Positions 1 to 25,275 of a stretch of 25,275 bases of DNA are shown piece after piece. Below the pieces are notes generated by a model, which saw only the letters and a list, made by a program, of their open reading frames with translations, ran no database searches and was not told the DNA's origin. Source of the stretch: an archaeon. GTDB taxonomy: Archaea; Thermoproteota; Nitrososphaeria_A; Caldarchaeales; Wolframiiraptoraceae. The stretch lies in contig JAPDJZ010000160.1 of assembly GCA_029258815.1 (NCBI GenBank), forward strand, positions 1 through 25,275. The letters are read 5' to 3'. Numbering within the stretch: position 1 is the first letter of the stretch; each line of letters begins with the position of its first letter. The position numbers and the translations under genes are program-made.

Positions 1-146
1 CTGAAATTCAGGCTCCACAAAATGATTTTCCGGCTGATCCCTTAATGTGATAGGCGTTCTTTTTCACTCTTCTCCTGACTTTAAACCAGTTTGGGAAGGT
101 GGATAAGCTTTGAGTTGGAAACAGGTTTCCAATGGTTGGAAGCGGC

Positions 147-944
147 TTAGCTGAAGTCCCCCTTTATGTACGCCTTCGTGAGGATGCTCTTTGGGTTCTT
201 GAAGATCCGCTCGGCCTCCCCCTGCTCGACGACCCTCCCCTCGAAGATGAAGACCACGTGCTCGGCGAGCCTCATGGCCTGGTGAACGTTATGCGTAACG
301 ACGACTATCGTGTAGTCTCTCGAGAGCCGTATAAGCAGGTCCTCGATCCTCTTGGTCGAGGCTGGGTCTAGGGATGAGGTCGGCTCGTCGAGTAAGAGCA
401 CCTCGGGCTCGACGGCCAGGGCTCTGGCGATGCAGAGCCTCTGCTGCTGGCCTCCGCTTAGATTGAAGGCCGAGTCCCTGAGCCTGTCCCTGACCTCCTC
501 CCATAGGCCGACCTTCTCCAAGTTCTCTCGAACGGCCTTATCGAGAACCCTCCTATCCTTCACGCCGCCTATCCTCAGCCCGTAGGCCACGTTATCGTAG
601 ATGGACATGGGCAGCGGTATGGGCTTCTGGAAGACCATCCCGATCTTCCTCCTAATGGCGTTCGGGTCGGCCGAGCCCGAGTAGATGTCCACGCCGCGGA
701 AGTACACCTTCCCCTCGATCCTCGCGCCCTCGACCTCCAGCAGCCTGTTGAACGCCTTTAGCAGGGTCGACTTGCCGCATCCGCTCGGCCCCATTATCGC
801 CGTAATCCTCTTCGAGGGGATTATCACGTCCACGTCCTTGAGCGCGTGAACCCTCCCATACCAGACATTCAGCCTCTCGGATCTCAGTATCGGCTCATAC
901 TCTAAAGCCCTTCTCAAGAGGGTTTTCTTAGCCTGCATCCCCAT
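147..944 (-). CDS. pstB: Phosphate ABC transporter ATP-binding protein PstB (start ATG at 944 or 938)
   Basis: Walker A GPSGCGKST, signature LSGGQQQRLCIARALA, LLLDEPTSSLD; last gene of pstS-C-A-B run. Confidence 0.96.
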   Translation of the reverse strand: MGMQAKKTLLRRALEYEPILRSERLNVWYGRVHALKDVDVIIPSKRITAIMGPSGCGKSTLLKAFNRLLEVEGARIEGKVYFRGVDIYSGSADPNAIRRKIGMVFQKPIPLPMSIYDNVAYGLRIGGVKDRRVLDKAVRENLEKVGLWEEVRDRLRDSAFNLSGGQQQRLCIARALAVEPEVLLLDEPTSSLDPASTKRIEDLLIRLSRDYTIVVVTHNVHQAMRLAEHVVFIFEGRVVEQGEAERIFKNPKSILTKAYIKGDFS

Positions 945-1785
945 ACAACCTCCTAGTGAAATAGTTTCTGAGCATGATGGAGGGTATGCTGACCGCGAGG
1001 AACAGCGCTATCAACACGAGGGCAGTTCCGTAAGCCATCCTCAAGCCCTCGCTAGTATTCGCGATCTCGCCAGCTATCAGGTAGAGGTGGACCGGAAGGG
1101 TTCTAGCGGGATCCAAGGGCGAGGCCGGGATGTATCCCGCGACCCCCATCCCGGCGGTCATCATGACGACGGCGGTCTCCCCGACCGCCTTGCCGAGCCC
1201 GAGCATCAAGCCGGTTATTATCGCCGACCTCGCAGCCGCGTAAACCACGCTTCTAATCGTCTTCCACTTAGACGCTCCGAGGGCCAGGCTAGCATACCTA
1301 TACTCCCTGGGAACGGCTCTAATCGCCTCCTCCGAGACCCTGACGGTCCACGGTAGGATCATGAAGGCCAGGGCGATGGCTCCCGAGAGGATCGAGAACC
1401 CGAGGCCGAGGCCGTGGACGAGGAACGCGTACCCGAATAATCCTATGACTATCGACGGTATGCCGGCCAGCAGCTCGACGAAGAACCTGACGACCTTCGT
1501 GAAGACGTTCTCCGGAGCGTATTCGGCGAGATAGGTTCCGGCGCCGATCCCGATCGGGGCTGCTATCAGCATGCATAGCGCCGAGACGTAGATCGAGCCC
1601 ATTATCGCCGGGAGTATCCCTCCCTCCAATCCGCCCTTCTCGGGGAAGCCTGTGATGAATCTCCAGCTTATCGCGGACGCACCGTTGAAGAGCAGGAACG
1701 AGATTATGGCCCCGGCTAGGATCGCCGGAATGAGGGAGGCGAGCCAGGTCAAGATCTCGATCAGGATTTCAGATCCCCTTCGCAT
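928..1785 (-). CDS. pstA: Phosphate ABC transporter permease PstA
   Basis: Multiple TM segments; YLAEY, ELLAGIPSIVIGLFG, EEAIRAVP..YR.ASLALGASKW EAA loop, GETA motif. Confidence 0.93.
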   Translation of the reverse strand: MRRGSEILIEILTWLASLIPAILAGAIISFLLFNGASAISWRFITGFPEKGGLEGGILPAIMGSIYVSALCMLIAAPIGIGAGTYLAEYAPENVFTKVVRFFVELLAGIPSIVIGLFGYAFLVHGLGLGFSILSGAIALAFMILPWTVRVSEEAIRAVPREYRYASLALGASKWKTIRSVVYAAARSAIITGLMLGLGKAVGETAVVMMTAGMGVAGYIPASPLDPARTLPVHLYLIAGEIANTSEGLRMAYGTALVLIALFLAVSIPSIMLRNYFTRRLYGDAG

Positions 1786-2644
1786 GGATTCTCCCCCCGA
1801 GGATGTGGAATGCGAGGAGGTTGACGACCGCGGTTATGATGAACAAGACCACCCCGATGGCGAACAGCGCCCTCATCTGATCGGATCCCCAGACCGCGTA
1901 ATTGAACTCTATCACTATCGTCGAGGTCAGGACCCTAACCCTATCCAGGATGCTCGTCGGGATGTAGGGGACCTCCGGGTTGCCCACGACCATGAGGACG
2001 GCCATGGTCTCCCCGATGGCGTTCCCGAGCCCCAAGATTATCGAGGCCAGGATCCCGGATTTGGCCGCCGGCAGGACGACCCTCCTAATCGTCTGCCACT
2101 TGGATGCTCCGAGGGCTAGGCTCGCGTACCTATACTCTCTCGGAACGGCTTTGATCGCGTCGCTTGAGATGCAGATTACGTGCGGGAGGGTCATTACGGC
2201 TAGGACTATTCCGCCGGCTAGGATGCTGAAGCCCCATCCGCCGAAGGTCTCGGCTAGGATCGGGACGAGGAATACGAGCCCGACGAACCCGAGGACGACC
2301 GACGGTATGCCGACGAGAAGCTGGGTGGCCGACTCGATGAAACTCCTGAGGAGCCCGCTCCCGGAATACTCGGCTAGATAGATCGCGGCGAGAACGCCCA
2401 TCGGCGCGGCTAGTAGGATCGCTAGCCCGGAGACCGAGAGGGTTCCGATGACGGTCGGAAGGAGGCCGAATTGAGGCGGATCCGCGTAGGGCTTCCAGTA
2501 GAGCCCCGTCAGGAAGCTGAGGCCATACTTCGCTAGGAAGGGCAGCCCCTCGAGGAGCGTGTATCCGAAGATTAGGAAGACTACGAGGATCGAGGAGCCC
2601 GCGCATAAAAAGGTGAGGATTTTGACCGCATCATCGATCTTCAT
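1769..2644 (-). CDS. pstC: Phosphate ABC transporter permease PstC
   Basis: FGLLPTVIGT, GIPSVVLG, DAIKAVP..ASLALGA, GETMAVLMVVGN motifs; between pstS and pstA. Confidence 0.93.
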   Translation of the reverse strand: MKIDDAVKILTFLCAGSSILVVFLIFGYTLLEGLPFLAKYGLSFLTGLYWKPYADPPQFGLLPTVIGTLSVSGLAILLAAPMGVLAAIYLAEYSGSGLLRSFIESATQLLVGIPSVVLGFVGLVFLVPILAETFGGWGFSILAGGIVLAVMTLPHVICISSDAIKAVPREYRYASLALGASKWQTIRRVVLPAAKSGILASIILGLGNAIGETMAVLMVVGNPEVPYIPTSILDRVRVLTSTIVIEFNYAVWGSDQMRALFAIGVVLFIITAVVNLLAFHILGGRIHAKGI

Positions 2645-2645
2645 C

Positions 2646-3560
2646 TCAGCTCACCGGGTATAGTGGGATGTATCCGAGCTCCTCGACTATCTTCTGGCCC
2701 TCGGCGGACAGCAGGTATCCGATGAACATCAGCTCCGCCGGATCCGGATCGCCCTTGGTTACGACGTAGAGGTTTCTCTTGATCGGGTAGGTTCCCTTCA
2801 AGACGTTCTCGATCCTAGGCTCGATCCCGTCGATCCTCAGGGGCTTAACGGTCTCGTCCACGAATCCCAGGGAGATGTAGCCTATCGAGAGGGGGTCGTT
2901 CGCGACGGCGGCCCTAACCTTCGGGTTACCCTGCTGAACCATGGCCTCCGCCGAGACCTCCTTCCCGAACGGCTTCATGACCGCGTGCTCGAAGCAGTCC
3001 CTCGTCCCAGAGCCCTTCTCCCTCGTGATCACGTGGATGGGCTTATCCGGCCCCCCGACCTCCTTCCAATTCCTTATCTCTCCGGCGAAGATCTTGGCGA
3101 CCTGTTCTAGGGTTAGCTCGTTCACGGGGTTGGATGGGTGGACGACGATCGCGATGCTATCCATGGCGATCCTAAACGGCTTGAGATCTGGCCACCGCTC
3201 AAACTCCTCCTCCTTCAGATCCCTCGAAGCCATCCCTATATCGACCTCACCGCTTCCAACGGCCTTGATCCCGGGGCCGCTTCCGATCGCGGCGACCGAG
3301 ATCCTAAAGCCCGGATAAAGCTCGGAGAACCTCCTAGCGGCCTCCTCCACTATCGGCGCGACCGTCGTAGATCCGGCGACGTTAAGCCTAGCGTTCAGGC
3401 CGGCGGTCTCAACAACGGTCGTGGTAGCGGTCTTAACATTTGTCCGAGATATGCTCGATAAGGCGAAAGACGACGCGAGATATCCGGCGAGGAACATCGC
3501 CACGGCGACCGCGGCGAGGGCGGCGATCACGGTTCTGCCGGAGGCGGCTCCCCCGCTCAT
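2646..3560 (-). CDS. pstS: Phosphate ABC transporter substrate-binding protein PstS, N-terminal membrane anchor
   Basis: AGSTTV, GSGPG, DIGMASRDL, REKGSGTRDCF, YPIKRNLY motifs of the PBP2 PstS family. Confidence 0.94.
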   Translation of the reverse strand: MSGGAASGRTVIAALAAVAVAMFLAGYLASSFALSSISRTNVKTATTTVVETAGLNARLNVAGSTTVAPIVEEAARRFSELYPGFRISVAAIGSGPGIKAVGSGEVDIGMASRDLKEEEFERWPDLKPFRIAMDSIAIVVHPSNPVNELTLEQVAKIFAGEIRNWKEVGGPDKPIHVITREKGSGTRDCFEHAVMKPFGKEVSAEAMVQQGNPKVRAAVANDPLSIGYISLGFVDETVKPLRIDGIEPRIENVLKGTYPIKRNLYVVTKGDPDPAELMFIGYLLSAEGQKIVEELGYIPLYPVS

Positions 3561-3583
3561 CCTCAGCTAAGGTTTCCGCTGTT

Positions 3584-3626
3584 CTAATATATAGTTTCCC
3601 GATACAATCTATAGAACGGTATATAG
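3584..3626 (-). promoter_or_regulatory. pstS promoter region: TATA-like CTATATA boxes
   Basis: TATATAG (plus strand) 28-34 nt upstream of the pstS ATG; further TATAG copies end at 3614 and 3626. Confidence 0.55.
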
Positions 3627-3650
3627 ATATGGTATTCTCACGCAAACTAC

Positions 3651-3700
3651 ATAGCTGAGGGGCCGGCAAAAGGCTGATAGCTGAGGGGCTGAAAAGGCCA
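3651..3700 (+). repeat. Tandem imperfect direct repeat (ATAGCTGAGGGGC..AAAAGGC) x2
   Basis: ATAGCTGAGGGGC at 3651-3663 and 3677-3689, each followed by AAAAGGC. Confidence 0.8.
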
Positions 3701-3735
3701 TTCGCCGAGGGAGGCGCTCGAAGAGGAGGGAGGCC

Positions 3736-3966
3736 ATGGTATACGTTTGGAGGTTTCGGAGGTTTCCGGAGAAGGGCGTTGACCCGAAGAGTCTTAGGAT
3801 ACTCCTATACCTGAAGAACCACGGGCCGCATACCTCCCGGGAGATCGCTAGAACCCTCGGATACTCCCCCAACTTTATCCGAAAAGTTCTCCAGCGCCTG
3901 AGAAGGCTTGGGGCCGTCGAGGTCTACCTCAAGCCCAGCCGAGGACTCGAAGATTTTCAAGAATAA
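3736..3966 (+). CDS. Small winged helix-turn-helix DNA-binding protein
   Basis: LRILLYLKNHGPHTSREIARTLGYSPNFIRKVLQRLRRLGAVEV wHTH pattern; GGAGG SD upstream; divergent from pstS. Confidence 0.8.
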   Translation: MVYVWRFRRFPEKGVDPKSLRILLYLKNHGPHTSREIARTLGYSPNFIRKVLQRLRRLGAVEVYLKPSRGLEDFQE

Positions 3967-3994
3967 TTTCAAGCGCCTTTAAGCCGAGGCCGCC

Positions 3995-4006
3995 AAGAGT
4001 TATATC
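3995..4006 (+). promoter_or_regulatory. BRE/TATA promoter of SRP RNA
   Basis: AAGAG-TTATAT, TATA about 25-30 nt upstream of 4030. Confidence 0.65.
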
Positions 4007-4029
4007 TCCGAGGGGGCGGATAACCTATT

Positions 4030-4363
4030 GGGGCGGCGGCAGGTAGGGCCGGGGAGCTAGCCCTTCCCTGTAACCCGAAATGGGCTACACGCGGGGGCCA
4101 GTAACCCGGAGGGGCGCATGCGAGAGGGGAAGACCCGGCGGCGAAGCGCGGGGAGAGGAAGGTGCGCCCGCGCAGAGCCTCGTAGGAGGCCGACCCGCTC
4201 GTAGGGGTGGGCGACGGCCTCCGCGCACGCCGAACCGCGTTAGGCCCGGGAGGGAGCGGCGCTAAGGCGTGGCGGGGCTGCTGCGCGGATCCGTGCTGGA
4301 TCCTCGGCCGCTGCTTCGGGCTTCCCTTCCTCCTTGCCACCCTCCGGGGGCTGCCGCCGCCCC
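4030..4363 (+). ncRNA. Archaeal signal recognition particle (7S) RNA
   Basis: 13-bp terminal helix GGGGCGGCGGCAG/CTGCCGCCGCCCC; Alu motif CCCTGTAACCCGAAA; helix 6 with GTAG loop; helix 8 GAAC..AGGCCC-GGGA-GGGAGCGGC; long helix 5 can be paired by hand; T-rich tract follows. Confidence 0.93.
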
Positions 4364-4411
4364 CTATTCACCTTCAGCTATTGCTCGGCTTTCTCTTAAT
4401 CGGCAGGGAGA

Positions 4412-4425
4412 TTTCTTTTTATTTT
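4412..4425 (+). terminator. Oligo-T terminator after SRP RNA
   Basis: TTTCTTTTTATTTT about 50 nt downstream of the RNA 3' end. Confidence 0.55.
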
Positions 4426-4451
4426 CGCCGCTTTCTGCCTTTGGTAAGGCT

Positions 4452-5084
4452 ATGCCGCTTTCGGATCGTGATATTCGTAGGATCGTTAGGGAGGTTGATT
4501 CGGTTAAGGGCGTTGACGTCGTTAGGCTCGTCGAGGAGGCTTCGCCTTGGTTTAGGCTTCTCGATCCGCCGATACTCCGCTTATCCAAAGCTTTGGCCGG
4601 GCTGGGGGTCTTTCACGTTTTATACGGCTTTAGACCCCTCCCCCTCTACGGCGTCCCCCATATCGGGAGGGATAGAGTCTTCGCCGCCAGAGCCGATTCA
4701 GAAGATTTGAGGAAAATTTTCGAGGGGCTTTCGAGGGCGGGGTTCGGGGTTTTATCGAGGTCGGATGAAGGGGCCCGCCTACTTGATCTGGAGCGCTACG
4801 TTGTTATCGATCTGGTTTCGAGGCCGAGCTCGCTTAGCTGGGATGAGCGGATGGCCGAGAGATGCCTTGAGAGGAGCAGGGTGAAGATTTTATCCGCTGA
4901 GGATTACGCGGTCTCCCTCCTCTCGCGAGGCGCCGGGCTCATGGCCCTCGAGCTCGCCGGCAAGGTCATCTACGCTAACTTGGATAGGCTCGATCGAGAA
5001 TACCTGATGGCGAGGGCTTCCCAAGCCTCGGTCGAGGAGGCTGTGAGAGGCATCGTTGAGAAGCTTGAAGCCGCTAGTCGGTGA
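4452..5084 (+). CDS. Hypothetical protein (~210 aa), possibly a degenerate nucleotidyltransferase-like fold
   Basis: Host-like codon usage from ATG 4452; the longer ORF from 4269 overlaps the SRP RNA; fold guess from general resemblance only. Confidence 0.65.
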   Translation: MPLSDRDIRRIVREVDSVKGVDVVRLVEEASPWFRLLDPPILRLSKALAGLGVFHVLYGFRPLPLYGVPHIGRDRVFAARADSEDLRKIFEGLSRAGFGVLSRSDEGARLLDLERYVVIDLVSRPSSLSWDERMAERCLERSRVKILSAEDYAVSLLSRGAGLMALELAGKVIYANLDRLDREYLMARASQASVEEAVRGIVEKLEAASR

Positions 5085-6453
5085 TGAGCGTCCTAATTCT
5101 TAGGATAGCTCTTCCGAGAAGCTTCTTCACCCGCTCAACCACATCGTCCTCGAGCCACGCGGCTATGATTAGATCGGCGTCTCCGTAGACCTCGTCAACC
5201 CCCTCCACCTCATCCCACGAGAGAATCTCCCGAAGCTTCTCCCTAATCGGATATCTGGGGTCTAGGTTTAGGAGGATGTATGCTTTCTGAGGTTTTAGAA
5301 GCCGGGCTAAGGCCTGCTCGTCCACCTCGAGCCCCCTAGATCTTATGGCCTCCGCGATCTCCCGCGCGCTCAGGTCTCCACCCCGCTTCTCCGCGAGCCT
5401 CGCAAGCTCTATCGAGATCTCCCGCAACCTCTCCTCGGCCACCTCGCTTCTCAAGATCCTTCCGATGAGCTTCCTACTTAGATAGGTCGTGGCCTCGAAG
5501 AAGACCCTATCGAAGTCTCTTCCAAGCTTCCCAGCCGGAACGTAGCCTTCGGGGGCGCGCAGGGCCATGGACTGGTGGACCCCGGCTCGGATGGTCTGCG
5601 CCTCCCGGCTTAGCGGATGCCTGAAGGAGATCTTTATCCCGGTTAGCCTCGAGAACCACGCGTAAAGCTCCTTCAGCTTATCCCGCTTGATCCCGAGCCT
5701 GAATCCGTGCACGTCGATTAGGGGCGCGGCGACCTCGTAGAGATCCGCTATCCCGTTTCTATCGCCTATTCCGAGGATCGAGACGTGGAGCTCCTCGGCC
5801 CCGGCTAGGGCTGCTTCGAGCGTGTTCGCGGAGGCGTGTCCGTAATCGTTGTGGAAGTGGGCTGAGAGGGAGGTCCTGCACCTAGACTTAAGCTTCTCGA
5901 AGAAGTCCCTCGCCTGGCTTGGGGTCAGCATCCCGCACGTATCCGGAACGCTTACGACGGTCGCCCCGGCTTCTCCAAGCTCGTCGACGAGGGCGGAGAG
6001 CTCCCCGATCCCGCCGTCCCCGCCTAAGTAGTATCTCGACGCATCCTCGATCGTCGCCCTCCTATACCTGAAGCCGTAGGAGCGGGAGAGCTCGAGTGCT
6101 TCGATGAGCCTGCGCTTGGCTTCCTCGAGGCTTATCCCGCCGAGCTTGAACCTCCGATGAATCTCGGTCGTGGCGAGGTATACTCCGACGCCGTCGACGT
6201 CGTATTTCGCGGCGGCTTCCACGTCCCTCGGGTAGGCCCTTCCGTGGAGAACTACGGTTGCCTCGTAGCTTCGGAGGGCCTCGATTACCGCTTCGACGTC
6301 CCTTCGGGTGGTTCTGGGCGGGTAGTCCACCGTGAGCTCGATCCTGTCCACCCCCAGCTCGGCCAGCCTTCTCGCCAGCTCCACCCTAACCTCCCTCTCG
6401 AACCTCCTATAGAGTTCGCCCTCCCGAAGCGTCGTATCGAGTATCGCAGCCAT
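5074..6453 (-). CDS. Homocitrate synthase-like enzyme (LeuA/HCS DRE-TIM family) with C-terminal Lrp/AsnC-type RAM domain
   Basis: ILDTTLREGE, TIEDASR, VSVPDTCG, HFHNDYG metal site, AGVH; C-terminus AYILL..VDEVYGDADLII resembles RAM; same architecture as Sulfolobus homocitrate synthase; start ATG 6453. Confidence 0.8.
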   Translation of the reverse strand: MAAILDTTLREGELYRRFEREVRVELARRLAELGVDRIELTVDYPPRTTRRDVEAVIEALRSYEATVVLHGRAYPRDVEAAAKYDVDGVGVYLATTEIHRRFKLGGISLEEAKRRLIEALELSRSYGFRYRRATIEDASRYYLGGDGGIGELSALVDELGEAGATVVSVPDTCGMLTPSQARDFFEKLKSRCRTSLSAHFHNDYGHASANTLEAALAGAEELHVSILGIGDRNGIADLYEVAAPLIDVHGFRLGIKRDKLKELYAWFSRLTGIKISFRHPLSREAQTIRAGVHQSMALRAPEGYVPAGKLGRDFDRVFFEATTYLSRKLIGRILRSEVAEERLREISIELARLAEKRGGDLSAREIAEAIRSRGLEVDEQALARLLKPQKAYILLNLDPRYPIREKLREILSWDEVEGVDEVYGDADLIIAAWLEDDVVERVKKLLGRAILRIRTLITD

Positions 6454-6587
6454 CCTTACGCCTTCGCATGCGGTCTCCCCGGATTTTAACTGTTGATTCG
6501 CGAAACGTAGCATTTTGGCGATTTTCGTGGGCGGAGCAGGCGCGCGAATCGTTTTTAGAAGGCTCGTCCAGACTGAACCTGGGATTC

Positions 6588-6863
6588 ATGGCGAACTTCC
6601 AAGTAATCTTCTCGGGGAACGAGGACGAGCTCTCCAGGTTCGTCCTAGCGTGGAAGATGGCCTCCGAGGTTAAGAGGTACGATGAATTGAAGAATCAGAT
6701 CCGGGAGCTCGAGAAGAGGGTCGAGGATCTTAGGAAGAAGATTATGGGGCTCGAGGAGGAGAAGCTGAAGCTTCAGCGGGAGATCGCCGAGCTTTCGTCG
6801 CTCAGGGAGGGGCTTCGCAGGGAAGTCGAGGTTGGTAGGCAGTCGCGTCCAGCCGCGCCCTAG
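6588..6863 (+). CDS. Small coiled-coil hypothetical protein (~91 aa)
   Basis: Heptad pattern YDELKNQIRELEKRVEDLRKKIMGLEEEKLKLQREIAEL; ATG 6588; fills the gap between two genes. Confidence 0.75.
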   Translation: MANFQVIFSGNEDELSRFVLAWKMASEVKRYDELKNQIRELEKRVEDLRKKIMGLEEEKLKLQREIAELSSLREGLRREVEVGRQSRPAAP

Positions 6864-7870
6864 CTTTTTATAGCTAGGTTGATTACTATCTCGGCTATAT
6901 CCGCGCCGTACTCCGCGATCCGCTTGAGGCTTTCCACGATGAGCCTTAAGCCCACCGCTGCCTCCATATTCAGCTTGGACTCAGAGATCCGCTTAACCAG
7001 CCCGTTCTCTAGAGACTCCAGGCTCTCGACCTCGAGTATCAGCCTATTCGCCTGCTTCAGGTTCATCTTGAAGACGGATTCCATGGCCTTCTCGTAGATC
7101 GAGAGGGCGGCTCCGCCGAGCTCGATAACCCCCTCCATTATCGGCGAATTTCTCCTAGCCTTCACCAGGGGTATCTGGCTAGCTATGCTCGTCGCGTGAT
7201 CCGCTATCCTCTCTATGCTCTTTATGATCAGCCGGTAGCCCAGGCACTCCCTAGGGCTCTTCAACCCGAGCTCCCTCATGAGCAGCGCGTTCTCCACCGC
7301 GGCCTTGAGCTGCCTAACGCAGAACAGGTAGAATCTATCGACCTCGTCGTCCCTCTGGACTACGTCGTTCGCGAGCGATTCGTCGCCCTCCTTGAGAGCC
7401 TTCAAGGCGTCCCTGCACATGGAGAGGGTCATGAGGTGCATTCGGTTCAGGACCTCCTTTATCGGGAAGTCCACGTGGCCCACCAGGCACCGGATCAGCA
7501 TGTGGTTCGCGGACTCCTCGATCGACTCCAATCCTATCAGCTTCGCCCTCATCAGATTCTTCAGGTAGGGCTTGAACTCGTCGACATCCCCCATGAAGCC
7601 CACCCGGATGACGTCGTAGCCCGCGAGATAGCAGGCTATCAGCTCTCGAGCGAGCTCCTCAGGCCTATTCTCGGGGGTGGCCGTTATCCTAGCCTCGAGC
7701 TGCTCCCCGGGCTTCTGCCTCGGGATTAGGAGGAGGGTGGAGTCCGGCTGGGGGATTAGCTGAACGTAGTCGCCGGGCTTCAGGTTCGCGGCCTCGGCCC
7801 AGCTCTTCGGCAGGGATACTATATAGGTCGACCCTCCGGTAAGCTGAATTCTGCGGAGGAAGAAGGACAT
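6860..7870 (-). CDS. phoU: Phosphate uptake regulator, archaeal AbrB/SpoVT-PhoU fusion
   Basis: N-terminal RRIQLTGGSTYIVSLPKSW AbrB-like domain plus two PhoU repeats (DDEVDRFY, SIERIADHA, LKRIAEYGADIAE). Confidence 0.92.
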   Translation of the reverse strand: MSFFLRRIQLTGGSTYIVSLPKSWAEAANLKPGDYVQLIPQPDSTLLLIPRQKPGEQLEARITATPENRPEELARELIACYLAGYDVIRVGFMGDVDEFKPYLKNLMRAKLIGLESIEESANHMLIRCLVGHVDFPIKEVLNRMHLMTLSMCRDALKALKEGDESLANDVVQRDDEVDRFYLFCVRQLKAAVENALLMRELGLKSPRECLGYRLIIKSIERIADHATSIASQIPLVKARRNSPIMEGVIELGGAALSIYEKAMESVFKMNLKQANRLILEVESLESLENGLVKRISESKLNMEAAVGLRLIVESLKRIAEYGADIAEIVINLAIKS

Positions 7871-7906
7871 GCCCCGGTTATAGATTTTGGGGGCCGGTAT
7901 ATAGTC

Positions 7907-9070
7907 TTACTCACGGTCTATGTAGCGGGAGGAGAGGGACGCCGGGATGAGGCCGAGGGCGGGGAAGACGCAGATTAGGGCCAGGGCGTATGATAGGCTC
8001 GTGTGAGCTAGGAGGAGGGCGACGGCCGAGGAGCCTAGGAGGGAGCCGGCGTCGAAGGCGGTTAGATGGAGGGAGTTTCCGAGAACCCTGTGCCTCTCGG
8101 GCGTGGCCTGGGCGACGGCCGAGGCGGTTAGCGGGAAGACGAGGCCGTGGGCGAGGCCCGCTAAAGCTAGGCCTAGGCCGAAGAGGGGGAGGCTTCCGCT
8201 TAGCCCGACTAGGAGGACGCTTAGGAGGGAGGAGAGGAGGGCGGCTTTCATGAGGCTTCCCAGCCCGAGCCTCGCCAGTAGAGGCGACTTGAGCAGGGTC
8301 ATCCTAGCGGCGAAGGCGGTTACGTAGTAGAGGAGGAAGAGGAGTATTACGAGCTGGTCCTCGAGCCCGAAGGAGAGCTTGGCTCTGAGCGGGCCGTAGG
8401 CGGCTATGGCGCCGGCCGCGAGGGAGAAGGAGAGGTAGATTGAGGCGAGGAGCATGTTCGGGGCCTTGAGAACGGGCTTGATGCTCTGCCGCTCGACCTC
8501 GAGCCTCCAAGCCTCCCCAGCCCTCCTAAGCTCCTCTAGGAGAAGGGCTACGCCGGCTATCGGCATCGCCGCGATGAGGGCCGTGGCTAGGAGGACCGTT
8601 CTAAGCTCCGCGACGCCCCGGAGGAAGACGCCGATCAGGGGGCCGAGCCAGAAGCCCAGGGCGAGGGAGGCGGTGTAGCCCGTTACGGATTTCTCGAGCT
8701 CGCGCGGGTCGGCTAGAAGCTCGACCGCCGTTAGGAAGAGGACGTGGTTTACGGCCGTGGCGACCCCGTGGATCGCCCGGAAGAGGGAGAAGGAGCTCGG
8801 ATCCCAGCTGAGGCCGTAGCCCGCTATCGACGCCGCGTTAAGCCCGAGGCCGAGTAAGAGTATTTGCAGGATGTTCCTCCTAACGAGCATGGAGCAGGGT
8901 ATCCTCAGGAAGGCCGAGACTAGGAAGGCGAGGGGGATTATCAAGCCGACCTCCTGCTCCGAGGCCCCGAGATCCCGGTAGAGGTAGATGGGGAGGATCG
9001 GGTTAAGGAGGAAGATCGTGCTTATGAAGACGAGGGCCGCGAAGTTGAGGAGCATGAGCCTCGAAACCAA
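7907..9070 (-). CDS. Major facilitator superfamily transporter (start TTG 9070 or ATG 9055)
   Basis: About 12 hydrophobic segments, P.LP.Y..DLGAS start, GLVFP..A..VA..TP..RVLGNS MFS pattern. Confidence 0.85.
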   Translation of the reverse strand: MVSRLMLLNFAALVFISTIFLLNPILPIYLYRDLGASEQEVGLIIPLAFLVSAFLRIPCSMLVRRNILQILLLGLGLNAASIAGYGLSWDPSSFSLFRAIHGVATAVNHVLFLTAVELLADPRELEKSVTGYTASLALGFWLGPLIGVFLRGVAELRTVLLATALIAAMPIAGVALLLEELRRAGEAWRLEVERQSIKPVLKAPNMLLASIYLSFSLAAGAIAAYGPLRAKLSFGLEDQLVILLFLLYYVTAFAARMTLLKSPLLARLGLGSLMKAALLSSLLSVLLVGLSGSLPLFGLGLALAGLAHGLVFPLTASAVAQATPERHRVLGNSLHLTAFDAGSLLGSSAVALLLAHTSLSYALALICVFPALGLIPASLSSRYIDRE

Positions 9071-9271
9071 GGAACCGGAGCACCCCTCTAAAGCAGCCGC
9101 GAGCGAAACCCATCCAGAATCACCGAGATATTAGGATGAAGGCGGAGGGCTTTCCGAGCCAGGGGGAGCCGGAAACGCCCCCTCCACGACCAAGGCTACT
9201 TCAAGCCAGATTTCAAGCACGGAAGAAAAATAAGTTTCATAGGAGCAAGCACCCCCGCGGTCTAAAAACTC

Positions 9272-9300
9272 GAAAAAGCTTATATGACCATGAAAGTCAT
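9272..9300 (+). promoter_or_regulatory. Strong BRE/TATA followed by palindrome ATGAC-N7-GTCAT
   Basis: GAAAAAGCTTATAT at 9272-9285; inverted repeat 9284-9288/9296-9300. Confidence 0.5.
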
Positions 9301-9309
9301 CTTATGATT

Positions 9310-9412
9310 GGGCTGGTGGGGCTTCCCCGGGGGCTCCGTCGGTCCACCACTCATCACGGATCAGATGCGCTCGGAGATTCTTCACGGCCCTCCTTTAGGG
9401 CCTCACCAGCCC
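9310..9412 (-). ncRNA. Box C/D guide sRNA enclosed in a canonical bulge-helix-bulge motif (predicted 72-nt circular product 9323-9394)
   Basis: Minus strand: GGGCTGGTGAGG-CCCT-AAA-GGAGGGC-c-GTGAAGA(C)-14nt-CTGA(D')-TCC-GTGATGA(C')-12nt-CGGA(D)-GCCCCC-GGGG-AAG-CCCCACCAGCCC. Confidence 0.8.
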
Positions 9413-9500
9413 TGATCTAAACTAAAATCGGAGCGTATTCTTGCTTTTTCAAAATTTCGACTCAAAAATTTTAGGTAATTTTATTTAGCCGTTTTAGAGC

Positions 9501-9968
9501 TTATGGTAACCAATCTATTTCGTCTTCATTTACTATCCTGAATCGCTTGCCGTCGAAGACTATACAGGCAATCTCGTGATCCGTAGCATAGGCTAATGCA
9601 TCTTGATCGAAGCCCGATGTAGCCGCTATCGCTAAGTGATCGAAATAGAATTCCTCTCTTCCTTCTTTACAAGCATCTTCAATATCCTTAGCAGATTCAA
9701 TAAGCTTGAAAATATGGTTTCGCTTCACACTACTCTTCATGTCTTTACATTCAATCCATAGATCATGCTCCTCCTTAAAGAGAAGGCCAGACTTCCAATA
9801 TACGTGAACATCGATCTCATAAGGTCTCTTAACCCGGAGGCCATTCATCAAAATATTCGTCTCAACTTTCTCAGCATCAAAATATCTCTTAGCCCATCTA
9901 GCAACCCTCTTCTCAAACTTATGCCCTCTCTTCTGAGCCGCCCGAGCCCTAGACCGAGAAACCGGCAT
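9501..9968 (-). CDS. PD-(D/E)xK restriction-endonuclease-like protein (Mrr catalytic-like)
   Basis: G.KFE..V, EIDV, IECK, ATSGFDQDA motifs; visibly AT-richer than flanking genes. Confidence 0.78.
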   Translation of the reverse strand: MPVSRSRARAAQKRGHKFEKRVARWAKRYFDAEKVETNILMNGLRVKRPYEIDVHVYWKSGLLFKEEHDLWIECKDMKSSVKRNHIFKLIESAKDIEDACKEGREEFYFDHLAIAATSGFDQDALAYATDHEIACIVFDGKRFRIVNEDEIDWLP

Positions 9969-10094
9969 ACCACCAAACTAAAGGCTCACACAAAGATATT
10001 CTTTTTCATAAGGCGTTACACGGCGCGCCGCCAATCAGACTACATAAAAAACCTATCCGAGGCCACGAGCAAAGAGCTCAATAAGCCTATACGA

Positions 10095-10125
10095 GAAGGA
10101 GTGGAAAAAAGGGAGAGAGGAGGGA
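10095..10125 (-). terminator. Pyrimidine/oligo-T tract after tRNA-Tyr
   Basis: Minus strand TCCCTCCTCTCTCCCTTTTTTCC, T6 at 10105-10110. Confidence 0.5.
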
Positions 10126-10150
10126 ACACCCCCACCATCATATTTAAATG

Positions 10151-10275
10151 TCCCGCGGGGGTGATTTGAACACCCGACCATCCGGTTTCTGTCCGCCTGG
10201 TAGGCTGAGGCCCGCGCCTCCCCTTTCCCGGGCGCGGCTACAGCCGGACGCTCTACCAGGCTGAGCTACCGCGGG
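10151..10275 (-). tRNA. tRNA-Tyr(GTA) with 51-nt intron at 37/38 (10187-10237)
   Basis: CCCGCGG/CCGCGGG-A acceptor (C1:G72, A73), TCCGG-CTGTAG|A-CCGGA anticodon arm, GGGTG-TTCAAAT-CACCC T arm; central splice helix CTGT/ACAG. Confidence 0.95.
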
Positions 10276-10305
10276 GGTCGTTTCCTTACTTGTCTTGGGG
10301 TCTAA

Positions 10306-10720
10306 TTAACTCTTTCCGGGTTTTTTGGGGGTTGTTAGGGTTTTTGCGAGCTTTTCGACTTCTTTTCTGAGTTCTTGGCTTAGTTTTAGGAGTTCTTTTA
10401 GCCGGCTTATCTCCTCCGAGAGCTTTTCAAGGTTTTTTCGGGGGGGCTAGGGACTCCAGCTCCTCCGGCTCGGGCTTCTCCGCTTCCCCGGGCTTTTCTC
10501 GGGCTGGCTTCGGCTCCTCCTGCCCCACCTCGGCCTCCCCCTCCTCCGGCTTCGGGGCTTCGAGGGGTATCGGCTCGAGCTCCTCAGCCGGGTGGGGTTG
10601 CTCGGGCTGGATCTCCCCGGGGGCGGCCGCGCGGGGCTTTTTCTCGAGCACCTTGGCTAGGGCGTATTGGGTTGCCAGGATCACTATGGAGATTAGGAGC
10701 CATGTCGCGGGATCCATCAC
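10306..10720 (-). pseudogene. Membrane-anchored Pro/Glu-rich plus coiled-coil protein, frameshifted in a C7-G-A6 tract
   Basis: ORF 10427-10720 stops just after CCCCCCCGAAAAAA; deleting one base continues it as ..NLEKLSEEISRLKELLKLSQELRKEVEKLAKTL..GKS* to 10306. Confidence 0.65.
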
Positions 10721-10895
10721 AGCTCGCCCACCATGCTCGAGATGCTTTCGGTTAGCCTGCTCGTTAGCTGGATGATCTCGAGGGACGCGTGGTAGGCTAG
10801 GAGGTGGGCTACGCCGGGTATCGTTAGGAGGGCTCCGAGGCCGTATGCGAAGGTGAAGGAGAGGTCTCCGCGGAGCCTGTAGTATGCTAGGGACC
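10717..10895 (-). pseudogene. 3' fragment of a membrane-protein gene, putative ArlJ/FlaJ (TadC-like) C-terminus
   Basis: SLAYYRLRGDLSFTFAYGLGALLTIPGVAHLLAYHASLEIIQLTSRLTESISSMVGEL*; no own start; stop overlaps next start; family by resemblance and context only. Confidence 0.45.
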
Positions 10896-11112
10896 CCCTA
10901 CGTCCACATCGGGAGATGGGGATAACCTGCTCGAATTCGGCGAGCTCTGGAAGATCGTGGTCGACGTGGAGAACATCTACGGCGGAATCGATAGCGTGGA
11001 GCTTCAGCCGAACGACGCCTTCAAGATCGAGATAAAGCCGTCCGTCGGATCCATCCTGAAGGTCGAGAGAACCGTCCCGCCCTCCATCGACCCGGTGATG
11101 GACCTAGGCTAA
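10891..11112 (+). pseudogene. 3' fragment of an archaellin (ArlB/FlaB) gene
   Basis: GDGDNLLEFGE..LQPNDAFKIEIKPSVGSILKVERTVPPSIDPVMDLG* is the typical archaellin C-terminus; in-frame stop at 10888-10890; no prepilin N-terminus. Confidence 0.78.
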
Positions 11113-11148
11113 GCATCCGGCCCCGCGGGACCTCCCTTCCACCCCCAC

Positions 11149-11165
11149 TTTTTTATGCTTAAATA
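11149..11165 (+). promoter_or_regulatory. Oligo-T tract after the archaellin fragment and TATA of dnaG
   Basis: T6 at 11149-11154; TTAAATA at 11159-11165. Confidence 0.45.
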
Positions 11166-11227
11166 GAGTCTCCGAGAAGCTATCCCTAGACTAAGGGTGG
11201 AGAGCTGAGCAGCAGGAGGCTTACGCT

Positions 11228-12388
11228 TTGAGCATCGGAGCGCCTTCGATAAAATATCTGATAGAGGCTAGGATAGAGGTTAACGGGGTCGTCGATAGGA
11301 ACGACGTGGTCGGGGCTGTCTTCGGCCAGACCGAGGGGCTTTTCAGCAGCGAGTTCGATCTGAGGGAGCTTCAGAAGAGCGGGAGGATAGGGAGGATAGA
11401 GATCTCGGTAAGCGTTCAGGGGAACAAGACCTACGGCAAGATAAAGGTCCCATCGGCCCTAGACAAGTATTCCACGGCCTTGATAGCGGCCATGATCGAG
11501 AGCATAGAGCGCGTCGGACCCTACGCGGCCACCGTTAAGATCGAGAAGATCCACGACCTGAGGGCCGAGAAGCGGAAGAAGATAATCGAGCGGGCTAGGG
11601 CGATCCTCTACGAGTGGGAGAAGAGCAAGATACCCGAGGAAGACGAATTGATGAAGGAGCTCGAGGAATCTCTGGTGAAGGCCAAGATCGTGGAGCTCGG
11701 CCCCGAGAAGATCCCCGCCGGCCCGGACGCGGAGAAGGCCGACGAGCTCATAATAGTCGAGGGGAGGGCCGACGTGATAAACCTGCTCCGCCACGGCTAC
11801 ACGAACGTGATCGCGGTCGAGGGAATCAAGATACCCGAATACGTTAAGGAGCTCGCCGGCCGAAAGCGCAGGGTGATAGCCTTCCTAGACGGAGACCGCG
11901 GAGGAGATATGATACTCTACGAGCTGAGAAACGCTGGGGTTAGGATCGATAGGGTCGCGAGGGCGCCCTACGGGAAGGAGGTCGAGCAGCTCACCGGAAA
12001 GGAGATCCTAGACGCGCTCCATCACGCTATACCGGCGGAGGAGGCCTTCAAGCAGCTAAAGCTTCCGAAGCGCGTCGAGAAGCCCGCCGTCGAGGTTCCC
12101 GAGGAGGTGAAGAAGCGTATCGAGGAGGTTAAGGAGAGGCTCATGGCCGTGATCCTCGACGAGAACCTGACGGAGCTCAGGAGGGTTCCGGTCAGCGAGC
12201 TGGCTCAGGAGCTCGAAAACCTCAGGGACAGCGCGAAGTACGTGGTCTTCGACGGCATAGTTACCCAGAGGCTCGTCGACATACTCTCCGAGAAGGGGGA
12301 TACGGTCTACCTGATAGGGGTTAGGATCGGGGAGATCTCGAAGCCCTCCGAGAACGTTAAGACGCTCACCTTCGACCGGATTCGATAA
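11228..12388 (+). CDS. dnaG: Archaeal DnaG (primase-like, exosome-associated)
   Basis: DVVGAVFGQTEGL, ELQKSGRIGRI, IIVEGRADVINL, DGDRGG TOPRIM motifs; TTG start. Confidence 0.95.
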   Translation: MSIGAPSIKYLIEARIEVNGVVDRNDVVGAVFGQTEGLFSSEFDLRELQKSGRIGRIEISVSVQGNKTYGKIKVPSALDKYSTALIAAMIESIERVGPYAATVKIEKIHDLRAEKRKKIIERARAILYEWEKSKIPEEDELMKELEESLVKAKIVELGPEKIPAGPDAEKADELIIVEGRADVINLLRHGYTNVIAVEGIKIPEYVKELAGRKRRVIAFLDGDRGGDMILYELRNAGVRIDRVARAPYGKEVEQLTGKEILDALHHAIPAEEAFKQLKLPKRVEKPAVEVPEEVKKRIEEVKERLMAVILDENLTELRRVPVSELAQELENLRDSAKYVVFDGIVTQRLVDILSEKGDTVYLIGVRIGEISKPSENVKTLTFDRIR

Positions 12389-13460
12389 TCCTCTTCAGCG
12401 GAAGCCTATATCTCAGGATCGCGACCACGCCGCCCAGCCTCATGACCTTATCCGACGCCTCCAGGCCATCCAAGATCACCTGAAGATCGAGCTTCCCCCG
12501 CTCCGCCGCCTCCAAGAGCTTCTCCAAAGCCTCACTCTCCAAGTTGCTCCATAGGTAGGATTCGGCGACCAAGGCCGTCTCCACCGCTCCGAGCTTCCAA
12601 GCTTCGTAAACCTCCTCGAGCCCTATCGCGACGCGCTCCGGATCCCGGGACATGGCCTCGATGAACCTCTCGACCATGGCGCTATCCCTAAACGGCTTAA
12701 GTTCTCGAAGGAAATCCGGAAGCCTGCCCAGCTTCAGGGCTTCCCTCACCCCGGTCTCCCCGCCCGTCGAGGTATCCAGGCACGCCAGAACCCTCTCCGA
12801 AAGCCCTCCCCCGCGCCTCCTAAGATAGCTCAGGAACTTCTCCGAGAAGATTCGGGGGCCGAGGACTACTATCCCGACGCCCTCCGGAAGCTTCCTCAGC
12901 TCGCCCACCGCCTCCTCGAAGAAGTCCTCTAGATTCTGCTCGCTCCACGAAATCGATTTATCGACCCGGGGGAGGTGCTTCGAGTATAGGACGCTCAGCC
13001 CCCGGTTGGAGAACTCCGCGACCGCGAGCTCCTCGTCGTCCAGCGACACGCACGCGACCCGGATAGGCTTCTCCCGGCGCTTATAGCTCTCGGCGAAGGC
13101 CCTAAGCCTCTCGAAGCCCCTCCTCGACTCCAGCCTAACCTCAACCCCCGGAAGAGCCGTTATCGTATGATGTTTTCCGATCAGGTCTAGCTTTCTGCTT
13201 TCGTAGACTATTCTCCCGGAGAACCTCACCCTGCGCATAAGCGGATCCGCGGCCTTTGCCTCGACCTCGATCCCGAGGACGACCTGAACCCTCTCGCTAT
13301 CGATCTTCCCGCTGGCCCTCTCCTTCTTAAGCTCCCTAGAGGTCTTCGAGTAGAGCACGTCGCCGGGCCTAACGAGCCTGAAGACGTTGATCAGGTCCAG
13401 GCTGTTCTCGGGAACTATTACGATGAGCCTCCTCGCCGAGTCAAGCCGCTTAACGATCAT
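12366..13460 (-). CDS. pelA: Pelota/Dom34 ribosome rescue factor
   Basis: PENSLDL..V..GD, GKHHTI, VAIGLEEV..A..GAVETALV, LGGVVAILRY eRF1-like domains. Confidence 0.88.
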   Translation of the reverse strand: MIVKRLDSARRLIVIVPENSLDLINVFRLVRPGDVLYSKTSRELKKERASGKIDSERVQVVLGIEVEAKAADPLMRRVRFSGRIVYESRKLDLIGKHHTITALPGVEVRLESRRGFERLRAFAESYKRREKPIRVACVSLDDEELAVAEFSNRGLSVLYSKHLPRVDKSISWSEQNLEDFFEEAVGELRKLPEGVGIVVLGPRIFSEKFLSYLRRRGGGLSERVLACLDTSTGGETGVREALKLGRLPDFLRELKPFRDSAMVERFIEAMSRDPERVAIGLEEVYEAWKLGAVETALVAESYLWSNLESEALEKLLEAAERGKLDLQVILDGLEASDKVMRLGGVVAILRYRLPLKRIIESGRR

Positions 13461-13544
13461 CCGGCAACGCGGAAAAGTCGCGAGGCCATAAGATAAACCT
13501 AAGAGCAGGATCTCCCTCCTAGAAGCCCCGGAGCCTCGGGGAGG

Positions 13545-14087
13545 ATGGAGTCGATAGCGGTGGGGATTAGCCTAGCGCTCGACTGCTTCTCGGCGGCCTT
13601 CGGAGCGGGGTGCGGCGGGGACGTCGGACGCGGCCAAGCGCTGATCATGGCCTCATCCTTCGGGCTCTTCCAAGCGGGAATGCTTTCGGCGGGATGGGTT
13701 GGCGGAGCCTTCGCCGCCGAGCTCCTCGAATACAACTCGCTGATAGCCTCCGTCCTGCTGATGCTGGCTGGAGCGCATATGATCGTCGAATCCTTCAAGA
13801 GCGGCCGCGAGCCGTGCTGGAAGCGGTTCACCGCCGCCCTCCTCGCGCTCTCGATAGCCACGAGCATCGACGCCCTAACCGCCGGCCTAAGCCTAAGGTT
13901 CCTCGAGCTAAGCTTACTCCCCGCCGCCGCTTCAGCCGGGTTGGCATCCTTCCTCCTAACCCTGCTCGGGTATAGGCTGGGTCTGGGAATCGGGGCGACC
14001 CTGGGGCGGAGAGCCGGAGCGGTCGGGGGATCCGCGCTAATTCTCCTGGCCTTGAAAATTCTCTTGGAAAGCCTTTCACCAGCGTAG
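13545..14087 (+). CDS. mntP: Manganese efflux pump MntP family (DUF204)
   Basis: ISLALDCFSAA and SIATSIDAL..G motifs, six TM segments. Confidence 0.85.
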   Translation: MESIAVGISLALDCFSAAFGAGCGGDVGRGQALIMASSFGLFQAGMLSAGWVGGAFAAELLEYNSLIASVLLMLAGAHMIVESFKSGREPCWKRFTAALLALSIATSIDALTAGLSLRFLELSLLPAAASAGLASFLLTLLGYRLGLGIGATLGRRAGAVGGSALILLALKILLESLSPA

Positions 14088-14136
14088 GGCGTGGGAAACC
14101 CATAGATAACGCGAGCGACTAGAGCGTATCGGGAGG

Positions 14137-14817
14137 ATGGAGGTTGAATACGACGAGGCCAGGTGGAGGCTCCTCCGAAGCCTTAGAGCTAGGGCGAGGG
14201 AGCTGATGAAGCCTCTGGCGGCTCGCGGCCTGAACCCCATGGTCTACGGAAGCGTCGCGAGGGGGGACGTGGACGAGGAGAGCGACGTCGACGTCTTCAT
14301 ACCGTATCCGGCGAGCACGGCCATGGTCGAGCTTTATCTGGCGGAGGCCGGGATAAGGGCGTCCGAGAGGCTTCTCGTCCAAGCAACCCCGGGCTACGTT
14401 CCGAAGGCATATCTAGTCATCGACGAATATTCCTCCATCTCGCTTCCGCTTCTCAGGATGAGCGAGGAGGAGCTCGGATTCTACACGCTCGCGGGAAGCC
14501 TAACCCTAAGCGGCCTCGAGAGAGATGTTAGGGTCCCCGGGATAAACAAGGAGCTCATGCTGATAATCCCGACCCCGAGGGGCCACGTCGAGATCCCCGT
14601 CGAGAGAAACATCGAGGAGGCCGCGAAGATCCTAGGGGTCGACCCGAGGATCCTGAGAAACCGGGTTAGGGTCCTTCGGAGGCGGAGGGAGGCGGGTAGG
14701 ACGGGGGTTTACCGGGAGCTCGCCGTCCCCGAGGATAAGACCTTCGAGCAGCTTCTCGAGGAGCTCATGGATCGGGATCCGGCTCTAAGAAGGAGAGCTA
14801 GGAGCACGAGGTTCTGA
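14137..14817 (+). CDS. Conserved archaeal nucleotidyltransferase (COG2413-like)
   Basis: VYGSVARGDVDEESDVDVFIP, VPGINKELMLIIPTPRGH, RVRVL.RR..GRTGV. Confidence 0.82.
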   Translation: MEVEYDEARWRLLRSLRARARELMKPLAARGLNPMVYGSVARGDVDEESDVDVFIPYPASTAMVELYLAEAGIRASERLLVQATPGYVPKAYLVIDEYSSISLPLLRMSEEELGFYTLAGSLTLSGLERDVRVPGINKELMLIIPTPRGHVEIPVERNIEEAAKILGVDPRILRNRVRVLRRRREAGRTGVYRELAVPEDKTFEQLLEELMDRDPALRRRARSTRF

Positions 14818-14857
14818 AAAGCTTAAGCCGAGGCACGGCCCTTATCATATCCGGGAT

Positions 14858-16252
14858 TTGAGGACGCTACTTATCCTTCCGCCGACCACGTCAGTCGTAA
14901 AGGAGGTCCTCGGATCGGCAGGGCCGCCTCTGGGACTAGCGTATCTGGCGTCGGTCGCGCGGATGCGCGGCTGGAAGCCCATGATAATCGACGGGCTCGC
15001 CGAGAACCTAACCCCCGACGCGCTCGAGGAGAAGATTAGGAAGTTTAAGCCGGATGTCGTGGGCCTGACGGCGACGACCCCGGCGATCTACGACGCGTAT
15101 GAGGCGGCGAGGATAGCGAAGGAGCTGAACCCGGAGACCTTGGTGATCATCGGAGGCCCTCACGCGACCTTCACGGCCGAGGAGGTCCTAACCGAGTGCA
15201 GGCACGTAGACCTCGTCGTTATGGGCGAGGGCGAGCAAACCTTCAGCGAGATCCTAGAAAAGTATGAGAGGGGCGGAGGGTTCGCGGACGTCCTCGGAAT
15301 AGCCTATAGAAGCGAGGATGGTGTTGTGAAGGTGAATCCCCCGAGGCCGCTCATCAGAAACCTAGACGATGTCCCGATCCCCGCCTACGACCTGCTCCCC
15401 ATGGACAGATACGAGGTGAACGGGGTCAGCTACGCGGCCATAATGACCTCGAGGGGGTGCCCCTATAACTGCGTCTTCTGCTCATCCTCCCTCCAGTTCG
15501 GGAGGAGGTGGAGGGCGCATAGCCCCGAGCGAGTCCTAGAAGAGCTTAGAATCCTGAAGGAGAAGTTCGGGGTTAGGGAGATAGAATTCCTAGACGACAC
15601 CTTCACCCTAGATCAGAAGCGGGCGATAGAGCTTTCGAGGAAGATAGTCGAGGAGGGGCTGGACATATCTTGGAGCGCCTCATCTCGAGTGAACACGTTC
15701 AGCCGGGAGGTGGGCGAGGCCATGCATCGAGCCGGAGCCCACACCGTATACTTCGGGATAGAGTCCGGATCCGAGAGCACGCTGAGGTTCATCGGTAAGG
15801 GGATAACCAAGCGGCAGGCCGTAGACGCCGTGAAAGCCGCCAAGAGCGCGGGCTTAAACGCCCTCGGATCCTTCGTGATAGGATTCCCCTACGAGACCGA
15901 GGAGGATATAAGGAAGACCATAAAGTTCTCGAATAAGGTCGGCGTGGATCTCGCCCAGTTCACCATCGCGACGCCCTACCCGGGGACGAGGCTATGGGAG
16001 ATGGCCGTGGAGAAGGGGCTGCTGCTAACGAGGAACTGGAGAAAGTTCACGACCCTCGACGTCGTCATGCGGAGCCTCTACCTAACCCCGCAGCGGATAA
16101 AGAAGTTCCTCCTCCAAGCCTACCTGGCCTTCTACCTCCACCCGAGGAGGGTTTTGATAGACGTGTTCCGGAATAGGGGCTTCATCCTGAGGCGGGCGAT
16201 ACCCGCGGCCTTCAGGTTCATCAAGCGGGCGATCGCGGGGGCTTGGGAGTAA
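14858..16252 (+). CDS. B12-binding radical SAM protein (class B methyltransferase-like)
   Basis: PPLGLAYLAS, GGPHAT, SRGCPYNCVFC, DDTF, GIESGS, TPYPGT. Confidence 0.92.
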   Translation: MRTLLILPPTTSVVKEVLGSAGPPLGLAYLASVARMRGWKPMIIDGLAENLTPDALEEKIRKFKPDVVGLTATTPAIYDAYEAARIAKELNPETLVIIGGPHATFTAEEVLTECRHVDLVVMGEGEQTFSEILEKYERGGGFADVLGIAYRSEDGVVKVNPPRPLIRNLDDVPIPAYDLLPMDRYEVNGVSYAAIMTSRGCPYNCVFCSSSLQFGRRWRAHSPERVLEELRILKEKFGVREIEFLDDTFTLDQKRAIELSRKIVEEGLDISWSASSRVNTFSREVGEAMHRAGAHTVYFGIESGSESTLRFIGKGITKRQAVDAVKAAKSAGLNALGSFVIGFPYETEEDIRKTIKFSNKVGVDLAQFTIATPYPGTRLWEMAVEKGLLLTRNWRKFTTLDVVMRSLYLTPQRIKKFLLQAYLAFYLHPRRVLIDVFRNRGFILRRAIPAAFRFIKRAIAGAWE

Positions 16253-16287
16253 TACCTTAAAGTAGCCTGAGAATATACCGGATCGGG

Positions 16288-16665
16288 ATGAGCTCGGACG
16301 ACGGCGAGTACGTGCGGAGGATGGCGGACGCCCTTAGAAGCGGGGCGAGGATGCTCGCAGACCACTGCCCGGTTTGCAACAACCCGCTCTTCGAGATAGG
16401 GGGCCAGATCTGGTGCCTGAAGTGCAATAAGAGGGTGATTAAGGTCAAGGGGGAGGAGGACGTCGAGGACGCCTTAACGAGCGTAACCCTGACCGAGGTC
16501 GTGAAAACCTTGACGGCGAAGGTCGAGGAGCTGAACCTCGTCCTGAAGCGGGCGGCGGATCCCGAGGAGATCGGCAAGCTCGCGGAAACGGTGAAAACCG
16601 TTCTAGAAACCCTGGAGGCCGCGTCCAGGCTCAGAAGGCAGTTCACGAAAGAGGAGGAGTCTTAG
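16288..16665 (+). CDS. UPF0148 / Sjogren autoantigen-1 family zinc-ribbon protein
   Basis: MADALRSGARMLADHCPVCNNPLFE...WCLKC plus C-terminal helices. Confidence 0.85.
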   Translation: MSSDDGEYVRRMADALRSGARMLADHCPVCNNPLFEIGGQIWCLKCNKRVIKVKGEEDVEDALTSVTLTEVVKTLTAKVEELNLVLKRAADPEEIGKLAETVKTVLETLEAASRLRRQFTKEEES

Positions 16666-16861
16666 CGTAGGAGTTTACGGGATCTCCGGGTTGCAGATGG
16701 TGCGTATTACCTCGGAGATGCCCACGTCAAACCAAGGGGAGCCCCCCGATAGATCCCGAGCCTCCCTTCACAACCGGGTCAAGCCCGGAAACCTACCGAG
16801 CGGAACACCGAGCTTCCCGAATTCTGGTTAGATCGGCCGCGGCCGCCCCAGCTCATCCTCG

Positions 16862-16917
16862 AATCCCGAGAAAGCCGAACGGCGGAAATCTCCCGGCGCG
16901 GGGCCCTTCTCGGGATT
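16862..16917. repeat. 11-bp inverted repeat enclosing small hairpins
   Basis: AATCCCGAGAA (16862-16872) / TTCTCGGGATT (16907-16917). Confidence 0.65.
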
Positions 16918-16975
16918 TCCCCTAATTCACAGGCGTTAAGAGCCCGCTTCGAGAAGGCTTAAAATCGCCACCGGC

Positions 16976-17333
16976 TTCCAGCGGAAAAAGAGGGGTTGCT
17001 TCAACTTCCGGTGAACCGCGAAGATCCGGGAGCCGGAGGACGCCGCGGCGATCTAAGGCGATTAAAATGAAAGTTCACAGGAAGTTCTTCACGCGGCCAA
17101 CACGGCCGGAGGCGGTCTTCTCCGCGCAGCAGCCCCGCCACCCCTCGATTTCCACTGAAATATCCGAGGTCGTCCTCCGCGTCGGCAACTTCTAACAGAT
17201 TATAGCACTTAATCGAAAGAGTTCGTGAATTCAATTCATTAACTTACCTTGCATAGTAACTTAAGGGGCTATTCTAAATGGAATCTAAAAACAGCAAGAG
17301 AGCTGAAGGGGCTTTCCAGTCGAAAGGAGGGGG
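16976..17333. other. Replication origin oriC: ORB boxes plus AT-rich DUE
   Basis: ORBs TTCCAGCGGAAAAAGAGGGG (16976-16995 +), TTTCAGTGGAAATCGAGGGG (17141-17160 -), TTTCCAGTCGAAAGGAGGGGG (17313-17333 +); AT-rich tract about 17190-17290; adjacent cdc6. Confidence 0.88.
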
Positions 17334-18570
17334 TGGAGCGGATCCCCTCGGCGAGGTTCTTAGGAGGGCTCTTCAGAGGCCGCGGATCTTCAGGGACAGG
17401 AATGTCATGAGATCCGACTACGTGCCGGATAGGCTTCCGCATAGGGACGAGCACATCCGGAGGCTCGGGGAGATCCTTGCTCCCGCGCTGAGCCTTTCGA
17501 AGCCCAGCAACGTCTTCATCTACGGTAAGACCGGAACCGGGAAGACCGCCGTCGTGAGGTACGTCTTCAAGCGCTTCCGAGAAGTCGTCGAGAGGGAGAA
17601 CCTCCCGCTGGTCTTCGCCTATATCAATTGCAGGATCTCGGGAACCGAGTACAGGGTTTTGGCCGAGCTCTGCGAGAGCATAGGGGTCAAGGTTCCCTTC
17701 ACGGGGCTTTCGAAGGCCGAGGTCTTCTCGAGGCTCAGGCGCGGGCTCAGGGAGAAGGGAGTTCTCCTCGTGGCCTGCTTCGACGAGATAGACGCCCTCG
17801 TGAAGAGCTACGGCGACAACCTGCTCTACGAGCTTTCTAGGATAAACGAGGGGGCGGAGGAGTGCGGCCTCGCCATGATCGGAACCTCGAACGACCTCCA
17901 CTTCAAGGACTACCTCGACCCGAGGGTTCTAAGCAGCCTGAGCGAGGAGGAGCTCGTCTTCCACCCATACACGGCCACGGAGCTAATCGACATCCTAACC
18001 GAGAGGGCCAGGCTCGCCTTCAGGGAGGGCGCCGTCCCACAAGCCGTGATAAACCTCTGCGCCGCCCTAGCAGCGGCCGAGCATGGAGATGCGAGGAGGG
18101 CCATAGATCTCCTTAGGGTTGCGGCCGAGGTCGCTGAGCGCAATGGCGATTCGATCGTGGAGGAGAGGCACGTGAGGTTGGCCCAGAGCATGATCGAGCG
18201 GGGGAGGGTTTTCGAGGCCCTATCCACCCTGCCGCTTCACAGCAAGCTCGTTCTAGCGGCCCTGCTGCTTCTAGCCAAGAACGGGGTTCCGAACCCGATC
18301 TCCGGGATGATCTACCAGACGTATAGGGAGGTTTGCGGCCGGATCGGGGTCGAGCCTCTAACCGATAGGAGAGTGAGCAGCCTGATCTCGGAGCTCGACA
18401 TGCTCGGGGTCGTTAAGAGCGATCTGGTGAACATGGGGAGGCGGGGCAGGACTAGGAAGATCTCGCTCCTAACCCCGGTCGAGGAGGTCGAGGAGGTAAT
18501 GGAGAGCGACGAGCTCCTGGCCTCGCTCCTAAGCCATACCCCGGCCTCAATCGATAAGTGGAGGAAATGA
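17278..18570 (+). CDS. cdc6: Orc1/Cdc6 replication initiator
   Basis: DYVPDRLPHRD, IYGKTGTGKT, FDEID, HGDARRAIDLL, C-terminal wH with ELDMLG..GRRGRTR. Confidence 0.96.
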   Translation: MESKNSKRAEGAFQSKGGGGADPLGEVLRRALQRPRIFRDRNVMRSDYVPDRLPHRDEHIRRLGEILAPALSLSKPSNVFIYGKTGTGKTAVVRYVFKRFREVVERENLPLVFAYINCRISGTEYRVLAELCESIGVKVPFTGLSKAEVFSRLRRGLREKGVLLVACFDEIDALVKSYGDNLLYELSRINEGAEECGLAMIGTSNDLHFKDYLDPRVLSSLSEEELVFHPYTATELIDILTERARLAFREGAVPQAVINLCAALAAAEHGDARRAIDLLRVAAEVAERNGDSIVEERHVRLAQSMIERGRVFEALSTLPLHSKLVLAALLLLAKNGVPNPISGMIYQTYREVCGRIGVEPLTDRRVSSLISELDMLGVVKSDLVNMGRRGRTRKISLLTPVEEVEEVMESDELLASLLSHTPASIDKWRK

Positions 18571-18674
18571 GCCCCATATCCCTCAAGCCGGCCAAAATAC
18601 CGGCGGTATCTCCCTAGCCGCTTCCCCGGAATATCCTTATTCGGCGGGGATCTCTACTAGCTTAGGACGCCGCC

Positions 18675-20141
18675 TTGCGGGAAGCCTTGACCAGAAGGCT
18701 AGTCGATAGGGCCATGCGGAGAGGCTATACGCTAACTAGGAGGGCTCTCGAGCTCCTCCAAGCTTCAGAGCGCCCCATCGAGCTGCTAGATGAGGCCATT
18801 AGGGAGCTTGAGCGCGGGGGGGCGGAGCTTAGGCTGATAGACGAGGAGGTTCTGCGCAGGCTCCTCCCAAAACCGTCCAAAGCCGAGCTTCCGGAAAAGC
18901 CTAAGCGGGTCGAGGAGGACGCGGGGTTAGCGATCGAGGTGGATGATCGCTATCTCGGGGAGTGGAAGATCCGGGGCTCGGCGTCCGAATTCCGGTCATA
19001 CTTCAGGAGCAGATACGAGAGGCTTTCAAAGATTCTGCGAGATAGGCTTGGAGGCGCGTCCGAGCTCAAGTCCATCATCAGGCTTGGCGATGGCCACGAA
19101 GCCTATACCGCGGCCATGATACTCGAGAAGAGGGAGTCGGCTAGGGCTTGGATCCTGAGGGTCGAGGACCCCGGCGCCGAGGCCACGATAATAGTTCCAA
19201 AGGCTGGGGGCTTGGGTGAGCTCGCCGGGAGGGTTCTGCTGGACGCGGTCGCGGGATTCAGGGTCGTGAAGCGGGATAGGAGCCTGATAGCCGAGGAGAT
19301 AGTTCTCCCGGATATTCCGCCTCAGCGGGTGGAGAAGGCCGGGCCGGACGCCTACGCCTGCCTCCTCTCCGACATACACCTAGGGAGCAGGCACTTCAGA
19401 AGAGACCTCTTCGAGAGCTTCCTAGACTGGATAAACCGGGGAAGGGATCCGGAAGCGAGAAGGACTAGAGTCGTGATCGTGGCCGGAGACCTGATCGACG
19501 GGGTGGGGGTCTACCCGGGTCAGGATAAGGAGCTGGAGATGAAATCGGTCGGGAAGCAGCTCGAGCATCTCGCCAAGCTCTTATCCGAGATTCCGGATCG
19601 CGTAGAGCTCATCGTTGGGCCGGGGAACCACGAGCCCCTACAGAAAGCCCTGCCCCAGCCGCCGCTCCCCGAGAAATATCGGAAGATCCTCGAGAGATCC
19701 GGTAAGCGCATCACCTTCGTCGGAAACCCGGCTTGGATAAGAATATGCGGTAGATCATTCCTAGTCTATCATGGTCAAGGCCTCGACGACGTCGTTCAGA
19801 ACGCTCCGGGATTCTCCCACAGCTCCCTCAGCCGGGATGTCGGGGCGGCCCTCGAGCTGCTTCTCAAGCATAGGCATCTCTGCCCGATCTACGGCGGGAG
19901 CACGCCGATACTACCCCTCGGAGAAGACCTTCTAGTAATCCGCGAGGTTCCGCACGTATTCCACTCGGGCCACGTACACGTAGCCTACGCCGGATCCTAT
20001 AGGGGCGTGAGGATAGTCAATTCCGGGACTTGGCAGGAGCAGACCAGCTACCAGCGGAGCGCCGGCCTCGAGCCGACCGTAGGAGTCGCCGTCCTAGTAA
20101 ACCTACGCGACCTCTCGATCAAGGTCAGACGATTCATCTGA
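18675..20141 (+). CDS. DNA polymerase D small (exonuclease) subunit DP1
   Basis: OB fold plus SDIHLGS, AGDLIDGVGVYPGQ, GNHE, HG, FHSGHVH, NSGTWQEQT; TTG start. Confidence 0.93.
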   Translation: MREALTRRLVDRAMRRGYTLTRRALELLQASERPIELLDEAIRELERGGAELRLIDEEVLRRLLPKPSKAELPEKPKRVEEDAGLAIEVDDRYLGEWKIRGSASEFRSYFRSRYERLSKILRDRLGGASELKSIIRLGDGHEAYTAAMILEKRESARAWILRVEDPGAEATIIVPKAGGLGELAGRVLLDAVAGFRVVKRDRSLIAEEIVLPDIPPQRVEKAGPDAYACLLSDIHLGSRHFRRDLFESFLDWINRGRDPEARRTRVVIVAGDLIDGVGVYPGQDKELEMKSVGKQLEHLAKLLSEIPDRVELIVGPGNHEPLQKALPQPPLPEKYRKILERSGKRITFVGNPAWIRICGRSFLVYHGQGLDDVVQNAPGFSHSSLSRDVGAALELLLKHRHLCPIYGGSTPILPLGEDLLVIREVPHVFHSGHVHVAYAGSYRGVRIVNSGTWQEQTSYQRSAGLEPTVGVAVLVNLRDLSIKVRRFI

Positions 20142-20211
20142 GGCGTTCAGAAGCTAGAACAACCCGTTTTACTCTATGTCATTATATCGGCGCCGGGGAG
20201 TAGGTTAGGCG

Positions 20212-21105
20212 ATGAAGGTGAGGGGAAAGATCATCGCGATAATAGCCGCAGCCGTTATAGCGGCCCTAGCCCTATCTTATGGTATAGGAGTGATTGTGAC
20301 GAGCTTTCTCGCAGCGAGCTACTACGGCCCGATTGCCGAAGAGCGGCTCGCCAAGCCCCTTGAGAAGGCGGGGGGATTTGCGGTCGCGAGGTCGGCGCCT
20401 CCGGCCATTACCACTACGGCCACGACTACGGTGGAGGAGCTCGTAAGGTCTCCGGGGAGGATGCTGATCAAGACCGCGGACTTGGAGGTCGAGGCCGAGG
20501 ATCCGGAGGCGGCCGCGAATAAGGTAATCGCACTGGTCGAGGGCTACGGCGGATACGTCGCTCGGCTCAGCGTCTCCGGCGGCCGATCGGTTACCATGAT
20601 AGTCAAGGTTCCCGAGGAGTGCTTCTACGAGGCGCTCAACGCCATCAAGAGGGTTGGGAGGGTCGTGCGCGAGGAGATAAACGTGAAGGACGTTACCGAG
20701 CAGCACGTGGATCTCGAGGCTAGGCTTAGAAACCTCAGGGCGGAGGAGGAGTGGCTTCTAGCGGCGGTCGATAAGGCGAAGACGGTTCAAGACCTGATAA
20801 TGCTCGAGAAGGAGCTCTGGAGGGTTAGGGGGGAGATCGAGCGGATCGAGGCGCAGCTCAAGAACCTAGAGCGGATGGCGACTTACTCGACCATATCGCT
20901 CTGGATAAAGGCTCCGGAGAAGCCCAGGCCGCCGCCGTCCCCGTACCCCGAGATAGACTTCACGCCCGTAGTCGCCGCTGCGGTGGCAGCCCTGATCTAC
21001 ATAGCCTACGGCCTCGTCTTCCTGATACTCGTCGGGACGCCGCTCGCCGCGCTCGCGTACTTGGGCTACTGGGCCTATCGAAGAGCGTTCAAGAGGAAGA
21101 GCTGA
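20212..21105 (+). CDS. DUF4349-family membrane/surface protein
   Basis: RMLIKTADLEVE, DVTEQHVDLEARLRNL, EIERIEAQLKNL...YSTI; N- and C-terminal TM. Confidence 0.85.
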   Translation: MKVRGKIIAIIAAAVIAALALSYGIGVIVTSFLAASYYGPIAEERLAKPLEKAGGFAVARSAPPAITTTATTTVEELVRSPGRMLIKTADLEVEAEDPEAAANKVIALVEGYGGYVARLSVSGGRSVTMIVKVPEECFYEALNAIKRVGRVVREEINVKDVTEQHVDLEARLRNLRAEEEWLLAAVDKAKTVQDLIMLEKELWRVRGEIERIEAQLKNLERMATYSTISLWIKAPEKPRPPPSPYPEIDFTPVVAAAVAALIYIAYGLVFLILVGTPLAALAYLGYWAYRRAFKRKS

Positions 21106-22282
21106 GAACACCCTCAAAATATTTTTCTGAAGCCTTCCTAACCCGCTCCAAGTACTCCGGATCCGCGTAAACCCTTACCATGCCGTAGATCCTGGAGGTG
21201 AACTCTAGGAGCGGCGAGGAGTATTCTACTGGCCGAGGCTTTCCCGAGGTCTCGTCGAAGAACTCGACCCTGCTCTCGTCCTTGAAGGGGAGCGGCGTAA
21301 CGTATGGCGTATCTATCCAGACGGCTTTCTCGGAGACCCCAGAGAGGGACGCGATCTCGAGCTTGGCGCCCTCAGGATCCCTCAGAACGCTTTCGGGAAT
21401 TTTCCCCTCAGCCAGCCTAAGCTCGAAGGCTACCTTCGGGATTCGCCTCCGCTCGATCCGCTCGACGACCCACCTGGCCTTCTCGCTCCGCTTCATCATG
21501 CACCATACCTCGTAGTCGTCGAGCCTAAGATATTCCTCAACGCTAAGCTCGGAGAGGCTTGAGAGATCTTCGAGCATCCTGGCCCCCGAGAGGAAGAGCA
21601 TCTGAGCGGCCCTAACCGTGTGGTGGAAGTAGATGTTCAGGAAGTTCTGGTATCTCGCTAGGGCCATCTCCTCAACGGCTCCGACGGCGTTAATGTTCAC
21701 GGCGAGCCTTCCGTCGAGAAGCCTGCTCCTCAAGATTATCCTCCTAGCGTCGATGATCCCATAGGGCGCCCCGGTGAAATACGCGTCCCGCATGAGGAAA
21801 TCCAGCTTATCGGCGTCGATCGGCCCGCTTATTATCGGGGACTCGGCCGCCCTCCCCTCGAGAACCTCGAGAACGTCCTCCGCCGAAACGCCGCACGCCT
21901 CCACCGCCTCGGCCAGCTCCCCGCTCCCCCGAAGGATCCTCGCGGTCATGGCCTCATGGCTCAGCCCGGCCTCCTCGAGGAGGGCCTCGAATAGATGCGA
22001 GTACGGGGGGTGGCCTAGGTCGTGGAGAAGCCCCGCGAGCCTCAGAACCCTCCTCCTATAATCGTCCAATCCGAGGCTTCTGGCGAACTCCCCCGCGAGG
22101 TGCATGCATCCAAGCGAGTGGTCGAACCTGCTATGCCTCGCGCCGGGGTAGACGAGGTAGACGAACGGCAGCTGAATTATCCTCCTAAGCCTCTGAACCG
22201 GATACGAGTCGACGACCCTGAGCTCGGCCTCCGAGACCTCGATATACCCGTGAACCGGATCCTTGATGAGCTTAAACCTCAA
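21089..22282 (-). CDS. HD-domain dNTP triphosphohydrolase (SAMHD1/YdhJ-like)
   Basis: IKDPVHG, QRLRRIIQL, YPGARHSRFDHSLG, LLHDLGHPPYSH, DADKLDFLMRD. Confidence 0.92.
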   Translation of the reverse strand: MRFKLIKDPVHGYIEVSEAELRVVDSYPVQRLRRIIQLPFVYLVYPGARHSRFDHSLGCMHLAGEFARSLGLDDYRRRVLRLAGLLHDLGHPPYSHLFEALLEEAGLSHEAMTARILRGSGELAEAVEACGVSAEDVLEVLEGRAAESPIISGPIDADKLDFLMRDAYFTGAPYGIIDARRIILRSRLLDGRLAVNINAVGAVEEMALARYQNFLNIYFHHTVRAAQMLFLSGARMLEDLSSLSELSVEEYLRLDDYEVWCMMKRSEKARWVVERIERRRIPKVAFELRLAEGKIPESVLRDPEGAKLEIASLSGVSEKAVWIDTPYVTPLPFKDESRVEFFDETSGKPRPVEYSSPLLEFTSRIYGMVRVYADPEYLERVRKASEKYFEGVLSSSS

Positions 22283-22319
22283 CCCGGCCAGAAATCCCCG
22301 ACAGACCGGATAAAGCTTT

Positions 22320-22910
22320 TCACGCCAGCCTCAGAAGATCCTCGACGATTCCGGCGACCTCCGAGAACACCTCCTCCAAGGGCTTCTCCGCGTCGACCCT
22401 CAGGAGATCTCCCCGATCCACGTACCTGAGGTAAACCTCCCTAACCCTGCCGAGAAATTCTTCGCGCTCAAACCTCGACCTCCGCCCCCTAAGCCTCCCG
22501 AGCCCAACCTCAGGCCGAACGTCCAACAAAATTCCCAAATCGGGCCTCCTAGCGAACCTATTCAATTCCTCGACCCAGCCTAGATCCCCGACGGAGGCCC
22601 CTTGATAAGCGAGGGAGGAGTGGAGATATCTATCCGAGACGACCACGTAGCCCTCGCCGAGCAGGGGCTCGACTACCCTCTCGAGGTGATAAAGCCTATC
22701 GGCCGCGAAGAGGAGGGCCTCAACCCGCGGGTCGACGCGCCTCCCGTGCGCAAGCCTCCTGAGAAGCCTGCCGTAAGGCCCTCCCGTGGGCTCGCGGGTA
22801 TACCTAGCCTCGACGCCCCTCCCCCTAAGCCACCTAACGAGCCTCCTAGCGATCGTAGTCTTGCCAGCCCCGTCAACTCCCTCGAGCGATATCAGGAGAC
22901 CCGAGGCCAT
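22320..22910 (-). CDS. tmk: Thymidylate kinase
   Basis: LEGVDGAGKTT, TREP, LLFAADR, DRYLHSSLAYQG, PDLGILLDV. Confidence 0.95.
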   Translation of the reverse strand: MASGLLISLEGVDGAGKTTIARRLVRWLRGRGVEARYTREPTGGPYGRLLRRLAHGRRVDPRVEALLFAADRLYHLERVVEPLLGEGYVVVSDRYLHSSLAYQGASVGDLGWVEELNRFARRPDLGILLDVRPEVGLGRLRGRRSRFEREEFLGRVREVYLRYVDRGDLLRVDAEKPLEEVFSEVAGIVEDLLRLA

Positions 22911-23002
22911 GAACCAGCCCTAAAGCCTAAAACACCGGCGAAGATAAAGCTTGAGGAAAAAGATCAAGAACCGCGACCAAAACCCAGTAACCCGGGAGAA
23001 AG

Positions 23003-23077
23003 GGGCCCGTAGCCTAGCTTGGATAGGGCGTCGGCCTTCGGAGCCGGAGGTCCGGGGTTCGAATCCCCGCGGGCCCA
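23003..23077 (+). tRNA. tRNA-Arg(TCG)
   Basis: GGGCCCG/CGGGCCC acceptor, A20 in D loop, CT-TCG-GA loop, CGGGG-TTCGAAT-CCCCG T arm. Confidence 0.95.
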
Positions 23078-23126
23078 CTGAGAAATGCTCCTCCTTCTCG
23101 AGAAATTTCCGGGGGGCAGATGGGTG

Positions 23127-23211
23127 CGCGGCGGGCGGGATTTGAACCCGCGAGGCCCAACGGGCCAGTGGCTTAGCAGGCCACCCCCCTACCAGGCTAG
23201 GGAACCGCCGC
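23127..23211 (-). tRNA. tRNA-Ser(GCT)
   Basis: GCGGCGG/CCGCCGC-G acceptor, GTGGC-CT-GCT-AA-GCCAC, long variable arm GGCCC-GTT-GGGCC. Confidence 0.95.
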
Positions 23212-23393
23212 AGCGGCCTTCTAAGCTTCCTCGATAGTAGCTTGGCTACCCGGGTTGATTTAAAGCTTTAACGGGTTTTCTTCTCGATGCCGCGTTCTTC
23301 GGGGAGTCGTTCTCGGCGGCGCGCCTGCCGGGTTTCCGGTTTAATGCTTTTAACCTAGTTCATCTCACTTTTCCTAGGTCGGTGAAAGGAGGG

Positions 23394-23660
23394 GTGTCTA
23401 AGCACCCGCCGTCATTAGCCAGGCTCGTCTTGGATATTCTAAAGCCCCATGTCCCCGATCTGATCGATTTCTGCAGGGCTCTCTCGGCCGTCGACGGGGT
23501 TAGGAGGGTTTCCGCGGTGGTCGTGGAGGTCGACGTCGAGACGGATACGGTGAAGATCACGATCGAGGGCAGGGATATAGACTTCGAGAAGGTTAGGGAG
23601 AAGGTGAAGGAGATGGGCGCGGCGGTTCACAGCGTCGACGAGGTAGTCTTCGAGCAGTAG
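23394..23660 (+). CDS. DUF211 (COG1888) family protein
   Basis: RLVLDILKPHVP..GAAVHSVDEV; GTG 23394 with GGAGG SD (alternative GTG 23382). Confidence 0.85.
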   Translation: MSKHPPSLARLVLDILKPHVPDLIDFCRALSAVDGVRRVSAVVVEVDVETDTVKITIEGRDIDFEKVREKVKEMGAAVHSVDEVVFEQ

Positions 23661-23662
23661 CC

Positions 23663-24274
23663 GTGGAGGAGGGGGAAGCCACGTTTAACCTCATCAAATC
23701 ATCCGTCTCGAGGGTTTTCCGATACTCCGGCGCCAAGGAGTATTCTAGGAGATACGCTGTCATGAACGCCTTCGACGGGGTCGTAACGATTCTCGGAATA
23801 GTCTTGGGCTCGACGCTTCTCGGCGGATCGGATCCCAGAGACATCGTGGCCGCGGGGGTCGGCGCTCTAATAGCCATGGGAATCTCCGGGGCCAGCGGAA
23901 CCTACATGGCCGAGAAGGCCGAGCAGGAGCGGAGGCTCAGGGAGATAGAGGACGCCATGCTCGTTAAGCTCGAAGACTCGGTTATAGCGGAGGCTAGGGA
24001 ATGGGCTGCGGTGATCTCGGCGGCGGTCGACGCCGGGGCCGCGGTCTTGGCGGGCCTCATCTCCCTAGCGCCCTACCTCCTCTCCCTCCTAAACCTCATC
24101 TCGGCTGGTCAAGCCTTCACGCTATCGCTGACGCTTTCCCTCGGGCTCTTATTCTCGCTCGGGCTATTCCTCGGAAGGGTCGCGAAGAGGAACGTCATAG
24201 TCTCGGGGCTTAAATCGCTCGCGATAGGGTGCGTAACCATCCTGCTGATCACCCTACTGAACCTAGTTCTCTAA
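23663..24274 (+). CDS. VIT1/CCC1 family membrane protein
   Basis: RRYAVMNAFDGVVTILG, AMGISGASGTYMAEKAE; C-terminal TM helices. Confidence 0.85.
   Translation: MEEGEATFNLIKSSVSRVFRYSGAKEYSRRYAVMNAFDGVVTILGIVLGSTLLGGSDPRDIVAAGVGALIAMGISGASGTYMAEKAEQERRLREIEDAMLVKLEDSVIAEAREWAAVISAAVDAGAAVLAGLISLAPYLLSLLNLISAGQAFTLSLTLSLGLLFSLGLFLGRVAKRNVIVSGLKSLAIGCVTILLITLLNLVL

Positions 24275-25275: not shown

Follow-up and report, generated by a model that had tools for sequence, protein, structure and literature searches.

The locus at positions 9310–9412 raises the question of what a bulge–helix–bulge (BHB) splice-site motif is doing around a box C/D guide RNA where there is no tRNA. The window, by which is meant the whole stretch of 25,275 nt analysed here, belongs to a hydrothermal-vent MAG that neighbouring proteins assign to Candidatus Wolframiiraptor (Aigarchaeota; order Caldarchaeales in GTDB), a genome that is 70% complete. 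The element lies on the minus strand, 740 nt downstream of a tRNA-Tyr gene on the same strand. Its neighbours are an MFS transporter gene (7907–9070) and a low-GC Mrr-like ORF (9501–9968). The GC content of the stretch that holds the element is 35–48%, as against about 60%. All 21 of the listed runs that hold the locus are DNA metagenomes from hydrothermal vents.

The initial annotation had read the minus strand of this region as a C/D sRNA enclosed in a BHB stem, and every element of that reading is borne out base for base. The outer helix, seen in both the sequence and the fold, is formed from GGGCUGGUGAGG (9401–9412), which starts the 5′ ‘exon’, and CCCCACCAGCCC (9310–9321), which is the 3′ ‘exon’. 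Of its 12 bp (9412–9401/9321–9310) 11 are paired, with an A·C mismatch at pair 10. The central helix then follows with 4 bp between CCCU on the exon side (9397–9400) and GGGG on the intron side (9325–9328), the latter also supported by the alignment. It is bordered by a 5′ bulge AAA (9394–9396) and a 3′ bulge AAG (9322–9324). Beyond the bulges an inner helix of 6 bp is formed by GG(A)GGGC (9387–9393), which also provides the terminal stem of the C/D k-turn, and GCCCCC (9329–9334); here sequence and fold agree, and the alignment supports the 3′ strand. The two 3-nt bulges are thus on opposite strands and exactly 4 bp apart, with a helix on either side (12-bp outer, 6-bp inner), which is the hBHBh′ form of the motif.

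Within the inner helix the boxes C, D′, C′ and D follow one another on one strand in the order of a C/D sRNA, as recognized by a strict C/D pattern. Box C (GUGAAGA, 9379–9385) is followed by a 14-nt D′ guide, AUCUCCGAGCGCAU (9365–9378). A k-loop (9351–9364) then comprises box D′ (CUGA, 9364–9361), a 3-nt UCC loop and box C′ (GUGAUGA, 9357–9351). The 12-nt D guide, GUGGUGGACCGA (9339–9350), which is also supported by the alignment, leads to box D (CGGA, 9335–9338). Guides of 14 and 12 nt and a C′/D′ loop of 3 nt fit the spacer length of about 12 nt (10–14) expected of such RNAs. Boxes C and D are both variants and co-vary, A5 of box C facing G2 of box D, so that an A·G pair (box C position 5/box D position 2) replaces the usual U·U.

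EndA cuts after the second nucleotide of each 3-nt bulge. By this rule, with the tRNA-Tyr control described below, the 5′ cut is predicted between 9395 and 9394 and the 3′ cut between 9323 and 9322. These cuts would give a 72-nt intron, the predicted excised and circularized box C/D sRNA (9323–9394), and ‘exons’ of 18 and 13 nt, 31 nt together. The predicted circle junction joins CCCCCGGGGAA to AGGAGGGCCGUG (9323 to 9394), and the predicted exon junction joins GGCCCUAA to GCCCCACC (9395 to 9322). In the predicted circle a GGGGAAA loop would cap the inner stem.

The polarity of the motif was compared with that of the intron-bearing tRNA-Tyr gene in the same window (10150–10275). In its BHB the exon sequence CUGU (nucleotides 32–35) pairs with intronic ACAG and the 5′ bulge follows CUGU; the 3′ bulge, AA|A38, comes after intronic ACAG. 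The 5′ strand of the element has the same order as the pre-tRNA-Tyr BHB, namely outer helix, central helix, bulge and inner helix. The plus strand, which had been held to give the wrong BHB polarity, does carry the mirror arrangement, and it is without C/D boxes. In the minimum from RNAfold (MFE) the long stem is kept, its register being displaced a little so that the 3′ bulge has 2 nt. At 37, 70 and 85°C the canonical BHB conformer is only 0.5–1.2 kcal/mol less stable than this MFE.

BHB geometry alone proves nothing, since a genome-wide scan that allowed G·U pairs gave 1189 matches against 1186 in a reversed-sequence control, and a second setting gave 1331 against 1316. Generic BHB scans were dropped as a means of finding more members for the same reason. 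The strict double C/D pattern gave 6 matches in the 1.14-Mb genome and none in the control. Long bulged flanks surround only one of these six sRNAs, the element at 9310–9412, the other five having terminal stems of 3–5 bp. Taking a scan frequency of about 3 × 10⁻⁶ per position together with the spacing, the chance that one of six sRNAs would be framed in this way is estimated at about 10⁻³ or less. The conjunction of a BHB and a C/D sRNA is more than chance.

Curated models recognize the cargo weakly. On the minus strand Rfam sR1 scores 21.6 bits against a gathering score of 45 (E = 0.005), and sR14 matches the element with E = 0.2; weak scores of this kind are expected for a new guide set. 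As had been proposed, the element escapes tRNA annotation, both ARAGORN and Rfam at gathering thresholds being silent here. The flanks are not tRNA halves either: no tRNA exons were found around the BHB by ARAGORN or by Rfam at E ≤ 10, and the flanks consist of AT-rich intergenic sequence. No rRNA was found around the element, in the window or in the assembled genome, and the cargo is 72 nt.

Relatives were sought by BLAST, pattern search and a covariance model (R1) in the 76 species genomes of the order. The element is present in four of these, namely the genome of the window (G000), another genome of the same genus (G012), a genome of a different genus with 89% identity (G024) and Pelearchaeum maunauluense (G040). 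Nine more contigs came from metagenomes scanned with the D guide as key. Across the 76 genomes the covariance model returned only the four known genomes and one ordinary C/D sRNA. A related sRNA in G009 has a terminal stem of merely 3–5 bp. A half-site pattern run against all GTDB genomes gave chance bacterial matches only, and no second copy was found in the element's own assembly, contig ends included.

In the homologues both the BHB geometry and the C/D boxes persist, and the changes between copies are compensatory, which favours the splice-site reading of the initial annotation. The other predictions of that reading that could be checked in silico also came out for it. The outer helix is common to all Wolframiiraptor-type copies, in which the single A mismatch wanders from pair 9 to pair 11. 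The outer helix of Pelearchaeum, AGCCGUUAGGG/CCCUAACGGCU, differs at every pair except a G-C/C-G core. This copy has a central helix UCUC/GGGG, bulges AAA and AUA, an inner helix GUGG/CCAC, a degenerate box C (GUAAAGA) and the same D guide. The copy in G012 has the same outer helix, a central helix CCUG/CAGG and an inner helix GGUGG/CCACC, and its boxes and guides are entirely different. In a truncated metagenomic copy (L079) CCCU pairs with AGG and the inner helix is GCGGAGC/GCCCCGC. The 5′ bulge is 3 nt long (AAA or UAA) in all 12 aligned copies. Both 3-nt bulges and the 4-bp spacing are found in 10 of the 12; in the remaining copies, G012 and L081, the 3′ bulge is a 2-nt AG (or AGC in a shifted register).

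The guides and boxes show their own pattern of conservation. The D guide is conserved in all type-1 copies across three genera, Pelearchaeum included, the D′ guide is variable among copies, and the D′/C′ k-loop (CUGA, UCC, GUGAUGA) is near-invariant in the alignment. In the alignment of 12 copies 94% of the cells are paired and six pairs are changed on both sides. None of 500 shuffles reached the pairing value or the double-change value of the alignment, and slid controls were 44–67% paired. The covariation is real but thin, since it comes chiefly from two divergent sequences (G040 and G012); the ten other aligned copies have a common outer helix. In Wolframiiraptoraceae the element forms a small family of patchy occurrence, with different putative C/D cargo behind the same stems. 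That the locus is a C/D sRNA gene with a conserved BHB stem can be held with high confidence.

A conserved splice-site mimic that lacks a tRNA suggests that the tRNA-splicing enzymes probably excise and circularize the sRNA. The element would then be a box C/D sRNA gene with its own transcription, and its precursor would adopt an hBHBh′ processing stem. EndA would cut each 3-nt bulge after nucleotide 2, after which RtcB would seal the 72-nt ‘intron’ as a circle and the two short ‘exons’ as a hairpin of 31 nt. L7Ae, Nop5 and fibrillarin would bind the circle at the k-turn (GUGAAGA/CGGA and the inner stem) and at the k-loop (GUGAUGA/CUGA). The circle would guide 2′-O-methylation, its D guide pairing with the 3′ acceptor strand and CCA of tRNA-Ala so as to place U70 at the methylation position. 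Genes for RtcB and fibrillarin are present. One EndA gene is found in the host's 70%-complete genome and two paralogues are found in relatives, so that the enzyme is probably of the heterotetrameric (crenarchaeal) type. A search with PF09414 for an Rnl3-type ligase gave weak matches only, in frames of about 600 aa that are taken to be DNA-ligase-like. The complete course of events, from the EndA cut through the RtcB circle to an active guide RNP, is read from sequence and is favoured here with moderate confidence. The circle may also be thermostable, and the ‘exons’ may exist only for its release, as the initial annotation proposed.

The same gene could instead encode an ordinary linear C/D sRNA, with a long stem that stabilizes the k-turn in the heat, bulges that are incidental and ends that are trimmed by exonucleases. 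RNP protection and trimming is the published model (PMC7994747), the listed runs with the locus are all DNA metagenomes, and the MFE prefers a slightly different register. BHB geometry is also common by chance when G·U pairs are allowed; it is nevertheless kept in Pelearchaeum, where both the 3-nt/4-bp/3-nt arrangement and the EndA polarity persist despite a changed outer helix. The conservation of two A-rich bulges is more than a stabilizing stem needs, and the host's other C/D sRNAs do with stems of 3–5 bp. A linear sRNA is considered unlikely, although it is an alternative that keeps some weight.

The distribution of the element could also be explained if it were a mobile or recombining BHB cassette, in which case its occurrence would reflect mobility and not function. 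Such a cassette is compatible with the excised, circular guide RNA proposed above. Contigs of four independent vent metagenomes were compared with the locus. The depth over the element in these metagenomes is 5–20 times that of the flanks, and the contigs break at 9303–9307 and at 9413. Loose contig ends run from the same stems into other C/D cargo; in run X9, for example, the cargo behind these stems contains a C′ box, the guide ACGGCUUAGCAG and a CCGA box. Contig breaks at the edges of an element are typical repeat behaviour. The copy in G012 starts its contig, which also speaks for a cassette, and the copy in the metagenomic locus L126 ends its contig. 

The surroundings of the copies bear on mobility in both directions. 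The element is patchy (4 of 76 genomes of the order), and its copies fall into at least four flank types. PhoU and tRNA-Tyr are immediate neighbours in W. allenii, and the approximately 2.3 kb that comprise the MFS gene, the element and the Mrr-like ORF are for that reason regarded as an indel. Relative to W. allenii the element therefore sits in an insertion of about 2.3 kb, beside a tRNA gene and an Mrr-like ORF. The element and the Mrr ORF are both present in a close metagenomic strain (L084). In 17 related loci no element was found beside dnaG/tRNA-Tyr. However, the element has no associated transposase or homing endonuclease, and L126 lacks the Mrr-like ORF, its element standing about 130 nt away from tRNA-Tyr. 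Neither an empty site nor, in the 76 genomes of the order, a hairpin free of cargo came to light. PhoU lies about 3 kb off in two further copies, and the recurrence of PhoU and tRNA-Tyr nearby fits vertical descent with rearrangement. As the explanation of the locus, a mobile cassette is improbable.

A related question is where the stem came from. It could be the remnant of an intron-bearing tRNA gene that has lost its D and T arms, and the locus might even be a decaying pseudogene. As an account of origin this too is compatible with a BHB-processed guide RNA gene, the 12-bp outer helix being equivalent to an acceptor stem (7 bp) and an anticodon stem (5 bp). After the 7 + 5 bp comes an A that resembles a discriminator base, several copies start with GGGCUGGUAG in the manner of a tRNA 5′ end, and a 7-nt loop would remain after splicing. 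The D guide and some other guides of the family match tRNAs, and in one metagenome contig the element is only about 130 nt from tRNA-Tyr. The acceptor sequence GGGCUGG, however, occurs in no tRNA of the assembled genome, no tRNA model matches at E ≤ 10 and ARAGORN is silent. An identity of about 89% across genera, with intact boxes and D guide, points to selection and not to decay. A tRNA remnant is accordingly very improbable as a description of what the locus now is.

The sequences on either side of the stem were read for transcription signals. An AT-rich sequence that abuts the outer helix on the minus strand resembles a promoter. It contains a BRE/TATA-like stretch, GAAAAAG and CAAGAAUA (9436–9450), whose centre lies about 27 nt 5′ of that helix's first G. 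An A/T-rich box (CAAAAATA, TTAAAAT, TTAAAG) is seen between −24 and −33 in most copies of the Wolframiiraptor type; no such upstream box was found in L081 or in the Pelearchaeum copy. An A/T-rich, BRE/TATA-like box near −27 suggests that the transcript may start at the stem. Downstream, a flank at 9264–9309 is conserved in L084 and G012 and in part in L101 and L110. It contains the motif AUAUAAGC(U) (9278–9285) and two T5 runs (9273–9277 and 9264–9268). From its sequence this flank could be a terminator, the promoter of the next gene or a plus-strand promoter, AAGCTTATAT, facing the element. A second TATA-like motif, AAGCTTATAT on the plus strand, is seen at a similar distance on the other side of the element, a point against the favoured reading.

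A functional product of the plus strand, or a palindrome that serves as a DNA element or bidirectional terminator with coincidental C/D boxes, is scarcely credible, for although the plus strand folds comparably (−51.5 kcal/mol, z = −2.6) and AAGCTTATAT lies about 27 nt from its stem start in several flank types, only the minus strand has the four boxes correctly ordered and spaced, with no control matches, the Rfam C/D match falls on the minus strand, the EndA polarity fits that strand alone and the D guide is kept amid varying surroundings.

If the minus-strand product is a guide RNA, its targets have to be sought through its two guides. Positions 2–11 of the D guide form 10 contiguous Watson–Crick pairs with C67–A76 of tRNA-Ala (CGGUCCACCA), and the N+5 rule applied to this duplex gives U70. 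This nucleotide is the partner of G3 in the alanine identity pair G3·U70. The guide A opposite U70 separates tRNA-Ala from the ends of tRNA-Val and tRNA-Ile (CCGGCCCA), and all five genomes examined contain the tRNA-Ala end CCGGUCCA. The match is weak on its own because 7% of shuffled guides score as well as the D guide on tRNA-Ala. The D′ guide of the window's copy gave no convincing target.

The guides of other family members also match tRNAs above the expectation from shuffled guides. The D′ guide of L079 matches the D-loop of tRNA-Ala with N+5 at nucleotide 18 (p = 0.01 against shuffled guides). That of L100/L101 matches GGGCCGGUAG, the 5′ end common to tRNA-Val and tRNA-Ala, with N+5 at G3 (p = 0.02), and an intron-bearing tRNA is matched over 11 nt by the D guide of G012 (p = 0.01). 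The D′ guides of G024 and G040 gave nothing beyond the self-match in their own genomes. In rRNAs of the same genus no guide had a convincing sense-strand match; the host's own rRNA is absent from the assembly, and the target may yet be an rRNA. A match of 11/12 between the Pelearchaeum D guide and a 23S hairpin of another genus was rejected as chance, being not conserved in Wolframiiraptor. It is tempting to go further and see in these copies an autonomous, ‘intron-only’ gene family, a fixed BHB stem with interchangeable C/D cargo that would act as a factory for tRNA-directed circular sRNAs, the best-conserved member methylating U70 of tRNA-Ala and the D′ guides of some variants aiming at G3. 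This extended proposal is doubtful.

Few RNAs other than tRNA and rRNA are, to our knowledge, cut by EndA, namely the SRP RNA of Thermoproteus, the cbf5 mRNA and a single 5′ UTR in Haloferax. Those in systematic work are tRNAs, rRNAs and single mRNAs (PMC7714728). The closest known arrangement is the intron of pre-tRNA-Trp, a C/D sRNA described in Haloferax volcanii and as sR50 in Pyrococcus (Clouet d'Orval et al., 2001, cited in PMC7994747 and PMC7714728). In both cases a complete C/D guide lies between the BHB bulges. The pre-tRNA-Trp guide RNA is freed by EndA, circularized and aimed at a tRNA, all of which is proposed for the present element. As far as it is described in the two citing papers, the pre-tRNA-Trp BHB is in a full tRNA gene with functional exons, and its guides hit positions 34 and 39 of the host tRNA. 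The element, in contrast, has no tRNA, a helix of 18 + 13 nt in place of exons and tRNA-Ala as candidate target.

Longer helices with a BHB enclose archaeal 16S and 23S pre-rRNA, the processing stems of which give circular pre-rRNA intermediates (PMC7038931; PMC7714728; PMC9014305). There, as here, a long helix around a functional RNA bears the BHB; EndA cleavage and RtcB ligation free the enclosed rRNA as a circle and join the flanks. The element differs in that its cargo is a 72-nt guide, that it is a stand-alone unit and that the circle would be the mature form. A further parallel is the Thermoproteus SRP RNA, which is permuted and is circularized via a BHB (Plagens et al., 2015, PMC4731332). 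It is likewise a small RNA, neither tRNA nor rRNA, and it needs a BHB, EndA and circular ligation to mature, as is proposed for the element. In Thermoproteus circularization repairs a permuted gene, whereas the gene of the element is collinear and its circle would be the goal in its own right. No permutation is seen in the window's own SRP RNA (4037–4356).

Circular C/D sRNAs as such are known from Pyrococcus, Thermococcus, Sulfolobus and Nanoarchaeum (Starostina, 2004; Danan, 2012, PMC3326292; Liu, 2022, PMC9014305), and their form, a C/D sRNA circle in a thermophile, is also the end product proposed for the element. The known examples have termini without a canonical BHB, as is usual for C/D sRNAs (reviewed in PMC7994747), and their junctions vary by a few nucleotides; the junction of the element, unlike theirs, would be fixed by the BHB. 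The route to circular C/D sRNAs has been called unclear or has been assigned to a different ligase (PMC7994747; PMC9014305), and circularization in T. kodakarensis requires the ATP-dependent ligase Rnl rather than EndA/RtcB (PMC9014305). A full-text literature search of incomplete coverage found no published free-standing, BHB-framed C/D sRNA. The element is built from known parts, and excision of the EndA type followed by circularization would be a route not described for C/D sRNAs.

Should the proposed mechanism be true, the element would represent a new class of EndA substrate and a second way of making circular guide RNAs, one with a precise junction. It would connect free sRNA genes with the guides of tRNA-Trp introns, being an intron that had ‘escaped’ or been ‘stripped’, and would be the natural counterpart of the engineered tRNA/BHB scaffolds used for circular RNA. 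The U70 target, if confirmed, would be of interest to the tRNA field, as it would place an RNA-guided modification on a universal identity element, the G3·U70 pair of tRNA-Ala. Genes of this kind escape ORF, tRNA and Rfam annotation, and more of them may therefore be overlooked elsewhere.

The box C/D element lies within an indel of approximately 2.3 kb (window 7880-10150) relative to the related genome of W. allenii, in which PhoU adjoins the tRNA. Besides the element the indel contains an MFS transporter and a stretch of low GC content (35-48%) that includes a 155-residue Mrr-like ORF (9501-9968), which gives a weak Pfam match to the restriction endonuclease fold. Of two metagenomic contigs with a copy of the element, L084 contains this ORF and L126 does not.

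Downstream of the element, at a distance of 25-45 nt, the motif AUAUAAGCUU / AAGCTTATAT is conserved and accompanied by T5 runs (9264-9287). Read on the plus strand, this motif resembles a BRE/TATA box located approximately 27 nt from where the stem begins in the antisense direction. Antisense transcription of the element is possible. The flank is followed on the minus strand by a GC-rich (57-61%) stretch of approximately 180 nt (9071-9260) that separates it from the first start codon in the MFS ORF. This stretch contains no long ORF and may represent a long leader or another RNA.

The tRNA beside the element is a minus-strand tRNA-Tyr(GUA) (10150-10275) whose 51-nt intron follows position 37; the gene was detected by Rfam and by intron-aware ARAGORN, having been overlooked in the first ARAGORN pass. 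The BHB of the intron is slightly relaxed, with a central CUGU/ACAG helix, a 5' bulge of 2-3 nt and a 3' bulge of AAA, and no C/D boxes are found within the 51 nt. In the low-GC stretch adjoining this tRNA, Rfam reports a C/D-like match to ceN40 (E 0.37; 9981-10088, minus strand) that is weak and probably due to chance. Elsewhere in the window Rfam identifies a full-length, non-permuted archaeal SRP RNA (4037-4356, plus strand; 103.6 bits).

Genome G009, of the same genus, encodes an ordinary C/D sRNA (L200 1495-1556, minus strand, on contig C21) that has its CUGA-UCC-GUGAUGA k-loop and a portion of its D' guide in common with the element. This sRNA differs in its D guide and in having a terminal stem of only 4 bp, and may be a BHB-less paralogue.

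Elsewhere in the genome that carries the window, the tRNA-Ala(CGC) gene (C8:15620-15740, minus strand) contains an insert of approximately 36 nt that separates the 5' strand of the T-stem from the T-loop, which is a non-canonical position for an intron. A genome-encoded CCA is present in tRNA-Ala(UGC) on C4 and in several other tRNAs. Two paralogous tRNA genes (C16:4250-4420, minus strand; C96:860-1030, plus strand) start with GCCCGGUCGUCUAGCGGCC at the 5' end, and their introns are long or multiple. The D guide of the variant element in the same-genus genome G012 has its 11-nt match at positions 9-19 of these tRNAs.

The rRNA genes of two further genomes of the genus, G002 and G011, far exceed the model lengths, with 23S genes of 3460 and 3862 nt and a 16S gene of 1976 nt (L068, L069 and L070). 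These lengths indicate that Wolframiiraptor has rRNA introns.

Follow-up and report, generated by a model that had tools for sequence, protein, structure and literature searches.

The locus at positions 9412-9310 on the minus strand of the window, i.e. the complete analysed stretch of 25,275 nucleotides, raises the question of which molecule is addressed by the small RNA encoded there and what this RNA could do to it. What this strand specifies is a guide RNA of the box C/D type, enclosed by a bulge-helix-bulge (BHB) frame. The host tRNA-Ala is the probable target of its D guide, a reading to which a probability of about 0.6 is assigned on the basis of sequence comparisons. The host assembly (G000) is a MAG of 1.14 Mb in 176 contigs with a completeness of 70 %.

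The C/D sRNA itself occupies positions 9385-9335 on the minus strand, with the boxes C GUGAAGA, D' CUGA, C' GUGAUGA and D CGGA, and is enclosed by the BHB frame at 9412-9310. Read along the minus strand, the frame starts with the 5' strand of the outer helix, GGGCUGGUGAGG (9401-9412), which pairs with the 3' strand CCCCACCAGCCC (9310-9321) with a single A.C mismatch and has 91.7 % of its cells paired across nine copies. It is followed by the 5' strand of a central 4-bp helix, CCCU (9400-9397), the 3-nt 5' bulge AAA (9396-9394) and the 5' strand of the K-turn closing stem, GGAGGGCC (9386-9393), which pairs with GCCCCC (9334-9329). On the 3' side, this stem strand is followed by the GGGG strand of the central helix (9328-9325) and the 3' bulge AAG (9324-9322). 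The order of helix, bulge, helix, bulge and helix expected for a BHB is hereby found as 12-bp outer helix, AAG, CCCU/GGGG, AAA and inner stem. The CCCU/GGGG pairing is present in 9/9 copies, the K-turn closing stem shows only one-sided, G.U-compatible changes among the copies, and the 3' bulge is 2 nt long in the metagenome copy L109 and in the genome G030.

Within this frame, the box C variant GUGAAGA (9379-9385) was identified by direct reading and by a below-threshold alignment to box C of the Rfam archaeal C/D models. The 14-nt D' guide AUCUCCGAGCGCAU (9365-9378) precedes box D' CUGA (9361-9364), and the 3-nt loop UCC together with box C' (9351-9360, with C' at 9357-9351) forms a K-loop with D'. 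The 12-nt D guide GUGGUGGACCGA (9339-9350), whose complement UCGGUCCACCAC is the plus strand at 9339-9350, lies between box C' and the box D variant CGGA (9338-9335). Boxes D' and D were both recognised by direct reading and by the alignment of the copies. The terminal boxes C and D retain the tandem G.A pairs and the G-C pair of a C/D K-turn, and the position normally occupied by U.U is changed to A.G, with U5 of box C replaced by A and facing U2 of box D replaced by G. The closing stem (element positions 23-26/79-82) precedes a 3-nt bulge, as in a C/D K-turn. The K-loop has canonical boxes and reads CUGA-UCC-GUGAUGA; box C' is invariant in nine copies, and box D' is CUGA in all of them except L110, where it is UUGA. 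With exactly 12 nt, the D spacer has the usual length, while the D' spacer, with 14 nt here and 13 nt in copies of the type of L114, is at the long end of the usual range.

A permissive Rfam scan yielded about 10 sub-threshold matches to archaeal C/D families, all on the minus strand between 9333 and 9389. No curated Rfam C/D family was reached, as the best match (sR1) scored 21.6 bits with an E-value of 9e-4 against a gathering threshold of 45. The sRNA resembles the archaeal C/D class and is outside every described Rfam family. Two other interpretations of the locus were rejected. An ORF on the plus strand (9136-9420, 94 AA) was discarded as a real feature since it matches no Pfam family and its frame is not maintained among the copies owing to a 1-nt indel. 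The plus strand was likewise discarded as a split, permuted or relic tRNA-Ala because the T loop and D arm are absent and only two short end-like stretches are present. No tRNA model covers or flanks 9310-9412; the nearest tRNA gene, for tRNA-Tyr, is about 740 nt away, and the downstream gene, encoding an MFS transporter, is about 240 nt away.

Some properties of the frame and of its surroundings are observations in their own right. If the C/D core is taken out and the flanks 9310-9321 and 9395-9412 are joined, a stem of 12 bp would result, topped by the 7-nt loop CCCUAAG and followed by a purine; these dimensions are those of a tRNA acceptor/T-arm minihelix. The outer stem has exactly one A.C mismatch in each of the nine copies, located at position 9, 10 or 11. 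The window also contains an archaeal SRP RNA at 4037-4356 (plus strand; 103.6 bits, Rfam gathering score 96.5). The tRNA-Tyr(GUA) gene at 10151-10275 on the minus strand, which carries a 54-nt intron, was found by the Rfam tRNA model and missed by ARAGORN. Introns are common in the tRNA genes of this assembly, some of them at non-canonical sites such as the T arm of tRNA-Ala(CGC).

The proteins of a C/D RNP are encoded in the host assembly, namely fibrillarin (PF01269, contig C18), Nop5 (Nop, PF01798, C38) and an L7Ae-family protein (PF01248, C2), as are the splicing endonuclease EndA (PF01974, C44) and the ligase RtcB (PF01139, C104). A regex scan of the assembly detected five C/D sRNAs, including the one described here, and none in the reversed control. 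The other four served as a positive control and match targets of 9-12 bp in same-genus rRNA or host tRNA, one of them being a Um34-type target, U34 of tRNA-Lys. This recovery of ordinary targets indicates that the method works, and the low number of guides keeps the multiple-testing burden small. In the sRNA at C65:4076-4124 (minus strand), whose D' box is also CGGA, both guides match tRNA-Lys(UUU) at C8:7416-7504, with N+5 of the D guide at the wobble base U34 and N+5 of the D' guide in the D loop.

For the D guide, the original prediction had proposed complementarity to the acceptor and CCA end of tRNA-Ala, with U70 opposite N+5. This is borne out by the two tRNA-Ala genes found in the host, one for the UGC anticodon (C4:16524-16596) and one for CGC with an intron in the T arm (C8:15639-15746). 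Both end in CCCGGTCCA and thus in the CGGUCCA on which the proposal depended, followed by a genome-encoded CCA. The window itself contains only genes for tRNA-Arg, tRNA-Ser and the intron-bearing tRNA-Tyr, in agreement with the earlier statement that it holds no tRNA-Ala gene. With both host genes, the D guide forms 10 contiguous Watson-Crick pairs from C67 to A76. The duplex covers N+2 to N+11 of the guide and stops at the last base of the tRNA, and U70 is paired with the A at 9343, the fifth guide base counted upstream from box D. The pair G3:U70 is known from textbooks as the determinant of the 'second genetic code' for AlaRS. A complementarity of at least 9 bp to rRNA or tRNA with a Watson-Crick pair at N+5 was found for the D guide and not for the D' guide of the window.

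The match was compared with chance by using composition-matched shuffles, of which 10/1000 (Watson-Crick only) or 19/1000 (G.U allowed) equalled it across 33 host tRNAs, and the second-ranked host tRNA has a score of 6.5. Apart from its copy in the sRNA, the 10-mer is present at three places in the assembly. Two of these occurrences are the tRNA-Ala 3' ends; the third, on contig C86, is antisense to an ORF and was rejected as a target. The calculated energy of the guide duplex at 37 °C is -20.4 kcal/mol compared to -14.9 kcal/mol for the 7-bp acceptor stem (bimolecular), and the order stays unchanged when calculated for 70 and 85 °C. Between the four genera g1-g4, the conservation of tRNA-Ala amounts to at least 97 %, which is too uniform for covariation with the guide to show. 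The tRNA-Ala genes of G002, a genome of another genus that also has the sRNA, do not encode CCA, and full pairing of the D guide there would therefore need a CCA-added tRNA. Among the points against tRNA-Ala as the target, the site is buried in a G+C-rich helix and the 3' end of a tRNA is normally aminoacylated. A T-box-like sensing of tRNA-Ala, also considered in the earlier proposal, is not supported. The suggested UGGU:ACCA contact is the distal part of the ordinary 10-bp guide duplex, with UGGU located inside the 12-nt guide between boxes C' and D, and neither a specifier/anticodon contact nor a terminator-antiterminator switch for the downstream gene is present.

A BLAST search of 35 genomes of the family revealed one full homologue of the element, located in G002 and 89 % identical, whereas the neighbouring protein genes of the two genomes are 66-71 % identical. 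The boxes and the D guide (12/12) are the same in this homologue, and the D' guide differs at 6/14 positions. Exact-word scans of public collections added eight further contigs with the element, of which seven are distinct sequences. G002 and 8/8 metagenome copies share the D guide unchanged; as the metagenome copies were retrieved by a pattern containing the D guide, their identity is not independent evidence.

The D' guides are unconstrained by this search pattern and occur in five variants among the copies. In L114, L113/L115 and L109, the D' guide reads ACUACUGGCCCAU or GCUACUGGCCCAU before CUGA and pairs over 10 bp (one G.U) with G1-G10 of tRNA-Ala, which starts with GGGCCGGUAG. Here, N+5 falls on G3, the partner of U70, and a match in this register was obtained for 10/300,000 shuffles. 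With tRNA-Val genes, which have the same start, these guides pair over 11 bases. One of the contigs, L115, belongs to the genus of G002, to which it is 85 % identical over 5.4 kb, and the tRNA-Ala genes of G002 also start with GGGCCGGUAG. The D' guides of L110 and of the G002 type correspond to the L114 type with one inserted base, which splits the match into 4+6 bp, and the D' guide of the window has diverged further. One acceptor stem would thus be contacted on both of its strands by the sRNA family, one guide per strand, and each partner of the 3:70 pair would lie at a catalytic position. An internal stem is no explanation for this two-strand pattern, since pairing between the guides themselves is weak. 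Moreover, the matches overrun the 7-bp stem, by U8-G10 on the 5' side and by A73-A76 on the 3' side.

The D' guide of the window is probably degenerate or orphan and inactive. Its best match among the host tRNAs lies in the intron of tRNA-Ile(GAU) and is at chance level (59/1000 shuffles). This intron and the D arm of tRNA-Ala, where 11/14 positions match without being contiguous, were rejected as targets due to chance-level matching or wrong geometry. The suggestion that this guide targets G26 through tRNA positions 24-31 had to be dropped, as no host tRNA contains GCGCUCGG there.

The distribution of the sRNA is sporadic. In the order, the sRNA with this D guide was found in 2/76 genomes despite the near-constancy of tRNA-Ala there, which counts against the tRNA-Ala reading. 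In the genus of G002 (g2), it is located inside a segment of about 390 bp which G002 and L115 carry and which is cleanly missing from G001 and G003 (loci L115:4305-4706, L161 at G002:C33:7400-8200, L159 and L160). In its carriers, the segment lies between the copies of an imperfect 13-nt direct repeat, ACRGATTARATTC, and is MITE-like, with 9-bp inverted repeats, ACCTAGATA/TATCTAGGT, close to the ends. Its presence or absence among these close relatives indicates that the sRNA is dispensable.

In G030, a genome of the same genus as the host, the orthologous syntenic locus (L034:1-104, G030:C25:1-104) has the outer helix of the window, and its central helix, CCUG/CAGG, differs by two compensatory pairs. 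The C/D RNA in this frame has the boxes C AUGAUGA, D' CGGA, C' GUGAAGA and D CCGA, with guides unrelated to those of the window. The variant pair GUGAAGA and CGGA recurs here in a permuted position, as C'/D'. The BHB frame acts as a kind of cassette holder. Together, the sporadic presence, the segment in g2 and the exchanged guides in G030 characterise the sRNA as accessory and replaceable. The D guide of G030 pairs over 10 bp with G10-C19 of the host tRNA-Val genes, which were used as a stand-in for those of G030. The contig G030:C25 starts at the first G of the element, and the last C of the element is where the metagenome contig L121 stops; these two independent assembly breaks at the element borders hint at strain-level variation or repetition there.

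A conserved trailer was observed directly after tRNA-Ala genes, both in the host (G000:C4:16597-16632 and G000:C8:15605-15638) and in G003, G023, G024, G034, G048, G050, G055 and G063. It consists of a T-arm-like hairpin with a stem of 4-6 bp, compensatory stem changes and a loop of about YUCAAAA. After the hairpin comes CCGGCCC, with an A behind it in the two host copies that were read further. CCGGCCC, which has C at position 70, offers the 5' acceptor strand of the tRNA a second partner with Watson-Crick pairs throughout. The trailer could occupy the 5' strand in the precursor, so that the true 3' strand stays unpaired. It occurs in three families of the order and is uncorrelated with the sRNA. 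A link between the two was rejected, as the trailer is also common in genomes that lack the sRNA.

Based on these components, a sequence of events can be proposed. Release of the 72-nt core from the BHB, and its circularisation, would probably be the work of the tRNA splicing endonuclease and RtcB, with the predicted circular junction between the A at 9323 and the A at 9394. Assembled with L7Ae, Nop5 and fibrillarin, the D guide would base-pair with the 3' acceptor strand, the discriminator and the CCA of tRNA-Ala (C67-A76), for which the single-stranded ACCA end is a possible toehold that may nucleate pairing and give access to the helix in vivo. With U70 at N+5, 2'-O-methylation of its ribose would be the parsimonious mechanism and Um70 the likely product; in carriers of the L114 type, Gm3 would be a likely additional product. 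The ancestral particle may have addressed both riboses of the 3:70 pair, with the D' guide of the window having drifted since. In topological terms, both tRNA termini would be beside the C'/D' K-loop and G10 and C67 beside the C/D K-turn, which makes simultaneous binding of both strands conceivable.

Regarding the role of such a modification, it might stabilise the weak G.U step or protect its backbone in a thermophile, or alternatively tune the recognition by AlaRS. According to a model derived from an archaeal AlaRS-tRNA structure, the 2'-OH of U70 is hydrogen-bonded to the AlaRS backbone, and atomic mutagenesis cited there shows its importance (PMC6055181). As this hydroxyl is an AlaRS contact, Um70 might be harmful; the contact at the same time raises the interest in the site. 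Neither Nm3 nor Nm70 is found in mapped archaeal tRNAs, in which only a tentative methylated U72 is reported for Sulfolobus tRNA-Gln (PMC7668247). The most far-reaching version of the proposal is that a dispensable, possibly mobile and endonuclease-processed circular C/D RNP pulls the two acceptor strands of tRNA-Ala apart, holds each of them on one guide and methylates the riboses of both G3 and U70, thereby tuning or gating alanine charging or protecting the G.U step from cleavage at high temperature. In this complete form, it is considered speculative and unlikely.

The selection of tRNA-Ala as the target has to be weighed against rRNA, which is the commonest target class with 56 % of the Pyrobaculum guides (PMC7994747). 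Since the host 16S and 23S rRNAs were not found in the 70 % complete assembly, 16S and 23S rRNAs from 19 genomes of the family were used as stand-ins. In same-genus rRNAs, the D guide reaches at most eight contiguous pairs. The premise that no perfect rRNA target exists therefore stands insofar as nothing equal or better was found in the same genus, and does not extend to the host's own rRNAs, which are absent from the assembly. It is quite unlikely that the D guide targets this unassembled 23S rRNA, in the helix at about 1307 or in the hairpin at about 323-341, with the tRNA-Ala match being coincidental. An identical 10-mer is indeed present in other genera near position 1307, where the sequence reads CCGGUCCACCAA, namely in genomes of the genus g5 and in G007. 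In the two genera holding the sRNA, g1 and g2, the site reads CCGGGUCACC or CCGGGCCGCU with a mismatch at N+5 (4/4 covering g1 genomes and the single g2 genome with a 23S rRNA), while the g5 genomes and G007 with the 10-mer lack the sRNA. For this reason, the site was rejected. The hairpin would offer adjacent partial sites for both guides in G028, with eight contiguous pairs for the D guide adjoining a D' site at 322-333 (10 Watson-Crick pairs and one G.U of 12), and dual guides on neighbouring rRNA sites are typical. It was rejected as well since the 8 bp are found in G028 only and all other genomes have C instead of U at N+5. Furthermore, neither rRNA site is constant between genomes, in contrast to the D guide, which G000 and G002 share unchanged. 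An rRNA target also leaves the D' guides matching the tRNA 5' end unexplained.

Two further explanations keep the rRNA aside. The D guide could be an orphan, with its match to tRNA-Ala, and likewise the 5'-end match of the sister copies, being due to chance or a relic that no longer functions; the RNA itself would then have another role or none. For Pyrobaculum, 28 % of the guides are orphans, and the p-value of about 0.01-0.02 for the single-guide match is not overwhelming. The sporadic distribution and the replaceable locus, with unrelated guides in the frame of G030, also fit this explanation. It is nevertheless judged unlikely, as two independent guides match complementary strands of one helix with N+5 on both partners of one pair, the D guide is conserved across genera, and only about 0.2 chance matches are expected for the 10 guides of the regex set. 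Alternatively, the sRNA could bind the 3' end of tRNA-Ala as an antisense chaperone, sequestering agent or charging regulator that holds the CCA or unzips the stem, with methylation beside the point. In its favour, ACCA is paired over its full length, guides for both strands would force the acceptor helix open, AlaRS contacts the 2'-OH of U70, and chaperone roles of C/D RNAs are discussed in the literature. This is regarded as rather unlikely in view of the exact geometry of a catalytic guide (12-nt spacer, duplex from N+2 to N+11, Watson-Crick pair at N+5), the presence of fibrillarin, and the lack of a regulated gene or switch structure nearby.

Under the preferred reading of a C/D guide directed at tRNA-Ala, the sRNA can be compared to known systems. 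A literature search revealed no described guide aimed at the acceptor stem and CCA end or at the G3:U70 pair. A BHB-framed C/D guide with such a target would differ from the known tRNA guides, although the working principle of the guide is already known. A parallel in processing is the C/D RNA that the tRNA-Trp intron contains in Euryarchaeota (Haloferax, Pyrococcus); as cited in PMC7994747, it is likewise released from a BHB by the tRNA splicing machinery, can circularise and has both guides on one tRNA. The present sRNA differs from it in being free-standing without tRNA exons around it, in acting in trans on another tRNA, and in its putative target, which is the acceptor stem and CCA end (U70, ancestrally G3) instead of C34/U39.

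In targeting, it resembles the Pyrobaculum families of Lui et al. 2018 (PMC6009581). According to the main text of that study, about one third of the C/D families target tRNAs at 23 positions, and around 80 % of these tRNA-targeting sRNAs use one guide while the other is orphan. They are likewise trans-acting with one tRNA guide and one orphan guide and belong to a fast-evolving repertoire with some MITE-like members. Unlike for the present sRNA, the acceptor stem does not occur in that main text, and these sRNAs lack a BHB frame. The circular C/D sRNAs of Pyrococcus, Sulfolobus, Nanoarchaeum and Methanopyrus are also small guide RNAs of thermophilic archaea (PMC3695527); compared to these, the present sRNA has a BHB and its circularity is predicted. 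The permuted SRP RNA of Thermoproteus, as cited in PMC7994747, is another non-tRNA RNA processed by EndA and RtcB through a BHB, yet it belongs to a different RNA class that has no guide function.

If the D guide does target tRNA-Ala, C/D RNPs would be able to invade a closed acceptor helix via its ACCA tail, and an identity element of aminoacylation would be subject to RNA-guided modification. The effects of Um70 and Gm3 on charging, editing and thermostability would be testable with synthetic tRNA. For this family of sRNAs, it would mean that a tRNA-directed guide is linked in its maturation to the tRNA splicing machinery.
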